64,000 nt of DNA from Terriglobales bacterium (GTDB lineage: Bacteria; Acidobacteriota; Terriglobia; Terriglobales; Acidobacteriaceae). Location of the stretch: assembly GCA_049696815.1 (NCBI GenBank), contig JBAVUO010000074.1, forward strand, positions 13,369 through 77,368, in the 5' to 3' direction. The notes under the pieces were generated by a model. That model did not search any database. It worked only from the letters and a program-made list of their open reading frames with translations, and was not told the origin of the DNA. Every line of letters begins with the position of its first letter. Within the stretch, counting starts at the first letter, position 1. Of this stretch, positions 1 to 64,000 are shown piece after piece. A program made the position numbers and the translations under genes.

Positions 1-770
1 ATGTCGCGGCCCTTCTGAATCAGGTCTTCGATGGTGTCGCGGTGATAAATGCGAACCACGTCCTGCTCGATGATGGGGCCGTCGTCCAGAACCTGGGTAA
101 CGTAGTGCGCGGTGGCGCCGATCAGCTTGACGCCGCGCTGAAACGCCTGATGGTAGGGCCGCGATCCGATGAAGGCGGGAAGAAACGAGTGGTGAATGTT
201 GATGAGGCTCTGCGCGCCCAAGGTGGCAATGAACTCGTCCGAGAGCACCTGCATGTAGCGCGCCAGGACGACCAGATTGCACTGGTGCTCGCGGAGAAGA
301 GCGGTCTGCTGCCACTCGGCCTCCCTTTTGTTTTCTTTTGTGACCGGCACGACAAAGTAGGGGACGCGGTAGAAGTCGGCAATGCGCTGGTTGTCAGGAT
401 GGTTGGAGATGACGAGCGGGATCTCGCACTTGAGCTCGCCGCTCTGGTGGCGGTAGAGCAAGTCCACCAGGCAGTGGTCGTACTTGGAAACGAAGATGGC
501 CATGCGCGGGCGGTCGGTGGAGCGGGCCAGGCGCCAGTCCATCTGGAAGTCGCGGGCGAGGGGAGCAAAGTGCTGGGGGAAATCGGAAAGATCGAAATCA
601 AAATCGGCCGCGTCGAACTCAACCCGCGTGAGGAAGAGATTGGATGCCTCGTCTCCGTGCTCGTCATTGAACAGAATGTTGCCGTTGTGGCGGAAAATGA
701 AATCGGCGACCGAGGCGACGACGCCCTTGCGGTCGGGGCAGGAGACCAGGAGGATGGCGGAGTTGCGCAT
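1..770 (-). CDS. purU: formyltetrahydrofolate deformylase (C-terminal end runs off the window)
   Basis: Absent from the ORF track because it has no stop inside the window. Reverse-strand translation from ATG at 768-770 gives MRNSAILLVSCPDRKGVVASVADFIFRHNGNILFNDEHGDE (ACT domain). Further on it reads INIHHSFLPAFIGSRPYHQAFQRGVKLIGATAHYVTQVLDDGPIIEQDVVRIYHRDTIEDLIQKGRD, the PurU formyltransferase core. The listed + ORF 42..776 is its antisense shadow. Confidence 0.9.
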   Translation of the reverse strand, partial: MRNSAILLVSCPDRKGVVASVADFIFRHNGNILFNDEHGDEASNLFLTRVEFDAADFDFDLSDFPQHFAPLARDFQMDWRLARSTDRPRMAIFVSKYDHCLVDLLYRHQSGELKCEIPLVISNHPDNQRIADFYRVPYFVVPVTKENKREAEWQQTALLREHQCNLVVLARYMQVLSDEFIATLGAQSLINIHHSFLPAFIGSRPYHQAFQRGVKLIGATAHYVTQVLDDGPIIEQDVVRIYHRDTIEDLIQKGRD

Positions 771-783
771 AGGTGACTGGTCT

Positions 784-860
784 TCCCTGTGTTCCCCTGT
801 GACCTCTGTGGTTAGGACTGAAGATCTTTACCACAGAGGACACAGAGGAACACAGAGGGA
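784..860. repeat. family-A palindromic intergenic repeat (CACAGAGG-type hairpin)
   Basis: Arms are ..CCCTGTGTTCCCCTGTGACCTCTGTGGT.. and ..ACCACAGAGGACACAGAGGAACACAGAGGG.. around a loop of about 18 nt. Related copies lie at 4246-4319 and 39925-39995, and a core half-site lies inside metH at about 50738. Confidence 0.7.
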
Positions 861-879
861 AAATCGGTAGCGCCGCCAA

Positions 880-2490
880 CTATCTCTTCAGCGCCTTCAC
901 GATCTCGCGCGCGGCGTTGGCGCCCGATCCGCCGGTCAACCCCGTCCCCGGATGCGTGCCATTCCCGCACAAATATAGCCGCTCAATCGGCGTCTTGTAC
1001 CGCGCCCAGTCGAGCAGCGGCCGCATAGTAAAGAACTGATCAAGCGCGAGTTCGCCGTGGAAGATGTGGCCACCCGTGAGTCCGTAAGTCTCTTCCAGAT
1101 CCTTGGGCGTGATGATCTGGTGGCTCAGGATTCGCTCGGGCAGGTTGGGAGCGTATTGCGCGATGGTCTTGACCACGGTCTCGCCGAGCGCGGTCCGCTG
1201 GCTCTCCCAGTCGCTGTTTCTCAGCTTGTAGGGCGCGTACTGCATGTAAATGGACATCACATGCCGGCCCGCGGGCGCGAGCGACGGATCGGAGAGCGAA
1301 GGGAACGCGATCTCGAGGTAGGGCTGGCGCGAGAAGTTGCCGTACTTCGACTCATCGAAAGCGCGCTCCAGATAGTCAATCTCGGGGCTGATCTGGATGC
1401 GGCCCTGGAGCAGGTTGCCGTTGCCCTTCGCCGTGAGCGCCGGGAAGTCTGGAAGAGCCGAGAGCGCCAGATTGATCTTCGCCACCGTTCCCATCGAGCG
1501 ATAGTTCTTGATTCTCCTGAGAAAGTCCGGAGCCAGGTGCGCAGGGTCGACCAAGCCCATCAGAGTACGCTTGGGGTCGGCGTTCGAGACAACGGCTTTG
1601 GCGGAGATTTCTTCGCCCGAAGTGAGAACAATTCCGGTGGCGACGCCGTCACTCACGCGAATCTCGGCCACGCCGGCGCCGGTGCGGATTTCCACACCTG
1701 CCTGTTGGGCAGGCGCGGCCATGGCCTGGGTGATCGAACCCGCGCCTCCGGCGGGGAATTGGACGCTCCCGGCCGGGTTGGGAGCAGCGGCGGCGCGCAA
1801 CAGCAGAACCAGCGCACTACCCGCGGACCAGGGGCCAAGGAATGTTCCGAAGATTCCGCGTGTGGCGACGGTGGCACGCAGGGGCTCAGACTCAAAGAAC
1901 TCTGCGACCAGATCGGCGACGGCCATGGGCGCCCAGCGCAGCACCCGGTACATATCTTTCTTGCCGAGGTTGCGGAGCGAGCGACCGGTCTTCAGCATTC
2001 CCCAGAGATCGCCGCTCGAGGGATCGTCAATATCGGGTGGCGTAAGCGCGAGCGCGTCTCCCATCACCTTGCCGATTTTGCCGAGGGCATTGCCGAATTC
2101 CGCGTAGGCGGCGGCGTCCTTCTGAGACCAGTGCGCGATTTCCTGCGCGGCTCGTTGAGGGTCGGAATAGAGAACCAGCGCGCGGCCATCCGGCAGCAGG
2201 GAAACCGTGCTCACGTCTGGCGTGGTGAGCTTGAGTCCGTGGCGCTCCAGGTGCATGTCGCGTGCGACGTCGGCGCGGAGCGGTCCCGTGTTGTGCGCGA
2301 GCGTGGAGCAACGGAAGCCGGGATGAAATTCCTCGGTGACCGCCGAGCCGCCGACTTGGGCGCGGCGTTCGAGCACCAGCGGCTTGAATCCAGCCTTGGC
2401 GAGATAGAAGGCGGCGACCAGGCCGTTGTGCCCGCCGCCGACGATGACGACATCGCGCGTTTCGGCCATTGGTCTACGCCCCCTTCCCAT
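880..2490 (-). CDS. NAD(P)/FAD-dependent oxidoreductase, phytoene-desaturase (CrtI)-related family
   Basis: 536-aa ORF with an N-terminal Rossmann motif DVVIVGGGHNGLVAAFYLAKAGFKPLVLERRAQVGGSAVTEE and a C-terminal LCGNGTHPGTGLTG typical of COG1233-type flavoproteins. The likely true start is M8 (2469), just after the stop of the upstream paralog. Confidence 0.85.
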   Translation of the reverse strand: MGRGRRPMAETRDVVIVGGGHNGLVAAFYLAKAGFKPLVLERRAQVGGSAVTEEFHPGFRCSTLAHNTGPLRADVARDMHLERHGLKLTTPDVSTVSLLPDGRALVLYSDPQRAAQEIAHWSQKDAAAYAEFGNALGKIGKVMGDALALTPPDIDDPSSGDLWGMLKTGRSLRNLGKKDMYRVLRWAPMAVADLVAEFFESEPLRATVATRGIFGTFLGPWSAGSALVLLLRAAAAPNPAGSVQFPAGGAGSITQAMAAPAQQAGVEIRTGAGVAEIRVSDGVATGIVLTSGEEISAKAVVSNADPKRTLMGLVDPAHLAPDFLRRIKNYRSMGTVAKINLALSALPDFPALTAKGNGNLLQGRIQISPEIDYLERAFDESKYGNFSRQPYLEIAFPSLSDPSLAPAGRHVMSIYMQYAPYKLRNSDWESQRTALGETVVKTIAQYAPNLPERILSHQIITPKDLEETYGLTGGHIFHGELALDQFFTMRPLLDWARYKTPIERLYLCGNGTHPGTGLTGGSGANAAREIVKALKR

Positions 2491-4108
2491 CTTTCAGAAT
2501 TTCGAGCGCGGCCAAGCGCCCGTTGGCGGCCATGATCCCGCCGCCCGGGTGGGTGGCCGACCCGCACATGTAGAGGTTCTTGATCGGAGTACGGAACTGC
2601 GCCCAGTCGGGGACCGGGCGCAGGAAGAAGAGTTGTTCGAGCGAGAGTTCGCCCTGGAAGATGTTGCCCTCGCTCAGCCCGAATTCGCGCTCCAGATCGA
2701 GTGGGGTCACGACCTGGCGGTGCAGGATGATGTCCTTGATATTGGGGGCGTACTCGGCAATGGTGTTGACCACGGTGTCGCCGAATTTCTCTTTCTCCGT
2801 TTCCCAGTCAAGCCCAGGCGCCAGCTTGTAGGGCGCGTATTGCACGAAGCAGGAGAGAATGTGCTTGCCCGGCGGCGCGAGCGAAGTATCGGTCAGGGTC
2901 GGGATCACCATGTCGATGTAGGGGCGGGTGGACCAGTGGCCGTACTTGGCCTCGTCGTAAGCCTTCTCCATGTAGTCAACGGCCGGAGAAATGGACATGG
3001 CGCCACGCTGGTGCGCGCCGATCCCCGGCAGACATTTGAATTCCGGCAGCGCATCGAGCGCCATGTTCACCTTTCCCGATGAGCCGCGGAACTTGTAGCG
3101 CTGCACTTGCTCCGTGAAATCATCGGGAAGGTTGCCGGGTTCGATCATCTTCACGAACGTAAGCCGCGGATCGACGCTGGAAGAAATGACGTCGGCCAAG
3201 ATCTCGTCGCCGCTGGTCAGCGCCACGCCGTATGCGCGTCCGTTCCTGACCAGGATCCTGGCGATCGGGGCCTCGGTGCGGATTTCGGCTCCGGCTTCGC
3301 GCGCCGCGTCGGCGATCGCGTTCGAAATGGCGCCGGTGCCACCGCGGGCGAATCCCCAGGCGCGGAAAGCGCCGTCAATCTCGCCCATGTAGTGGTGGAG
3401 CAAAACGTAGGCGGTTCCCGGCGAGCGCACGCCGAGGAAGGTGCCGATGATGCCCGAAGCCGACATGGTTGCCTTGAGCACGTCGGTCTCGAACCACTGG
3501 TCGAGGAAGCCGGCGGCACTCATGGTCATGAGCTGGACCTGGTTGTATTTGTCTTCGCTCGACATACCCTGGAAGCGGCGTCCGATGAAGAGCAGCTTCA
3601 TCAGTTCGCGCGGATTCAGGGTTGCCGGATCGGGAGGGACCATGCTCAGGATGGGCTTCACGAAGCGGCACAGGGCCTGCATCGCCTTGCCGAATTCGTC
3701 GTAAGCCTCAGCGTCAACGCGGGAATGGCGGGCGATCTCGCGGCGCGTCTTGCCGTGGTCGTTCACCCGCCAGAGATAGTCGCCGTTGGGCATGGGCGTG
3801 AACGTGCCGTCGAGCGGCAGGATCTCCAGTCCGTGGCGGGGAAGGTCGAGGTCGCGAATGATCTCCGGCCGCAAAAGCGAGACGACGTAGGAGCACACCG
3901 AAAACTTGAAGCCAGGAAAGATTTCCTCGGTGACTGCGGAACCGCCGAGCACGTAACGGCGCTCGAGCACCAACACTTTCTTTCCCGCTTTGGCGAGGTA
4001 GGCGGCATTGGTCAGGCCGTTGTGGCCTCCGCCAATGACGATGACGTCGTACTTCTTGCCGTTCGCAGCCGCAGGCATAGTTCGGTCCAGACGAAGAAAG
4101 ACTGTCAC
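2474..4108 (-). CDS. NAD(P)/FAD-dependent oxidoreductase, CrtI-related (tandem paralog of 880..2490)
   Basis: 544-aa ORF with YDVIVIGGGHNGLTNAAYLAKAGKKVLVLERRYVLGGSAVTEE and C-terminal MCGSATHPGGGIMA. It is colinear with the downstream gene over the full length. The start is possibly M11 (4078). Confidence 0.85.
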   Translation of the reverse strand: MTVFLRLDRTMPAAANGKKYDVIVIGGGHNGLTNAAYLAKAGKKVLVLERRYVLGGSAVTEEIFPGFKFSVCSYVVSLLRPEIIRDLDLPRHGLEILPLDGTFTPMPNGDYLWRVNDHGKTRREIARHSRVDAEAYDEFGKAMQALCRFVKPILSMVPPDPATLNPRELMKLLFIGRRFQGMSSEDKYNQVQLMTMSAAGFLDQWFETDVLKATMSASGIIGTFLGVRSPGTAYVLLHHYMGEIDGAFRAWGFARGGTGAISNAIADAAREAGAEIRTEAPIARILVRNGRAYGVALTSGDEILADVISSSVDPRLTFVKMIEPGNLPDDFTEQVQRYKFRGSSGKVNMALDALPEFKCLPGIGAHQRGAMSISPAVDYMEKAYDEAKYGHWSTRPYIDMVIPTLTDTSLAPPGKHILSCFVQYAPYKLAPGLDWETEKEKFGDTVVNTIAEYAPNIKDIILHRQVVTPLDLEREFGLSEGNIFQGELSLEQLFFLRPVPDWAQFRTPIKNLYMCGSATHPGGGIMAANGRLAALEILKDGKGA

Positions 4109-4245
4109 GAAAAATGACTGGCCATTCTATCGGGAAACTGTCTGTTTGTCTCTGTACTTACATCCTTACGATGACTGGCGGTCAGATCAATTCCCAGCTT
4201 GCTGTAGGGCGATACGCCGCATATAATCCGGCGTTCGGATTCTTT

Positions 4246-4319
4246 CCTCTGCGAACCTCTGTGTCCTCTGTGGTAGAGAAAGACCTTTAGCCACGGAGGA
4301 CACAGAGGTTCACAGAGGA
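4246..4319. repeat. family-A palindromic intergenic repeat
   Basis: CCTCTGCGAACCTCTGTGTCCTCTGTGGT ... loop ... GCCACGGAGGACACAGAGGTTCACAGAGG, lying between divergent genes. Confidence 0.7.
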
Positions 4320-4342
4320 AGCCAAAACCGCGCGAGGTCGCC

Positions 4343-5539
4343 GTGCCTGTCGGAACCGCATTTCACGAGAGAACGTTCGCGCTCTGCCACAGCCTGAATT
4401 ACCGCGAGTGGTCGGGATACTACACGGTCAGCGTGTACGAGGTGCACCACGAGCACGAGTACAACGCGATTCGAAACGCCTGCGCGCTGATCGATGTCTC
4501 GCCGCTCTACAAGTACCTGGTCACGGGCAAGGACGCAACCAAGCTGGTGAACCGCGTGATCACGCGCGACATCAACAAAGTCGCCGTCGGACAGGTGATT
4601 TATGCGAACTGGTGCGATGAAGACGGCAAGGTCATCGACGACGGCACCATCACGCGCCTGGACGAGAACAAATATCGTTGGACGGCAGCCGATCCCAGCC
4701 TGCGCTGGTTCCGCCAAAACGGCCTGAACATGGACGTGCAGGTTGATGACATCTCGGAGCAGACAGCGGCGCTGGCGCTGCAGGGGCCGGCCTCGGCGAG
4801 GCTCCTGAAGACCGTGTTGGACACAGATATTTCCAACCTGAAGTATTTCCGCAAGACGAGCGGCAAGATTGCCGGTGTACCCGTGGATATTTCACGCACC
4901 GGATACACGGGCGACCTCGGCTATGAGATCTGGATTCCGTGGAGCGACGCCGTCAAAGTGTGGGACGAGTTGATGGCCAAGGGCAAACAGTTCGACATCC
5001 ACGCCGCGGGAATGCTGGCGCTCGACGTGGCGCGCGTCGAGGCAGGGCTGCTGTTGATTGAAGTGGATTACATCAGCTCGAAGAAAGCGCTGATCCCGTC
5101 ACAGAAATATTCGCCGTATGAGCTGGGCTTCGGGAAGATGGTGCACCTGGAAAAAGAAAACTTCATCGGGAAGCGGGCGCTGGCACGCGACCACAAGAAC
5201 GGCGTGGCCCGGCAGTTGGTGGGACTCGAAGTGGATTGGGTGGAAGTCGAAGAGCAGCACGACAAGTTCGGATTGTCCCCAGCCGCGCCCAGCCAGGCTT
5301 CACGCGTGGCCGTGCCGGTTTATTCCGGAGATCGGCAGGTCGGCAAAGCGACGACGACCGCGTTCTCTCCGCTGCTGAAGAAGTTGATCGCGCTGGCCAG
5401 CGTGAGTACCGAGTATTCGAAGCCTGGCACCAAGCTGCAGATGGAGTTGACCATCGAAGCGCAGCGGATGAAGACGACGGCGACGGTGGTGACGTTACCG
5501 TTCTTTAATCCGAAACGGAAGACGGCAGTGCCGGTGTAA
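4343..5539 (+). CDS. aminomethyltransferase-family (GcvT-like, folate-binding) protein
   Basis: 398-aa ORF. The blocks EYNAIRNACALIDVSPLYKYLVTGKDA, ALALQGPASARLL and SRTGYTGDLGYEIW are the GcvT/DMGDH C-terminal-type folate-binding fold. The start is GTG. Confidence 0.85.
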   Translation: MPVGTAFHERTFALCHSLNYREWSGYYTVSVYEVHHEHEYNAIRNACALIDVSPLYKYLVTGKDATKLVNRVITRDINKVAVGQVIYANWCDEDGKVIDDGTITRLDENKYRWTAADPSLRWFRQNGLNMDVQVDDISEQTAALALQGPASARLLKTVLDTDISNLKYFRKTSGKIAGVPVDISRTGYTGDLGYEIWIPWSDAVKVWDELMAKGKQFDIHAAGMLALDVARVEAGLLLIEVDYISSKKALIPSQKYSPYELGFGKMVHLEKENFIGKRALARDHKNGVARQLVGLEVDWVEVEEQHDKFGLSPAAPSQASRVAVPVYSGDRQVGKATTTAFSPLLKKLIALASVSTEYSKPGTKLQMELTIEAQRMKTTATVVTLPFFNPKRKTAVPV

Positions 5540-5632
5540 GTACTTAGAACTGTTGGATCTCCTCCATCTAATTAGCCTTGGATAATGTCGCGGCACGCTG
5601 ACTGAGAAGATGAGGACAAAGTTTGCCTTGCG

Positions 5633-8092
5633 TTGACAAGCCATTGGGTCGGGCCTACGATTTGTTCGAGGGTGAGCGGGAAGGAGACCTTCCCTTTGGC
5701 GCCGCGGGCGCAAGGCCAAGATACTCTCAACGGGCGCGAACTAGGCCATTACCGCATCGTCGAGAAGATCGGCGCCGGCGGCATGGGGGAAGTTTATCGG
5801 GCCCGCGATCAACATCTGGATCGGGATGTTGCCATCAAGGTTCTTCCACCCGGCACCCTGATTGACGAGCATGCCCGCAAGCGCTTCCGCAACGAAGCTT
5901 TTTCTCTCTCGAAACTGAACCATCCGAACATCGCTACCATCCATGACTTTGACACGCAGCAGGGCGTGGACTTCCTGGTGATGGAGTATATCCCCGGAAT
6001 CACGCTCAGCGAGAATTTAGCTGCCAAACCGCTGCCGGAGAAGGAAGTGCTCCGTCTGGGCGTGCAACTCGCGGAAGGCCTGGCCGCAGCCCATGACCAC
6101 GGGGTCGTTCATCGTGACCTTAAGCCCGGCAACTTGCGGGTTACGAGCGATGGACGGCTGAAGATTCTGGATTTCGGGCTGGCCAAGCTGTGGCGCCCGG
6201 TCATGGACAGTGCCGCGACAGAGAGTCTTAGCGAGACGCAAGCCATGGCCGGGACTCTGCCCTACATGGCGCCGGAGCAGTTGCTGGGCGCAGAGATCGA
6301 CGCTCGCACCGACATTCATGCCGCCGGGTTGGTGCTGTACGAGATGGCCACGGGGCAACGCCCGTTTGCCGAGGTGGAACGCTCGCAACTGATCGGTGCG
6401 ATTCTGCAGCGTTCCCCAGTGCTGCCCACTGTGCTGAATCCCGGGCTATCACCAGAACTGGAGAGGATCATCGGGAAGTGCCTGGAGAAAGGCCCGGAGA
6501 ACCGCTACCAATCCGCCAAAGAACTGGCCGTGGATTTGCGACGGCTGCTAACACCGAGCACAGTCACGCGCCCAACCCTTCGGCGGAAGTTCGGTGCGGG
6601 CAAGACCATCGCCCTTGCCGCGGCGTGCTCGATCGGGGTGTTGCTCACGTTAATTCTGGGGCTCAACCCCGGCGGCATGCGAGACAAGCTGTTCGGCGGA
6701 ACGGCTCATGCGCCCATCCGTTCCCTGGCGGTTTTGCCCTTGGCGAATCTTTCTGGCGATCCTGAACAAGAATACTTCGCCGACGGCATGACCGAAGCAC
6801 TGATTACGGATCTCTCCAAGATCCGAGCCCTGAAGGTGATCTCGCGAACCTCGGTCATGCAGTTCAAAGAGGTCAAGAAGCCGCTGCCCGAGATCGCGCA
6901 AGCGTTAGGAGTGGACGGCATCCTGGAGGGCTCGGTGCAGCGCTCCGGCGGACGAGTCCGAATCACGGCGCAGCTCATCCGCGCCGCGACCGACACTCAT
7001 CTCTGGGCCGAAAGTTACGAACGCGACGCTCGCGATGTGCTGACCTTGCAGGCCGAAGTGGCGCAGGCAATTGCCCGCGAGATAAGAGTTGCCGTTTCGC
7101 CGGAGGAAACAAGGACTCTGGGCGGCGCCAGCCCGGTCAACCCCGACGCCTACGAGGCTTATCTGAAGGGGCAATCGCATTGGTACCATCTCTCGCGCGA
7201 GCACCTCGACGCGGCTCTTGGGTACTTTGAACTGGCGCTCCAGAAGGACCCCAACTATGCGCGCGCGTATGTCGGAGTCGCCAACGTCTGGATGTCGCGC
7301 GGGGATGCTGGATTCATGCAGCCCAGCGAAACGATGCCGAAGGCGAAGGCCGCCATTGCAGAAGCCTTGGCGCTCGACGACACGCTTTCGGAAGCGCACA
7401 TCGCCCTCGCCAATATCGTGGGACCCTATGACCACGATTGGTCCGCCGCCGAGCGTGAATTCCGCCGCGGCATCGCACTCAACCCGAACAGCGCCGATGG
7501 GCATTTCATGTACGCGGATTTTCTGATCTCGATGAGACGTACGCAGGAGTGGAACGCCGAAGTTCAGCGGGCGTTGGAGTTGGACCCCTTCAACCCCTTT
7601 TTCCCGTGCTTCTATGGTTGGCAATTGGTGTATGTGCGCCGGTATGACGAGGCCATCTCGCAATTCCACAAGGTTCTGGCAACGGAACCCGACTTTTCGT
7701 CGGCGCACATGGGCCTTTGGGGTGCCCTCTACAAAACGGGAAGGCACAAGGAAGCTTTGGCGGAAGCCAAGAAGTTCTTCGCGGTACTCGGCGACCATGA
7801 AGTCGAGGACGCCCTGACGCGCGGCTATGCGGCTGGTGGATACGCCAAAGCGATGCATCTTGCGGCGGAGGTGCTGGCAGCACGGTCCACGCGGACCCAT
7901 GTTCCCGGTGTGCGCGTTGCGCGATTGTACGCCCATGCTGGAGAGAAAGATCAAGTCATGAAATGGCTCGAGAAAGCCTACCAGCAGGGTGAAATCCCTT
8001 TAGTTCATCTCAGCGTGGCCTGGGATTGGGATAACGTGAGGGACGACCCGCGCTTCCAAGATTTGCTGCGCCGCATGAACTTCCCGCAATAG
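5633..8092 (+). CDS. Hanks-type Ser/Thr protein kinase with TM segment, TolB-N-like domain and C-terminal TPR repeats
   Basis: Contains GAGGMGEVYRARD (P-loop), HRDLKPGNL, DFGLAK and GTLPYMAPE. These are followed by a TM helix (IALAAACSIGVLLTLILGL), SLAVLPLANLSGDPEQEYFADGMTEALITDL, and TPR-like repeats. The start codon (TTG at 5633) is uncertain. Confidence 0.9.
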   Translation: MTSHWVGPTICSRVSGKETFPLAPRAQGQDTLNGRELGHYRIVEKIGAGGMGEVYRARDQHLDRDVAIKVLPPGTLIDEHARKRFRNEAFSLSKLNHPNIATIHDFDTQQGVDFLVMEYIPGITLSENLAAKPLPEKEVLRLGVQLAEGLAAAHDHGVVHRDLKPGNLRVTSDGRLKILDFGLAKLWRPVMDSAATESLSETQAMAGTLPYMAPEQLLGAEIDARTDIHAAGLVLYEMATGQRPFAEVERSQLIGAILQRSPVLPTVLNPGLSPELERIIGKCLEKGPENRYQSAKELAVDLRRLLTPSTVTRPTLRRKFGAGKTIALAAACSIGVLLTLILGLNPGGMRDKLFGGTAHAPIRSLAVLPLANLSGDPEQEYFADGMTEALITDLSKIRALKVISRTSVMQFKEVKKPLPEIAQALGVDGILEGSVQRSGGRVRITAQLIRAATDTHLWAESYERDARDVLTLQAEVAQAIAREIRVAVSPEETRTLGGASPVNPDAYEAYLKGQSHWYHLSREHLDAALGYFELALQKDPNYARAYVGVANVWMSRGDAGFMQPSETMPKAKAAIAEALALDDTLSEAHIALANIVGPYDHDWSAAEREFRRGIALNPNSADGHFMYADFLISMRRTQEWNAEVQRALELDPFNPFFPCFYGWQLVYVRRYDEAISQFHKVLATEPDFSSAHMGLWGALYKTGRHKEALAEAKKFFAVLGDHEVEDALTRGYAAGGYAKAMHLAAEVLAARSTRTHVPGVRVARLYAHAGEKDQVMKWLEKAYQQGEIPLVHLSVAWDWDNVRDDPRFQDLLRRMNFPQ

Positions 8093-8157
8093 GCTCGTCG
8101 CCCTCTCTTCCTCATTGAAAGGCCTTATCCCACTCCGCGGTGCCCATTGAAAATCCG

Positions 8158-9381
8158 TTACGGTGTGAGCTGAAATACGATGCCTTGGCCTCCGGTGCCG
8201 CCGACGGGGGTTGTGCCGTAGAGATTGCCTGCCTGGTCGAGCGTCAATCCGTAGTTGGGGCTGGAGCCGTCCCGGCCCTTGCCGAAGAAGTGGACGATTC
8301 GCTCCTTCCAATTGCCGTGGGAGAGAGTCAGTCTGAACACCGTGCCACAGTCGCAGGACGGGCGGCCCCCGGTCGAAGTGGTGCCATAGAGACTTCCTGC
8401 CGCGTTGAAGACGAGGGTGGTCGTGGGGAAGCTTCCGTCGGTGCCGCCCTGGAAACTATAAAGCACGTTTTCCTGCCACGTGCCGTTCGGGCCTGGAATC
8501 AGCTGGAAGACAGCGCCCATCCCACTTGTGCCGCCAAAATAAGTTGTGCCGTAGAGATTGCCCGCCGCGTCAAGAATCAATCCACCGTAGGGATTCGCGG
8601 CATCCGGCGTGCCTTTGAAGTCGTAAAGCGCAGTCGTCTTCCATCCGCCGCTCGGCGTCGGAGACAGCTTGTACACGGCGCCGGCTCCATGGGTTCCGCC
8701 GATTTCGGTGACGCCATAGAGATTTCCGGCCGCGTCGAAGAGCAGTAAACCGAGTGAGCCGACGGCCCCATCTTTGCCGCCGGTAAAGGCGTGGATCACT
8801 CTATACCGCCAGCCCTGCGCAGTCGGAGAGAGTTCGAAAACCACGCCGGCTGAATGCTTACCGCCGTCCGGGGCTGTGCCGAAGAGATTGCCGGCGCTGT
8901 CGAAGACCAGCCCGCCACCGGGGCCGAAGCCGTCGTTGAGGCCCTGGAAACTGTAGAGCGTGGTTTCGGTCCAGCCACCGCCCGACGGCGACAATTTAAA
9001 AACAACACCACAACCGTCGCCAGCGCAGAACCCGCCGAATCCGCCCGCGACCGTGGTGCCGTAGAGATTCCCGGCGCTATCGAGCGTGACGCCGCCGTGG
9101 GGATCCAAGCCGTCGCCACCGCCGGTGAAGCTATAGAGCACGGTCTCCTCGCCCGAGGGCGTGAGCATGAAAACTGTGCCAAAGTCGAAATCGCCCCCCG
9201 CCGCGGTCGTACCGTAAGCATTTCCCGCACTGTCAAGAGTCAATGGAGTCGCGGGGTCGCCGCCGTCCGTGCCTCCGGTGAAGTTGTAAAGCTTTTTATA
9301 GGTCGCTGCCCAGGAGGAGTTTGCGAGAATGGCGGCGAGGGCAAAAGCCGCACCAGCCCTGCTGATGAATTTGTTCTTCAT
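8158..9381 (-). CDS. secreted GloVer tandem-repeat (choice-of-anchor type) beta-propeller-like protein
   Basis: Signal peptide MKNKFISRAGAAFALAAILANSSWA. It is followed by about 7 repeats of LYSFxGGxDGxxPxxGLxxDxAGNLYGTTxxGGxxGxGxVFxLxP. Confidence 0.8.
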   Translation of the reverse strand: MKNKFISRAGAAFALAAILANSSWAATYKKLYNFTGGTDGGDPATPLTLDSAGNAYGTTAAGGDFDFGTVFMLTPSGEETVLYSFTGGGDGLDPHGGVTLDSAGNLYGTTVAGGFGGFCAGDGCGVVFKLSPSGGGWTETTLYSFQGLNDGFGPGGGLVFDSAGNLFGTAPDGGKHSAGVVFELSPTAQGWRYRVIHAFTGGKDGAVGSLGLLLFDAAGNLYGVTEIGGTHGAGAVYKLSPTPSGGWKTTALYDFKGTPDAANPYGGLILDAAGNLYGTTYFGGTSGMGAVFQLIPGPNGTWQENVLYSFQGGTDGSFPTTTLVFNAAGSLYGTTSTGGRPSCDCGTVFRLTLSHGNWKERIVHFFGKGRDGSSPNYGLTLDQAGNLYGTTPVGGTGGQGIVFQLTP

Positions 9382-9707
9382 TCTAAGTTCCTCCAGTCAG
9401 ACATCACGTCGGTCCGAGACGACACTTGCCGCGGAACTATAGCACTGAAGGACCCTTCCAGCACACTTTCCGCACAATTTTGACGTTGTTTTTACAAATG
9501 ACGCCGAGAGCGATGGGGGCCGCATTTCTCCGCACGCCGGCTACTGCGTGAAAGCGTCAACCTTCTCAAGAACTGCCGCGGTTGGAAGGTCCCAAAAGCC
9601 GGCGGCGTGTATACCAACGTACCGTTAATGTCCAAGACGTTATACACCGGGCCTAGGGCCAGCGCCTCATTGTTCAGTTGGGAAACTGCGGAAGCTTCCT
9701 CTGGTTG

Positions 9708-10559
9708 CTACGTTGCGGTGCTTGCTGCTCTTTTGCGCGCGGCGGGTAGTTTGACGTCCCAGGCGAGGCCCAGGGTGCGCAGGGCGGAGATGCCGTACCA
9801 ATTCAGGTCGAATTCGTACCAGGCGAGGCCATGACGAGCCGACTGCGGGTGGGCGTGGTGGTTATTGTGCCAGCCTTCGCCGAAGCTTAACATCGCAACC
9901 CAGAAATTGTTCGTGGAGTTGTCGCCTGTGAGAAACCGGCGCGATCCCCACATGTGAGTGCCAGAGTTTACGAGATAAGTGGCGTGGAGGCCGACTACGG
10001 TGCGCAAGAAGATACCCCACATCACGTAGCGCCAACCGCCCAAAACGAGAACGGTGATCGCTAGGATGGCCAGTGGAATCCAGTGCCATTTGCTGATCCA
10101 GATCATGAACTTATCTTTGCGGAGATCGGGGACGTAGGGCAGAAGTTCGGTTGTCTTGTTGTGTATCGCATCGCCAGTAATGATCCAGCCCATGTGCGCC
10201 CAGAAACCACCATCGCGCGGAGAATGCGGATCGCCCTCTTTATCGGAATTCTGATGATGGAGACGATGCGTCGCCACCCAACCAATCGGACCACCTTGCA
10301 GAGCCAGGGTGCCACAGACGGTCAGGCAGTATTCCATCCACTTGGGTGTCTTGTAGCCGCGGTGGGTGAGCAGCCGGTGGAATCCCATGCCAATACCCAG
10401 ACTCTCCGCGATCCACCACATCAAGAGGGCGAACGCCAGCGCTTTCCAGCTGAACATGAAGAGGGCAACGATGGCGCAGACGTGGAATAGCGCCAAGAAC
10501 AAAGTGATGGTCAGATTGATGGGCTGGGCAAAGGTCTTGTCGCGGTTGAAGATGCTCAT
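9708..10559 (-). CDS. acyl-CoA (delta-9 type) fatty-acid desaturase
   Basis: Three histidine boxes (HRLLTH, HRLHHQNSD, WHNNHHAHP) and four hydrophobic segments. Confidence 0.9.
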   Translation of the reverse strand: MSIFNRDKTFAQPINLTITLFLALFHVCAIVALFMFSWKALAFALLMWWIAESLGIGMGFHRLLTHRGYKTPKWMEYCLTVCGTLALQGGPIGWVATHRLHHQNSDKEGDPHSPRDGGFWAHMGWIITGDAIHNKTTELLPYVPDLRKDKFMIWISKWHWIPLAILAITVLVLGGWRYVMWGIFLRTVVGLHATYLVNSGTHMWGSRRFLTGDNSTNNFWVAMLSFGEGWHNNHHAHPQSARHGLAWYEFDLNWYGISALRTLGLAWDVKLPAARKRAASTAT

Positions 10560-10646
10560 TCCGATAGTTTTCGAGGGCCAGATTTAATTGCAACACAAAG
10601 CCGAGAGATCTTTTGTAATACCTGCGTAATTGTTGTTGGGTGAATT

Positions 10647-12128
10647 TCAGGAACTGCCGAGTCTCGCGCGGTTCTTCCACTTCCAGTAGAGATATCCGGG
10701 CACGCCGATGAGCACAATCGTTGTGCCCCAAAAGGCCTCGGTGGGTCGGGTGATGATGGTGTTCAGCGTCCAGGCGGCGCCCGCGAGCACATAGATGGCC
10801 GGGAGCCATGGGTATCCCGTGCAGCGGTAGGGGCGTGGGACATCCGGTCGCTTCCAGCGCAAGACGAAGAGGCCAATGACGGTCAGCGTGTAGGAGAGCA
10901 CCATGCCGTAGATCACGTAGGTGTAAAGCTGGTCGTAGCGCCCGCTCAGGGTGAGCAGCGCGGCCCAGATGCCTTGACCGATCAGGCTGAATGCGGGAGT
11001 TCGCCACTTGGGATGGATGACCGCCATGCGCTTGAAGAAGACACCGTCCTGCGCCATGGCGAGATAGACGCGCGCGCCGGAAAGCGTGCAGGTAGCGGCG
11101 GCGCTAAAACACGAGATCGCGATCGTGGCCGACAGCCAGACCGCCGCGCCCGGCGAAAACAACCTGGCGGCGGCGGCATGGGCGATGGTTTCATATTTGG
11201 ACACCTCGCTGAGCGGCATGGCGTAGACGTAGGTCAGGTTCATCGCGATGTAGATCGCGCCTACCGCCAACACGCCCAGCACCATGGCCAGCGGCACATT
11301 ACGGCGGGGTTCTTTCACTTCTCCGGCAACCCAGGTGATGTACACCCAGCCGTCATACGCCCAGAAAACGGCGATCAATCCCACGCCCATCGCGGAAATC
11401 AGCTGCCCCGGACTCAGGCCCATACTCAGCCCACCAGCGGCGTGGGCGGAGAAGTTAGACAAGTGTCCCTTGCCGATGGCAAATCCCAACCCGACGAACG
11501 CGGCCATAGCGGCGAACTTGGTCCAGGTAGAAACATTTTGCAGCAGCGCGCCCCAGCGCAATCCGACGACGTTGACGTAAGTGAGACTGACGATCAGGCC
11601 GAGGCCCACAGCATGCGCACGCGTGAAAACGATCGTGAACGTGGCCCAGAGCACGTGACCATCCGCGAGGGTGGGATACGGCAGATTGATGTTCGCAATC
11701 ACGTGCTGCTGCGACATCCAGGGAATGATGTTCCCCATGTAAGCTGCGGAAGCGACGGAGAGGGCGGCGATGGTGCCGCCGTTGGCGACGGCGAACAGCA
11801 TCCATCCGTAAAGAAAGGCGACGAGGTCGCCATAGGCTTCGCGCAGGTAAATGTACTGGCCGCCGGAGTCGGGAAACATGGAGCCCAGTTCGGCGAACGC
11901 GACGCAGGCGCAGAGCGAAATCACTCCGCCCAGGACCCAGACCAGGAAGAACCACAGCGGGTGGGGCAGGGGGCCGGCAATGTCTTTGGCGGTGAGAAAG
12001 ATCGAAGAGCCGATGATGCCACTCACCAGCAGCAGGACGGAGTCGAGCAGGCTGAGTCCGCGGACCAGAGTGGGCCGCGCGCCGGAAGTGTCAGTCGCGG
12101 AAGTCTGGGAATTGGGAGCCGTGTTCAT
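10647..12128 (-). CDS. APC-superfamily amino acid permease
   Basis: 493 aa with about 12 hydrophobic helices. N-terminal block GIIGSSIFLTAKDIA and GGQYIYLREAYG, typical of APC transporters. The + ORF 10974..12131 is its shadow. Confidence 0.9.
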   Translation of the reverse strand: MNTAPNSQTSATDTSGARPTLVRGLSLLDSVLLLVSGIIGSSIFLTAKDIAGPLPHPLWFFLVWVLGGVISLCACVAFAELGSMFPDSGGQYIYLREAYGDLVAFLYGWMLFAVANGGTIAALSVASAAYMGNIIPWMSQQHVIANINLPYPTLADGHVLWATFTIVFTRAHAVGLGLIVSLTYVNVVGLRWGALLQNVSTWTKFAAMAAFVGLGFAIGKGHLSNFSAHAAGGLSMGLSPGQLISAMGVGLIAVFWAYDGWVYITWVAGEVKEPRRNVPLAMVLGVLAVGAIYIAMNLTYVYAMPLSEVSKYETIAHAAAARLFSPGAAVWLSATIAISCFSAAATCTLSGARVYLAMAQDGVFFKRMAVIHPKWRTPAFSLIGQGIWAALLTLSGRYDQLYTYVIYGMVLSYTLTVIGLFVLRWKRPDVPRPYRCTGYPWLPAIYVLAGAAWTLNTIITRPTEAFWGTTIVLIGVPGYLYWKWKNRARLGSS

Positions 12129-12163
12129 TGAGGGGTCGGTCAGTTTTTCATCCGTTAGCAGAT

Positions 12164-12277
12164 CGGGTCGTTGGTCGTTCGTCGTTGGTCGTTCGCAATC
12201 CGTCGTTCGCTGATCGCTATTCGCAAGGCAGATGCCTCAGGGTGTTGCGAACGACCAACGACCAGCGACCAGCGACC
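12164..12277. repeat. family-B palindromic repeat (GTCGTTGGTCGTTCG type)
   Basis: Left arm GGGTCGTTGGTCGTTCGTCGTTGGTCGTTCGC.. and right arm GCGAACGACCAACGACCAGCGACCAGCGACC. A second copy lies at 47648-47770. Confidence 0.7.
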
Positions 12278-12281
12278 AGTT

Positions 12282-12455
12282 TCAGCCCATGGCCAGTTCG
12301 TCGGGGGACTCGAGCGGAGTGCCGCAGCGGCGGCAGATCACGGCGGAACAGTCTCCGCAAGTCAGCGGGTCGTTCACTTCGGCGGCGCAGACCGGACAGT
12401 ACAGCACCTCAGCGGACTGCTTCGCGCCCGGAGCCCGGTTGTCGCTGGAACTCAT
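12282..12455 (-). CDS. small zinc-ribbon protein (57 aa)
   Basis: Only the last 57 codons of track ORF 12282..12788 look coding: MSSSDNRAPGAKQSAEVLYCPVCAAEVNDPLTCGDCSAVICRRCGTPLESPDELAMG, with a CxxC...CxxC...CxxC pattern. Confidence 0.5.
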   Translation of the reverse strand: MSSSDNRAPGAKQSAEVLYCPVCAAEVNDPLTCGDCSAVICRRCGTPLESPDELAMG

Positions 12456-12553
12456 GAAGGCGAAACTGTAACACAGTTTGGGGAACGGGCTTACGCGGGC
12501 CCTCAACTCCGGGCCTGTTCTGCCGATAATCAGGTTAGAGGCCTTGGTCTGCC

Positions 12554-12982
12554 ATGAAGAAGTTGCTGGTCGTTGTCGCAATGTTCGCCGCCGCCCTGGC
12601 GGCGAAGAATGTTCCCCGAAACCACGTCGGGGAGTTGCTGAGCATGGTGTCCGTGCCCTGCGGCCCGATGGAAACAAGCAGCCTCGGCAACGCGCTCCTG
12701 GGAGCGCCACAAGTCCAGATCCAGGAAGAGAGACTCTGTGCGGAATATATCCTGCACTCGGAGGGGCTCTACTACCGCATCCGGTCAAAGGATCGCAAGC
12801 ATCCGGTGCTGCTTCCGATCGGGGAACAGGCGCAGTTCCACCTTGAGAAAGGCCACATGCTGCTGCAGGTGGAAGACTTCGACCAGGAGGTGTACCAGTT
12901 CTCGGTGCTGGCGATCATTCCGGAAGCCCACGCCGCTGGCTTCCTGCGGTCATCGGCCGCCGGAAAGAAGCCGCCCGAATAG
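12554..12982 (+). CDS. hypothetical secreted protein
   Basis: Signal peptide MKKLLVVVAMFAAALAA and non-shadow amino acid composition. I do not recognise a family. Confidence 0.6.
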   Translation: MKKLLVVVAMFAAALAAKNVPRNHVGELLSMVSVPCGPMETSSLGNALLGAPQVQIQEERLCAEYILHSEGLYYRIRSKDRKHPVLLPIGEQAQFHLEKGHMLLQVEDFDQEVYQFSVLAIIPEAHAAGFLRSSAAGKKPPE

Positions 12983-13013
12983 TGGCGGAGCATCGGGAGC
13001 CCAGTCCTGCAAT

Positions 13014-13739
13014 TCACTGGTCGCGCTTGCGTAGGATGACGTCGCCTTCGGCAGGCGGCAGGGAGAAGGGAAACTCCCAGTAGTTGTCTTTCGTTTTCAC
13101 GCGGAGAATGAAGTCTTCCCGGCTCTTCCAGGGGCCAATCCACTTGTTTTGGCTGCCGAAGAAGACCCACCCGTGCACTTCTGGATTGCCGGGTGTCAGG
13201 ATGGCTTCCTGGAGACTCTGCGTACTGATGAATTCGATGAACTCGGAAACTTCCTTCTGGTATTCGCGCGCGTAGGCGGTCTTTTCCCCGGCCTTCTCGG
13301 GATGCTTCTTGATCTCGCGCTCAGTGTCGAAAACGAGCGTATCGATATCGTTCTGCATTCTGGTGGAGAACTCGTCAGGATCGAGATAGCCCTCGGCGAC
13401 GTTGTGATGCCGGACAAATTGCATGCGCAAACCGGCGGGAAATTCAAATTTGTCGTGCCCGGTGTAAGTGACGGACAGGTACACGCCAAGGGGGTGATAA
13501 AGGCGATGGCGGCTCTTCGTTAATTCCTGGGAATCCACGATGAGAGTCATGTCCACATCGCCCTCGGTCATACGCCAGCGGTAGCGGCCGTCGTTTCCGC
13601 GCTGGAACTCGCAATTTGGAGCACCGGCACGCCAGCGTATCGTGTTCGACGGCTCCTTGGGGCACTGGCTCTGGGGTACCACCAGAACCAAGCAGAGCAG
13701 GGAACCGCAAATCTTCGGGAATTGACGGAAACTCCACAT
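13014..13739 (-). CDS. hypothetical secreted protein
   Basis: 241 aa with an N-terminal hydrophobic signal (ICGSLLCLVLVVPQSQC) and balanced K/E/D/F/Y composition unlike GC shadow ORFs. Confidence 0.7.
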   Translation of the reverse strand: MWSFRQFPKICGSLLCLVLVVPQSQCPKEPSNTIRWRAGAPNCEFQRGNDGRYRWRMTEGDVDMTLIVDSQELTKSRHRLYHPLGVYLSVTYTGHDKFEFPAGLRMQFVRHHNVAEGYLDPDEFSTRMQNDIDTLVFDTEREIKKHPEKAGEKTAYAREYQKEVSEFIEFISTQSLQEAILTPGNPEVHGWVFFGSQNKWIGPWKSREDFILRVKTKDNYWEFPFSLPPAEGDVILRKRDQ

Positions 13740-13849
13740 GCAACGGAGACGCCTGAGCCAGAGTACCGATCCAGGTCGGATCAGGCAAGCGGCGGGCCGT
13801 TCGAGGGCGGACGCAGCAGCGAATCCTTATGTGTTAGATTGAAAAGTGG

Positions 13850-13925
13850 GGGCGCGTAGCTCAGTTGGTAGAGCAATGCCCTTTTAAGGCATGGGTCGCA
13901 GGTTCGAATCCTGCCGCGCTCACCA
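13850..13925 (+). tRNA. tRNA-Lys (anticodon UUU), CCA encoded
   Basis: GGGCGCG-TA-GCTC-AGTTGGTA-GAGC-A-ATGCC-CTTTTAA-GGCAT-GGGTC-GCAGG-TTCGAAT-CCTGC-CGCGCTC-A-CCA. It forms a cloverleaf with a 7-bp acceptor stem (one G-U pair), a TTCGAAT T-loop and anticodon TTT. Confidence 0.95.
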
Positions 13926-13958
13926 ATTTCCCTTATCGTGGTGGTTCCCCCACGTTTC

Positions 13959-15371
13959 TCAGGCCGGCTCGCCGCGCAGCAAGATCTGAATCAGCAACAG
14001 CCACCGCCGGACGTTGGTGGTCATGAGGAAGTTTTCCTTTACATGCTCGTGGCCGTTCCGGCCAAGCTGGGCGGCAAAGTCGGGATGGGTCAGCAGATAG
14101 CGGATCTGATACGCGCATCCCTCGACCGAATGCACCAGCGCACCGGTCAGCTTATGGATGATCTGGTTTGGAATGCCCCCGACGGCGCCGGCGATGGTCG
14201 GCTTGCCCTTCCAGAGAGCCTCGGTGACGGTGAGCCCAAAGCCCTCCTTAATGGATTTCTGCACGACCAGTGTCGAAGCGCGTTGCAAGGCATTGATTTC
14301 CAGCGCGCACCACGGCGGCAGGTCGAGAATGATGATGTCGGGATCGTTGCCGGCCGCCTCCTGGACTTCTTTTAGAACTATCGCTCCCTCCGGATCGTCG
14401 CTCGCTCCGCCCCCGGCCAGCACCAGTTGGCAATCCACATATTTTCTGGCCAGCTTGAAGGCCTGGACCACTCCCACCGGATCCTTCAACCGGTCGAAAC
14501 GTGAAACCTGGGTCACGATGGGCCGATGGCGATTGATTCCGAATTCGTCGCACACCTTCTGAACCAGGCTGTCTTCGAGTTCCTTGTTCTTTTCCGAGAG
14601 CGGATCGATGCACGGGTAGACCAGATACTGAGGGACCGGCAACTGGCGGGCAAACGACTGCGAGGAAAAGATTGCAGCGTCATATTGTTCGATGAAGGGC
14701 CGCAGAAAACCCCACACTTGGGGGTGGGGATTGGATAAGTCGATGTGGCAGCGCCACGCCCAGCGTGACCTTCCCTGGCGCGCACGAATGAGCGCCGCAG
14801 GCTGCGGGTCATGGATCACAACCACATCTTCCGGAAACTGCATGCGCTGGCGGTTTTGCTCGTTGTACATCAGGAAGATTTCCTGCGCCTGCCGCGTCAG
14901 TTCGTAGTTGCTGCCGTGCAGCGCGTTGTGAAAGGCCTTGGTCACTTCGAAAAAGTCGTTTCCTCCGGTAATGACGTCCCAGTGTGTCGCGACCTCCAGT
15001 TCGCTCAGCAACGGGACCAGCCGGTTCAGCATCTCGGCAACTCCTCCGCCCACCGCCGTGGAGCTGACCATCTTTACGGTTTTTCCCTGGAGCTCACGGG
15101 CGAGGAAGCGCAACTCTTCGATTTCGGCTGCACCCACAATTGCTTGATAGTCATCCAGGTGGGGCGGCGGAACCGGCGCCGGGGGAGTCTCCCAGGGCCG
15201 GGGCAGTTTCCGCCGTTCCGGCCGGAGCGGCACGACCTGGGAGGACGTCGCGGGCTGGTCCGATGGAATCTCGGGCGCTCCCCGGCCGCTGTCTCTGGTT
15301 GGCTGCTTCATTGGTTCCATGGTTTGCTCACCACCGGCTCGTCTTGACCGTTCCTTACGATTAGCCCCCAC
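13959..15371 (-). CDS. treT: GT4 glycosyltransferase, trehalose glycosyltransferring synthase (TreT)-like, with a disordered N-terminal extension of about 85 aa
   Basis: The blocks STAVGGGVAEMLNRLVPLL, VVIHDPQPAALI, WAWRCHIDLSNPHPQVW, IDPLSEKNKEL, IVTQVSRFDRLKDP, ASDDPEG and QKSIKEGFGLTVTEALWKGKPTIAGAVGGI match archaeal/bacterial TreT as I remember it. It is the last gene of the trehalose operon. Confidence 0.7.
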   Translation of the reverse strand: MGANRKERSRRAGGEQTMEPMKQPTRDSGRGAPEIPSDQPATSSQVVPLRPERRKLPRPWETPPAPVPPPHLDDYQAIVGAAEIEELRFLARELQGKTVKMVSSTAVGGGVAEMLNRLVPLLSELEVATHWDVITGGNDFFEVTKAFHNALHGSNYELTRQAQEIFLMYNEQNRQRMQFPEDVVVIHDPQPAALIRARQGRSRWAWRCHIDLSNPHPQVWGFLRPFIEQYDAAIFSSQSFARQLPVPQYLVYPCIDPLSEKNKELEDSLVQKVCDEFGINRHRPIVTQVSRFDRLKDPVGVVQAFKLARKYVDCQLVLAGGGASDDPEGAIVLKEVQEAAGNDPDIIILDLPPWCALEINALQRASTLVVQKSIKEGFGLTVTEALWKGKPTIAGAVGGIPNQIIHKLTGALVHSVEGCAYQIRYLLTHPDFAAQLGRNGHEHVKENFLMTTNVRRWLLLIQILLRGEPA

Positions 15372-16051
15372 TACGTCAGCGCCCGTTCCACGACCCGCAC
15401 AATTTGCCCGCGAACATCTTCCAGCGTTGCCGTGTAGATGTCGATCCGGTTCAAGGCACGGGCGGTCTCGGTCAACCCCACATCCTCATGCAGCCATTGC
15501 GAGAAATCGTTGGACATGAGCTTGAGCCGCAGCCGCGCCTCGATGAAATGATGATGAATGGAATGCAAGCTCACGTGCCTGAGTCCCTCGGCGAACTCAT
15601 GCATCGTGTTGGCCACAAAGCTGGTGGGCACCACGACCGAGTCGGAAGCGCAAAAATAGAACGTCTCGTCTGCGATTCGTTTGCCAGCTTCCGGATTGCG
15701 TTGGAGATATTTCTCCAGGATCTGGATGATTCGGTCGCGCAGCTCGGGCACCGACGTGAACTCGCGAACGTCGACGCTAGCCAGCCGCTCGGCCAGGCTC
15801 GGCTCATTGCACGCCGAAAGCGCCCAGTGCGCAAAGTCATTGGAGAAGCCCTCGCGCAGAAAGTGATGCTCCTCAAGGGTGCGGAATGTGTGCTGGAAGA
15901 TGGAGTCGTCGGGGCATTCCCGCAACGCATCCAGCAACTCCGAGAGCGTATTTGCGCGCTGCCGGGTGATGCGCAGAAGGTGCGCCGACGTATTGAAATA
16001 GAATGGCTTCGCCGGTGTGCGTTGGAGAGTTGGTGCCACTGCGCTGGTCAT
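15371..16051 (-). CDS. conserved hypothetical protein with internal duplication (possibly DUF5752-like)
   Basis: 226 aa. Two homologous halves each begin F(Y)F and contain a ..NDF(A/S)xW(A/L).. block. Its start overlaps the otsB stop by 4 nt, and its stop overlaps the GT4 start. Confidence 0.7.
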   Translation of the reverse strand: MTSAVAPTLQRTPAKPFYFNTSAHLLRITRQRANTLSELLDALRECPDDSIFQHTFRTLEEHHFLREGFSNDFAHWALSACNEPSLAERLASVDVREFTSVPELRDRIIQILEKYLQRNPEAGKRIADETFYFCASDSVVVPTSFVANTMHEFAEGLRHVSLHSIHHHFIEARLRLKLMSNDFSQWLHEDVGLTETARALNRIDIYTATLEDVRGQIVRVVERALT

Positions 16052-16875
16052 CGGTTCACCGCTACGGCGGCCGCAGCGCCAGATTCATCTCGCCGGCGGC
16101 AGGCCTGGAGCCACTGGGTCAGAAAGTCGAGCAGTTCTTCGGGCGGCTGAAGCCACAACTGGGCCGCGGTTTCCCGCCACTGCGGACGCACGAGCACGCT
16201 CAAGCCCCGGCCATGAATAGCCTGGAATGCGGGTTCGTCCGTGTTATCGTCGCCCAGATAAGCTGCGGGCGTGTCCCGATCCATTTCCTGCAAGAGAGCG
16301 CGGACCGCGTCGCCCTTGTCGGCATGGGGCGGACGGATTTCGACGCCACCGTCGAATTCCAACAGGTCGAGGCCAAAGCGCTCGGCGACGGGCATCCAGC
16401 CCAGCAGCACCCGGCCCCGGACCGCCTCCGCCTCACACTCACCCAGTCCTCGCCAATGGACTGCTATGCTTCCCGTCTTGAACTCTGCCGCGCGTCGCAG
16501 CCCCTGGTACTCCAGCCAGTGGTCGGCGACCGATAAGGCCTCGGGAATGTGCTCATCCAGTTCGGGAATCTCCGCGCTCCCGTTGGGCTTGAGCCGCTGC
16601 AAACCGTGCAGTCCCCAGACCTCCGGACAGGGTTGAATGCCCAGCAGCGAAATGGCGTCGCTCACATCGCGTCCCGAGATGATGACCACGCGTGTCCGGC
16701 CGTTGCGCACAATCTCCTGCAGAACTGCGGCCACTCCGGGATACGGTAAGGCCCGGTCTCGCTCCGTGCGGAATGGCGCCAGCGTCCCGTCGTAGTCGAG
16801 CAGCAGCAGGGATCGGGACGCCTGCGCGACAGTTTTCACAAGCGACTCAACCTGCGGTTGCGCGTCTGGTCTCAA
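16048..16875 (-). CDS. otsB: trehalose-6-phosphate phosphatase
   Basis: HAD motifs LLLDYDGTLAP, ISGR and KGDAVRALL..YLGDDNTDEPAF. Confidence 0.85.
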   Translation of the reverse strand: MRPDAQPQVESLVKTVAQASRSLLLLDYDGTLAPFRTERDRALPYPGVAAVLQEIVRNGRTRVVIISGRDVSDAISLLGIQPCPEVWGLHGLQRLKPNGSAEIPELDEHIPEALSVADHWLEYQGLRRAAEFKTGSIAVHWRGLGECEAEAVRGRVLLGWMPVAERFGLDLLEFDGGVEIRPPHADKGDAVRALLQEMDRDTPAAYLGDDNTDEPAFQAIHGRGLSVLVRPQWRETAAQLWLQPPEELLDFLTQWLQACRRRDESGAAAAVAVNR

Positions 16876-16905
16876 TACCTCATCCTATCTCTACCGTTCG
16901 GCCGA

Positions 16906-19197
16906 TCAGGCGACGGACGCGCCCGCCCGAGGCTTCTCTTCCGCGTCCTCGGCTGCATCCAGCCGGACCTCGCAGAGTTCCGCGATCAGGTTTCCGGCCC
17001 AGCGATAGATGTTGTGTTCTTTGATGATCCTACGCATCCGCTGCACGCGTAACTGCTTTTCTTCCGGTTCCATCTCCAGCGCCACCCGGATGGCTTCCGC
17101 GGTCTGATCAATGTCGTAGGGGTTTACCAGCAGAGCATCCCGCAGTTCGCGCGCTGCCCCAGTGAACTTGCTCAGGATGAGCACGCCGCTTTCATCCCGG
17201 CGCGCAGCCAGGAACTCCTTGGCGACGAGGTTCATGCCATCGTGCAACGAGGTCACCAGGCAAAGGTCGGCTGCCCGATAGTAGGGATTGATCTCTTTGT
17301 GACTGTGCTGCCGTTTCAGGAAGACGATGGGCTTCCACTTGCCCGCCTGAAAGCGCCAGTTGATTCGATCCGCTTCGGCTTCCACCTCTGTCAATAGATC
17401 GTGATAGCGTTTGATGTGAGTGCGGCTAGGCGCTCCAATCTGGACGAAGGTAAATTTCCCCTGATACGAGGGATACTTTTCCAGAAAGCGCTCAATCGCC
17501 AGGAAGCGCTCCAGGATTCCTTTCGTGTAGTCCACCCGGTCAACGCCGATCCCCATGAACGTGGCCTCTGTGCCCAGGCTGCGCAGGAGAGCAGCTCGCT
17601 CCAGGTAGCCGAGTCCATGGTTGTTGTCTTTTCCAGATTCATCGTCGGTAAGGTCCACGCTGATAGGGAAAGGGCGGACCAGGGTGCGATGGTCCTTCCG
17701 CAGCACCGAAAAGTGCTCCCAGTCAACGCGTGATTCCACCACCCGGTCCACCGTCTGCAAGAAATTATTGCAGTGGGACTGGATGTGGAACCCGATGAGG
17801 TCCGCGCCCAGCAGGCCGTCCACCAACTGTCGCTGCCACGGGCAGATGCCGAAGGCTTCCGGGTTGGGCCAGGGGATATGCCAGAAAATGGCGACGCGCG
17901 CGTCCGGCCGTTTCTCTTTGATCAGCCGGGGCAGCAACGCGAAGTGGTAGTCCTGAGCCAAGACCACCGGCCTGGGTATATCTTCGATTTCCGTGAGCAG
18001 CGCTTTAGTGAACTTGCGGTTGACCTCCTGGTAGTGCTGCCAGTCATCCGCCCGAAATATGGGGCGGGTATGCGCGATGTGACAGAGTGGCCAAAGGCCC
18101 TCGTTGGCAAACCCGTAGTAATAGCCTTCTTCCTCCTGCTTGCTCAGCCATACCCGGCGCAAGGTGTAGTGGGGATCATCGGGTGGCACACGGAGGCGAT
18201 CATGCGCGTCGACGACTTCGGCGTCGGCGTCTCCGTTGCCGTGGGCGATCCAGGTGCCGTCGCAGGCGTTGAGGACCGGCTCCAGGGCGGTTACCAGGCC
18301 GCTGGGCGGCACGACCACTTGGGGCGACTTCCCATTTCGCTGATGCATGTAAGGCTGGCGATTCGACACCACAAAGAGGCGGCTCCCCTGCAGCCGGGTC
18401 CGGACTTGCACCGAGAGCCGGTCGGCCGTCCACATGGACTCGCCCGCCTCCCGCAAGCGAGCTTCGTTTTCCGCGGCGCTGCGAGCCTGGCTGAGACTCT
18501 CGGCCATGGTAGCGACTTCCCGCGCCAGCGGCCGGAACAAGTCAAGATCGGGCATTTCCTGGCGTGAAGAAATTCTTCCCGTTCGGAGGCCATGCATCCA
18601 TTGCGCGGCGCGCGCAATGGGTCCGGCGATGCTCCAGCGTATGATCAACAGCGTGATGAGAACGATGAGCAGAACCTGAACCAGGACCCGCACAAACGTC
18701 TCCCGCCACGTGCGCAGGCTCTGCGCCCGGATATAGCCCACCTCGTGTACCACCGCCAGGCCACCTACGACTTCGTCCTGGCGGCGCAGAGGCAACGCGA
18801 GAATGTGTACCGGTTCTCTGCCCAGCCGGACAAACGAACCTACCCCGTGACCTTCCGCGATGGCCTGGGTGACCACGTCAGGGCTCGCCGTGAGCGTCTT
18901 CCCCAGTGCCGGGGTCATCGCCACCAGGGCGCCTTGCCGGTCGTAAACGGCGACCCCAAGCAGGTGCCCGCTGTTGCCGAAGCGCTGCACCAGTTGTTGC
19001 AGCCCCCGTTCCGATCCTGCCTCCCACGACTTCTCGACATTGCCGGCCAGACTTTCGCCGAGCATCTCGGCCCGCCGTTCCAGGTCACTGCGCAGACCAC
19101 GCTTCTCTCTCACAACCTGGTAGTACGAGAAACTCAGAGAGACCAGCGTGATACCGAGAATGAGGGACACCATGAGCCGAACACTCAATAAGCGCAT
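16906..19197 (-). CDS. otsA: trehalose-6-phosphate synthase (GT20) fused to an N-terminal TM-sensor-TM-HAMP module
   Basis: C-terminal 480 aa: [52 protein letters not shown] and [12 protein letters not shown] (GT20). N-terminal 280 aa: two TM helices flanking a segment of about 145 aa, then a HAMP-like linker. Confidence 0.9.
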
Positions 19198-19327
19198 GCA
19201 TGGACCTCCCGCCGCGAGTTTGGTAAGAGCCCCGGGTTCGACGAAATGACGCGCCTACAATTGTATGCGATCGAAAAGGAAAGAAGGGGCGGAGGCGCGA
19301 GCCGCCCCGCGCTGGAACGAATCGGCA

Positions 19328-19690
19328 TCAGGCCGGTTCGATGGCGCTCACGCGAATCATGCCGGAATCGGCATCCAGCACACCGACCACCTTTACCTTC
19401 TTGTTTACAAACTCCTGGGCCTTCTGCTGGTCGTCGAGTTGATAGGTGGTCTTGCTCTCCGCGTCGGCAAGAACGAGCTTGTCCCCGGATTTCACGATCT
19501 TTCCGGTAAACGTTTTGGCCTCCGCCGCGGAGTTCGGGTCGCCCTGATGCTGCATCGGCGCTTGCTGCGCTGTCGGGTTGATCGGCAAGTTGTGGGAGTT
19601 CTGTGCGATGGCTGACAGGCACACTAGGCACAAGCCAACCATCACCGCCACCGCGGGCAACTTGTGGAGCACTAATCGTACTTTTTTCAT
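19328..19690 (-). CDS. small secreted protein, DUF5818-like
   Basis: The start is taken at MKKVRLVLHK (M13 of the track ORF), with a signal peptide. C-terminal FTGKIVKSGDKLVLADAESKTTYQLDDQQKAQEFVNKKVKVVGVLDADSGMIRVSAIEP. Confidence 0.65.
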   Translation of the reverse strand: MKKVRLVLHKLPAVAVMVGLCLVCLSAIAQNSHNLPINPTAQQAPMQHQGDPNSAAEAKTFTGKIVKSGDKLVLADAESKTTYQLDDQQKAQEFVNKKVKVVGVLDADSGMIRVSAIEPA

Positions 19691-19913
19691 GGGAATCTCC
19701 TTGAGGGGAATCAGTTTGAATGCCAAGACCGGTGCAACTCCCCTGCCAAGTGGAGCAGTGGCCTTTAAGTCATTGAAATATCGTTCATTCTAGGGGAGCG
19801 GGGGAATTGGCACAGTGCAAGGATGACCGGTGGGGAGAAAATTGTGCCGCCCGGCATTTCACTTGTACTTGCACTTTCTTAGTATTAAGAGGGCCACACC
19901 TTGAGAGGTCGGT

Positions 19914-20405
19914 ATGAGCGAAGTGATTTCGCCAGCAACCAGCGTTGACGCAAAGCAGTTTGATTTTCTCGAAGGCGAATGGAACGCTATCTGTCGCTTC
20001 CCCCGGCCCGATGGATCCTGGGGAGAAGGCCTCGGTACGTTGAAAGCGACCAAGGTTCTTGACGGATTCGTTTCGCTGGAGTTCTTCGAAGGACCTTATC
20101 AAGGAAAGATCATCAAAGGCCTTGGCCTCCGCGCATTCAATCCGCAAACATCGGAGTGGGAACATACCTGGACCGACACGTCTGCGCCGGGTGGTTACCT
20201 CGTCTGGCGCGGACGATTTGAAAGTGGCGCTATCGATCTTTACGGTCAGTGGGAGGATCAGACCGGGCGCCGGATTCGCTCGCGGCTCACCTGGTCTCGG
20301 ATCACCGACCGGACGGCGCACTGGGAGAGTCACCGCTCCATGGATGAAGGCAAAACCTGGTCCAAACACTGGGTGATTGATTTCGCGCGCAAGACCGCGA
20401 AATGA
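19914..20405 (+). CDS. DUF1579-like (lipocalin-fold) hypothetical protein
   Basis: 163 aa. The FDFLEGEWNAIC motif and alternating beta-strand pattern are typical of DUF1579. Confidence 0.6.
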   Translation: MSEVISPATSVDAKQFDFLEGEWNAICRFPRPDGSWGEGLGTLKATKVLDGFVSLEFFEGPYQGKIIKGLGLRAFNPQTSEWEHTWTDTSAPGGYLVWRGRFESGAIDLYGQWEDQTGRRIRSRLTWSRITDRTAHWESHRSMDEGKTWSKHWVIDFARKTAK

Positions 20406-20561
20406 ACCTGCGGATCGCCGTAACCTGTCGGGGTGAAATCCAGGCTTGTCGTTCCCGCCAAATATGGACCTGCAACCGGGGACAAAACTCGGGAAGCACG
20501 GCTCCTCGGACTGCCTGCAAAGCGCGTCTTCCTGCCGCCGCTAAATAGTAAATTAGATGGA

Positions 20562-21215
20562 ATGACGACTATCCGTTGCAGCGCCCTGCTGTTTGACTTG
20601 GACGGAGTGCTGATTGACTCGACTCCCGCGGTGGCGCGCGTTTGGCATAGCTGGGCCCAGGAACACGGATTCGATCCCGCAGAGGTTGTGCGCCGAGCGC
20701 ATGGACGCCCGAGTCTGAGCACGATTCGGGAGTTTCTGCCCCACGCCGACCACGAAGCCGAGAATCGCGAAGTCGAACGCCGGGAAATAGAAGACATCGG
20801 AGGCGTAATCCAGCTGCCGGGCACTCGGCAACTACTGGGCAGCCTGCCTTCGGGCGGTTGGACGATCGTCACATCCTGCACGCGGCCCCTGGCTGAGGTC
20901 CGCTTGCGCACGGCGGGCCTGCCCATCCCGAAGAACATGGTCACGGCGAGCGACGTCGCGAACGGTAAGCCCCATCCCGAGCCCTACCAGAAGGCAGCGG
21001 CGATCTTAGGTTATGCTGCAGCCGATTGCGTGGTTGTCGAAGACGTGCCCGCCGGAATTCGCGCGGGCAAGGCGGCGGGCGCGCGCGTGATCGCTTTTCC
21101 GACCACCATGGATCGTCGCGAGCTGGAAAACGCCGGTCCGGACTGGATCGTGCGCAACTGCGCCGATATTTCGGCGGTGAGAGATCGCAACGGTCTGGTC
21201 ATAACCCTCGCGTGA
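20562..21215 (+). CDS. HAD-IA family sugar-phosphatase-like hydrolase
   Basis: The start is taken at MTTIRCSALLFDLDGVLIDS (motif I DxDG). Also contains TSCTR and GKPHPEPY..VVEDVPAGIRAGKAAG. Confidence 0.85.
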   Translation: MTTIRCSALLFDLDGVLIDSTPAVARVWHSWAQEHGFDPAEVVRRAHGRPSLSTIREFLPHADHEAENREVERREIEDIGGVIQLPGTRQLLGSLPSGGWTIVTSCTRPLAEVRLRTAGLPIPKNMVTASDVANGKPHPEPYQKAAAILGYAAADCVVVEDVPAGIRAGKAAGARVIAFPTTMDRRELENAGPDWIVRNCADISAVRDRNGLVITLA

Positions 21216-21218
21216 GGA

Positions 21219-21295
21219 TTCGTATCAGGGCATCGCTTTAGCGGTGCCGATAGCGGCGTGTTTTTGGATGTTGCTCTTCCGGTGCCGCTATGGAA
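21219..21295. repeat. family-E repeat (core GTATCAGGGCATCGCTTyAGCGrTGCCG)
   Basis: TCGTATCAGGGCATCGCTTTAGCGGTGCCGATAGCGGC...GCCGCTATGG. The same 30-nt core occurs at 42303-42333 and 56087-56116. Confidence 0.65.
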
Positions 21296-21420
21296 AGGAG
21301 GGCCTCTCAGCCGTCTGCGTTGGAGCGGGTTCCGCAATAGGCATTTACGTTTACCGCCCCGCTCAACTAGAATCTCAGTTCCTTAGAAGCTGACCGCAGC
21401 GGTCGTTTGGGGCTGGGCGG

Positions 21421-22629
21421 TTGGCGTATTCAGAAGCAGGAAAGAGGCAGGGCCTCGTGATCATCGGTGTTCCGAAGGAAAGTTATCCAGGAGAGCGGCG
21501 GGTGGCCGTGGTGCCGGCGGCCATCCCGCCGCTGACCAAGGCTGGGTTCGAAGTTCAGGTGCAGGCCGGGGCCGGGATGGAAGCTGGGTACCCCGATTCC
21601 CAATACGCCGACAAGGGCGCAAAGATCGTCGCCGATCGCGCCGCTGTATTCGGCGCTGCCGACATTATTCTGCAGGTTCTCTGCTACGGGTCCAACGATG
21701 TCACCGGTAAGCAAGACGTGCCGCTCTATCGCCGAGGTCAGATCCTGGCCGGGTTCCTGCGCCCGTTCGGCGCCTCCGAAGTCGTGCAGGAGATCGCCCA
21801 AGCCGGCGTTACTTCCTTTTCGGTGGAACTGATGCCGCGCACTACACGCGCCCAAAGCATGGATGCGCTTTCCTCGATGGCCACAATCGCCGGCTACAAG
21901 GCGGTGCTGATGGCGGCCAATTCGCTCCCGCGCATCTTTCCCATGTTGACGACCGCGGCCGGCACGATTACACCGGCCCGGGTATTGGTGATCGGCGCGG
22001 GCGTTGCCGGACTGCAAGCGATTGCCACGGCACGCCGTTTAGGGGCGGTCATCTCGGCTTATGATCTGCGTCCGGCGGCCAAGGAGCAGGTACAAAGCCT
22101 GGGCGGCCGCTTCGTCGAGCTTCCCATTGAAGCGAAAGACGCGCAGGATGCCCGCGGGTATGCGCGCCCGCAGGATGAAGACTTCTACCGCCGCCAGCGG
22201 GAACTGCTGGGCAAGGTGGTGCAGGAAAGCGACGTCGTGATTACCGCGGCGGTCATTCCGGGGAAGAAATCGCCGGTGCTGGTGACCGAAGAAATGGTGA
22301 AGGGCATGGCCCCGGGTTCCGTGATTTTCGACTTGGCGTCCGAACGGGGCGGAAATTGCGAGCTGTCCGAGTCTGGAAAAACGGTGGTGAAGTACGGGGT
22401 AACCATCATTGGAGCGATCAACGTGGCCAGCGGCGTGCCCTATCACGCCAGCCAGATGTACGCCAGGAACATCACCTCGTTCCTTATGCACCTGATCAAA
22501 GACCAGAAACTGAATTTGAACCTCGAAGATGAGATTGTCCGCGAGACGTTGTTGACCCGGGATGGCGAGATCGTCCAAGCCCGGGTGCGCGAGTTTTTTG
22601 CCTTGCCGGCACTGGTCACGCAAAAATGA
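21421..22629 (+). CDS. pntA: NAD(P) transhydrogenase subunit alpha, part 1 (dI)
   Basis: VIIGVPKESYPGERRVAVVP, VLVIGAGVAGLQAIATARRLGA and alanine-dehydrogenase/PNT-type domains. Confidence 0.9.
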   Translation: MAYSEAGKRQGLVIIGVPKESYPGERRVAVVPAAIPPLTKAGFEVQVQAGAGMEAGYPDSQYADKGAKIVADRAAVFGAADIILQVLCYGSNDVTGKQDVPLYRRGQILAGFLRPFGASEVVQEIAQAGVTSFSVELMPRTTRAQSMDALSSMATIAGYKAVLMAANSLPRIFPMLTTAAGTITPARVLVIGAGVAGLQAIATARRLGAVISAYDLRPAAKEQVQSLGGRFVELPIEAKDAQDARGYARPQDEDFYRRQRELLGKVVQESDVVITAAVIPGKKSPVLVTEEMVKGMAPGSVIFDLASERGGNCELSESGKTVVKYGVTIIGAINVASGVPYHASQMYARNITSFLMHLIKDQKLNLNLEDEIVRETLLTRDGEIVQARVREFFALPALVTQK

Positions 22630-22656
22630 CCTGGGAAGGCTTCGACCGGAGGAGAG

Positions 22657-22962
22657 ATGGCCAGCAGTTCAAACCTGATTAACGCGCTTTTCATTTTTGT
22701 ACTGGCGGGATTCATTGGATTTGAGGTGATCCGCCGAGTCTCACCACTTCTGCATACGCCGCTGATGTCGCTGACTAACGCGCTGGACGCGATTGCGGTC
22801 GTGGGCGCGATCGTGCTGGTGGGCGAGCACAAGAGCTCACTCTCGGCCGCGCTGGGATTCATCGCGGTGATCGCCGCGACCAGCAACATCGTGGGCGGCT
22901 TTATGATCACGGATCGCATGTTGAAGATGTTCAAATCCAGCCGCCCCGCCGCCAAGCCATGA
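22657..22962 (+). CDS. pntA: NAD(P) transhydrogenase subunit alpha, part 2 (membrane)
   Basis: 101 aa with three hydrophobic helices. It lies between dI and beta, and its stop overlaps the pntB start. Confidence 0.9.
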   Translation: MASSSNLINALFIFVLAGFIGFEVIRRVSPLLHTPLMSLTNALDAIAVVGAIVLVGEHKSSLSAALGFIAVIAATSNIVGGFMITDRMLKMFKSSRPAAKP

Positions 22963-24356
22963 CCGCAGAACTCGCAGGGAACCAGGTTTTCATCGAGATC
23001 CTCTATCTCGTCGCGAGCGTGTTGTTCATCCTCTCGCTGAAGTGGATGAGCTCGCCGACCACGGCCCGCCACGGCATTTGGGCCGGCGAAATCGGCATGC
23101 TGCTGGCGATCTGCGGCACGCTGTTGCACCACGGGATCATTGACTACCGATTGATCGCCATCGGGCTGGTGCTGGGCACCATCATCGGCGTTCCGCTCGG
23201 GCGCGTGGCCATGACGGCCGTCCCGCAGCGAACCGCGCTCAGCCACACTTTTGGCGCACTCTGTGTGACCCTGGTCGGCTCCGCGGAGTTTTACCTGCGC
23301 TCGCCCGCCATTTCCCCCTTCATGATGGCCGTGCTCTCGATCGAAGTCATTCTCGGCGGGTTGACCGTCACCGGGAGCCTGATGGCCGCCGGTAAGCTGC
23401 AGGAAATCCTGCCGCAACGGCCGCTGACCTACAAAGGTCAGAACTTCGTCAACTTTTTGTTGCTCGCGGTCGCCATCGGGATCGCGGTGTTCTTGGTGCT
23501 GCACCCAGGCGCGCGGAATCTGTTCCCGTTCATGATCCTGATCGCCCTGTCGTTTGGGGTGCTGCTGATCATTCCCATCGGCGGCGCGGACATGCCGACG
23601 GTGATCTCGCTCTTGAACTCTTATGCCGGCCTGTCGGCGGCGGCCATGGGTTTCGTGCTCAACAGCAAGCTGCTGATCATCGCCGGCGCGCTCGATGGAT
23701 CGTCGGGCATGGTCCTGTCGATCATCATGTCGAAGGCCATGAACCGATCCTTCACCAACGTGCTGTTTGGAGCGTTCGGTCAGGTGCAGGCGTCGGCAGG
23801 GGGTGTACAGGAGGAAAGGGCCGTCCGCAGCGCCACCGCTGAAGAGGCCGCAGCCATTCTTTCCGCCGCCAACAAGGTGATCGTGGTGCCGGGATACGGC
23901 ATGGCTGTGGCCCAGGCACAACACAAGGTAAGGGAACTCTACGACTCACTCACCAAGCGCGGCGTGGAAGTGCGGTTCGCGATTCACCCCGTCGCCGGCC
24001 GCATGCCGGGGCACATGAACGTGCTGCTGGCGGAGGCCGATATCCCCTACGATCGTTTGATCGAAATGGACGAGATCAACGGGGACTTTCCGCAGACCGA
24101 TGTCGCCCTCGTGATCGGCGCCAATGACGTGACCAACCCCGCCGCGCGCACCGATGCTTCCAGCCCCATCTACGGCATGCCCATCCTCGATGTGGATAAG
24201 GCGCATACCGTGATGGTCATCAAGCGCAGCATGAATCCGGGCTTCGCCGGCATTGAGAACCCGCTCTATTATCTGGACAACACCCTGATGTTATTCGGAG
24301 ACGCCAAGGCCTTCGTCGGCAGTATCGTACGCGAACTCGGGGGAGGACACGGATAG
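22959..24356 (+). CDS. pntB: NAD(P) transhydrogenase subunit beta
   Basis: 465 aa, membrane N-terminal half. The C-terminal dIII contains VPGYGMAVAQAQH, IHPVAGRMPGHMNVLLAEA and VIGANDVTNPAA. Confidence 0.95.
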   Translation: MTAELAGNQVFIEILYLVASVLFILSLKWMSSPTTARHGIWAGEIGMLLAICGTLLHHGIIDYRLIAIGLVLGTIIGVPLGRVAMTAVPQRTALSHTFGALCVTLVGSAEFYLRSPAISPFMMAVLSIEVILGGLTVTGSLMAAGKLQEILPQRPLTYKGQNFVNFLLLAVAIGIAVFLVLHPGARNLFPFMILIALSFGVLLIIPIGGADMPTVISLLNSYAGLSAAAMGFVLNSKLLIIAGALDGSSGMVLSIIMSKAMNRSFTNVLFGAFGQVQASAGGVQEERAVRSATAEEAAAILSAANKVIVVPGYGMAVAQAQHKVRELYDSLTKRGVEVRFAIHPVAGRMPGHMNVLLAEADIPYDRLIEMDEINGDFPQTDVALVIGANDVTNPAARTDASSPIYGMPILDVDKAHTVMVIKRSMNPGFAGIENPLYYLDNTLMLFGDAKAFVGSIVRELGGGHG

Positions 24357-24420
24357 CGCGGTAAGTCGCTGGGATGCGCCGGGATGTAACTGAGACCGGA
24401 CTGGATCGGTAAAAAGAGGT

Positions 24421-24470
24421 GGGCCGCAGCCGATGCAAGGGGAAATCGCATCCGCTCCGGCCCGCCTTTT
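24421..24470. terminator. possible intrinsic terminator between convergent pntB and 24473..24709
   Basis: Interrupted stem GGGCCG..GATGC-loop-GCATC..CGGCCC followed by GCCTTTT. Confidence 0.35.
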
Positions 24471-24472
24471 GG

Positions 24473-24709
24473 TTAGGCCGCCTTTTTCAGCTGTCTTACC
24501 TTGGCCCAGCGCGCTTTCTGCGCCAGAGAGATCCTCCGGCGTCCTGCTGCGGAAAGAACACGTTTGGCTCTCAGCGGCAGGCGGGACGAACTCTGGACCC
24601 GGGTTAGCCGTTCCAGCACGGAAATGGCTTCGCTTATTCTTGCGACCTGTTTTAGCGCCTGGCGGCGTTCATCGCGCAGCCGGATCAGCGCCTGAGTAAT
24701 GTTTTTCAT
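24473..24709 (-). CDS. small basic hypothetical protein (78 aa)
   Basis: MKNITQALIRLRDERRQALKQVARISEAISVLE...RRRISLAQKARWAKVRQLKKAA. It is helical and Lys/Arg-rich. Confidence 0.5.
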   Translation of the reverse strand: MKNITQALIRLRDERRQALKQVARISEAISVLERLTRVQSSSRLPLRAKRVLSAAGRRRISLAQKARWAKVRQLKKAA

Positions 24710-24861
24710 CGAGTACCCCCTCGGGTAAGTGCAGGAGCATTGTAACTGTCTGGCTGGATTTGTGCCAGCTTTATTACTGGGGACGGAGTCTTAGTCGGAG
24801 GGGTAAGGTTGACCCGGAGACAAGTTATCGAAAGCGGCGTCACGGGAGGGTTTTGGCCCGC

Positions 24862-25602
24862 TCAGCCCAACGGCGGCAGCAGGCTGGACGAGCGGAAAAG
24901 AAACAGGAATCCAACCGCCAGGCTATAGATTGCGGTCGCGGCGGTGATGAAAAACTGAAATCGCGGCAGTTTGGAGCTGAAGCCGAACAGTCCCACGGCG
25001 GATGCCGCCATCAAGGTGTTCATCACCAGCAGTCCGGCAATAAACATGCCCAGGCCGAGAAATCCCTTGCTGAGCCCGCCCAGATTGGCCGCGAGCAGAA
25101 AGATCATGAGCTGGGTGGGCGTCTCCGCGCCGAGACCGTGAACCACGCCGATGGTGAGGACGGTCCGGTTGTTGTAATTCCAATTTGTGCTGGCGGGTGC
25201 AGGAACATCATGATTGTGCCAGTAGCCCCGCAGCTTCCAGTGCAGCCAGCGCAGCGCGTGAGCAATCAAGTGGAAGCGGTTGCGGGGCGCAGAGTTTCCA
25301 CGGAACAGCGATCCCATGACGTAGACTCCGAGGAGCACCAGGGTGAGGCCAACCAACCGCTCGGCGACCCGGTCCACTCCGCGGGGAAGCGAAAGCTGAA
25401 AGAAGATCACTGCGGTGCCCAGCAAGGCGACGGTGGCGGCATGTCCTGTGGCATAGAGCAGGCTGAGACGCATGGCGCGAATGCGATCGGTCTGCACGCT
25501 GACGATGTCGGAAATCGCTGCGATGTGGTCGTAATCGAAGCCGTGGCGAAATCCGAGAATGGCCGCCGAGAGGAGCGCGAGCTGAAGCGTCGAAGAGGGC
25601 AT
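24862..25602 (-). CDS. NiCoT/HoxN-like nickel-cobalt transporter family membrane protein (short form)
   Basis: LGFRHGFDYDHIAAISD resembles the NiCoT signature RHAxDADHI. A second block is VVHGLGAETPTQ, and there are 6 hydrophobic helices. The + ORF 24760..25686 is its shadow. Confidence 0.7.
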   Translation of the reverse strand: MPSSTLQLALLSAAILGFRHGFDYDHIAAISDIVSVQTDRIRAMRLSLLYATGHAATVALLGTAVIFFQLSLPRGVDRVAERLVGLTLVLLGVYVMGSLFRGNSAPRNRFHLIAHALRWLHWKLRGYWHNHDVPAPASTNWNYNNRTVLTIGVVHGLGAETPTQLMIFLLAANLGGLSKGFLGLGMFIAGLLVMNTLMAASAVGLFGFSSKLPRFQFFITAATAIYSLAVGFLFLFRSSSLLPPLG

Positions 25603-25944
25603 TATGGGTCCACGTGCGGCATGGAGTCCTTCATTCTTCCACAGGGCGCGGAGAATCGGAAACGCAAAACGCCATTCTTGTCCTGATTCGCACGGTCTTC
25701 GCTTGCCGGTGTGTTGGGGCGCCCCTCGTGCACTTTTTCCCGATTTGCTGAGGTCCGGCTTATCTCCCGACCCGCCTCATGACCATAGGCACTACCCGGC
25801 GCATTGCTAGCGACTGGCATGTACCACCCGGTCGTGCAGGAATCGCGAAAATCTCCTGGCATTCGCGGGATCGAAAGCGGCTACAATAACCCCAATCCCA
25901 CGCTAACGGAGGTCGCAGTGAAGGACAGGCATCCTGACGGTGCT

Positions 25945-27558
25945 ATGGCAATACTGTGGACAGGGCTTCTGGTTTTGGCCACCTCGTGCGCTTGGGCGCA
26001 GGAATTCGATAATCCGCTTCGCGTCGGAGTCCCGCAGGATTGGACGCAGCACCACGTCGTGTTCAGCCACGATGCTCTTGTTCAACATCCCGACCTGATC
26101 TATAACGAGCCGCGCATTGTGCATCAACTGTTGCAGCGGGGGCAGGGCGCGAACTCGAAGGTGTTTCGCGGCGCAGAGACTACCCCAATCTCCTCCGGAA
26201 TCACCTCGCAGCGGGACTGGAACGTTGCCTTGGGAAGCGGGCGTATCGCCCCGGAGATGTTTCCGGCCAAGTACTCCTTCGATCCGGGGGCTCCGCCCAG
26301 TTGCCAGAACGATTACGTTGTGATGGGCTTGAATGTCGCCGGGGCGTCTGGTCGCCAAGCGAACTTTGTGGCCTTCAATAATTTGTATGCGGGGACAGGA
26401 GGACTTTGTGGCGCCGCGCCCACGGTGATGTTTGCCTATGACGTTTCAACTGTCTTCGGCGGCAGGATCCTAACCTCACCCGTGCCTTCCCTGGACGGCA
26501 AAAAGCTTGCTTTTGTGGAAAGTAGGTCGGGGTCGTCGGTTTTTCACGTGGTCACCTGGGCTACCGGACCGGGAAACGGAACAATTACCGCAGCGGCGGT
26601 GCCCGGCGTCGGCAATACTGCTTCCATGACTTCGCTGACGTTCGCCGCCGCCCTGGATTCGCGATCCTCTCCGTGGGTGGACTACAACACCGACAACGCC
26701 TATGTTGGAGCGGATAACGGCAACGTCTACAAGATCACAGGGGTGTTCAATGGGACGCCGGCTCTCGCCGGTGCTCCGTGGCCGGTCGCCGTCAGCCCCG
26801 GGTACCGGCCGACGGCCCCGGTTCTCGACAAGAATCTCGGGCTGGTCATGGTGGCGGGCGCCAACGGAAACCTGTACTCGATCAATGCCACGACCGGCGT
26901 CGTCAAGCGGCTGGCGATCGGGAGCAGTACGAACCATGGCATTCTGGCGCCCCCGATAGTCGACGTCACCAACGGCACCAGCTTCGTGGTGACCGCCAAC
27001 GATGGTACTTCCGGCGTGCTGGTCGAAGTTGATTCGGCCACCATGACCCCGCTGGCGAAAGCCCGCATCGGCCTGGCATCCCACTCCGGAACCGCAGTCA
27101 ACCTTTACCAACCGGCGTTTGACAACAACTATTACAACGATCCGGGCACCGGAGTGGTCCGCCTCTGCGGGACGGGGGCTGCCGACATCACTCCGTGGCA
27201 GTACGCCTTTGGCTTCACTGGGCGCGTCATGAATACCACGGCGGTGTTCTCGCAACAGCTCCTCAACGTCACGACAGCCCGCTGTACGGGATGGCAGGAG
27301 TTTTACAACCCCAATGTCAACGGCGGAACGGACTTCTTCTTTTTCGGCTTGACCCAGAATTGCACCGGCACTGGCACTCCGGGTTGCGTGGTGGCGCGCA
27401 CCAGCGACACCTCCCTGACCAAGGCCAATGTGACCGGTGGGCCGAGTGGGATTGTGGTGGACAACTACAGTACGGCGGGGCAGGCTTCCAGTCTCTATCT
27501 GAGCAATCAGGGAACCCCGAACACCGCGTATAAATTTACCCAGAACGGGTTGAATTAG
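25945..27558 (+). CDS. secreted hypothetical protein, beta-propeller-like
   Basis: The start is taken at MAILWTGLLVLATSCAWAQ (signal peptide). The protein is rich in G/T/N/V beta-strand repeats. I do not confidently recognise a family. Confidence 0.7.
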   Translation: MAILWTGLLVLATSCAWAQEFDNPLRVGVPQDWTQHHVVFSHDALVQHPDLIYNEPRIVHQLLQRGQGANSKVFRGAETTPISSGITSQRDWNVALGSGRIAPEMFPAKYSFDPGAPPSCQNDYVVMGLNVAGASGRQANFVAFNNLYAGTGGLCGAAPTVMFAYDVSTVFGGRILTSPVPSLDGKKLAFVESRSGSSVFHVVTWATGPGNGTITAAAVPGVGNTASMTSLTFAAALDSRSSPWVDYNTDNAYVGADNGNVYKITGVFNGTPALAGAPWPVAVSPGYRPTAPVLDKNLGLVMVAGANGNLYSINATTGVVKRLAIGSSTNHGILAPPIVDVTNGTSFVVTANDGTSGVLVEVDSATMTPLAKARIGLASHSGTAVNLYQPAFDNNYYNDPGTGVVRLCGTGAADITPWQYAFGFTGRVMNTTAVFSQQLLNVTTARCTGWQEFYNPNVNGGTDFFFFGLTQNCTGTGTPGCVVARTSDTSLTKANVTGGPSGIVVDNYSTAGQASSLYLSNQGTPNTAYKFTQNGLN

Positions 27559-27574
27559 AAAAACCCAGACGCGA

Positions 27575-27620
27575 AGGCCCTGCTGCAGGTTTTCCTGAGA
27601 AGCCCACAGCAGGGCCTTTC
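27575..27620. terminator. bidirectional hairpin terminator between convergent genes
   Basis: AGGCCCTGCTG-(21-nt loop)-CAGCAGGGCCT followed by TTCTCC, with an A-rich run on the left side for the opposite strand. Confidence 0.5.
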
Positions 27621-27651
27621 TCCGCTGGTTGGCGGAGAATTCCCAGACTGG

Positions 27652-28320
27652 TTACCGGGTAGCCACCTGCCAAACCTTGTCGTTCTTCACCAGCGCCATC
27701 GTCGCCTTGGTTGGTGCTGCGTGGTAGAAGGCGGCGCCATACTTGTCGATCAACGCCGCGCGCTCCCAGGTGTTGAAGTTCTTCACCGCCGGACCGGCAG
27801 CATCAAACAGCTCCCCACCCGGGTTGGGTTCCCACTTCCATGAATACTCAACCCCAGCCTTGGTAGGTTCGATCATCGTGATTTTGCCGATCTCGACCAG
27901 CTTGCGTTGCGCCAGTGGAACGACGTACTCATCATTTCCGTCTTTGCGCGTGCTCTTCTTCACGCCGGCAATTTGGCCCAGGAACTCCAGTCCCTGCGGG
28001 GTCAGTGAAATCGGCAGGTTCCCCTTCTTGACCTTGCCGATTTTGATGTAGCCCGCCTTTTCCAGCAGGCGATAGTGCGGGTCAGGCGTTGTTTCGCCTG
28101 CGTTGTCGATCATCCCAGTCTGGAAGCGAACTGTAGCTGGCCCTTGGTTGTCCAGCGCCGCCAGCACGACGGGAGTGGCCTCGGTCATCGTGAGCACCCT
28201 TCTACTCTCGGTCACGAAATAGAGCGCTACACCCACAACCCCGACGATCAAAGTGACCATCAGAAGCAGGGGAAGGATCGACGACTCGCGCTTTTCCAAC
28301 TCCAACTCTTGCTCGAACAT
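27652..28320 (-). CDS. membrane-anchored hypothetical protein
   Basis: 222 aa with one N-terminal TM helix (ILPLLLMVTLIVGVVGVALYFV) and coding-like composition. Confidence 0.7.
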   Translation of the reverse strand: MFEQELELEKRESSILPLLLMVTLIVGVVGVALYFVTESRRVLTMTEATPVVLAALDNQGPATVRFQTGMIDNAGETTPDPHYRLLEKAGYIKIGKVKKGNLPISLTPQGLEFLGQIAGVKKSTRKDGNDEYVVPLAQRKLVEIGKITMIEPTKAGVEYSWKWEPNPGGELFDAAGPAVKNFNTWERAALIDKYGAAFYHAAPTKATMALVKNDKVWQVATR

Positions 28321-28590
28321 GGCATCCTCCGGCGGATTTCGGGTCTCCGCAAAACGCGATTCACCTCTATTGTCTGCCCGTGGGTTTCGCTTCTTGTGTG
28401 ACGTAGCTCACACTATGTAGTTGGGCAGGTCACCTCTGGTCAACCCCACGCCCTCTGCAAATCTCTGCATAGGTCCGCCAGAGGTTTGCGTGCGAGCTCG
28501 CAGTGTCGCACTCGGATCTCACCGTAAGTCACTGACAAGACAAGCGTGTACTCCTCTTCGTTGGCTGGAACACGAAGTGCGGCTTGAGGG

Positions 28591-29076
28591 GTGACGCAGT
28601 GTGTCTCGAACGGTCATATGGGAAGCGCAATTCTCCAAAGGAAATTTGTTGTGGTCGCGCTGCTCGTCGGATGTTCAGGTGTGCTGGGCTGGTGTTCGAC
28701 GCCATGGTCTGCTGGTAATGATCTCCTAACTCTCTACCGGCACGAGGAGAGCCTGCGCCGGGCGCCCGTGCACGCCTCGGAGTTTGCGTCTCTGACGGAA
28801 CCGCTGGCGCTACCGCGCTGCGGGAAGACGCGCCCGCCGGAAGCCCTGGCCACGCCGGATCCCCTGTGGCACCCGGAAGACGAGAACCTACGAGTGCGTG
28901 TGAGCTTCATCGTGGGTACTGACGGACGCGTGCACAGCCCTTTCATTCTGGAGAGCGGGGGAACCGCAGAGGACCAGATTGTGCTGCATGCTATCCGCCG
29001 CTGGCGCTATCGTCCCGCGCTCTGTAACGGAGTTCCCACCGATTCCGAAGCCCGGGTACAATTCAGCACCCGCTAG
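28591..29076 (+). CDS. TonB C-terminal-domain protein
   Basis: N-terminal hydrophobic anchor. The C-terminus RVRVSFIVGTDGRVHSPFILESGGTAEDQIVLHAIRRWRYRPALCNGVPTDSEARVQF is a TonB_C fold signature. Confidence 0.7.
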   Translation: MTQCVSNGHMGSAILQRKFVVVALLVGCSGVLGWCSTPWSAGNDLLTLYRHEESLRRAPVHASEFASLTEPLALPRCGKTRPPEALATPDPLWHPEDENLRVRVSFIVGTDGRVHSPFILESGGTAEDQIVLHAIRRWRYRPALCNGVPTDSEARVQFSTR

Positions 29077-29094
29077 TTGACAGTTTCTCCTACA

Positions 29095-30024
29095 ATGGCC
29101 ACTGGTGAGCGTGCCTTGAATCCAGAGATTCCAAAGTCTCCAAATCCGGCTGCCGATCAAGGCGGGAGTCTCCGCGACAACCCCGAGATCGATGAGTTCT
29201 TCCACCGGCTGCCGTCGAACCTGCGCCGGCCAAAGCCGAGTGCCGAGGCGGTCGCGGCTGCCGTGGAAGCCATTCAGCGGCTGGCGGGAGGTGCGGACCA
29301 GGAGCCGCGTACGGCGGCCACGCGCCAGTTCACCCCCGGTACCTGCATGGGATGCGGGCAGCCGCTGGGAGAGGGAACGCGGTTTTGCGGGCATTGCGGT
29401 ATGCCGATCGCGGGCGCGACACAACCGGCCGCAGCGGGCCAGCACCACTACCACCATCACTACCATCATTTCATCCCAGCGCAGACTGGTTCGGGCCGTG
29501 GGCCCGCCGAAGCTGAACTCAGCCTTCCCCGCGGCCGTGCTGCTGCGGCCGGGACGGGCAGCGCCGCCGGTAGCCGCGCCGAGAACGCCGTCCGCCAGTT
29601 GGTCCAGGACTGGGCCCAGGGGTGCAACACCAGGCATCTCGATGACGTGCTGGAACTCTACGCTCCCGATGCCACGCTGGTCCGGGCCAATGTGGCCCCG
29701 GTGCGCAGCGTGCCCGCCATCCGCGAATTCCTCTTTGCCCTGCTCGAGGCCGGACTCGGAGACGTGGAAATGGAGTCTCTGCGGACCGAAGTCTTCGGCG
29801 AGATCGCGTTTGATATGGGACGCTCGAAGATGCTGGTGCCGGTGGCGATGGGCAAGCGACGCGAGGAGCGGGGCAAATACCTGGTGGTGATGGCCCGTCA
29901 ACCGGCGGGACACTGGAAGATCATTGCCGATTGCTGGTCGACCGACCTGAGCGTCAGCGGTCCGGCAGCGGTGGAACCGGTCCGCAAGCCGGGCGATGCC
30001 GGCGGCGCCAGGAAGACGCGCTGA
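29095..30024 (+). CDS. zinc-ribbon + His/Tyr-rich linker + NTF2-like (SnoaL/DUF4440-type) domain protein
   Basis: CMGCGQPLGEGTRFCGHCGMP (zinc ribbon), QHHYHHHYHHF, and C-terminal NAVRQLVQDWAQGCNTRHLDDVLELYAPDATL...GHWKIIADCW. The track start is 29077 (TTG). The - ORF 28888..29913 is a shadow. Confidence 0.7.
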   Translation: MATGERALNPEIPKSPNPAADQGGSLRDNPEIDEFFHRLPSNLRRPKPSAEAVAAAVEAIQRLAGGADQEPRTAATRQFTPGTCMGCGQPLGEGTRFCGHCGMPIAGATQPAAAGQHHYHHHYHHFIPAQTGSGRGPAEAELSLPRGRAAAAGTGSAAGSRAENAVRQLVQDWAQGCNTRHLDDVLELYAPDATLVRANVAPVRSVPAIREFLFALLEAGLGDVEMESLRTEVFGEIAFDMGRSKMLVPVAMGKRREERGKYLVVMARQPAGHWKIIADCWSTDLSVSGPAAVEPVRKPGDAGGARKTR

Positions 30025-30028
30025 GCCG

Positions 30029-31246
30029 TCAGTGGTTGTACACGGTTGTCTGCGGGTGATAATTCCGCCAGTCGAACCAGTAATCTTTCAGAACAGCGAT
30101 CTTCTCCAGACATTGTCCGGCGGCGGGACCGGCCACGGCGCATCCCTGAAAATTCCAGGTATTTCCTCCCGCGTCGATCAGTTGCCACTGCGGGCTTTGC
30201 TGGTCGCGGTAGAGTTCGATCTCCGAACCATTCAGCTGCGACCGAAACACGCGCACCGATTCGCCATCCGGCCCGGCCACCAGCACAACGGGAACGCCCG
30301 CCACCCTGTCGTGGACCGGACTCTGCGAGCGCACGCGCTCGAGAGGGAAGGCACGGGCCCGCTCGCCCATTTCCAGCCCGAGGACGATGTCGCGATCGGC
30401 AAGACCTTGCCCCGGGAAACTCAGAGGAACCGGCAACCTGGCGACCTCCTTTTCCCACTCGCTGTCGTAGTCTTTTTCGTGCCCGGTGACCGGCGCGAGC
30501 ACCATGCCGCGCGGCGACTCCGATTTCCACAGGGCGAAGGTCAATTCGTCACTCGCCACCGGCTCGAGCACCGTGCCGGCGAGCGGCCCGGAGATTGCCC
30601 GCCCGGTCACCTGCTGCCACCAGGAGCCGGTTTCGCGATCGCGCATCAGGAAGTTCTGGTTGTTGATGCCGGCGAGATAGAAATGCAGGCCCCGCCGCAT
30701 CGCTGTTCTGTTCCACACCAGACCGGTGTGACAGAGGGTTCAATAGGTGACGACAATCGGCACGCCTCCCACCGTGTCGTTCAATACGTGGTGGTAGGCC
30801 ATCTGCCGAATGGGATAAGCGCGCGCCTCCGGCCCAAAGCGCACCGTCATCACCATCTCCGGGTCGCCGAGGTCAGCATCGGTGGCGGCCAGGAACCCCG
30901 CTGCCGGAATCGGGCGAAACATCCATTCAAAGTAGTTCAACCGCACCATGACGGCGGCGCCCGCGCTCAGCAGGATCGCCAGCACTAACCCCGCCCTGCC
31001 AGCCCACGAGGACCTGCGCCACAGACCCGAGCCCAGAACCAGCACGCCTCCAAGAGTGGCCAGCGTGAGCAGCGGCGCGGCCCATTTGATGGCAATAGCC
31101 AGCGACAGAGCCGCTGGGGACTGGTATTGGAACGGCCGGATAATCACCGCCGGAACTAGAAACAAGCCCACGCCGACGATCGTCAGCAGGACAATCGGCA
31201 ACCAGCGCACGTAGTTCCGCCCATTCGAGACAGCCATGCGAGGCAC
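30029..31246 (-). CDS. DUF3179-domain membrane protein with one in-frame TGA at codon 169 (candidate selenocysteine, UxxC)
   Basis: Track ORFs 30740..31246 and 30029..30718 are in the same frame, giving 406 codons in total. The junction reads ..GGVPIVVTY-[TGA]-TLCHTGLVWNRT.., where DUF3179 proteins have ..VTYCPLCG... The N-terminus has three TM helices. Confidence 0.6.
30707..30735 (-). promoter_or_regulatory. SECIS-like stem-loop immediately 3' of the in-frame UGA
   Basis: The mRNA reads UGA-ACCC-UCUGU-CACACC-GGUCU-GGUGUG-GA-ACAGA. This gives 11 bp of stem with a GA bulge and a 5-nt apical loop that starts GG, about 15 nt after the UGA. Confidence 0.5.
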
Positions 31247-31423
31247 CCCTTGAGGACGAGCCAGGAGATGCTGAGGATAGCACTTGCGGCGTGGAGCATT
31301 CCAGCCGGGGGCCCCAATTCGCTGCCTTCAAGTATGGGAATCGCCCCCGTGACGTATGACGGAAGTTACCCGTGACGCAGGTAACTTGTCGCAGGTATCC
31401 GCCGGCTCTAGGATGCTGACATC

Positions 31424-32521
31424 ATGGACTTGCGGGTTCTGGTAGTGTGCCCGGATCAAGACGCAGCCGATTTGCTGAGCCAGATCCTGTCTGAGGTGGG
31501 CATAGAGGCCGAACACACCGCCTCGATCACCCGCGGACTCGAGCGGATGGAAGAGCAGCATTTCGACGCTATCATCCTGGATTACAGGGCGGACCAGAGT
31601 TCGCAGGACTTCCTCGCCAAGTTGCGCCTTTCCAGCAACAACCGCAACACACTGCTCATTGCCATTATCGATGACGAGTACAGCGCCCGCCCGGTCTTCG
31701 GTCTGGGCGCAAACTTCGTTCTTTACCGGCCGCTCTCCGTAGAGCGCACGCGGCTCAGCCTGCGGGCGGCACGCGGCCTGATGCGTCGCGAACGCCGCCG
31801 CGGCCCCAGGATTCCCATCAATGCCCAGGCGAGTTTCGACTCGGCCGGCGCCGAGAACCAGCGCGCCACCCTTCTCGACCTCAGCGACGGAGGAACTGCG
31901 TTACGCAGCGATCCCCTGGTTCCTCCCAGGTGCAAGGTTTACTTTCAGTTCGCTCTTCCCGGCCAGCAGCAACTCGTGCGCCTCTCCGGCGAGGTGGCTT
32001 GGCAGGACGCGAATGGCCGGACCGGAATCCGCTTTGTAGATGTGCCCCAGGCCTCGCGCCGCCTGATCCATGACTGGCTCATGCAGAACAGCTTCAAGGC
32101 CCGACCGGAGCCCGGCCAGCGGCCCGCGCCGGTGGTCCCGCCCGCCGACGGGACAAGACCCGAGCCGAGTCTTATCTCCAATGCCGGCAATCGCCGCGGC
32201 GAGCGTCGTTTCGCGTGCAAGCTCGGCGCGGAGGTTTACCGTCTCGGCGTCAAAGTGCCCAATCGCTGCACGCTTTCCGATGTCAGCGAGGGCGGATGCT
32301 ATGTCGAGATGCCGTCCCCGTTCGCCGCACAAAGCGGGGTTGAGATCGTGGTCCGAACCGCCGACATGAGGGTGAAGATTCAGGGACAGGTTCTAGCCGT
32401 CCATCGCGGATTCGGCATGGGGGTGCGTTTCATCTTCCGCGATGCGGCGGAGCGCGAAGAGGTTCTGCGCCTGCTGGCCATGATTGCCGCCGGTCCCTCT
32501 CTTGACGAACTGCCGCGCTAG
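31424..32521 (+). CDS. receiver-like (REC) domain protein with two PilZ domains
   Basis: N-terminal CheY-like fold (FDAIILDY) followed by two PilZ signatures: RRGPRIPI...[11 protein letters not shown] and RRGERRFAC...[11 protein letters not shown]. Confidence 0.85.
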
Positions 32522-33477
32522 ACCGGCGCGGGCTTTTCGTCCAGCACGGCGTGACGGAAATACCCGAGCGAGAGCTTAAGTCCGCTTTCAAGATCCACTC
32601 TCGGCTCCCAGCCCAGCGAGTGTCGTGCCTTGGCGATGTCCGGCCTGCGCTGCCTGGGGTCATCCTGCGGCAGCGGTTCAAACTGAATCTTGCTGGCCGC
32701 GCCGGTAACCGCGATCACCTTCTGCGCGCACTCCAAAATGGTGAACTCCGACGGGTTCCCGATGTTCACCGGATCGTGCTCTGAGGACCGCGCCAGCCGC
32801 AGGATGCCGTCCACTTCGTCGCTGACGTAGCAGAAACTGCGGGTCTGTTTGCCATCGCCAAAAACCGTCAGGTTCTGGCCGCGCAGGGCCTGGCGCATGA
32901 AATTGGGAATCACGCGCCCGTCGTTGATCTGCATGCGCGGTCCGTAGGTATTGAAGATTCGCAGAATCCGCGTGTCCACTTGGTGATAGCGGTGGAAGGC
33001 CATGGTCACGGCCTCGGAGAAGCGCTTGGCCTCGTCATAGACAGAGCGCGGGCCGACGGGATTGACGTGTCCCCAATACGACTCGAGCTGCGGGTGTACC
33101 AGGGGGTCGCCGTAGCACTCTGAGGTCGAAGCCATCATGAATTTGGCCCCGTAACGGCGCGCCATTTCGAGCGCTGCAAACGTTCCATAAGATCCCGCCT
33201 TCAGCGTCGCGATGCCGTGCTGGGTGTAGTCCACCGGGCTGGCCGGGCTGGCAAAGTGAAACACGTAGTCCACGGCGCCGCAATCGAACGGATCGCACAC
33301 GTCCTGGTGCAGGAATTCAAAGCGCGAGTCATTCCGCAGATGCGAAAGATTGGCCAGCCGTCCGGTGAGCAGGTTGTCAGCCGCAACGACGGCAAAGCCT
33401 TCTCCCAAGAGCGCATCGCAAAGGTGCGACCCCAGAAAACCAGCTCCTCCGGTCACCAGTGCGCGTGGCGGTTTCAT
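32518..33477 (-). CDS. UDP-glucuronate decarboxylase (UDP-xylose synthase), extended SDR
   Basis: [23 protein letters not shown] (YxxxK), [10 protein letters not shown] and [14 protein letters not shown]. Confidence 0.9.
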
Positions 33478-33481
33478 AGCG

Positions 33482-34891
33482 TCAGGGGCGCTCCGTCTTG
33501 TGCGGCCGGATGCCCGCGGGCAAGTCCTCAGTCAGGGCTGCCGGACGCCCGACGCTGTGGTACGTAAAGCCGTGCGCGGCCATCACCGCCGGATCGTACA
33601 GATTCCGCCCGTCTATCACGATAGGGTACTTGAGCAGCTTGCGCAAACGAGTCAAATCGAGCGCCGCGAACTCTTCCCACTCGGTCAGGATGAGCAGGGC
33701 GTCGGCGCCCGTCGCCGCATCGTAAGGATCGGGCGTGAACTCGATACTGGACCCCAGTATCTCCTGGGCCCGCTCCATCGCCGCCGGATCGTACGCCGAG
33801 ATGCGGCAGCCCTCGCGCAGCAGTTCCTGCACCAGCAGCAACGCCGGCGATTCCCGAATGTCGTCGGTCCCGCCCTTGAACGCCAGCCCCAGAACGGCTA
33901 GCCGCTTTCCGCGCAGCGTCCAGAGCACACCGCGCACCTTGCGCAGGAAGCGGTGCCGCTGCTCCTCGTTGATACGGATAACTTCGTCCAGCAGCCGGAA
34001 TTCGTATCCGCACTCTCGCGCCACCGCTCGGAACGCCAGCAGGTCTTTCGGGAAGCACGATCCCCCGTAGCCGATGCCCGGGTTCAGGAACCGCGGCCCG
34101 ATGCGCGAATCCGTTCCAATGCCCTCGCAAACCTGCTGCACATTGGCGCCCACGGACTCGCAGATCGAAGCTACCGCATTGATGAAAGAAATCTTCATGG
34201 CGAGGAAGGCATTAGACGCGTGCTTGATCAGCTCGGCGCTCTTGGTGCTGGTGACGATCAACCGCGGCGGTACCTGGGCGCGATCGGGCCGGGGAATCGC
34301 TTCGCTCCGCGAGTAGTAGGCACCGCTGGTCAGCGGCGCGTAGATCTCGCGCAACACTTCCGCGCAGCGCTCGCTCTCCACACCGGCCAGGATGCGGTCG
34401 GGATAGAGAAAGTCGGTTACCGCAGTCCCTTCCCGCAGGAATTCCGGATTGGAAGCCACATCGAAGGCCGCCGGCGCCGCCCCGTTCCGCAGGATGATGG
34501 TGCGAATCCACTGGCTGGTGTAGACGGGGACGGTGCTCTTTTCGACCACCACCTTGTACTCGTCCACCGCGCCAGAAATCTCCCGCGCCACCGCTTCCAC
34601 ATAGGACAGATCGGCGTCACCGTGCTCGGTTGGCGGCGTCCCCACCGCGATAAACACGGCCTGGCTCTGGCGCACCGCCGCCGGTAGGTCGCCAGAGAAC
34701 TGAATCCGTTTCCCGCGATGCCGGGCCAGCAATTCCGGCAGGAAGCGCTCGTGGATCGGGACCTCACCGCGGCGCAGTGCCGCCATTTTGGGCTCGTCGT
34801 TATCCACCAGAACCACGTCGTGTCCCAGATCCGCGAAGCATGTCCCGGTGACCAGACCTACGTAACCGGAGCCGACGACCGCAATGCGCAT
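33482..34891 (-). CDS. ugd: UDP-glucose 6-dehydrogenase
   Basis: The start is taken at [26 protein letters not shown]. Contains the catalytic block [11 protein letters not shown]. It is adjacent to and co-oriented with uxs. Confidence 0.9.
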
Positions 34892-35095
34892 GGGATTTTC
34901 TCCTGGCTTTACGCGGCACGCCAAGGAGCGTGCCACTACTAACTTTAGCAGCATTGGCGGGGCTGCCGGTGGCTCCCCAGAGATCTCCGAGCGTCATCAG
35001 GACAAAAACGGGAAAGTAGACCTCACAAGTCCGAGTGACGGCAGTCACCGACCTCGCGGTCACGACGCCTCAGAATGCAGCTAGGAGGGACCACC

Positions 35096-35227
35096 ATGCC
35101 CATCCTGATGGTTGCCCTGGTTGCGCTCGGTGTTTTTGGCCTGATCGGATTGATGCTGGCGCTGGCCGCGACCCTCGAACACAAGAAAGACGGCGCGAAA
35201 GAGCCGAGCCCCCACAAAGCTGCTTGA
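35096..35227 (+). CDS. possible 43-aa single-TM small protein
   Basis: Too short for the track. AGGAGGGACCACC precedes the ATG. The product is MPILMVALVALGVFGLIGLMLALAATLEHKKDGAKEPSPHKAA. Confidence 0.4.
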   Translation: MPILMVALVALGVFGLIGLMLALAATLEHKKDGAKEPSPHKAA

Positions 35228-35534
35228 GATTGCACGGATGCTGGCGCCCCGTTGTTTCGCGGGAAACCGTTTATCTTTAATACATTAAGTAACAGCCCCG
35301 CCGACCCACCCCGTCGAACGCACCCCTCGTCCCTGCGCGACCCGCCTCCCCAATATGTGCAAAGAATTTCCTTTCTGACAATATGTTGTTTTTTTCACAG
35401 ACCCATGTGGTATAACCAAACGACCTGAAAATTGCCGGATAACTGCCCGATTTATCGACCCCTTGTCTCCGGCGTAAGAATTGCTATTCCCCTATTGGCT
35501 TTTCGGCCCATTACATTTTGGAGGACTAAGGGCG

Positions 35535-38309
35535 ATGCTGTTTCTCCTCTCGTCCCGCGGGATGGCAAAGGGCTCCTCGATTTCATCCTCCGGCAGAGTC
35601 GCGATTACGCTGGTGGTTTGCGCAGCACTTGTTTCTTTCGCTTCGGCGCAGGCCCATATTACTACCTCCCACTCGAATAACCAGCGTACGGGTGCGAACA
35701 CCGACGAAACCCTGCTGACGCCACAGAACGTGAACAAGAACAGCTTCGGCCGCCTGTTCAACTACCCGATTGACTATCAGGCACTAGCGCAACCGCTGTA
35801 CGTCGCCAATGTGGACATCCCCGGACAGGGGACGCATAACGTCGTCTATGTCGCGACCATGGCCGATTCGGTCTATGCCTTCGATGCCGACAGCAACGCC
35901 GGCGCGAATGCGTCTCCTCTGTGGTGGGTGAATTTCACCGATCCTGCCAACGGAATTACCACTGCCAGCGGCCAGAACCTGCCTTGCGCGCAAACCCCTC
36001 AGAATACCGTCGGCTTCACCCAAGAGGGAATTGCCGGCACGCCGGCCATCGATACCGAAACTGGGACACTATACGTCGTGGCGAAGACCGTGGAAAACGG
36101 CACGGTTCGCCACCGACTCCATGCGCTCGACATCAGCACCGGAGTGGAAAAGTTCGGTGGCCCCATTCTCATTACCGCCACCAGCGTGAGCAACAAGGGA
36201 CATGTCACCAATTTCAACAGCCTGCACCAGTTGAACCGGCCGGGCCTGCTGCTTCTTAACGGCGCGGTCTACATAGGCTTTGGCTCGAACTCCTGCAATG
36301 ACAACAACACCGGTTGGGTCCTCGGCTACGACGCCAGCACCCTGCGGCAGGTGGGTGCCTTCAATACGAATCCCGACCACGGTCTGACGTCGATCTGGCA
36401 AACCGGCCAGGGCCTGGCGGCCGATGACGAGAACATCTACGCGGCGACGGCAGAAGGCCAATTCGATGTCGACATCGGAGGCCAGGGTTACACACACGCT
36501 GTCTTAAAGCTGTCCCCCACCCTGGCACTAACCGACTATTTCATCCCCTGGGCCGTTGTGTATCTGAACAGTCACGACTTGGACTTAAGCTCGGGCGGGG
36601 CGGTGATTCTGCCCGATCAGGACGGTCCGTATCCCCACATCCTGGTGCAGGCGGGGAAGCAAGGCACGATCTACGTTCTCAATCGTGACAATCTGGGCCT
36701 TTACAGTGTTAACGACAGCCAGATCCTGCAGGAGTTGCCGTTCGCCGTCGGCGACATGTTCAGCTCCCCCGCCTATTGGAACGGAATGCTTTATTACGGC
36801 GGCAATGCCGACCACCTGAAGGCTTTCTCGGTGAGCGGCGGGTTGCTTTCTTCTGCGCCCGTCATGACCTCGTCCCAGAAGTTGCCGGGACAACATTCGC
36901 CCTCGATCTCGGCCAACGGAAATACCAATGGCATTCTTTGGGTGATCAACGGTCATTTGCTTGCGTTCGACGCGACGACCTTGCAGCTTCTTTACAGCTC
37001 TACGCAGGTCAAGGCCCGCGACGACCTGCCCAAGCTCGCTCACTTCGCTACCCAGACCGTGGCGAACGGCAGAGTTTATGTTGCCACGCGAACGACTCTC
37101 GAGGTCTATGGGCTCTTTCAGAGTCTGACATTGGTCAGCGGCGCGAATCAGAGTGCTCCCGTGCTGACAACTCTCCCTGCACCCATCCAGGTGCAGGTGG
37201 ACGACCCTTACACCGGGGTTGGAATTCCGGGCGTGACCGTAACCTTCAGCGACGGGGGCAAGGGAGGCACCTTTAATCCGTCCAGCGTCGTTTCCGATAG
37301 TTCCGGGTATGTTTCGACTAGCTACACGTTTTCTAAAATTGCCGGCAGTTACACCATTACGGCAAGCTCCGCGAATGCCGGCAGCCTGTCCTTCACGGAA
37401 ACGGCGCTTCCCGGGCCTCCGACAAGAATGATCACCGCTTCCGGGACCAAGCAATCGGGGCAAGCGGGATCAATCCTGCCCAAGCAACTGGGTGTCAAGA
37501 TCGAGGACGCTTATAACAACGGCATCCCGGGCATTACCGCCACGTTCGTGGACCAGAGCCATGCCGGTACGCTCAATCCCACGACCGCTGTGTCCAACGC
37601 CAAGGGGGTGGCGGCGGTCAGTTACCAACTCCCGAACACGGCCGGGACGTACAAGCTTACTGCCAGTGCGCTGGCACTGACGCCAGCGAAGTTCGTGGAG
37701 TATGCAACCGGCAGTGCCCCGGCAAACCTGATCGTAGCTTCAGGAAACAACCAGACGGCACCGGTCAATTCTGCGTTGCCGCAGCCCCTGGTGGTGCAGG
37801 TCACAGATCAAGGGGGAAACCCAATCGCCGGTGTATCGGTTACATTCTCGGCCCCGTCGGGGACCTTGACCGGCAGTCCGGCGACTACCGACGCGAACGG
37901 GAATGCCACGGTCAACTACACAACGGGAACTTCCGTGGGCGCGGTTACCATTACGCCTTCCGTGAACGCCCTGAGCACGCAGATCACGGCGAATGTGACC
38001 GCGGGTGCAGCCGCTACGCTGACCATCAGCGGCGGAAACAACCAGGCCGGGCCCGCAGGTACGACGCTGCCGCAGCCGTTGACAGTCGTTGTCACTGACC
38101 AATACGGCAACCCCGTTCCGGGTGTGACGGTCAACTTCGATGACGGCGGCGCCGGAGGATCGTTCCTGAACTCGAATCCCGTGACCACCGACAACACGGG
38201 AACGGCTACGCAGGGTTACACGCTTCCGCCGGATCCGAGCACCGTGAGCATCACCGCGAACGCTGCCGGAGTGACCAACCCAGCCGTTTTTTCTGAGACC
38301 GCACAGTAA
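35535..38309 (+). CDS. large secreted protein: N-terminal beta-propeller (PQQ-like) plus four or more Big_1/invasin-type Ig-like repeats
   Basis: Signal peptide ..VAITLVVCAALVSFASAQA. The C-terminal repeats have the form SG(A/N)NQxAPVxxxLPxPLxVxVxDxxGNPxxGVxVTFS...TTDxxGxAxVxYT. Confidence 0.8.
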   Translation: MLFLLSSRGMAKGSSISSSGRVAITLVVCAALVSFASAQAHITTSHSNNQRTGANTDETLLTPQNVNKNSFGRLFNYPIDYQALAQPLYVANVDIPGQGTHNVVYVATMADSVYAFDADSNAGANASPLWWVNFTDPANGITTASGQNLPCAQTPQNTVGFTQEGIAGTPAIDTETGTLYVVAKTVENGTVRHRLHALDISTGVEKFGGPILITATSVSNKGHVTNFNSLHQLNRPGLLLLNGAVYIGFGSNSCNDNNTGWVLGYDASTLRQVGAFNTNPDHGLTSIWQTGQGLAADDENIYAATAEGQFDVDIGGQGYTHAVLKLSPTLALTDYFIPWAVVYLNSHDLDLSSGGAVILPDQDGPYPHILVQAGKQGTIYVLNRDNLGLYSVNDSQILQELPFAVGDMFSSPAYWNGMLYYGGNADHLKAFSVSGGLLSSAPVMTSSQKLPGQHSPSISANGNTNGILWVINGHLLAFDATTLQLLYSSTQVKARDDLPKLAHFATQTVANGRVYVATRTTLEVYGLFQSLTLVSGANQSAPVLTTLPAPIQVQVDDPYTGVGIPGVTVTFSDGGKGGTFNPSSVVSDSSGYVSTSYTFSKIAGSYTITASSANAGSLSFTETALPGPPTRMITASGTKQSGQAGSILPKQLGVKIEDAYNNGIPGITATFVDQSHAGTLNPTTAVSNAKGVAAVSYQLPNTAGTYKLTASALALTPAKFVEYATGSAPANLIVASGNNQTAPVNSALPQPLVVQVTDQGGNPIAGVSVTFSAPSGTLTGSPATTDANGNATVNYTTGTSVGAVTITPSVNALSTQITANVTAGAAATLTISGGNNQAGPAGTTLPQPLTVVVTDQYGNPVPGVTVNFDDGGAGGSFLNSNPVTTDNTGTATQGYTLPPDPSTVSITANAAGVTNPAVFSETAQ

Positions 38310-38472
38310 GCGCTCCCTCCGGAATCACGCGGGAGGCCGCGCCGGAGTGTGCTTGCGTTTCCAATTCCCAAGTCAGGAATTGCCAGATTGCAAGCGCGCT
38401 GTGATTGACTTCCCCCCGGATTCGCGGGAAACTCGACTTAGCCTGCCCCGGTCTGTTTTTCAGGGACCTGCG

Positions 38473-39864
38473 ATGATCCCGCGACCCATGCCGTGGTCCG
38501 AACCGCACGAAGATGACGCTAATCCGGGCGCGGAATCGCCGGCATTCCCAGACCTGGCCTCCGCCCTCAAACATTACGTGCTGGACGGGCTCTCCCCGGA
38601 ACTGGCGCTCGACGTGACGCTGAACGAACTGGTGGTGCGCGCCACCAGCGCCACGCAGGCCAGCGCCGCCGCTTTAGCTCTCGCGCGCGGCGTAGAGATG
38701 GTGTGCCGAGCCACCACCGGAGACCACGCCCCCGACCTTGGCGTCCCGCTCAACACCCGCGAGGGCCTTTCCGGCGCCTGCCTGCACAGCCGCCGCCCCC
38801 AACTTTGTCACGATACCGAATCCGACCCGCGGGTGGACGCCGCCGCTTCGCGCCGCCTCGGGGTTCGCTCCATGCTCATCGTGCCGGCGATGGACGGTGA
38901 CGACCTCGTCGGAGTGCTGGAAGTTTTTTCCCCGCACCCAGGAGCCTTTTCCGAATCTCACCAGATCTTGCTCGAAACCTTTGCTCGCGACTGTGCGCGC
39001 CTCCGCCGGTTCGCCCTTGAACTTGGAGAGTGGCCGCCGGAGCCGCCACACCCACTTAAAGAAGAGGGATCGGATGTGGAGACGCGGCTTGCCGCGTTGC
39101 CAGCCCCCGTCCCTGCGTCGGGCGAGACGTCCCTAGAATTCTCGGAGCTGCGTTCACCCGTTGATGATTCCTCTTTGCCGACGCTGGCCTCTCTCCCGCC
39201 GCCAAAACTGCGCAGCGCCTCCGATTTCTGGGGTCTGATCCTTGGAACGCTGGTGATTGCCGCCGCCGCCGCCCTCAGTTTCCTGATCGGTTCCCGCACC
39301 GGGTGGTTGCGCTCGTTCTCTCCGCCGCAGACCCAAAGCGCAACGCCCAAAGCGGGCGCGTCCGAGTCTGCCAACCGGGCGAATCTCGCGACACCGCCCG
39401 CGCGGCAAGCGGGGTCCCCCCACTCCCCATCCGCCGCGCAGCCGGTCCCGCAGTCTGGCGGACTGGTCGTCTATGAGCACGGTAAAGTGGTCTTCCACAT
39501 GAAGCCCCCTTCGTCGCAGACCGACGCCGGGCAATCCGCCAATGGATCCACAAAGGCGACGTCCGCTGCCCCTGCTCACGTCTGGCTGGCGCCGGATGCC
39601 GCCGAGGCCCGCCTACGCCACCGCGGCGAGCCGCAGTATCCGGCCGAGGCGCTGGCCGCGCATCGCGCCGGCGACATTGTCCTGGAAGTGTTTGTCGGGG
39701 AGGACGGCTCGGTGGGCTCGATCCGCACCGTGAGCGGCGACCCGCTGTTGGCCGGAGCGGCTGCGGACGCCGTCCGCAGCTGGCGCTATGAACCCTACCG
39801 CGTCCAGGGCCGCCCCGCCGAGTTCCAGACGGAAGTCACACTGAAATTCGCGCTCCCGGAATAG
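38473..39864 (+). CDS. GAF domain - TM - Pro/Ser-rich linker - TonB_C domain protein
   Basis: GAF-like block GLSGACLHSRRPQLCHDTESDPRVD...SMLIVPAMDGDDLVGVLEVFS, TM helix LILGTLVIAAAAALSFLIG, and C-terminal PQYPAEALAAHRAGDIVLEVFVGEDGSVGSIRTVSGDPLLAGAAADAVRSWRYEPY. Confidence 0.75.
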   Translation: MIPRPMPWSEPHEDDANPGAESPAFPDLASALKHYVLDGLSPELALDVTLNELVVRATSATQASAAALALARGVEMVCRATTGDHAPDLGVPLNTREGLSGACLHSRRPQLCHDTESDPRVDAAASRRLGVRSMLIVPAMDGDDLVGVLEVFSPHPGAFSESHQILLETFARDCARLRRFALELGEWPPEPPHPLKEEGSDVETRLAALPAPVPASGETSLEFSELRSPVDDSSLPTLASLPPPKLRSASDFWGLILGTLVIAAAAALSFLIGSRTGWLRSFSPPQTQSATPKAGASESANRANLATPPARQAGSPHSPSAAQPVPQSGGLVVYEHGKVVFHMKPPSSQTDAGQSANGSTKATSAAPAHVWLAPDAAEARLRHRGEPQYPAEALAAHRAGDIVLEVFVGEDGSVGSIRTVSGDPLLAGAAADAVRSWRYEPYRVQGRPAEFQTEVTLKFALPE

Positions 39865-39924
39865 CCAGCTTTTTCACAGCCGAGGCGCCGAGGGCCCGTT
39901 CATTATTTCGACCCTTGAAGATCT

Positions 39925-39995
39925 ACCACGGAGTCACGGAGACACAGAGAAGATCTTCTGCTTGATTTTCTCCGTGTCCCTGTGTCTCTGCGGTG
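39925..39995. repeat. family-A palindromic repeat (opposite orientation)
   Basis: ACCACGGAGTCACGGAGACACAGAGA-loop-TCTCCGTGTCCCTGTGTCTCTGCGGTG, lying between convergent genes. Confidence 0.7.
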
Positions 39996-40062
39996 AAATA
40001 CTGGCTTGGGCTCGAGGAGGTGGAAATCCCAGTTTCTCTGCGCCCCAGCGGTGAAGAACGCC

Positions 40063-40890
40063 TCACGAAAAGGCCAGCTCCTTCGCCCGCTGCACCGCCT
40101 TGACCACCGCCTTGATCAGGGTCACGCGCAGCTTGCCTTCTTCCAGTTCCAGGATCCCGTCAATGGTGCACCCCGCTGGCGTGGTCACGGCGTCTTTCAA
40201 CAGCGCCGGATGGTCGCCGGTCTCGAGCACCACCTTCGCCGCCCCCATCGTGGTTTGCGCGGCCAGCAGCGTTGCCACGTCTCGCGGCAGCCCGACCTTC
40301 ACTCCAGCCTCCGCCAGCGACTCCAGGATGATGTAGATATACGCCGGGCCGCTGGCCGAGAGCCCCGTAACCGCGTCCATGTGTTTCTCATCGACGATCA
40401 CGGTGCGGCCGACCGCGTCAAAGAACTTTGCCGCCGTTTCCAGATGATGCTTCTGTGCAAACCGTCCTTTGCAAAGCGCCGTCATGCCCGCGCCCTGCGC
40501 GCAAGGCGTATTGGGCATGGCGCGCACCACCGGGGCTTCCGTCCCCAACCCACGCTCGATCATCTCCGTTGGCACCGACGCGGCCACCGAGATGAGCAGC
40601 TGGTTGCGATTTACGTGGGCGCTGATCTCGCGCACTACGTCGGCCACTACCTGCGGCTTTACACACAGAAAAATAATGTCCGCATCCCGCACCGCCGCCA
40701 CATTGTCGGTTCCGGCGTGCACTTTCAGTTTGTCCTTGAGCGACCGGGCCCGCTCCGGATGCGCCACCGTGGCCCACGTCTGCGCCGGCGAAAGCAGCCC
40801 GTCGCGCAATAAGGCCTGCAGCAGGATTCCGCCGATCTTGCCCGCGCCCAGCACGGCGACTTTCTTTTTGTGAGAAACACTCTGGCCCAT
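40063..40890 (-). CDS. proC: pyrroline-5-carboxylate reductase
   Basis: KKVAVLGAGKIGGILLQALL, MPNTPCAQGAGMTAL, SGPAYIYIILESLAEAGV and VTTPAGCTIDG. Confidence 0.9.
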   Translation of the reverse strand: MGQSVSHKKKVAVLGAGKIGGILLQALLRDGLLSPAQTWATVAHPERARSLKDKLKVHAGTDNVAAVRDADIIFLCVKPQVVADVVREISAHVNRNQLLISVAASVPTEMIERGLGTEAPVVRAMPNTPCAQGAGMTALCKGRFAQKHHLETAAKFFDAVGRTVIVDEKHMDAVTGLSASGPAYIYIILESLAEAGVKVGLPRDVATLLAAQTTMGAAKVVLETGDHPALLKDAVTTPAGCTIDGILELEEGKLRVTLIKAVVKAVQRAKELAFS

Positions 40891-40947
40891 AGTTGCCTCT
40901 CCAGCTTCTTAAGGACGGAATCCAGAGTACAGGAAGATTAGTCAGTA

Positions 40948-41020
40948 GTCAGGAATTGAGTCATTGAGGCATTTAGTCATTGAGGTATTGAATCAATGAT
41001 TCAATGACTCAATGATTCAA
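40948..41020. repeat. family-D AT-rich palindromic repeat (TCATTGA units)
   Basis: TTGAGTCATTGAGGCATTTAGTCATTGAGGTATTGAATCAATGATTCAATGACTCAATGATTCAATC. Its right end overlaps the last codons of lhgO. Confidence 0.6.
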
Positions 41021-42211
41021 TCTGCCCTCAACCATCTTCAAGATCTCGCGCCCGATCGGCAGCGACGCAGTCGCCGCCGGCGACGGCACATTCAGGACGT
41101 GCAGGAATCGTTCCCGGGGCACGAAGCGGAAGTCATCCACCAGGTTCCCGTCCGGAGCGAGCGCCTGCGCCCGCACGCCCGAGCCGCCCGGAGTCATGTC
41201 CTGATTGCGGACCTCCGGCACCAGCTTCTGGCACGAGCGCACGAATTCACTCTTGCGCAACGACCGCCGAAACTCCCCCAAACCATACTTCCACTGCCGG
41301 CGTGCCATGGCGCGAAAACCGCGATAGGTCAACGTCTCCATGGCCTCGCCCAATTCAAAGTCGGTGCGCCGGTAGCCCTCGCGCCGGAACGCCAGTACCG
41401 CGTTCGGCCCGGCATCCACGTTGCCGTGAATGCGCCGCGTGAAATGCACCCCCAGGAACGGATACTCGGGATCGGGTGTCGGGTAAATGAGCGCCCGCAC
41501 CAACTCCCGCCGCGACTCGACCAGGTCGTAATACTCACCACGAAACGGAACAATCATCAGTCCCGGATCATGCCCCGCCAACCGGGCAATCCGGTCGCTG
41601 TACAATCCCGCGCAATTCACGACGTACCGCGCCCGGAAATCTCCGGCCCGGGTTTGGATGACAATTTCGCCGGCGGAATTCCGAAACCCCAGCACCTCCG
41701 CGCCCGTCTTCAGCTCCGCTCCTTGCGCTCCGGCGACTTCCGCATACTTAGCGGCGACCAGCGCGTAATCCGTGATTCCCGTGCCCGGAACCTGTAAAGC
41801 GCGCGCTCCGCCGGCATGCGGCTCTATCTCACGCATCGCCTCAGGACCCAGCAGTCGCAGCCCGGTGAGCCCGTTTGCCGTCCCGCGCTCCCGCAGATCT
41901 TCGAGGCGCCCCGCTTCTTCGGTGTCGGCCGCCACGATTAACTTGCCGCACACTTCGTGCGGGATCCCGTTCCGCCCGCAAAACTCCACCATCTCGCGCG
42001 CACCTTCGACACACAGCCGCGCCTTGAGCGATCCTGGCTTGTAATAAACTCCGCTGTGGATGACGCCGCTGTTATGGCCGGTCTGGTGGCGGGCCACGCC
42101 CGCTTCTTTTTCCAGGATCAGCAGCCGCAGGTGAGGGAACTGCTCGACCGACTGCATGGCGAATGACAACCCCACGATCCCGCCGCCGATCACCGCAATG
42201 TCATAGGTCAT
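41009..42211 (-). CDS. lhgO: L-2-hydroxyglutarate oxidase/dehydrogenase (FAD)
   Basis: MTYDIAVIGGGIVGLSFA, HQTGHNSGVIHSGVYYKPGSLKA and VLNVPSPAATASL match the LhgO family. Confidence 0.85.
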   Translation of the reverse strand: MTYDIAVIGGGIVGLSFAMQSVEQFPHLRLLILEKEAGVARHQTGHNSGVIHSGVYYKPGSLKARLCVEGAREMVEFCGRNGIPHEVCGKLIVAADTEEAGRLEDLRERGTANGLTGLRLLGPEAMREIEPHAGGARALQVPGTGITDYALVAAKYAEVAGAQGAELKTGAEVLGFRNSAGEIVIQTRAGDFRARYVVNCAGLYSDRIARLAGHDPGLMIVPFRGEYYDLVESRRELVRALIYPTPDPEYPFLGVHFTRRIHGNVDAGPNAVLAFRREGYRRTDFELGEAMETLTYRGFRAMARRQWKYGLGEFRRSLRKSEFVRSCQKLVPEVRNQDMTPGGSGVRAQALAPDGNLVDDFRFVPRERFLHVLNVPSPAATASLPIGREILKMVEGRLNH

Positions 42212-42214
42212 GCG

Positions 42215-42500
42215 AATTTGTAATTTCGTAATCTGTAATTTGGTAATTTGAAGGCTAAAACTCGAAAGCGACCCGCTAACGGGCTGCGGAAAAAGTCCAG
42301 TTTCGTATCAGGGCATCGCTTCAGCGATGCCGCAAAGCCGCTTCTTTTCAACGTCCCCTTTAGGGGCTGGCCGCGCCCGCCTCTGATACTATCGCACCTT
42401 CCTTTGCCAGAAATGTGACGTCCAAACAACAGGCGCGGATCGCTCCGCGCCTCAGTCTTAGGTCCGAGATTACCAAATTACAAATTACGAAATTACCGAG
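42215..42500. repeat. MITE-like composite element with terminal inverted repeats of about 30 bp
   Basis: The left end is GTAATTTCGTAATCTGTAATTTGGTAATTT. The reverse complement of the right end is GTAATTTCGTAATTTGTAATTTGGTAATCT. The interior carries a family-E core and a further palindrome, and there is no ORF. Confidence 0.5.
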
Positions 42501-42506
42501 TTTCCT

Positions 42507-45500
42507 CTACTGCACGATCAGGGTGACCGGATTGGAAAGCGTGACCGAGTTATCGGCCGCGCTCACGATGATGTTGCTGTATGTTCCGGGGATCGTCGCC
42601 GGGCTGAGCGTCTCCATGGCCGAACCCGACTTCGTCGCGTCCGCCTGGGCGGTTGCTGTAATGGTGACCGAAGCCGGCAGCCCCGGAGCCACGGTTGGAG
42701 CCGTGTACACGCCGTTGGCGTCAATCGTGCCGTTCGCGGCACCGCCCACGACCGCCCAGTTCACTGCCTGGTTGGCGGAGTTGTTGACCGTCGCCGTAAA
42801 CTGCGCAGTTTGAGCGGGCCAGCCGTCAGCCGCGTCGTTTGGAAACAGACTTGAAGGCTCTCCTGCCATGAGGGCCACGGTCACCGAAATCGAGGGCGGT
42901 GGCGGCGGGCTTGAGCTTCCCCCTCCACCTCCACAGGCTACCAGCAGGCCAAGAAGTGTCAGAGAGACGCACAGGACATCCACAGCATGCTGCCGGCGCA
43001 TTCTCCGCCCCATAACTCCGACCACCAGCCCGCCGGCAATCGGCGCTGTGAGCGGCAGCCAGGGATTGCGATTGCCTGCCCGGCGGCTCAGTGGTCCGAT
43101 GCCCGGGTTGGGGCCGGTGGTCGAGATGGTGATTGCGACGGGCTGGGCCCCGGCGGTGCCAATTGGGATGGAGGGCGGATTGAAACTGCAATGGGTTAAT
43201 GCAGGGAGACTGGCGCACCCAAATGTCACGTTGCTGGCGAAAGTTGGCCCGGAAGGCGTGGCCGTGAAGCTATAGCTCAGCGAAACCTGTCCGGCGAGCA
43301 CTTGGTGCGAACCTCCGCCGGTCCACTGGAAATCCGGAGCCGTCACCTGCACCGTGAAGCTCTGAGTCTTGGCGCCTTCTCCCGCCGTGGCCGCCGAGAT
43401 GGTCACCGGGTAGCTGCCCACCGGCGTGCTGGGGGCGGCGTTCACGGTTGTGCTCACCGTGGCGCTCGGGTTGGCCGGGTTCAAAGTGATCTGCGACGAC
43501 GGCGCGAAATTGCAGCTCGCTCCCGACGGGAGACCGGCGCTACAACTCAGAGATACCGAGCCGTTGAACACACCGAGCGAGCCCAGTTGGTACTGGGTCG
43601 CGTCCGAGGTCCCGCCCGGCTCCACGGAAACCGTTGCCGGATTGGGCGTCCCCATGCTGAAGTCGGTGACGTTCAGGGTGACGGAGAAATCGTGAGTGAG
43701 AGTGCCGGCTGTACCATGGATGTTGAAGTTGTAGTTGGCGATCACCGCCCCGGAGTTCAACGAGACGCTGAAAGGCGCTCCGCCCGGCGTCGGCGTGATG
43801 GAATTGCTTGGGGAAAAAGTGCACGGCGCGGGTGTCGTCCCCGTGCAGCTCAGGGTCACCGGGCTGGCGTAGCCGGAGATTGCGGTCAGCGTTCCGTTAA
43901 GGGTCACAGTATGGTTCTGTAGGACCGTCTGCGGCGTGTTCGAAATCGCAATCTGGTAATCGGGCGCCGTGGCCAGGGTGTATTCCCAGATGCCGCGACC
44001 ATAGGTCGAAACGCGAAGCTTTTTCGTGCCCGCGTGATTGAACAGCCGGATCGCCGTTACCGGCACGTTGGGCAGATATCCAGCTTGCCCGCTGCCCGGC
44101 GTCGGCCCGACTTCGGTCCAGCTCGGACTGGACGTCGGGCTGACAAACATTCCCACGTCAGTTCCGGCGTAGACCTGACCCGCTTGCGAATCCACCAGCA
44201 GGGCGTTGACGGGCGCATCGGGCAGTCCGCCGGCCACGGAACCGAAGGACGACCAACTCGTGCCTGCATTCGTGGTTTTCCAAATGTGAGTGCCAGCATT
44301 GCCGACGAACCCCATGATGCCGACGTACGCCGTCTGCCCGGTCGAATCTGTGTTGTCAATTGCCACTGAAGAGATCGTGTAATGCGACGGATTGATACTG
44401 CCGGTGACTGGCGACATCTTTCCGACCGCCGTCGTGACCCAGACCTCGCCACCGTCTGGAGCCGAGGCCAATGGCCCCGTGCCGGTGGTTGTGGCGTAAA
44501 TGACCTTCGACAAATGGCTGGTCGGATCCACGGGTCCACCGGCCGCCAGGCCTCTTGCCAGGTCAGTCTCACCCCCCGTGCAGGGTACGCCAGTATTGTC
44601 GAAGCTCCAGCTGTTCAACGGAGTAAACCCTGTGCCACTCGTCGTACCCTACCAGACCCGGCATGTCCCGACCAGCAGTTCAGTGGAATTCTGGGGGTCG
44701 AGGATGTACGGGGTGTAGAAGGGGCCCTCATCCCCGCCTATGGTGGCGTTGTCTACGACCAGGCTGAAGGCAGGCCCGTTACAGTTCACCCCTTGCTCAC
44801 ATACCTGAATGCTCACATAGGTGTTGGCCGTGAACCATTCGTTGGGATGATTGACCTGGTCGGGGTTGATGATGTTGTAGCCCCCGTCGCCTCCATTTGC
44901 GCTTGCCCAGGATTGGCTGGTCGTCGCCGAGCCCGTCTTGGGAGAGCCATTATCCTGGGTGCCGCCGAGCACGTTGTCTTGGTTGCTCGGGTCCACGGAA
45001 AAAGACACGAATTGGGTCATCGAACCGAGCGTCTGGTTGAGACTGTCGAATCCGTTGCTTCCCGGAGTGCAGCTGCCGCTGGTCAGCTTGGTGAACGCGT
45101 CCAGCGTCCTGTAGATCCCGCCGTCGTTCGCGAAATACCCGATCGCCTTACCGCTGGCCACCATGAACGCGATCGCATGTTCGTCAGGGTGGACGCGCGC
45201 GGGAGCGCCCAGCGGATTACAACCGTAAACGTGGGTGAGGTTGATCCAGTTTGCCGAGGATGAGCACGCACTGGCGCCACTCGGCAGCGAGCACTTCCAA
45301 AGGTTCACCGCTCCGGCGTAGAGGTCGGTTCCCGAACCATTGGGGACGGCCCCGAGTTCCAGGTTGTAGAAACCCTGCTGCACGCCGCAGCCACTATGTC
45401 CGGGCCCGAAGGCGTTGTCGCCGCAGTTGGTGATGCCGCTGTTCGCCGGATTCTCAATCAGGCGCCAGCTGCTCCCGCCATTCACACTCTGGTAAATTCC

Positions 45501-46676
45501 GTAGTCCACCGGAACCGTTCCCTGTTGCTCTTCTACCCATGCATATAATTCATTCCGCCCCGCGGCTGACAGCACGGCCAGCTGGCCCCGATAAATCGGG
45601 CAGGTCGTTGAATTCGAACCTGTCGGGCAATTGCCGGAGTTGATTCCGGAGTACGGCTGGGTCGCCAATGGACTCCAACTCACCCCATCGTTTGACGAGT
45701 ACATCCCGTGGCGGCGAATGAAGGCGTAAAAGGTCCCGTTCGTTCCCTGACTGGCGTTATAGACAACATCAGTTGCCGAAGACGGAACCGCATGGTCGGT
45801 AAGGGTGACGCGGTTCCAGGTCTGGCCGCCGTCCTGCGAGTAGTAGAGTCCCCGCGCGGTCGAGTTTCCATCTTCTTCCCGGCCGCGATTGAAACCAAGA
45901 TCGCCGGCGGCGGCCGCCACCACCAGGTTCGGGTTCTTACTGCTGAAAGCGATCTTGGTGAAGCCCAGCCCCAGGAAAGACTGGCCCGTTTGCGCCGAGG
46001 TGATTTGCTGCGGCCAGGTGATTCCACCGTCGGTCGAGCGCAGTATGCCGACCCCGTAATAGGAGTCGATGGCACTGTTCGCTTCGCCCGTTCCCACCAG
46101 AATGACGTTGGAATTGCCGGGCTGGATCGCAACCGCGCCCACCGCGAGCGATGGCTGATTGTCCAAAAGGGGCTGCCAGACCACCGCCCCCGGGCCGCTG
46201 GGATCGGCTCCGTTCACCGACTTCCACAGTCCTCCAAAGGCGCCACCCACGAACACCGTGTTCCCGGAGGTGTCGGCTGGATCCATGGCCACCGCGAGCG
46301 CTCGCCCGGAAACCAGGTTGTAGTCCTGCTGGAACCCGGCGTTCGAGTCCAGCGGGGCCGGTCCCAGCGCGGTCCAACCCGCAGAACCGGGCGCGGCCGG
46401 TTCCGCACCGCTTGCCGCCAAAGCGGCTTCGCGCTGGGCTCGCATCGCCATCTTTTGTTGATGCGCCCGCAGTCGCAGCGCCGCCCGCGATTCGCCTGGT
46501 GGCGCCGTGCGTCCATTGGCAAGCCACTGCTCGCGAAGATCGGGACGATCCTGGTCCTTCTCCTCGCCCGGATCGTAAGCCGATTTGACCTTCGATCCCT
46601 GGCCGAATGCGCTCGACAGGAAAGCCAGGAAGAGGATAGACAAGAAAACGAGCGCGCGCACACCTCGGCTGGCCAT
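42507..46676 (-). pseudogene. BNR/Asp-box beta-propeller + Ig-like-domain surface protein interrupted by one in-frame TAG (44649-44651)
   Basis: Track ORFs 44649..46676 (signal peptide, SxDxGxTW Asp-boxes) and 42507..44618 (further Asp-box WKTTNAGTSWSSF, Ig-like domains) share a frame. The junction reads ..LLVGTCRVW-[TAG]-GTTSGTGFTPLNSWSFDNTG... The second ORF has no signal peptide and only a TTG start. Confidence 0.55.
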
Positions 46677-47044
46677 GGCGGTAGAAGACGTCTCTGCGTT
46701 TCCTCACATTGTCCGGCCGCCCGCATACCCTGTCTGTGAGACCTGGCGGCCCCGATTGTGATGAATCCGTGCTGGACTCGTCCAAGCCAGCCACAGAAGA
46801 GGTAGCCAGTGCAAGAGGGTGAGGCGCGACAAGCCAGGAGGCAGCAGCTAGAGCGGAGTCCCAGAAGGTCTACCCGACGTCTCCGCTCTTCACCCGCCGT
46901 GCCCATTTTGTAGAGACGCAGCTTGCTGCGTCTCCTGTGTGCGCATTGCGGGCGGCTTCGGGTACAGTAACCGTGAATCCGCGCTAGTCGGCAGAAGCTC
47001 AAGCCCCAACTCAGTCCCCACGTGATCCGCTATACTATTTACTC

Positions 47045-47575
47045 ATGTCCGTGATCAAGAACATCGGCGCCATCGCCCAGGGTATGAGCATCACCTTCCG
47101 GGAGATGTTCCAGCCCACGATCGTCGAGAACTATCCCGACGGCCCGGGCGTGTTGAAGGGCGCGAAGTTTCAGGAACGCTTTCGGGGCATGCACGTCCTG
47201 CAGCGCGACGAAAACGGCCTGGAGAAGTGCGTGGCCTGCTTCCTGTGCGCTGCCGCCTGCCCCTCCAACTGCATCTACATCGAGGCGGCGGAGAACACGG
47301 CGGAGAGCCGCGTCTCCGGCGCGGAGCGCTACGCCAAGGTTTACAATATCGACTACAATCGATGTATCTTCTGCGGGTATTGCGTCGAGGCGTGCCCGAC
47401 CGATGCGATTACGCACGGTCACGGATTTGAGCTCGCAACTTTCAGCGCCAGCAACCTGATCTACCGCAAGGAACAGTTGTTGTCCATTGCACCGGCGCAT
47501 ATGGGAGCGAATGCCGTGTTTGGCAAAGCGGATACCGATGTGGGCGCTCCGGCGACGTCGCAGCAGGGAAGTTAA
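47045..47575 (+). CDS. nuoI: NADH-quinone oxidoreductase subunit I (2x[4Fe-4S])
   Basis: CVACFLCAAACP and CIFCGYCVEACP motifs in NuoI-type spacing (..YNIDYNRCIFCG..). No other nuo gene is in the window. Confidence 0.9.
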   Translation: MSVIKNIGAIAQGMSITFREMFQPTIVENYPDGPGVLKGAKFQERFRGMHVLQRDENGLEKCVACFLCAAACPSNCIYIEAAENTAESRVSGAERYAKVYNIDYNRCIFCGYCVEACPTDAITHGHGFELATFSASNLIYRKEQLLSIAPAHMGANAVFGKADTDVGAPATSQQGS

Positions 47576-47647
47576 CGCGATTCGGTTTTGGAATTCTGGA
47601 TTATGAACTGCGCGCCGGTCCTCGCGGGCCGGCGTTTGTGCATGAAC

Positions 47648-47770
47648 CGTCGTTGGTCGTTTGTCGCCGGTCGTTCGCCATTCGCTTAAAGAAGCGTAAT
47701 GAGCAGCTAACCGCGAAAAGCGAACGACGAACAGCGAACGACTAACGACCATCGACCATCGACCAACGAC
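47648..47770. repeat. family-B palindromic repeat
   Basis: CGTCGTTGGTCGTTTGTCGCCGGTCGTTCGCC ... GCGAACGACGAACAGCGAACGACTAACGACCATCGACCATCGACCAACGAC. It ends 2 nt before the metH ATG. Confidence 0.7.
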
Positions 47771-47772
47771 TG

Positions 47773-50700
47773 ATGCCTGACTTTCTCCAAACCGTAGCCG
47801 ACCGGGTCGTCGTCTATGACGGCGCCATGGGCACCAACATCCAGTTGCGCCAGCCCACGGTAGACGATTTCCGGGGCAAGGAAGGTTGCAACGAAATTTT
47901 GGTCCTCAGCCGTCCAGACATAATCAAAGACATTCACGCCTCGTTCCTCGCGGCCGGCTGCGACGTGATCGAAACCGACACCTTCGGGGCCACGCGCGTG
48001 GTGCTGGCCGAATACGATCTCGATGATAAGGTCGCTGAAATCAACCTCGCCGCCGCGCGCATCGCCAAGCAAGTTGCGCACCAATTTTCCACCAAAGACA
48101 AGCCGCGCTTCGTTGCCGGATCGATTGGCCCCACCACCAAGCTGCCTTCGCTCGGACACATCAAATTCGATGCCATGGCGCTCGCCTTCGAAGAGCAGGC
48201 GGCGGCCCTGATCGAAGGCGGCGTGGACGTGCTGCTGATCGAAACTTCGCAGGATCTGCTGCAGGCCAAGGCCGCGCTGGCTGGCGTGTTTGATGCCATG
48301 CAGAAAGCCGGCAAGCGGCTGCCGGTGACCGTGCAGGTCACGCTTGAAGCCACCGGCACCATGCTGCTCGGCACCGAGATCGGCGCGGCGCTGACCGCGC
48401 TCGAGCCCTACGACGTGGACGTGATCGGGCTGAACTGTGCAACCGGTCCGGCGGAGATGAATGACGCCGTCCGCTTTCTCGGACTGAATTCGACCAAGCA
48501 TGTCTCCGTGCTGCCCAACGCCGGGCTGCCGCAGAACGTTGGCGGACAAGCGGTGTACAAGCTCACGCCCGAGGAACTGGCGAAGTACCACAAGCACTTT
48601 GTCGCCGATTATGGTGTGCGCATCGTGGGCGGCTGCTGCGGCACTCGGCCTGAGCATCTGAAGGCGGTGGTCGAAGCGGTCAGCGGCGTGGAGCCCGGAA
48701 AAAGGGAAGTGAAGCCGGCGGGCGCGGCTTCGAGCGCGTACACTTCGGTGCCGCTTGATCTTGAGCCCAAGCCGCTGATCGTAGCGGAAGAAATGAACAC
48801 TACCACGCGCGTTGAGCATTTCCGCAACCTGGTGCGCGCCAAGAAATATGACGACATCCTGGCGCTCGCGAAAAAACTGGCGAACCAAGGCTCGCACATG
48901 CTCGACCTGTGCTGCGCCATCGTCGGCGAGGACGAGAAGGGCTACATCAGTTCGATTCTGGAAAAGATCGCGACCCGCGTTCCGGCGCCGATCCTTGTCG
49001 ATTCGACCGAAGCCGACGTGGTCGAAGAGGCGCTGAAGCGCATTCCCGGCAAGGCCATCATCAACTCCATCAATCTGGAAGACGGCGAGAAGCGGACGTC
49101 CAAAGTCCTGCCCATGGCGAAGCGCTACGGCGCGGCCGTCATAGCCCTGACCATTGACGAAGAGGGCATGGCGCTCACCGCCGACAGAAAAGTTGCGATA
49201 GCGCAACGCATTTTCGATTTGGCCACGAAGAAGTACGGCATCCGCCCCGTCGACCTCATCTTCGACGCGCTCACGCTGCCGATCTCAACCGGGCAGGAAG
49301 AGTACCGCACCGCCGGCATTGAGACGCTGAAAGCGGTCGAGCGGATCAAGCAGGAACTTCCTGAGGTCAAGACCGTGCTGGGCGTGAGCAACATCAGCTT
49401 CGGGCTGGACGCTTATCCGCGACGCGTGTTGAACTCGGTGTTCCTGCACGAGGCGGTCGAACACGGGCTCGATATCGCCATCGTCAATTACAGCAAGATC
49501 TATCCGTTATACAAAATTCCTCAAGAAGAAGTTGACCTTGCTCGCCGGCTGATTTACCGCGACGAAGCAAACGGCGATCCGCTGCAGATCTACATGCGGC
49601 ACTTCACGGGAGTGAAAGGCAAGCCGCAGGCGCAGACCGCGGCGCAGGTCGAAACTCTTTCGGTCGAAGACAAGCTGGAGTACGCCATCATCAATGGCGA
49701 AAAGTCGGTGGGCGAAGGCAGCCGGATGCGCAGCCTTGAACAATTGCTGGAAGAAGCGCTCGGGCAGTACTCGCCGCTCGACCTGATCAACACCGTCCTG
49801 CTCGGCGCCATGCGCACGGTGGGCGACCTGTTTGGCGCGCGCAAAATGCAACTGCCCTCGGTGCTCGATTCGGCGGCGGTGATGAAGGCGGCGGTCGCCT
49901 ACCTGGAGCCCCGGATGGAGAAGAAAGCCGGCTCGCAGAAGGGCACGATTGTGCTGGCGACGGTGAAAGGCGACGTCCACGATATCGGGAAGAACCTGGT
50001 GGACATTATCCTCACGAACAATGGATTCAAGGTCGTCAATCTTGGAATCAAGCAGCCGGGCGACGTCATCATCCGCGCCGCGCAGGAGCACAACGCCGAC
50101 GCCATCGGGCTGAGCGGGTTGCTGGTGAAGTCCACGCTCGAGATGAAGTACGTCATCCAGAACCTGGAGCGGCAAAAGCTGGAATACCCGGTGATCTGCG
50201 GCGGTGCGGCGCTGACGCGGAAGTACGTGGAAGACGATCTTCGGCGCCAGTATTCGCATGCCGTGTTCTACGGCGAAGACGCCTTCGCCGGGCTGCACGT
50301 GATGGAGGACCTGGCCGCCGCCGATGGGCCGCGCGCGGCCCGGCTGCAAGAAGGAAAGACGGTCAAAGAATATGCGAAAGCCGCGGCCGTCGATGAGGAG
50401 ATCGGCCCGGTTTTTGCCGAGCGCAGCCCGGTGGTGACGGACGCGCCCAACATTCCCGCCCCGCCGTTCTGGGGCGTGCGCGTGCGCAAAGATTACGATC
50501 TGCGCGAAATTTTCCAGTACGTCAACGATACCGCGCTGTTCAAGAACCAGTGGCAATTGAAGACCGCGTCACAGGAAGACTACGCGCGATTGGTCGAGGA
50601 GAAGTACCTTCCGATCAAGAAGAAACTGGAAGAAGAAGTTCTGGCTGGCGGGCTATTCGAGCCGAAAGTCGTCTATGGATACTTCCCTTCGCAGGCTGAG

Positions 50701-51294
50701 GGGAATGATGTAATTGTGTATGAACCGGAAGATCCTAACCACAGAGGTCCCTTCGACTTAGCTCAGGGCAGGCTCCGGGGAGCACAGGGGAAAGAACTCG
50801 TCCGCTTCACTTTCCCTCGCCAGAAAGAAGGCCGCAGGCTCTCGATCGCTGACTTTCTTGCCCCAAAATCATCCGGCAAGACGGACGTGATCGGGATCTC
50901 GCTGGTGACCATTGGCCCGAGAGCCACCGAGGAGTCGCAGCGGCTCTTCGAGAACGGCGAGTACACGCGCTATCTCTACCTGCACGGGTTGAGCGTGGAA
51001 ACGGCCGAGGCGCTGGCCGAGTATCACCACAAGAAGATGCGCGAGGAACTCGGCATCGCCGGAAACGACGCCCCGCATATCCGCGACCTGTTCCACCAGA
51101 AGTATCGCGGTTCGCGCTATTCCTTCGGATACCCCGCGTGTCCCCACCTGGAAGACCAGACCAAGCTTTTCGCGCTCCTGCATCCCGAAGAGAATGTCGG
51201 CGTGCGCCTGACCTCCGGATTCCTGCTGGAGCCGGAGCAGTCCACGTCGGCGATTGTGGTGCATCATCCGGCGGCTAAGTATTTTGTGGTGTAG
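47773..51294 (+). CDS. metH: cobalamin-dependent methionine synthase
   Basis: 1173 aa with Hcy-binding, pterin-binding, B12-binding (GDVHDIGKN) and AdoMet-activation (PGYPACP-like FGYPACPHLEDQ) modules. The antisense ORFs 47707..49206 and 49507..50556 are shadows. Confidence 0.95.
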   Translation: MPDFLQTVADRVVVYDGAMGTNIQLRQPTVDDFRGKEGCNEILVLSRPDIIKDIHASFLAAGCDVIETDTFGATRVVLAEYDLDDKVAEINLAAARIAKQVAHQFSTKDKPRFVAGSIGPTTKLPSLGHIKFDAMALAFEEQAAALIEGGVDVLLIETSQDLLQAKAALAGVFDAMQKAGKRLPVTVQVTLEATGTMLLGTEIGAALTALEPYDVDVIGLNCATGPAEMNDAVRFLGLNSTKHVSVLPNAGLPQNVGGQAVYKLTPEELAKYHKHFVADYGVRIVGGCCGTRPEHLKAVVEAVSGVEPGKREVKPAGAASSAYTSVPLDLEPKPLIVAEEMNTTTRVEHFRNLVRAKKYDDILALAKKLANQGSHMLDLCCAIVGEDEKGYISSILEKIATRVPAPILVDSTEADVVEEALKRIPGKAIINSINLEDGEKRTSKVLPMAKRYGAAVIALTIDEEGMALTADRKVAIAQRIFDLATKKYGIRPVDLIFDALTLPISTGQEEYRTAGIETLKAVERIKQELPEVKTVLGVSNISFGLDAYPRRVLNSVFLHEAVEHGLDIAIVNYSKIYPLYKIPQEEVDLARRLIYRDEANGDPLQIYMRHFTGVKGKPQAQTAAQVETLSVEDKLEYAIINGEKSVGEGSRMRSLEQLLEEALGQYSPLDLINTVLLGAMRTVGDLFGARKMQLPSVLDSAAVMKAAVAYLEPRMEKKAGSQKGTIVLATVKGDVHDIGKNLVDIILTNNGFKVVNLGIKQPGDVIIRAAQEHNADAIGLSGLLVKSTLEMKYVIQNLERQKLEYPVICGGAALTRKYVEDDLRRQYSHAVFYGEDAFAGLHVMEDLAAADGPRAARLQEGKTVKEYAKAAAVDEEIGPVFAERSPVVTDAPNIPAPPFWGVRVRKDYDLREIFQYVNDTALFKNQWQLKTASQEDYARLVEEKYLPIKKKLEEEVLAGGLFEPKVVYGYFPSQAEGNDVIVYEPEDPNHRGPFDLAQGRLRGAQGKELVRFTFPRQKEGRRLSIADFLAPKSSGKTDVIGISLVTIGPRATEESQRLFENGEYTRYLYLHGLSVETAEALAEYHHKKMREELGIAGNDAPHIRDLFHQKYRGSRYSFGYPACPHLEDQTKLFALLHPEENVGVRLTSGFLLEPEQSTSAIVVHHPAAKYFVV

Positions 51295-51333
51295 GGGAGC
51301 GGTTCACCGCCGAGACGCGGAGAGCGCCGAGCT

Positions 51334-51365
51334 TTTGTAATTGGCGATTTGTAATTGGTAATTGA
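51334..51365. repeat. family-C AT-rich repeat (GTAATTGG/TTTGTAA units)
   Basis: TTTGTAATTGGCGATTTGTAATTGGTAATTGA. It is related to 53908-53937 and to the ends of the 42215-42500 element. Confidence 0.55.
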
Positions 51366-51393
51366 GGGCCTCCTACGGGCTGTGCAAGGAAGT

Positions 51394-51492
51394 TCATAGG
51401 TTGCCATTCAGTTCAACTCCAACTCTTTCGGCGGCCTTGGTCAGCCCGAGGCCGCGCTTGGAAACAACGTCGGTGGCCAGCAGAGACCACTC
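51394..51492 (-). pseudogene. possible remnant of a VapC (PIN) toxin gene, about 33 codons
   Basis: Directly after the antitoxin stop, one frame reads ..WSLLATDVVSKRGLGLTKAAERVGVELNGNL*. Compare the VapC N-terminus (M)xLLDTNVVSE. There is no in-frame start, and the ORF ends at the family-C repeat. Confidence 0.3.
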
Positions 51493-51763
51493 ACAATTTC
51501 GTCTTCCGGCCGAAGGCTGGGTTACGTTCGAGGTCGATTCCAGAGCCGACTAGCGGAGACTCGGCGAAGAATTGGACCAGGCTCGTTTTGCGGTTCCGCC
51601 GTTCCAGCCGCTCAAATTCTTCAGCGGCGATCACCACGACGGTTTCTTTGCCTTGCCGAGTGACGTACTGCGGTCCTTCGCTGCGGGCGCGCCGGAAGAG
51701 TTCGCTGAAACGCGCCTCGGCGTTCTGGACTTGCCAGCGGTTTTCTCCTGTCTTCATGAACAA
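51491..51763 (-). CDS. type II antitoxin, Phd/YefM-type (VapB-like)
   Basis: WQVQNAEARFSELFRRARSEGPQYVTRQGKETVVVIAAEEFERL matches the Phd/YefM-fold antitoxins that pair with VapC. Confidence 0.75.
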   Translation of the reverse strand: MFMKTGENRWQVQNAEARFSELFRRARSEGPQYVTRQGKETVVVIAAEEFERLERRNRKTSLVQFFAESPLVGSGIDLERNPAFGRKTKL

Positions 51764-51838
51764 CCCGGACCTCCTTCATAACCGTAGCACAGGATTCCGT
51801 TCAACTCGGTGCCCCCCAAGCGAAGCTCCACTGTCCGA

Positions 51839-52744
51839 TTACTTCGGTTCGCGTGTGAGCAGTTCGAGCTCTTCCGGCGTTCTGGGCCAGTCTTCGCGCA
51901 GCAGACGGGAGAGGGCGCGGTCGGCGAGCAGCTTGCCTCCGGTCTGACAGTCGGGACAGTAGTTGGTTTCGTTGGCGGCGTAACGAATGCGCTGAACTTT
52001 CGCGCCACAGCGCGGACAGGGCTCTTTGTAGCGGCCGTGAACCGCCATGCCGTCGCGGAACGCGGTGACTTTCTCGGGGAATCCGTCGCCTGACTCGCGC
52101 CGCAAACGGTCGATCCATTCGGCCAGGCTGGTGCGCACCGCCGTGAATAGCCGCTCGATCTCTTCCGGCCTGAGCTTTTTCGTCAACGCGAGGGGGGAGA
52201 GCCGCGCGGCAAAAAGAATCTCGTCGGAATAGGCGTTGCCGATACCGCTGAAGAGCCGGGGATCGGTGAGAGCGCGCTTCAGGGTGTGATTGGCCGATGT
52301 GAGAACTGTGGCGAAGTGCGCCAGATCGGTTTCGAAAACCTCCAGTCCGCCCGGATCGAGCTCACGCAGCCCCGCTTCTCCTGCGACCACGTGGAGCGAA
52401 GCGCGCTTGCGAGAGCCAGCCTCGGTCCAGAGCAAAGTTCCGCCGGCAAAGTCGAAGGCAGCCAGGCCGCGGGGCGGCGAAACTTTGGCGCCGCGTTTCT
52501 TCCAGTGAAGCCGGCCGGCGATCATCAGATGCAGCACCAGCCAAAGATCCTCTTCGAGGCCGATGCAAATGCGCTTCCCCATCCGGCGTAGTTGAACAAC
52601 GGCTTTACCTTCCACGCCCGTGATGGGCGGCGCGACCGTCCGCAATAAGAAGGGGCTGGCGATACGCACGTGTTCGAGGGTCTGAGCGAGAATGCGTTTC
52701 TCGATCGCCTCGAGATAGACGACGATGTCGGGCAGTTCGGGCAC
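51839..52744 (-). CDS. Fpg/Nei-family DNA glycosylase / AP lyase
   Basis: N-terminal [10 protein letters not shown] (catalytic Pro2/Glu3), an H2TH region, and a C-terminal zinc finger [25 protein letters not shown]. Confidence 0.85.
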
Positions 52745-52949
52745 TGGCGTGGGCCTGGCAGCAAGGCCCTGACAATCCTACATCGGGTGGGAGGCCGGCA
52801 CGCGAAGTGGTATGCGGCAAGGTTCCTGGCGCCGTCCCATTCTGCCGCGAGCGCGGTAGAATCCACCTTCGACCATTCGTTCCTGCCTGAGCAGCGGATG
52901 GCGGGCCGGAACGCGATAGCAAAAACTGGAGACGCAGGAGACGGCTGGC

Positions 52950-53906
52950 ATGGCACGAAACTTCAAGGAGTTATCGGAACGCGAGATTCTGGCGCTGGCG
53001 GTTTCGCTGGAAGAGGAAGATGGGCGCATCTATGCCGATTTCGCCGACGGCTTGCGCGAAGACTATCCGGCCACCGCGAAACTGTTCGAGGAGATGCGCG
53101 AAGAGGAGTCGGGACACCGCGCCGCGCTGATTCAGACCTACCGCGAGCGCTTTGGCGAGCACATTCCGCTGATCCGGCGGCAGGACGTGAAGGGATTCGT
53201 GCAGCGGCGTCCGTTCTGGCTGACGCGTCCGCTGAAGATCGCTGAAGTGCGCAAGCAGGCCGAGATCATGGAGCTGGAGACGCGCCGGTTCTACCAGAAG
53301 GCCATCACCCAGGTGAGCGATGCTGGCATTCGCAAGCTGTTAGGAGACTTAGAGGAGGTGGAGCGCAAACACCAGGTGGCGGCCGAAGCGCTGGAGGCGG
53401 AGATTACGCCCGATGTGGAGAAGTCGGAAGAAGAAGCACAGCGCAGGCTGTTTGTGCTGCAGATTGTGCAGCCCGGGCTGGCCGGGCTGATGGATGGCTC
53501 GGTTTCGACTCTGGCCCCGGTGTTTGCGGCGGCGTTCGCGACCAAGAGCAGTCACGACGCTTTCCTGGTTGGACTGGCCGCGTCGATCGGCGCGGGCATT
53601 TCGATGGCGTTCGCCGAGGCGCTCTCCGATGACGGGTCGCTGACGGGCCGAGGGCGTCCCGTGCTGCGGGGCGCGGTCACTGGATTAATGACGACTGCCG
53701 GCGGGATTGGCCACACGCTGCCGTTCCTGATCCCTGATTTTCACGTTGCGTTCATCGCTGCCGTCATCATCGTTGCACTGGAGTTGGGAGCAATTGCGTG
53801 GATCCGGAACCGTTACATGGATACGCCGCTGCTCTCGGCGGCGTTTCAGGTGGTGGTCGGAGGGGTGCTGGTATTTATCGCGGGGATATGGATTGGGAGC
53901 TCGTAG
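52950..53906 (+). CDS. VIT1/CCC1-family iron transporter with N-terminal ferritin-like (erythrin) domain
   Basis: [34 protein letters not shown] (di-iron helices) followed by [36 protein letters not shown] (VIT). Confidence 0.85.
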
Positions 53907-53907
53907 G

Positions 53908-53937
53908 GAATTGGTAATTTTGTAAATTGGCAATTTG
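53908..53937. repeat. family-C AT-rich repeat
   Basis: GAATTGGTAATTTTGTAAATTGGCAATTTG, immediately after the VIT stop. Confidence 0.55.
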
Positions 53938-54202
53938 AACGAGTTCGTGGCGCGGGCATTCCCGCCCGCGTCTCCGCTGCTCCTCGGAAGTTACGCGGGC
54001 AAGAATGCCCGCGCCACACCTGCTTGGTCGTCATCTGGTCCTGATCGTAATACTCCATATGCGCGAACATCGGCTCCGAGCGACGTTCTATTCCTTGGCC
54101 ATGACCAAAGGTCAACGAACCCTCACCCACCGAGAGATCGAAGTTAACGGAAGCTGTTGAAAAAAGCCGTTGAAAAATGAATCGCCAGTGCGGTATCTTG
54201 CC

Positions 54203-54217
54203 TTGACTTGGAGTCAA
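54203..54217. promoter_or_regulatory. perfect 6-3-6 palindrome, candidate TetR operator
   Basis: TTGACTTGGAGTCAA ends 3 nt before the probable tetR ATG (54220). Confidence 0.35.
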
Positions 54218-54219
54218 TC

Positions 54220-54924
54220 ATGGACGGAATCGCCAGCAGTCTGGCCAAACCCGCGCAACTCCGGCGCGATGCCAAGGCACGTCCCCGTTCGGAGGCCAAA
54301 CGGGCCCGCATCGTGGCGACTGCCATCCGGCATTTTGCCGAGCACGGCTACAGCGCGGCGAGGGTAGAAGATATTGCCGCCGACCTCGGCATCGCCAAAG
54401 GGTCGGTATTCCAGCATTTCAAGAGCAAAGACGGGTTGTTTTTCGAAGCCTACAAAAGTGCGGTCCACTCTTTTCCAAAGTACATGGAAGCGCCCGAAGA
54501 GGCTATGAAGCAGGGCTTTTTCGCGGTGCTGCGCTACTGGCTCGGGCGCAGCGAACGGATGGTCCGCGACAACTGGGCGTCGTACCGCATTTATCTGATC
54601 GGCAATTACGGAACAGATCTGGCGCTGCGTCGCGAGATTAACCGCTTCCTGGTGGCGGAAGACCCCTACGGATGGAACGAGTTTGTGCGCTACGGTGTGA
54701 CCCGCGGCGAACTGCGCCAGGATCTCGACGCCGAGATGATCGGCTCGATCCTGGAGTGGACGATCGACCGCTTCCAGGACGCGCTGCTGACCGAAGAACT
54801 CGACCCCGGCCTGTTTCGCAAGCAGGGGCCGGTGCCGGAAAGGAAGGAAGCCCGCATCCAGCAGTTTCTGGATGTGCTGCGGCGGGCGATCGGATCGGAG
54901 AAAGTTCAAGTTTCAGGAAAATGA
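54220..54924 (+). CDS. TetR/AcrR-family transcriptional regulator
   Basis: HTH block RIVATAIRHFAEHGYSAARVEDIAADLGIAKGSVFQHFKSKDGLF. The track start is 54208 (TTG), but ATG at 54220 is more likely. Confidence 0.85.
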   Translation: MDGIASSLAKPAQLRRDAKARPRSEAKRARIVATAIRHFAEHGYSAARVEDIAADLGIAKGSVFQHFKSKDGLFFEAYKSAVHSFPKYMEAPEEAMKQGFFAVLRYWLGRSERMVRDNWASYRIYLIGNYGTDLALRREINRFLVAEDPYGWNEFVRYGVTRGELRQDLDAEMIGSILEWTIDRFQDALLTEELDPGLFRKQGPVPERKEARIQQFLDVLRRAIGSEKVQVSGK

Positions 54925-56063
54925 GGATGAATCAGAAGAGCAGCGTCCAGCAGATTCTGGCTGGCTACGACGACAAGGCGCCCCTGTCCCAGGCCTACAC
55001 GATTCCGGCGCCGTGGTACGTGGACGCGCGCATCGCGGAACTGGAACGGCAAACCGTCTTCAGCAAGTCGTGGCAGGTGATCGGCCGGGTGGAACAAGTC
55101 GAGAAGCCGGGGCAGTTTGTCACCGCGACCGTTGCCGGAGAGCCGCTGGTGGCCGTCCGCGGGAACGACGGCGTGCTGCGGGCGTTCTACAACGTCTGCC
55201 GCCATCATGCCGCGGCGGTGGTGACGGAGCCTTGTGGACAGGCTTCGATCCTGCACTGCCCCTACCACGGCTGGAATTACGGGCTGGATGGATCGCTGAA
55301 GGGGACGCCCGAGTTCGAGGGCGTGAAAGACTTCGAGCGCAAGGACAATGGCCTGGTTCCGGTGAAAGTGGATACCTGGGAGAAGTTCGTGTTCGTAAAT
55401 CTCGATCTCCAGGCCGCTTCGCTAAGCGGGTTTCTCGGAGGCCTGGTGCGGCGGGCGGCTCCGCTGGGGCTCGCGAAACTCGATTACTTCACGACCAAGT
55501 CTTATGACATTCACTGCAACTGGAAGGTGTTTGTCGACAACTACCTGGACGGCGGCTATCACGTGCCGCATCTGCACAAGGGGCTCAACTCGGTTCTCGA
55601 TTACAAGCAGTACACCATCGAAAACGAGGACCGGTACTGCCTGCAGTCGAGTCCGATGGTGGCCTCGGACGAGGATGCGGCAACCGCGACGACGCGCAAA
55701 GGGGACCACGCCTGGTATTTCTGGCTGTATCCGAATTTCATGTTCAACTGCTATCAGGGCTACATGGATACAAACCTGGTGATCCCGCTGGATGTGGACC
55801 ATTGCCGGGTGATCTTTGATTTCTACTTCAGCGACGTGAGTGAGGCGCAGCGCCAATATAACGAACAGAGCGTCGCGGTGGGGAACCGCGTGCAGGACGA
55901 AGATCTCGGCATCTGCGAGGCCGTGCAACGTGGGCTGAAATCACGGGCTTATGGGGCGGGACGGCTCTCGGCGCGGCGGGAAGCGGGCGAGCATCTGTTC
56001 CATCAATTGCTGGTGGCGGATCTGAAGAACGGTCCGGGGACGAAGGTGCTGGCGGCGGACTGA
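54921..56063 (+). CDS. Rieske [2Fe-2S] non-heme-iron oxygenase, alpha-subunit type
   Basis: The start is taken at MRMNQKS (ATGA overlap with the tetR stop). Rieske motif CRHHAAAV...CPYHGWNY. C-terminal catalytic domain with DNYLDGGYHVPHLH. Confidence 0.85.
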   Translation: MRMNQKSSVQQILAGYDDKAPLSQAYTIPAPWYVDARIAELERQTVFSKSWQVIGRVEQVEKPGQFVTATVAGEPLVAVRGNDGVLRAFYNVCRHHAAAVVTEPCGQASILHCPYHGWNYGLDGSLKGTPEFEGVKDFERKDNGLVPVKVDTWEKFVFVNLDLQAASLSGFLGGLVRRAAPLGLAKLDYFTTKSYDIHCNWKVFVDNYLDGGYHVPHLHKGLNSVLDYKQYTIENEDRYCLQSSPMVASDEDAATATTRKGDHAWYFWLYPNFMFNCYQGYMDTNLVIPLDVDHCRVIFDFYFSDVSEAQRQYNEQSVAVGNRVQDEDLGICEAVQRGLKSRAYGAGRLSARREAGEHLFHQLLVADLKNGPGTKVLAAD

Positions 56064-56086
56064 CAGGCTTCGGAAAGACTCACGTT

Positions 56087-56245
56087 TTGTATCAGGGTAT
56101 CGATTTGGCGATGCCGTGGGGCCGTAGCTTTTAGCAGCGCCGGAAAGCCGTTCCTAGCCGCGAAGCGGCGTAAGAATACAGTCCACGGGCCAGCCGTGGG
56201 TTCCGAGTCGTTGTGATGCAGCCCCGAAGGGGCGAAACAGTTTGC
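56087..56245. repeat. family-E repeat plus further mosaic palindromes
   Basis: TTGTATCAGGGTATCGATTTGGCGATGCCG, then ..CACGGGCCAGCCGTGGG.. and ..GCAGCCCCGAAGGGGCGAAAC.. hairpins. Confidence 0.6.
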
Positions 56246-56249
56246 GAAG

Positions 56250-56276
56250 CGGAGGGTCAACGCCCTCCGTTTTCTT
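56250..56276 (+). terminator. intrinsic terminator after the tetR-Rieske operon
   Basis: CGGAGGG-TCAACG-CCCTCCG followed by TTTTCTT. Confidence 0.55.
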
Positions 56277-56292
56277 ACGTGAGGGAACAACC

Positions 56293-57585
56293 ATGAAAAA
56301 CGCTCTCTTCGTTTTGCTGGTCTGTGGTTCCATCGCGGCCGCGCAGGTTACCGCCGTTCGTGCCGGGCGAGTGATCGATCCGGATTCGGGCACGGTGCTT
56401 TCCAACCAGGTCATCCTCGTCCAGGGAAACAAGATTCAAGCCATAGGGACGGGTCTGGCCATCCCCGCTGGGGCGCAGGTCATTGATTTGTCCGGCAAGA
56501 CGGTGCTGCCCGGGCTGATCGATTGTCACACCCACGTGGCGGATGGGCAGAGTGATGGCGACCCGTTCAATGTGCTGCGCAAGACGGCGTCGCAAGTCGC
56601 GCTGGAATCGGTTCCGAACGCGCGGGCGACGCTGCTCTCGGGATTCACCACCGTCCGGGACGTGGGGACGTACCGGGCTTTGAACGATATCGCACTGCGC
56701 GATGCGATTGCCCGTGGCGACGTGATGGGGCCGCGCATGTATGTGGCTGGGGCGTACATCACGATTACCGGCGGCGCCGGGGCCATGACGGGGCAGGCGC
56801 CCGATATTCAGCTCCCCTGGGACCTGCACTACGGCGAAGCCAATAGTCCGTGGGAAGTGCGGCAGAAGGTTCGTCTGCTGGCGCACGACGGCGTGGACCT
56901 GATCAAGATGCTCTCTACCGGAGCGGTGCTGACGCACGGGAGCAATCCGGCGTCGGTGGAGTTCACGCCGGAAGAGCTGCAGGCAGGGGTGGACGAAGCC
57001 AGGCACTTCGGGCTGCGGGTGGCGGTGCATGCCCATGCCGCGGAAGGGATCAAAAACGCGATCCTGGCGGGGGCGGCTTCGGTCGAGCATGCCGAGATGC
57101 TGGACGATGAGATCATCGCGCTGGCCAAGCAGCACGGGACGTATCTCGTCATGGATATTTACGATGAGGAATGTATCCAAGCGGGGGCGAAGACGGGGCA
57201 GACGCCGGCCGACTTTTTGCAACACGATGCCGACCTCGGGCGGATCCAGCGCGAGAACTTCGGCAAAGCCGTCAAGGCGGGCGTGAAGATGGCGTTTGGC
57301 ACCGATCTGGGCGTGTGCCCTTATGGAAGCAGCGGGAAACAGTTTGCCTTCATGGTGAAGTACGGGATGACGCCGATGCAGGCGATCCAGGCCGCGACCT
57401 CAAACGCCGCCGATCTGCTTGGTCATTCGAATGAGATCGGCTCGATCAAGCCGGGAAAGTATGCGGATTTGATCGCGGTGAGTGGCGATCCGTTGAAAGA
57501 CATTAGCATCCTCGAAAACGTCGAGTTCGTAATGAAGGATGGCAAGATGTACAAGCAAGCGGGGGCGATGGTGTGTGCGCAGTAG
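56293..57585 (+). CDS. secreted amidohydrolase-superfamily metallohydrolase
   Basis: The start is taken at MKNALFVLLVCGSIAAAQ (signal peptide; GAGGGA RBS upstream). Contains LPGLIDCHTHV (HxH), VAVHAH and FGTDLG. Confidence 0.85.
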   Translation: MKNALFVLLVCGSIAAAQVTAVRAGRVIDPDSGTVLSNQVILVQGNKIQAIGTGLAIPAGAQVIDLSGKTVLPGLIDCHTHVADGQSDGDPFNVLRKTASQVALESVPNARATLLSGFTTVRDVGTYRALNDIALRDAIARGDVMGPRMYVAGAYITITGGAGAMTGQAPDIQLPWDLHYGEANSPWEVRQKVRLLAHDGVDLIKMLSTGAVLTHGSNPASVEFTPEELQAGVDEARHFGLRVAVHAHAAEGIKNAILAGAASVEHAEMLDDEIIALAKQHGTYLVMDIYDEECIQAGAKTGQTPADFLQHDADLGRIQRENFGKAVKAGVKMAFGTDLGVCPYGSSGKQFAFMVKYGMTPMQAIQAATSNAADLLGHSNEIGSIKPGKYADLIAVSGDPLKDISILENVEFVMKDGKMYKQAGAMVCAQ

Positions 57586-57699
57586 AGGCTATCTTACTAA
57601 CGGCGCCATGAGTGCGTCCAAATAGGTAGTGTAATCCCTGCTTACAACACTATGGAAAAAGGAATCGTTATGGCGACGAAGGGCAGGAGGTTGCGCATA

Positions 57700-58956
57700 T
57701 CAGGGTTCGGCATAATACCCATCTCGTGTTTGCACAGCCAAATTCTTCTGTTTGGTCGTTAAGCTGATCTTGTGATAACCAGCTGCAACATTGGCTTTGT
57801 CGGGTGTGTAGCCCAGGCTGTACTGCGTGCGCAGTTCCTCCGCAATGCTGGCATAGATTTGATCTACCGTTTGCTTCTTGGAAACCTCGTAGGAACCACC
57901 GCCGGTTTCTTTTGAGATCTGCTCGAGAATCTTCTTGCCGTCCGGACGAGCTTCCTCGGGATGCCGCTGCCCACCGCCCCTGTGACCTCCACCTCCCGGG
58001 CCTCCGCCTCCGGGACCTCCGCCTCCGGGCCAACCTCCGCCCGGCCAGCCTCCACCGGGCTGGCCCATCCCGCCTCCACCAATGGGCCGGCCGAAGCCGC
58101 CACCCTCCTTATGATGCTTATCAGCAAAGAAGATGGAGTAGACCACGGTGTCGGCGCGTTGGGCCGCCTCAATGGCGCTCTGCAGGGACTCCTTGCTACC
58201 CCGGTCAACTCCGTCAGAGAGAATGATGAGCGCTTTGCGACCCTGCTGCTTCTTCATCAATTCGTCGGAGGCCAGGAAAACGGCATCATAAAGCAAAGTG
58301 CCACCCCCGTCGCGCATCCCGCGCGAACCGCCGGGGTGAGAATCCCGCGGCGATTCGCCTCCTCCCCCGCTGTCGCGGTCGTACCTGGACGCTTGCAGCA
58401 GCGCAAGAGCGGATTGCAATTTGTCACGCGAGGAAGTGAGATCCTGGAGCAACTCCACCTCATGGTCAAAATGAATGAGGAATGCCTGGTCCTTGGCGCC
58501 GGTCAGCATTTGATCCAGAAAACTCTTGCTGGCAGTTCGCTCCTGATCCAGAACATTCCGCTGACTCAGGCTGGTGTCGACAAGCAGGCCGAGCCTGAGC
58601 GGGAGATTCGCTTCCTGCGAAAAGTAGCGAATCGTTTGCGGGTGACCATCTTCTTCGAGGAGGAAATCGTCCTTGGTCAGATTGCGGACGATCTGGCCGT
58701 GGTTGTCCCGGACAGTGACGGGCAGAGTGACCACTTTGACATCGACAGACATCGTGGTCGCCGCGGGCGGATTCTGGCCATGCGCCGGCCGATTGGCAAA
58801 CAGCACGCAGACCAGTGCCAGAGTCTGACAGGAGAGGATGAGCCAGTGCGCCGGTCGCCGTCGCGGGGAAGAGTGATTCGGCGGAATTCCTAGCCGTTGC
58901 GCGCCAACCGCGACAAAGCGGCCTGCATGTCGTTGCCTGATCCACACTCTGGTCAT
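57700..58956 (-). CDS. VWFA-related (TIGR03436-type) secreted protein with Gly/Pro-rich insert
   Basis: VKVVTLPVTVRDNHGQIVRNLTKDDFLLEEDGHPQTIRYF, then LGLLVDTSLSQ (MIDAS-like DxSxS), then GGGMGQPGGGWPGGGWPGGGGPGGGGPGGGGHRGGG. Confidence 0.8.
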   Translation of the reverse strand: MTRVWIRQRHAGRFVAVGAQRLGIPPNHSSPRRRPAHWLILSCQTLALVCVLFANRPAHGQNPPAATTMSVDVKVVTLPVTVRDNHGQIVRNLTKDDFLLEEDGHPQTIRYFSQEANLPLRLGLLVDTSLSQRNVLDQERTASKSFLDQMLTGAKDQAFLIHFDHEVELLQDLTSSRDKLQSALALLQASRYDRDSGGGGESPRDSHPGGSRGMRDGGGTLLYDAVFLASDELMKKQQGRKALIILSDGVDRGSKESLQSAIEAAQRADTVVYSIFFADKHHKEGGGFGRPIGGGGMGQPGGGWPGGGWPGGGGPGGGGPGGGGHRGGGQRHPEEARPDGKKILEQISKETGGGSYEVSKKQTVDQIYASIAEELRTQYSLGYTPDKANVAAGYHKISLTTKQKNLAVQTRDGYYAEP

Positions 58957-59540
58957 TGAGAACTTCCCTCGCCCTGAATCCCCATCTCAGTTCCAACGGC
59001 AAGCTGCTTAGTCTGGAAATCGCTGAGTGCCTTGTCAAGTTTTTCTACGACGCCGGTAATTTGCTTGACTTCGATCCCCGAGTGTTCCAGCCCCCGCGAA
59101 AGAGCCTTGCTCTGTTTCGTGACATCAGAATTCGCTTTTCCCAGCTTCTTCGTGACATCCTTTAGTCCCGACTTCTGCACCGCTGAAAAGCTCTGCAAGA
59201 AATGTTCATTGTCAGTTTGGGCTTCTTGTAGCGCGCTGGTTAAGGGATTCGAGTAGTGGAATAGATCAGGTTTGCTTGCGTCTTCAGCAAGCTGCAGAAG
59301 ATCTTGCGCGCCTTTTCGGGCAGCCTGAGTGCTTCTGGTCAACCGCTGGAACTGGGTCACCTGGTCTGGGGTGGCTTGGAGCGCAATAGCTCGCTTGAAG
59401 TCCTTCAAATCGTCGCTGTTGGATGCCCCAGTCGAAGGACGCCCCCCACCTGTACCGTGCCCACCTCGATGCTGAGCCAGCAGGATGGGCGGACCCATTA
59501 GGAGAACAATCCCACAGATCAGCCATGTCAATCGATTCAC
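58953..59540 (-). CDS. secreted helical hypothetical protein
   Basis: Signal peptide MNRLTWLICGIVLLMGPPILLAQ, with a 4-nt stop/start overlap with the VWFA gene downstream. Confidence 0.65.
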   Translation of the reverse strand: MNRLTWLICGIVLLMGPPILLAQHRGGHGTGGGRPSTGASNSDDLKDFKRAIALQATPDQVTQFQRLTRSTQAARKGAQDLLQLAEDASKPDLFHYSNPLTSALQEAQTDNEHFLQSFSAVQKSGLKDVTKKLGKANSDVTKQSKALSRGLEHSGIEVKQITGVVEKLDKALSDFQTKQLAVGTEMGIQGEGSSQ

Positions 59541-59781
59541 GTTGGGAGCTCCGAATTCATGGTAACTCTACGCGGAAACGGGTTCCCGGTAAAGAATCCG
59601 TAAGAGAATGCAACAAACGTTCTGAGCCCGACGCGCTTGTGTCGAGCACACTAATATCGCTTGGATTCCGCGCGGACCTAATGAGGTCTGATCCGTGCCG
59701 AACGCGGAAGGTTGCCTGACAACGCGCCGGTTCTTCTAAGAACCGGCTGTGTCATGGCTGACTGGATAAAAAGCACGGAGA

Positions 59782-61851
59782 TTATTGATGATCCCGCGGA
59801 ATCGTTTCTTCCCACGTCTTCTGCTTCAGCGGCTGGCCGTCTTTGAGTAACTCGCGGGTGTATTTGTAGTAGAAGTTCCTGGCGTCGCTGGTAAGTTGGA
59901 GGCGGCCGCGCCAGACGAGCACGCGGTCTGTGAGTGCGATCGTGGTATCGGCTTCACCGACGACCGAGCTGGTTTCCGGGTGCTGGTCGTCTGCCTGGTA
60001 AGTGATCCGCTCCAGGTCCGTTTCTTTTCCCCACGGATAGATCTCCTCGGATTTGCCGCTCCAGTTGACCTTCGTGTTTCCGTTCAGTTCGTCGCGCTCC
60101 ACCTTCCATTCGCCCGGAAAGGGAAAGCCCACGGACTGGAAGCCGGCGCGTTCTTCGGAAGGCTCAGGCGGAAAGAAATGCGGAACTGCGTAAGGCGAGG
60201 GCGGAACTAGCGGGAGCACCAGGCACGACCCGTTCTTGCCGCCCAGCACAAGGCTGGTTGTCATGTTGTACGGAGTGGGCCAGATCATCGGCCAGAGTGC
60301 GTTGGAAACGGCTAGACGAATGCGATGGCCTTTGGGAAAGACCCGGGTCGTCAGGTGCATTTCGATGTCGAGAAGGTAAGTCTTGTTGGGCTCAAGATCC
60401 TTCGCGTCGGCCGCGGACTCGCGCTGAGCCCCATTCAGCCCGGCGCCGGTGACCAGGGTCACGGAGCCGTCGGGAGCGACATCGGAAAGACGCACGAACC
60501 AGTCGGCTAACGGGGCTGAGGAACTTGCCTGGAGCTGGGCGCGGGGGCGGCCGAGGATGGCGAGGTCTTCCGGGAGCGGTGCCGAATCGTAGGTCAGGCT
60601 GAAGGCGTCGACCGGGCGCTGGTCGGTCAGGAGTTCGCCCCACCAGAACCCGGCTTCCACACCGGCCGAAGGGATGTAACGCAAGTGGTGCACTGCCGGT
60701 TTCGCCGGCTCGGTGGAGAGCAGGTGCGCGTCGAAAAGATAGAGCGCGGTGTTTGACGCGTTGGCCGGGGGCCAGCCGACTTCCGCCCGCCAGTGTCCAG
60801 GCACTTCTTTCAGGTGCGGATCGGGAGGGTGCCAGTCCCGCATGAAGATGGTTAGCGGGGCCTCGTTCATGATCCCGGTATTCCGGTTCTTGAGCCAGTA
60901 ATCCCACCAGCGCACGGCCTGGTCGCGCCATTCAATCTGCGGACCGGGTTCGGCGTCATGCGGGAAGGTATGGTTCCACGGACCGATAATGGCCCTGAGT
61001 GGCGCTTTCACCTGTTCCAGCATCCGCGGGATGGAATCCCGATAGCCATCGAGCAATCCGCCGATCAGGAAACAGGGAATCTTGATTTCTTTCAGCGGTC
61101 GTACCGGGCTGCGCCAGAAGTCGCCATCGCGCTGGTGCCTGAGGTAGAGCAGCGACCACGGGGCGGATTCGAAGCGCGGATCGAGTACCTTTTCGTCGAG
61201 CGTGTAGTCGGGTGCGCCGGTGATGGCCGGTGACAGGTCCATGTCGAGCTCGAATTCATCGAGGTGCATCATGCCATCGATGTAGTGAATGTCGTCGTGA
61301 AAGAGCTCCTCCGTCGCATCGACCGCCAGGATGGCCTTCAGCGCGGGCGGGTGGCGCATGGCCATCTGGATGGAGTTGAATCCTCCCCACGAGATGCCGA
61401 ACATCCCGACCTTTCCCGTGGACCAGGGCTGACTGGCCAGCCATGCGATGACCTGTTCGCCATCCAGTTGCTCTTGTGGGGAGTATTCGCGATCGGTGGG
61501 GACGCCTTCGCTGGCGCCGAAGCCGCGGATGTCCACCCGGACACTCACGTATCCGCGCCGGGCAAAATAAGCGTGAATGGGATAGTCGCGCGCGGCGGTC
61601 GCGTCATCCTTGCGGTAGGGAAGATATTCGAGCAGGGCGGGGAATCGTTCGCTGGGCTTGGCGCCATCCGGCATGTAAAGAGTGGCCGCCAGACGCACGC
61701 CGTCGGGCATAGGGATCCACTGCTGTTCCAAGCGGACACCGTAACGGGCGGGAGCGGGAGGCGGAATTTGGGAGGCGTGCCCGGGGACTAGCAGGCATCC
61801 CGCCAAACCGAGAATCGAGAAAAGCCGCAAGCGCAGAACCATTAGGCGCAA
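59782..61851 (-). CDS. CocE/NonD-family (S15 X-Pro dipeptidyl-peptidase-like) hydrolase
   Basis: Signal peptide, then LEYLPYRKDD, VRVDIRGFGASEG and the nucleophile elbow GMFGISWGGF. Confidence 0.85.
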   Translation of the reverse strand: MRLMVLRLRLFSILGLAGCLLVPGHASQIPPPAPARYGVRLEQQWIPMPDGVRLAATLYMPDGAKPSERFPALLEYLPYRKDDATAARDYPIHAYFARRGYVSVRVDIRGFGASEGVPTDREYSPQEQLDGEQVIAWLASQPWSTGKVGMFGISWGGFNSIQMAMRHPPALKAILAVDATEELFHDDIHYIDGMMHLDEFELDMDLSPAITGAPDYTLDEKVLDPRFESAPWSLLYLRHQRDGDFWRSPVRPLKEIKIPCFLIGGLLDGYRDSIPRMLEQVKAPLRAIIGPWNHTFPHDAEPGPQIEWRDQAVRWWDYWLKNRNTGIMNEAPLTIFMRDWHPPDPHLKEVPGHWRAEVGWPPANASNTALYLFDAHLLSTEPAKPAVHHLRYIPSAGVEAGFWWGELLTDQRPVDAFSLTYDSAPLPEDLAILGRPRAQLQASSSAPLADWFVRLSDVAPDGSVTLVTGAGLNGAQRESAADAKDLEPNKTYLLDIEMHLTTRVFPKGHRIRLAVSNALWPMIWPTPYNMTTSLVLGGKNGSCLVLPLVPPSPYAVPHFFPPEPSEERAGFQSVGFPFPGEWKVERDELNGNTKVNWSGKSEEIYPWGKETDLERITYQADDQHPETSSVVGEADTTIALTDRVLVWRGRLQLTSDARNFYYKYTRELLKDGQPLKQKTWEETIPRDHQ

Positions 61852-62038
61852 ATATAGCAGCCGGCGGGGACGGGATGCAGGAAAGAAAAGGACGGGGCGG
61901 AAGAATCAGATTAGTGAAGATGCCCGGCCCGCCGCTGGGTGGCGGCTGTGTGGGGTCGTGGGGTGGGGCCGGGCAACTCTGCTTTTCCCCTCTGGATTAA
62001 AGCTGGTGATTTTATACAGGGGGAATTTCCGTCTAGGC

Positions 62039-62054
62039 TGTGACGGCGATCACC
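62039..62054. promoter_or_regulatory. CRP/FNR-family-like palindrome, site 1
   Basis: TGTGA-CGGCGA-TCACC, 114-129 nt upstream of the ferredoxin ATG. Confidence 0.3.
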
Positions 62055-62084
62055 GTCGCGTGTGACTAATAGGCCACGCGGAGT

Positions 62085-62100
62085 TGTGACGGCGGTCACC
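62085..62100. promoter_or_regulatory. CRP/FNR-family-like palindrome, site 2
   Basis: TGTGA-CGGCGG-TCACC, 46 bp downstream of site 1. Confidence 0.3.
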
Positions 62101-62167
62101 GCCCAGGGCCCGCGGCTCCGTTTAAGGTAGCTACGATATTCCTTCAGAAAACTGAGGAGAGGCACTC

Positions 62168-62419
62168 ATGGCGTACGTCATCACCGACACTTGCATTAAG
62201 GACGAGCTCTGCGTCGAGGTCTGCCCCACCGACTGCATCCATCCCAAGAAAGACGAAGAGAAGTTCGAAGCCGCGACCCAGCTTTACATTGATCCAGTCG
62301 GCTGCATCGATTGCGGAGCCTGCATTCCGGCCTGCACGTCGGATTCGATCTTCACGGCGGAAGACCTCCCCGAGGACAAGAAAGAGTTCCTGGACAAGAA
62401 CGCCGCCTATTACAGCTAG
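62168..62419 (+). CDS. ferredoxin (two Fe-S cluster motifs)
   Basis: MAYVITDTCIKDELCVEVCPTDCI and CIDCGACIPACTSD, with a GAGGAGAGG RBS upstream. Confidence 0.9.
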   Translation: MAYVITDTCIKDELCVEVCPTDCIHPKKDEEKFEAATQLYIDPVGCIDCGACIPACTSDSIFTAEDLPEDKKEFLDKNAAYYS

Positions 62420-62433
62420 CCTCAGTCCCTGCC

Positions 62434-62471
62434 GGCCCGCGCCTCCACGTCTCCGTGGAGCAACGCGGGCC
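62434..62471 (+). terminator. GC-rich hairpin after the ferredoxin gene (weak T-tract)
   Basis: GGCCCGCG-C-CTCCACG-TCTC-CGTGGAG-CAA-CGCGGGCC followed by TCTTAC. Confidence 0.35.
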
Positions 62472-62741
62472 CTCTTACGCCCCTCTGCGCCTGCCCTGAC
62501 AGAGAGTTCCCGCCTTCCCATGTCGCCCCGTTGCTCGAGAATCGAACCGGAGGCGCTGGGCAGGAGCCAGGACGAACTGCGGTTGCTTCAGGCGATGGGT
62601 CGGGAAACCGCCAGCATTCATCTCGGAACCGAAGACAGGTGCGAAGCGGTCCTCAAGGACTCGCGGCAGCGAAGAGGAAACTGGCCGGAGACGAGCGCTG
62701 AAACCATGGCAGGCGCCATGGAGACGGACGGGCGAACCTGA
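62440..62741 (+). pseudogene. possible 3' remnant of a DUF2252-family gene
   Basis: ..ELRLLQAMGRETASIHLGTEDRCEAVLKDSRQRRGNWPETSAETMAGAMETD resembles the C-terminal end of DUF2252 proteins. The N-terminal roughly 350 codons are absent. Confidence 0.3.
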
Positions 62742-62773
62742 GGGAACACTGGAAGTCTAGGGAGCGGTTGCGC

Positions 62774-63310
62774 TTACGGAAGAGCGTGTTCCTGCAAATG
62801 CTCCGCAGCCCGGGCGACGACGGCGTATTCGGGCGCAAACGCGGAATCTCCGGCGAGTACCGGAGAGGCGGGTTGGGGCGCTTCCTTGGTCCCCAGCCCG
62901 CCAATTAGGGCGTTCAGAATGCACTCGAGGGCCTCGGGCGACCCGCTCCAGACGCGGGAGAGGGCCTCGCGATGAATCGCTAATTCGCCCACGATCTTGG
63001 CCATGCAAGGACCTCCGCAGGCGAGTTCGGCCGGACCGGTTCCACTGGCAGGCGCCCAATCGGACGGCCCCGCCGCCAGGAATTGCAGGTTCGCATGAAT
63101 CAGCCAGTGCGTGATCAGGATCTTCAGATGGAACTTGCCGCAGACGCTCTGTATCTGTGCTTGTTCCGCCAGTATTGGGTGCCAATGGAGGACCTTCAGG
63201 CGATCGAGCCAGTAGTTTTCCACCACCAGAAACCACCCCGTGTGGTCGCTTGCTTCCATTCCGCAGACCGAGCAAAAGAAGCGCTTTGCTGGATAGCGAT
63301 CCATCTTCAT
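62774..63310 (-). CDS. hypothetical Cys-containing protein
   Basis: 178 aa: FCSVCGMEASDHTGWFLVVENYWLDRLKVLHWHP...CGKFHLKILITHWL. Confidence 0.6.
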   Translation of the reverse strand: MKMDRYPAKRFFCSVCGMEASDHTGWFLVVENYWLDRLKVLHWHPILAEQAQIQSVCGKFHLKILITHWLIHANLQFLAAGPSDWAPASGTGPAELACGGPCMAKIVGELAIHREALSRVWSGSPEALECILNALIGGLGTKEAPQPASPVLAGDSAFAPEYAVVARAAEHLQEHALP

Positions 63311-63323
63311 TCCCTTTCGAAAA

Positions 63324-63596
63324 TCAGCACTTCTCCGCTGCGCCCGCGACCTGGAACCGCGCCTGGGATGTCTCAGCTAAGGGGACCGTCATCATGCCCC
63401 GGTCGTGGTCGAAGCGGAGGGTAAAGTGCGATGAACAAGCTTCACACAGCCAGAAGTGTTCGCGACGCGGCTTGCGGAGGCTGGACGCCCCGGAGGCTCG
63501 CGCATCGGAATCGCGGTTTTCCGCCAGAAATAGTTTGCCTTCGCGGAGCGACCGAAACGGAACACTGCAGGCCGGGTTCGCGCATTTTTGCAGCAT
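63324..63596 (-). CDS. small zinc-ribbon-like hypothetical protein
   Basis: MLQKCANPACSVPFRSLREGKLFLAE...EHFWLCEACSSHFTL, with a CxxxxC...CxxC arrangement. Confidence 0.6.
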   Translation of the reverse strand: MLQKCANPACSVPFRSLREGKLFLAENRDSDARASGASSLRKPRREHFWLCEACSSHFTLRFDHDRGMMTVPLAETSQARFQVAGAAEKC

Positions 63597-63897
63597 CGCG
63601 GTTCTGACTCCTCTTCAGTTGTTCTTGAAAACAGAGGCGGGTGCACGCATATGGCCAGAAGAAGTCGGGCATTGAAGAAACTAACAGCTTCAAGCACTTG
63701 GAGTTAGCAATGCGAGAGTCAAGCGACAACAGCACTTACACGGCGTTCGCGACGGAGGCTGGTTGCTGCCGACCGGCGCTCGGCATGGATCACGCCGATG
63801 GCCGTTCAGCAGCACATTCCCATGTGATAATGCTCACAGCCTGTTCGCCCGCGGGTGCGCGACCATAGAACGTACAAGAGTGGGGTGGAGGACTGGA

Positions 63898-64000
63898 ATG
63901 GTAAGAAAAGTCTTGATTCTTGGTGCGGCTGGCCGTGACTTTCATAATTTTAATGTTGTATTTCGCAACAATCCTTCTTACCACGTGATTGCCTTCACGG
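63898..64000 (+). CDS. 5' end of a COG2403-like predicted GTPase / cyclic-2,3-DPG-synthetase-family gene (partial)
   Basis: A GGTGGAGGA RBS precedes the ATG. MVRKVLILGAAGRDFHNFNVVFRNNPSYHVIAFT matches the family N-terminus as I remember it. The gene runs off the window. Confidence 0.55.
   Translation, partial: MVRKVLILGAAGRDFHNFNVVFRNNPSYHVIAFT

Follow-up and report, generated by a model that had tools for sequence, protein, structure and literature searches.

Analysis of the window (the whole 64,000-nt stretch of DNA that was investigated) indicated that the minus-strand segment 31237..30029 very probably (about 0.9) represents one functional gene, which encodes a 402-residue membrane-anchored DUF3179 protein and in which codon 166, a UGA, specifies selenocysteine (Sec). 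Comparison with related sequences strongly supported the Sec reading of this TGA.

Translation of the minus strand from 31246 to 30029 gave 406 codons with the TGA at 30742..30740 as the sole internal stop, and the peptide at the junction read ...GGVPIVVTY*TLCHTGLVWNRTAMRRGLHFYLAGINNQNFLM.... In the open reading frame listing, the two pieces appeared as 30740..31246 (168 aa) and 30029..30718 (229 aa), each with a GTG start; the GTG opening the 229-aa piece was the Val codon of the conserved LVW and lay inside the hairpin described below. The first-pass annotation had described one frame of 406 codons broken by this TGA alone, and a second ORF whose GTG start sits within conserved sequence, and the retranslation agreed with it. 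The ATG at 31237..31235, with AAGGGG 8 nt upstream, was the likelier start of the gene. From this ATG the product had 402 residues, with Sec at residue 166 and the stop TGA at 30031..30029.

Pfam analysis of the joined protein, with U written as C, revealed a match to PF11376 (DUF3179) with E=2.3e-63 and 214.8 bits over residues 117-397, as had been proposed from the sequence at first reading. The match spanned positions 14-292 of the 292 positions of the profile, whose cut-off (gathering threshold) is 27 bits. NCBIfam gave no match for the joined DUF3179 protein. Among the coding pairs of the 64-kb window that could be joined across an in-frame TGA, the DUF3179 pair was the only credible one, and the other pairs were all rejected as shadow frames. 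An ORF of 330 residues on the plus strand (29996..30988) lay antisense to the DUF3179 gene and outranked both of its halves in a naive longest-ORF choice; it was rejected as a gene and regarded as a shadow frame of the GC-rich gene. The coordinates of the features are listed in Table 1.

Table 1. Features of the window and of two related loci, with the basis of each assignment
Feature	Position	Strand	Basis
Full-length DUF3179 gene, very probably encoding a selenoprotein	30029..31237	-	single frame with one internal TGA; PF11376; tblastn matches span the TGA unbroken in 80 genomes
In-frame TGA, strongly supported as Sec (U166), first position of UxxC (U166-T-L-C169)	30740..30742	-	TGA/Cys column comparison
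Predicted N-terminal membrane anchor of three hydrophobic helices	30938..31201	-	Kyte-Doolittle scan and positive-inside count; three long helices in the P0119 AlphaFold model
DUF3179 domain, residues 117-397, two related halves	30047..30889	-	Pfam match; invariant columns; internal repeat
SECIS-like hairpin UCUGU-CACACC / loop GGUCU (30724..30720) / GGUGUG-(GA bulge)-ACAGA	30707..30735	-	minimum-free-energy fold and conservation
PilZ-domain gene, divergent from the DUF3179 gene	31424..32521	+	
Exception region of locus L050	L050:9545-9620		aligned codon check
Repositioned hairpin of locus L077	L077:10496-10543		RNA fold

The full-length homologue P0119 (423 residues, 46% identity over 376) read VTYCTLCHTGLVW at the junction. 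A search with P0119 against 1.84 billion cluster representatives (50%-identity clusters) yielded 8,983 relatives. Among the best 150 of these 8,983, the TGA column was covered by 127 representatives, with Cys in 120, Ser in 4 and Asp in 2, and the second Cys of the CxxC was as conserved as the TGA column in the same 127. This tabulation bore out the earlier proposal that the TGA takes the place of the first Cys of a CxxC motif and gives UxxC. The remaining 23 of the best 150 representatives started 8-20 residues past the column (one at 40), which is the signature of gene calls truncated where the Sec codon was taken as a stop. Invariance across 80 full-length members was limited to the two Cys (C185 and C188 of P0119), one Asp, one Trp and one Gly. 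On the window protein these corresponded to U/C166, C169, D200, W207 and G217, and H149 was nearly invariant. The conserved T-[YFW]-C-x-x-C block of DUF3179 was present in the window protein as VTY-U-TL-C.

A scan of one genome per GTDB species revealed 80 loci with 49-72% protein identity, almost all of them from metagenome-assembled genomes (MAGs) of Terriglobia/Acidobacteriota from soil and peat; two of the loci that carried the gene, L005 and L011, lay on the chromosomes OY970199.1 and OY970064.1. TGA was found at the aligned codon in 79 of these 80 species-level loci, and the frame stayed open for 115-307 codons before it and 235-289 after it, in agreement with the earlier statement that the interruption is not what random decay would produce. 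The closest 118 database proteins (66-100% identity) were, every one, C-terminal fragments of 223-247 residues. In L050, the sole locus without TGA, the codon was AGA, G had changed to T in the hairpin loop (Gly to Cys), and a stop followed 23 codons further on; L050 looks like a truly decayed copy or a mis-assembled or poor assembly. A Logan assembly (L081) showed 100% identity over 20.7 kb and possibly came from the same sample as the window. Five loci labelled Deferrimicrobiaceae, Binatus, Aquilonibacter, Binatia and Verrucomicrobiia (L029, L053, L055, L073 and L074, respectively) carried the same gene with TGA. Their TGA and their upper-helix and loop nucleotides were identical to the Terriglobia consensus, which suggests mis-binned contigs or recent transfer.

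The first reading had also placed a SECIS-like hairpin directly after the TGA. This was upheld by comparison: synonymous sites over the hairpin were frozen only in the TGA clade. The conserved upper helix CACACC/GGUGUG began 9 nt past the UGA, and the GGUCU loop lay 19-23 nt from it. The folding energy of the hairpin was unexceptional against shuffled GC-rich sequence (z = -0.1 to -1.2), so that thermodynamics alone gave no support and the case for the hairpin is comparative only. Rfam, searched with gathering thresholds for the whole window and with permissive settings for 30500..30900, returned tRNA-Lys and noise and no SECIS family. In the 80 TGA-bearing sequences (79 loci and the window), the stretch TAT TGA ACG CTC TGT CAC ACC GGT CTG GTG TGG was almost invariant in its nucleotides. 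The codon entropy of this Sec clade at T5, G6, L7 and V8 past the TGA was 0-0.1 bit, while 64 other conserved columns of at least four-fold degeneracy in the same genes had a mean of 1.63 bit and a minimum of 0.85 bit.

Since the upper helix was invariant, no classical compensatory covariation was on offer. The lower stem differed among species, with varying pairing registers. Locus L077 was the only Sec-clade sequence with two helix changes: the synonymous changes ACC to ACG and GTG to GTC broke the usual helix, and a new 7-bp stem, CGGGUCU/GGACCCG, placed an unchanged GGUCU loop 5 nt farther along from the UGA. Judged from its predicted fold, this would be a natural repositioning of the SECIS apex.

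As a control, 80 metagenome loci related to P0119 were analyzed. All 80 had TGC or TGT at the codon within the same peptide, YCTLCHTGLVW, and their corresponding codons varied freely (1.0-2.4 bit). The hairpin was mostly missing from the minimum-energy folds of this Cys clade, and the mean hairpin energy was -13.3 kcal/mol in the Sec clade and -9.3 kcal/mol in the Cys clade (Mann-Whitney p=2e-12). The P0119-type Cys DUF3179 of Terriglobia thus shared the three-helix anchor and the motif YCTLCHTGLVW with the Sec form, but differed from it in the TGC/TGT codon, the free synonymous sites and the lack of a conserved hairpin. The constraint at the RNA level tracked the TGA, which is the pattern expected of a SECIS element. 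A neighbour-joining tree built on the domain placed 80 Sec and 64 distinct Cys sequences in reciprocally monophyletic groups. The tree would fit a single switch between Cys and Sec, and is only indicative because the Sec and Cys samples came from different queries.

The hairpin was compared with the SECIS of E. coli fdhF as read from the K-12 genome, whose apex is GCA-GGUC-UGC and whose GGUC lies at nt 22, counted from the UGA. Both are in-coding hairpins just 3' of the UGA that carry GGUC in the apical loop. The window hairpin differed in having GGUC at nt 19, one codon (three bases) nearer the UGA, and in its other stem sequence, its 5-nt loop and the absence of an obvious bulged U. If the fdhF model applies, the hairpin 9 nt past the UGA would bind SelB carrying Sec-tRNA(Sec), and SelB would hand the Sec-tRNA(Sec) to the ribosome paused on the UGA. 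On this analogy we infer SelB dependence and selenium incorporation at U166.

Genes for the decoding machinery were sought in the same DNA. No selA, selB or selD was found in the 64-kb window by Pfam on predicted ORFs and by recorded gene families, and Pfam on 30 ORFs outside 21-40 kb, together with called-gene families at 20-40.7 kb, revealed no Sec machinery and no other selenoproteins. ARAGORN found no tRNA-Sec in the window or in the 80 genome loci; the only tRNA of the window was one for Lys. The E. coli SelA, SelB and SelD proteins had no tblastn matches in the window and all fetched loci (2.04 Mb), a depth at which chance alone predicts finding nothing. Acidobacteria were reported with selenoproteins in 2006, in the form of 3 families and 4 proteins (PMC1794560).

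Three other readings of the TGA were weighed against these data. In favour of a genuine stop, either in a decaying pseudogene or through a sequencing or assembly error for TGC or TGT, the locus is called as two products, of 165 and 223 residues, and L050, with its AGA, loop change and later stop, shows that decay does happen. Nevertheless, the identical TGA stood in 79 assemblies of distinct species with both flanks open, the protein was conserved on both sides, and the downstream synonymous sites were frozen in the TGA clade only; an error is further opposed by the full identity of the L081 assembly, though it is perhaps from the same sample. A genuine stop is therefore extremely unlikely, and cross-species conservation effectively refutes it. 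It is also extremely unlikely that the locus holds two genes, with a 165-residue membrane protein ending at the TGA and the 223-229 C-terminal residues made separately from a downstream GTG or ATG. Start codons do occur soon after the TGA (GTG 30718 and ATG 30700), and hundreds of such "C-terminal" proteins are present in databases. However, the split would sever one compact domain at its invariant CxxC, the candidate starts shifted among relatives from 8 to 40 residues past the column, the frame across the TGA was always kept, and full-length Cys forms were the rule in the family.

The third reading accepts that the UGA is read through, with a product other than Sec: a tRNA-Sec-like tRNA(Cys), together with a SelB paralogue, would insert Cys, or an acidobacterial allo-tRNA suppressor would read the codon. 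Allo-tRNAs with a possible nonsense-suppressor function are known in Acidobacteria (Mukai et al. 2016, PMC5389517), and the canonical sel genes were not seen in the 2.04 Mb of window and loci. A non-canonical route of UGA decoding in Acidobacteriota is a rather unlikely proposal. The selC* tRNA(Cys) and SelB*, on the other hand, were reported from Firmicutes, Thermodesulfobacteriota, Nitrospirae and Proteobacteria, not from Acidobacteria (PMC5389517). TGA was also the commonest ordinary stop among the predicted ORFs of the window (21 of 48), which indicates that UGA is not globally reassigned. A general suppressor, moreover, would leave the position-specific, fdhF-like frozen hairpin unexplained, and decoding of the UGA as something other than Sec is accordingly considered very unlikely. 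Decoding as Sec is the reading followed below.

Hydropathy analysis of the protein showed three hydrophobic segments, at about residues 13-34, 52-73 and 83-100; basic residues occurred N-terminally as well as in the stretch that separates segments 2 and 3. By the positive-inside rule, the N-terminus is predicted to lie inside, followed by three transmembrane helices and, on the outside of the membrane, the DUF3179 domain. Given this charge distribution, the topology proposed in the first-pass annotation, with three membrane helices and the UxxC domain outside the cytoplasm, is plausible.

The AlphaFold model of P0119, built from 80 homologues, was confident (pLDDT 94.7) and showed three long helices and, after them, two beta-rich halves; the CxxC occupied a beta-hairpin turn between two strands, approximately 16 residues after the conserved His. 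The N-terminal half of the DUF3179 domain could be aligned with the C-terminal half, which lies about 470 nt downstream, with 22-29% identity (tblastn second matches in all 80 loci), and these alignments indicate that the domain is an internal duplication. Gly stood opposite the Sec/Cys column in the second half, so the CxxC was kept in the first half only.

Foldseek analysis of the modelled DUF3179 against the PDB gave weak matches, nearly all of them Rieske domains, with a best E of 0.014; PetC3 (5cxm) reached a TM-score of 0.63 only when the score was normalised to its 99 residues. The likeness to Rieske domains (PetC3 5cxm and the alpha subunits of Rieske oxygenases) was weak and consisted of a beta-rich fold with a Cys motif on a hairpin turn. 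Unlike Rieske proteins, the window protein had no CxH...CxxH and no PF00355 match; its motif was H-x16-U/C-x-x-C. The hhalign comparison with the Rieske oxygenase encoded in the window itself gave a probability of 0.3%. Membership of the Rieske [2Fe-2S] group was therefore rejected at the sequence level. The family profile, run against PDB sequences, gave no relevant match. Across the family, the second Cys was followed by R (46), H (27), N (18) or others, and the Sec clade had U/C-T-L-C-H; since this His was not conserved in the family, a haem-c reading (CxxCH) was also rejected.

U166 and C169 presumably form the active centre. They could act as a redox-active selenenylsulfide or selenol-thiol pair, or as a selenolate/thiolate metal site with His149 and Asp200. 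A metal site made up of Sec/Cys, His149 and Asp200 in an outward-facing, distantly Rieske-like domain is a tentative and rather unlikely proposal. If it were true, the protein would be an extracytoplasmic selenoprotein that is anchored in the membrane and uses selenolate as a metal ligand, kept across most of a large soil and peat Terriglobia clade and possibly the most widespread selenoprotein of these bacteria.

The first-pass annotation had put the gene forward as a candidate new selenoprotein, and this claim of novelty fell. The entry "DUF3179 domain-containing protein, pfam11376, UxxC/T" is present in the selenoprotein tables of two reviews from the Zhang laboratory, PMC9312934 (2022) and PMC13188914 (2026), both of which credit Zhang & Gladyshev 2007 and the metagenome of the Olavius algarvensis delta-1 symbiont. 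Judging from the row order of the review tables, DUF3179 is probably one of the unnamed "OS_HP" families of Zhang & Gladyshev 2007. As the family is already catalogued, neither a new selenoprotein family nor a new recoding mechanism is revealed here, and the result is an acidobacterial addition and a correction of annotation. The window gene and the catalogued DUF3179 selenoproteins had in common the Pfam family, one Sec in place of the first Cys of the CxxC and a SECIS-like hairpin directly downstream. The catalogued examples, among which MBW1804167.1 and MDJ0986319.1 are listed, originate from a deltaproteobacterial symbiont of marine origin and from unnamed MAGs, whereas the window gene falls in a large clade of Terriglobia (Acidobacteriota) from soil and peat that is apparently monophyletic and has a near-invariant SECIS. 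In the searchable literature on selenocysteine with Terriglobia or Sulfotelmatobacter, no mention of this Terriglobia clade or its frozen SECIS was found.

Hundreds of acidobacterial assemblies in public databases carry this gene as two fragments annotated "hypothetical" or "DUF3179", and annotation pipelines will go on splitting it because NCBIfam is without a model. One lineage of soil and peat Acidobacteria thus appears to retain a Sec form of DUF3179 with a nearly unchanging SECIS, while its sister lineage has Cys in the same peptide. The two would offer a clean natural Sec/Cys pair for probing the contribution of selenium to a CxxC protein that is probably extracytoplasmic.

The Sec-form DUF3179 gene was monocistronic and lay near the divergent PilZ gene and sugar-nucleotide genes. 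A PilZ match was present in 62 of the 80 related loci, at variable distance and often several kb further off; it adjoined the DUF3179 gene in the Sulfotelmatobacter-type loci L162 and L163. The Cys-form P0119 had MarR and DinB_2 genes upstream on the same strand (L167:6917-9272), which gives a hint of a setting in thiol or oxidative stress not shared by the Sec form. The gene neighbourhoods of the Sec and Cys forms gave no functional lead. Elsewhere in the window, four sizeable ORFs, 42510..44618 (-), 8161..9381 (-), 13017..13739 (-) and 42..773 (+), one of them of 703 residues, had coding-like GC3 and no Pfam match at E<=1e-4. A trehalose synthesis cluster at 13962..19197 (-) comprised a TreT-like glycosyltransferase, a DUF5752 protein, a trehalose-phosphatase and a GT20 trehalose-6-phosphate synthase of 763 residues. 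The 318-residue ORF at 52950..53903 (+) combined a rubrerythrin domain with a membrane domain of the VIT1 (vacuolar iron transporter-like) type in one fusion protein.

Follow-up and report, generated by a model that had tools for sequence, protein, structure and literature searches.

The minus strand of the window (the whole 64-kb stretch of DNA analysed here) carries, at positions 30029..31246, a predicted selenoprotein gene of the DUF3179 family, a single gene of about 405 codons with a UGA codon inside it. Two minus-strand open reading frames, 30740..31246 and 30029..30718, lie in a common frame and have this TGA as their junction, and it is here that gene callers split the gene. The joined protein matches PF11376 (DUF3179) in Pfam with an E value of 2.3e-63 over residues 120–400, in one stretch that runs across the TGA. 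The domain is preceded by an N-terminal helical region, which presumably forms a membrane anchor, to judge from the long N-terminal helices visible in the structure model of a homologue (P0119). The joined protein had no family match in NCBIfam, phmmer found no match in the PDB, and scanning the motif region against Pfam at E ≤ 10 returned DUF3179 alone. A Rieske-like fold resemblance of DUF3179, with a putative site H-H...U/C-x-x-C-H, is thus without sequence support.

DUF3179 proteins are catalogued as a UxxC/T selenoprotein family in selenoproteome reviews of 2022 and 2026, and their first report came from the symbionts of Olavius algarvensis (Zhang and Gladyshev 2007); Acidobacteria are a selenoprotein-encoding phylum, and relatives of the window gene bear the NCBI label 'DUF3179 domain-containing (seleno)protein'. 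The window gene shares with the family the PF11376 domain, selenocysteine (Sec) at residue 1 of a U-x-x-C motif and alignment of that residue with Cys in homologues. Unlike the family members of the Olavius algarvensis symbionts, it belongs to a Terriglobia (Acidobacteriota) clade whose members have nearly all been deposited as truncated C-terminal ORFs. DUF3179 was thus already known as a selenoprotein family, and what is added here is a new Terriglobia member of the ordinary kind.

The UGA (30740..30742, minus strand), which is predicted to be read as Sec, encodes residue 1 of the U-x-x-C motif in the context VTY-U-TLC-HTG; the minus strand around it reads UAU UGA ACC CUC UGU CAC ACC GGU CUG GUG UGG AAC AGA ACA GCG. 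In 80 genomes, tblastn matches were continuous through the TGA. Of 80 orthologous loci in Terriglobia genomes, 79 had the codon at the same position, inside the invariant peptide TY-U-TLCHTGLVW; one locus matched in the scan, L062, lacked a motif recognisable by regular expressions. Among Cys-encoding homologues, which include those of Edaphobacter and Tunturiibacter, 87 align a Cys codon with the UGA (TGC in 84, TGT in 3), and full-length Cys versions of the protein exist. These data show that the UGA lies within one conserved gene, at a position occupied by Cys in homologues.

Directly 3′ of the UGA lies the hairpin that the sequence-only reading had described as resembling a Sec insertion sequence (SECIS), at 30707–30735 on the minus strand. 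Re-reading of the sequence confirmed its existence and all of its coordinates, together with the corrected sequence string and the frame relation of the ORFs on which that description rested. The first G of the loop likewise lay at the described distance of 15 nt from the UGA; the lower stem starts 4 nt, and the upper stem 9 nt, 3′ of the UGA. In the direction of the mRNA, the hairpin consists of the lower-stem 5′ arm UCUGU (30731..30735), located within the conserved spacer that links the UGA to the upper stem; the upper-stem 5′ arm CACACC (30725..30730), formed by the His-Thr codons; the apical loop GGUCU (30720..30724), made of the GGU of Gly and the CU of Leu; the upper-stem 3′ arm GGUGUG (30714..30719), from the Leu-Val-Trp codons; and a 3′ segment (30707..30713) comprising the GA bulge (30713-30712) and the lower-stem 3′ arm ACAGA (30711-30707). 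In the consensus fold, a wobble pair between U12 (30731) and G30 (30713) lengthens the conserved stem to 7 bp. No U run follows the hairpin.

Folding with RNAfold placed the whole hairpin, paired CACACC arm included, in both the minimum-free-energy (MFE) and the centroid structures, in 56-nt as well as 161-nt contexts. The energy was −7.7 kcal/mol for the 17-nt core, −13.7 for a 48-nt context with the core constrained and −18.5 for the 56-nt MFE. Compared with dinucleotide shuffles, the window hairpin scored z −1.21 (24 of 200 shuffles were as good) and z −0.55. Because neither value is significant, thermodynamics alone cannot decide whether the hairpin is functional, and significance comes from comparative data only.

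For the comparison we used 80 Sec forms, that is, the window sequence and 79 TGA-keeping Terriglobia orthologues, and 87 Cys homologues that encode the identical peptide YCTLCHTGLVW. The 17-nt core CACACC-GGUCU-GGUGUG and the G that follows it were nucleotide-identical in all 80 Sec forms, including five synonymous sites: His-Thr-Gly-Leu-Val was encoded by CAC ACC GGT CTG GTG in every one of them. In the Cys forms (n = 87), the same residues were encoded by CAT (44) or CAC (43) for His; ACC (43), ACG (30), ACA (11) or ACT (3) for Thr; GGG (37), GGA (25), GGT (13) or GGC (12) for Gly; CTG (51), TTG (15), CTC (13), CTT (7) or TTA (1) for Leu; and GTG (28), GTC (25), GTA (18) or GTT (16) for Val. 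The hairpin was therefore not equally present in Cys-encoding homologues, a point on which the earlier description had made its own reading depend: the core occurred in 2 of the 87 Cys forms, against 80/80 Sec forms, and its frequency expected under Cys-form codon usage is 0.0069. The loops of the Cys forms were GGGCU (27), GGACU (21), GGUCU (13), GGGUU (10), GGCCU (10) and others (n = 87), and their core hairpin had a mean energy of −2.8 kcal/mol, compared with −7.7 kcal/mol in all Sec forms.

The profile of synonymous-codon entropy localizes the constraint. In the Sec forms, entropy was 0 at codons +4 to +8, the only zero block of the profile, with 0.10 bits at codon −1, 0.43 bits at codon +1 and 0.23 bits at codon +3, compared with about 0.3–2.1 bits at other invariant degenerate residues from −40 to +59; the Cys forms showed no dip. 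This profile delimits an RNA-constrained block of 33 nt (30713..30745, minus strand), UAU UGA ACN CUC UGU CAC ACC GGU CUG GUG UGG, in which the spacer codons are CUC in 60 of 80 Sec forms and UGU in 77 of 80 (UGU in 49 of 87 Cys forms). The Sec forms are not near-identical copies: within their clade, protein identity is as low as 52%, and synonymous sites nearby have reached saturation. The five synonymous sites of the core are fixed in the Sec forms but free in Cys forms of the same peptide, which indicates that selection acts on the core as RNA and that the core does not simply follow from the peptide. Together, these results show that the stem-loop and its 5′ context are under strong purifying selection at the RNA level, only where the codon is TGA. 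All six upper-stem pairs were formed in each of the 68 distinct orthologues used for pair counts; the covariation analysis proposed earlier was uninformative for this helix, which never varies.

The conserved part of the hairpin resembles characterized bacterial SECIS elements. In Escherichia coli, the minimal SECIS is a 17-nt upper stem-loop in which G23 and U24 of the loop are the determinants for SelB and the lower stem is largely dispensable; a typical element has a 6–8-bp stem and a conserved G in the loop, some 20 nt from the UGA, with at least about 13 nt needed between the A site and the loop. Like the window element, that of E. coli fdhF is a coding-region hairpin located directly 3′ of the Sec UGA with a 17-nt upper stem-loop; both contain the pentamer GGUCU (GCA-GGUCU-GC in fdhF, CC-GGUCU-GG in the window), encoded in each case by Gly-Leu (GGU CUG), and the lower part of each is either dispensable or not conserved. 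By this analogy, the GGUCU loop is presumed to be the SelB contact. The two differ in geometry. Counted from the U of the UGA, the loop Gs are nucleotides 19–20 in the window but 22–23 in fdhF, so that the window loop lies one codon closer, and the distance from the UGA to the upper stem is 9 nt, against 11 in fdhF. The window loop has 5 nt and is closed by a C-G pair, whereas fdhF has a GGUC tetraloop closed by A-U; the window element, whose upper stem is a perfect 6-bp helix in 80/80 Sec forms, has no counterpart to the bulged U (U17/U18) that fdhF carries in its 5′ upper-stem arm. The window element thus appears to work like that of fdhF, yet is not a copy of the fdhF type.

The bSECIS consensus (Zhang and Gladyshev, summarised in PMC13188914) has a loop of 3–9 nt, a stem of 4–16 bp, an MFE of −7.5 kcal/mol or lower, a G at loop position 1 or 2, mostly with G or U as the next base, and, in most elements, 16–37 nt between the UGA and the loop. 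The window element agrees with this consensus in its 5-nt loop, its stem of 6–7 bp, a loop start of GGU (fitting G[G|U]) and a core of −7.7 kcal/mol; its UGA also aligns with Cys in homologues, and its structure is specific to the UGA members. Its spacing is 15 intervening nucleotides, or 18 from the U of the UGA, to be set against the range of 16–37 nt, for which the source does not state the counting convention; if that range refers to intervening nucleotides, the window element falls 1 nt short of it. Rfam SECIS models gave no match in the whole 64 kb at the gathering threshold or in 30500–30900 at E ≤ 10, where the matches were noise only (MIR394, snoRNAs). The RNA in the SelB complex of Moorella thermoacetica reportedly also has a GGUCU-type loop closed by C-G. 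In that complex of SelB WH3-4 with SECIS RNA (PDB 1WSU, 2UWM), a short, perfectly paired hairpin is held by its apical loop in the winged-helix domains, at the mRNA entrance; it is the structural paradigm for this mode of binding.

Taken together, these comparisons support the view that the hairpin is a functional bacterial SECIS in the minus-strand DUF3179 mRNA, a reading to which we assign a probability of about 0.88. The SECIS interpretation originally proposed from the sequence is strengthened by the presence of the hairpin in the MFE structure, by the near-confinement of its core to Sec forms and by a loop that starts with GG and contains the GGUC of the fdhF paradigm. We suggest that, with the UGA in the ribosomal A site, the 17-nt stem-loop and its U·G pair, 9 nt past the codon, would be positioned at the mRNA entrance, where the GGUC loop bases may be bound by the C-terminal winged-helix domains of SelB. 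SelB would then deliver Sec-tRNA(Sec), and the UGA would be decoded as selenocysteine to give the U-x-x-C motif; we infer that Sec, and not another residue, is inserted. As a guess, the conserved spacer and the UAU before the UGA may tune competition with RF2.

Genes of the Sec machinery are usually unlinked to selenoprotein genes. No tRNA-Sec was found in the 64-kb window, in which ARAGORN gave tRNA-Lys only, or in loci L001-L060, the only ones scanned for tRNA genes, and tblastn searches of the window and the loci (1.23 Mb) with the E. coli proteins SelA, SelB and SelD found no match. Because such genes seldom lie near selenoprotein genes, this absence is uninformative rather than negative. 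A search for a second selenoprotein gene (in-frame TGA plus a GG/GU or GGUC loop) yielded weak candidates only.

Several other explanations of the hairpin were weighed. It could be a by-product of the H-T-G-L-V-W codons, with no RNA function: the fixed codon positions 1 and 2 are already complementary (CA-AC / GU-UG), at least four of the six pairs are possible in all 87 Cys forms and all six in 28, and the 60-nt MFE fold of 21 of the 87 contains the same hairpin. The peptide does not, however, account for synonymous sites that are frozen only in Sec forms, for an entropy dip seen in these forms only and at the core only, or for a GGUCU loop that is universal in Sec forms and occurs in 13 of 87 Cys forms, and the divergence within the Sec clade speaks against near-identical copies; this explanation is effectively refuted and we consider it extremely improbable. 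No more credible is the view that the UGA is a real stop, in a pseudogene or between two genes (of 168 and 229 aa), so that the hairpin would be irrelevant or act as a terminator or attenuator. For 118 of the best 120 homologues, gene callers in public databases do report only the C-terminal part, about 230 aa long, and a GTG start lies just 3′ of the hairpin. Against this stand the single Pfam domain that spans the UGA, the protein-level conservation of both halves in 79 other genomes, with the TGA always aligned with Cys, and the existence of full-length Cys homologues, while a terminator would be at odds with the missing U run. We also judge improbable a SelB-independent read-through of the UGA, for instance by a suppressor tRNA, an allo-tRNA or a near-cognate Trp or Cys tRNA, in which the hairpin would be a generic stimulator and a residue other than Sec would be inserted. 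Acidobacteria have unusual allo-tRNAs, which may include nonsense suppressors, and the Sec machinery was not seen in the window. A generic roadblock, however, would not need an invariant GGUCU loop identical to the SelB-binding pentamer of fdhF; the position is aligned with the Cys of a CxxC motif, a classic Sec/Cys pair; and DUF3179 is a recognised selenoprotein family. Recoding by selC*-type tRNA-Cys genes was rejected, as such tRNAs are unreported in Acidobacteria in the literature.

A further alternative concerns the extent of the element rather than its role, namely that in this organism the element functions as the complete two-helix structure (lower stem, GA bulge and upper stem). This structure is the MFE fold in the window, most orthologues can form some lower helix of 3–5 bp, though in differing registers, and in E. 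coli an unpaired lower region is reported to cut read-through by about 25%. The comparative evidence points the other way. Across the 68 distinct orthologues the lower pairs are mostly missing: pair 10-34 formed in 14 of the 68 sequences and pair 11-33 in 2, compensatory changes were absent and the numbers did not exceed those of shuffles, so that for this helix the covariation analysis was negative. The RNAalifold consensus of 77 distinct Sec-form sequences retains UCACACC/GGUGUGG only. In a register-free test, sensitive to any lower helix, real 3′ flanks were no more stabilising than their synonymous recodings (z −0.08, p 0.71), and codons +10 to +12 showed ordinary synonymous variation. Moreover, the first ~13 nt after the UGA must, according to the literature, be single-stranded in the ribosome during UGA decoding. 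We therefore regard the two-helix unit as unlikely. Of the hairpin as first described, only the upper stem of 6–7 bp, the loop and the 5′ spacer proved to be conserved. The window sequence does contain the lower stem (UCUGU/ACAGA) and a GA bulge, but both are specific to it, with no sign of conservation, covariation or selection as part of the element, and the sequence comparisons place the lower stem outside the conserved element. As the 5′ arm UCUGU is conserved and its partner is not, something other than this helix probably accounts for the constraint on the spacer that separates the upper stem from the UGA.

Beyond its role as a SECIS, the hairpin may predate the Sec codon, although we put this forward tentatively and think it rather doubtful. 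The H-T-G-L-V-W peptide nearly spells a SelB-binding hairpin, and the two Cys lineages nearest to the Sec clade still have it: the Cys locus L089 is identical over the 33 nt except for TGC in place of TGA, and among Cys loci L100 has the exact core and L091 the core with one U·G pair. If these states are ancestral and not revertant, the protein motif would have pre-adapted the site for a one-nucleotide conversion from Cys to Sec. A related and equally tentative idea is a lineage-specific geometry, of an extended SECIS or of SelB, which would explain the invariant 5′ spacer and the unusually short spacing of 15 nt.

These results leave current views of Sec decoding as they are. In its UGA-to-loop spacing the element lies near the lower limit of what is accepted, a point of relevance to the thresholds used in SECIS searches. 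The Sec and Cys forms constitute an unusually clean natural experiment, in which the same 11-residue peptide occurs with and without a SECIS, and show an RNA signal freezing synonymous sites, with the constraint limited to the upper stem-loop and its 5′ context. The window gene and nearly all of its Terriglobia orthologues should be annotated as selenoproteins of about 400 aa instead of ORFs of about 230 aa, a reannotation that adds a widespread selenoprotein to the Acidobacteriota of peat and soil.

The in-frame TGA (30742-30740, minus strand) at which the ORF 30740..31246 ends is followed, in the same frame, by the ORF 30029..30718. With TGA read as sense, the gene yields a product of 405 residues, in which Pfam DUF3179 (PF11376; E 2.3e-63) matches in one stretch over residues 120-400, so the domain runs across the TGA. 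The motif at this position is VTY-U-TLC-HTG, that is, U-x-x-C, and full-length homologues (46% identity) carry Cys there within the same peptide VTYCTLCHTGLVW. The N-terminal ~120 residues are predicted, in a homologue model, to form long helices, which would be consistent with a membrane anchor. The gene lies alone on its strand with plus-strand genes on either side. Convergent on its 3′ end is an ORF of 315 aa (29077-30024, plus strand), which encodes a CxxC...CxxC segment, CMGCGQPLGEGTRFCGHCG, and then a His/Tyr-rich run, HHYHHHYHH. In one orthologous locus, L035, the DUF3179 gene is preceded at ~200 nt by a tmRNA gene (2420-2805, plus strand; tag ANQQMAYAA), probably by coincidence.

The minus-strand RNA at the site reads GUC ACC UAU UGA ACC CUC UGU CAC ACC GGU CUG GUG UGG AAC AGA ACA GCG AUG. 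The sequence-only reading had placed here a SECIS-like hairpin with two stems, a GA bulge and an apical loop, and every element was found where it had been put: the lower stem UCUGU/ACAGA at 30735-30731 and 30711-30707, the upper stem CACACC/GGUGUG at 30730-30725 and 30719-30714, and the loop GGUCU at 30724-30720 (all minus strand). RNAfold returned the complete hairpin in both the minimum-free-energy and the centroid structures, in 56-nt and 161-nt contexts. Compared with shuffled sequences, the fold energies gave z = -1.21 (matched by 24 of 200 shuffles) and z = -0.55, which is unremarkable for G+C-rich sequence; the structure is real, and a single sequence cannot decide whether it is more than chance.

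A scan for orthologues in genomes representing one species each found 80 loci, almost all titled as metagenome-assembled genomes of Terriglobia or other Acidobacteriota (Acidobacteriaceae, Ca. Sulfotelmatobacter and others), with best-segment identities of 52-74% to the window protein. The TGA at the same position and the invariant peptide TY-U-TLCHTGLVW were present in 79 of them. In the exception, L062 (scan match 55%, residues 12-405), neither TY[U/C]TLCHTG nor AGINN was found in the plus-strand frames, possibly owing to masked bases or a frameshift. These 79 loci and the window make up 80 Sec forms, in all of which the 18 nt CACACCGGTCTGGTGTGG are identical, while the codons just upstream vary synonymously. 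As a control, the peptide Y-C-T-L-C-H-T-G-L-V-W was back-translated with full degeneracy and searched for in metagenomes, which yielded 87 sequences with the same peptide and a Cys codon at the TGA site (Cys forms). All 80 Sec forms use CAC for His, ACC for Thr, GGT for Gly, CTG for Leu and GTG for Val, whereas the Cys forms use CAT (44) and CAC (43); ACC (43), ACG (30), ACA (11) and ACT (3); GGG (37), GGA (25), GGT (13) and GGC (12); CTG (51), TTG (15), CTC (13), CTT (7) and TTA (1); and GTG (28), GTC (25), GTA (18) and GTT (16), respectively. This comparison had been set beforehand as decisive, and it came out in favour of the SECIS reading: the exact 17-nt core, CACACC-GGUCU-GGUGUG, occurs in 80/80 Sec forms against 2/87 Cys forms, the frequency expected from Cys-form codon usage being 0.0069. 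Its free energy is -7.7 kcal/mol in every Sec form, compared with a mean of -2.8 in the Cys forms. In a codon-by-codon profile from -40 to +59 relative to the UGA, synonymous entropy in the Sec forms is zero at codons +4 to +8, against ~0.3-2.1 bits at invariant degenerate residues elsewhere in these genes, and the Cys forms show no dip anywhere along the profile. Because protein identity inside the Sec clade falls as low as 52%, the invariance of the core does not stem from recent common ancestry.

Conservation does not extend to the whole two-stem structure. When pairs of the exact proposed hairpin were counted, the six upper pairs were kept in 68/68 distinct sequences, whereas the lower pairs 10-34, 11-33 and 12-32 were kept in 14/68, 2/68 and 40/68, without compensatory changes or any excess relative to shuffled sequences. 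The RNAalifold consensus of 77 distinct Sec forms likewise keeps only UCACACC/GGUGUGG (7 bp, including a U.G pair) and the loop. Lower helices in the orthologues are an assortment of 3-5 bp in differing registers, and a register-free test found no extra stabilization by the real 3′ flanks (-14.84 versus -14.80 kcal/mol for synonymous recodings; z -0.08, p 0.71); codons +10 to +12 vary synonymously as normal. Because only the upper pairs are kept and the 3′ flank is unconstrained, the conserved unit is a 33-nt block (30713-30745) comprising UAU, UGA, a 9-nt conserved spacer and a 17-19-nt stem-loop. The data support reading the upper stem-loop as a SECIS, but do not support including the lower stem, which, with the GA bulge, is an accident of the window sequence. 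This agrees with E. coli, where the 17-nt upper stem-loop suffices as a minimal SECIS, losing the lower pairing costs only ~25%, and ~13 nt past the A-site codon must thread through the ribosome.

The context of the UGA (30731-30745) is constrained beyond the hairpin, as entropy in the Sec forms is also strongly reduced at codons -1 (UAU, 79/80), +1 (ACG, 74/80) and +3 (UGU, 77/80). UAC precedes the Cys codon in 56/87 Cys forms, and at the second Cys codon UGU prevails in the Sec forms though UGC would give a stronger closing pair. At a guess, the constraint may reflect the context of termination or a particular contact with SelB or the ribosome; speculatively, the 5′ context could tune RF2 competition or the P-site codon.

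Most probably, Sec is inserted at the UGA by the canonical mechanism that depends on SelB and a SECIS; SelB binding, the identity of the residue as Sec and a role for the 5′ context are what we infer here. The five loop bases, GGUCU, recur in the loop region of the fdhF SECIS, UGACACGGCCCAUCGGUUGCAGGUCUGCACC (quoted in PMC4489274 and confirmed in E. coli K-12), in which the GGUC loop and a bulged U matter for function. SelB contacts the loop G and U and grips the hairpin through WHD3-4 at the mRNA entrance; a typical SECIS has a stem of 6-8 bp and a conserved loop G ~20 nt from the UGA. Unlike fdhF, the element has no bulged U, and its loop is nearer to the UGA by one codon, with the Gs at nt 19-20 when the U of UGA is taken as nt 1. 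It agrees with the published bSECIS model in the size of its loop, the length of its stem, the loop G and the energy, but the spacing of 15 intervening nt is borderline against the 16-37 stated for most elements; no Rfam model matches the element. There is a small chance that the UGA is instead read through independently of SelB by allo-tRNAs, which exist in Acidobacteria, but the invariant SelB-type loop argues against this.

Genes for tRNA-Sec, SelA, SelB and SelD were found neither in the 64-kb window nor in the fetched flanks (tRNA genes scanned in L001-L060 among the loci); because Sec machinery genes are normally unlinked, this says little either way. Five other TGAs that are flanked by open frame and followed by a short G-started hairpin (21391, 62739 and 20219, plus strand; 37742 and 19330, minus strand) have stems of 5-6 bp and arbitrary loops, none like the element at 30742, and are probably due to chance.

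In a neighbour-joining tree (no bootstrap values) the 80 Sec forms are monophyletic, and the hairpin is still present in the two Cys outgroups nearest to them. The Cys form L089 (metagenome contig WNGB01261098.1) reads TAT TGC ACG CTC TGT CACACC GGTCT GGTGTG, which over 33 nt departs from the Sec consensus in TGC alone; of the other Cys forms nearest to the Sec clade, L100 keeps the core unchanged, in L091 the 5′ arm is CATACC, a substitution that makes one U.G pair, and L165 has lost the hairpin. The hairpin in the nearest Cys lineages looks like a fossil SECIS left after Sec-to-Cys reversion; alternatively, these lineages may represent a pre-adapted ancestral state.

An AlphaFold model of the Cys homologue P0119 (pLDDT 69.9, pTM 0.57) was searched with Foldseek for the soluble DUF3179 domain (30029-30880, minus strand). 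Almost all of ~50 PDB matches were Rieske [2Fe-2S] domains, weak but uniform (best E 4e-3), aligning over 75-85 residues at ~3-4 Å; for small Rieske ferredoxins TM was 0.52-0.54. Pfam gave no Rieske match at E <= 10. Fifteen residues ahead of U/C-x-x-C-H is a Y-H-H that does not vary within the family; this spacing resembles that of the Rieske ligands, CxH-X15-17-CxxH. As a lead only, Sec might be a metal ligand in DUF3179.

DUF3179 is already catalogued as a selenoprotein family, relatives appear at NCBI under the name 'DUF3179 domain-containing (seleno)protein', and selenoproteins have been credited to Acidobacteria since 2006; the element is a well-supported addition to these, ordinary in kind. 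Among 5.8 billion proteins searched, 118 of the best 120 matches (P0001-P0118) are ~230-aa fragments that begin at GTG or ATG just past the TGA and hairpin, a pattern typical of selenoprotein genes split by gene callers. Public gene calls for the Terriglobia DUF3179 selenoprotein are systematically truncated at the UGA.
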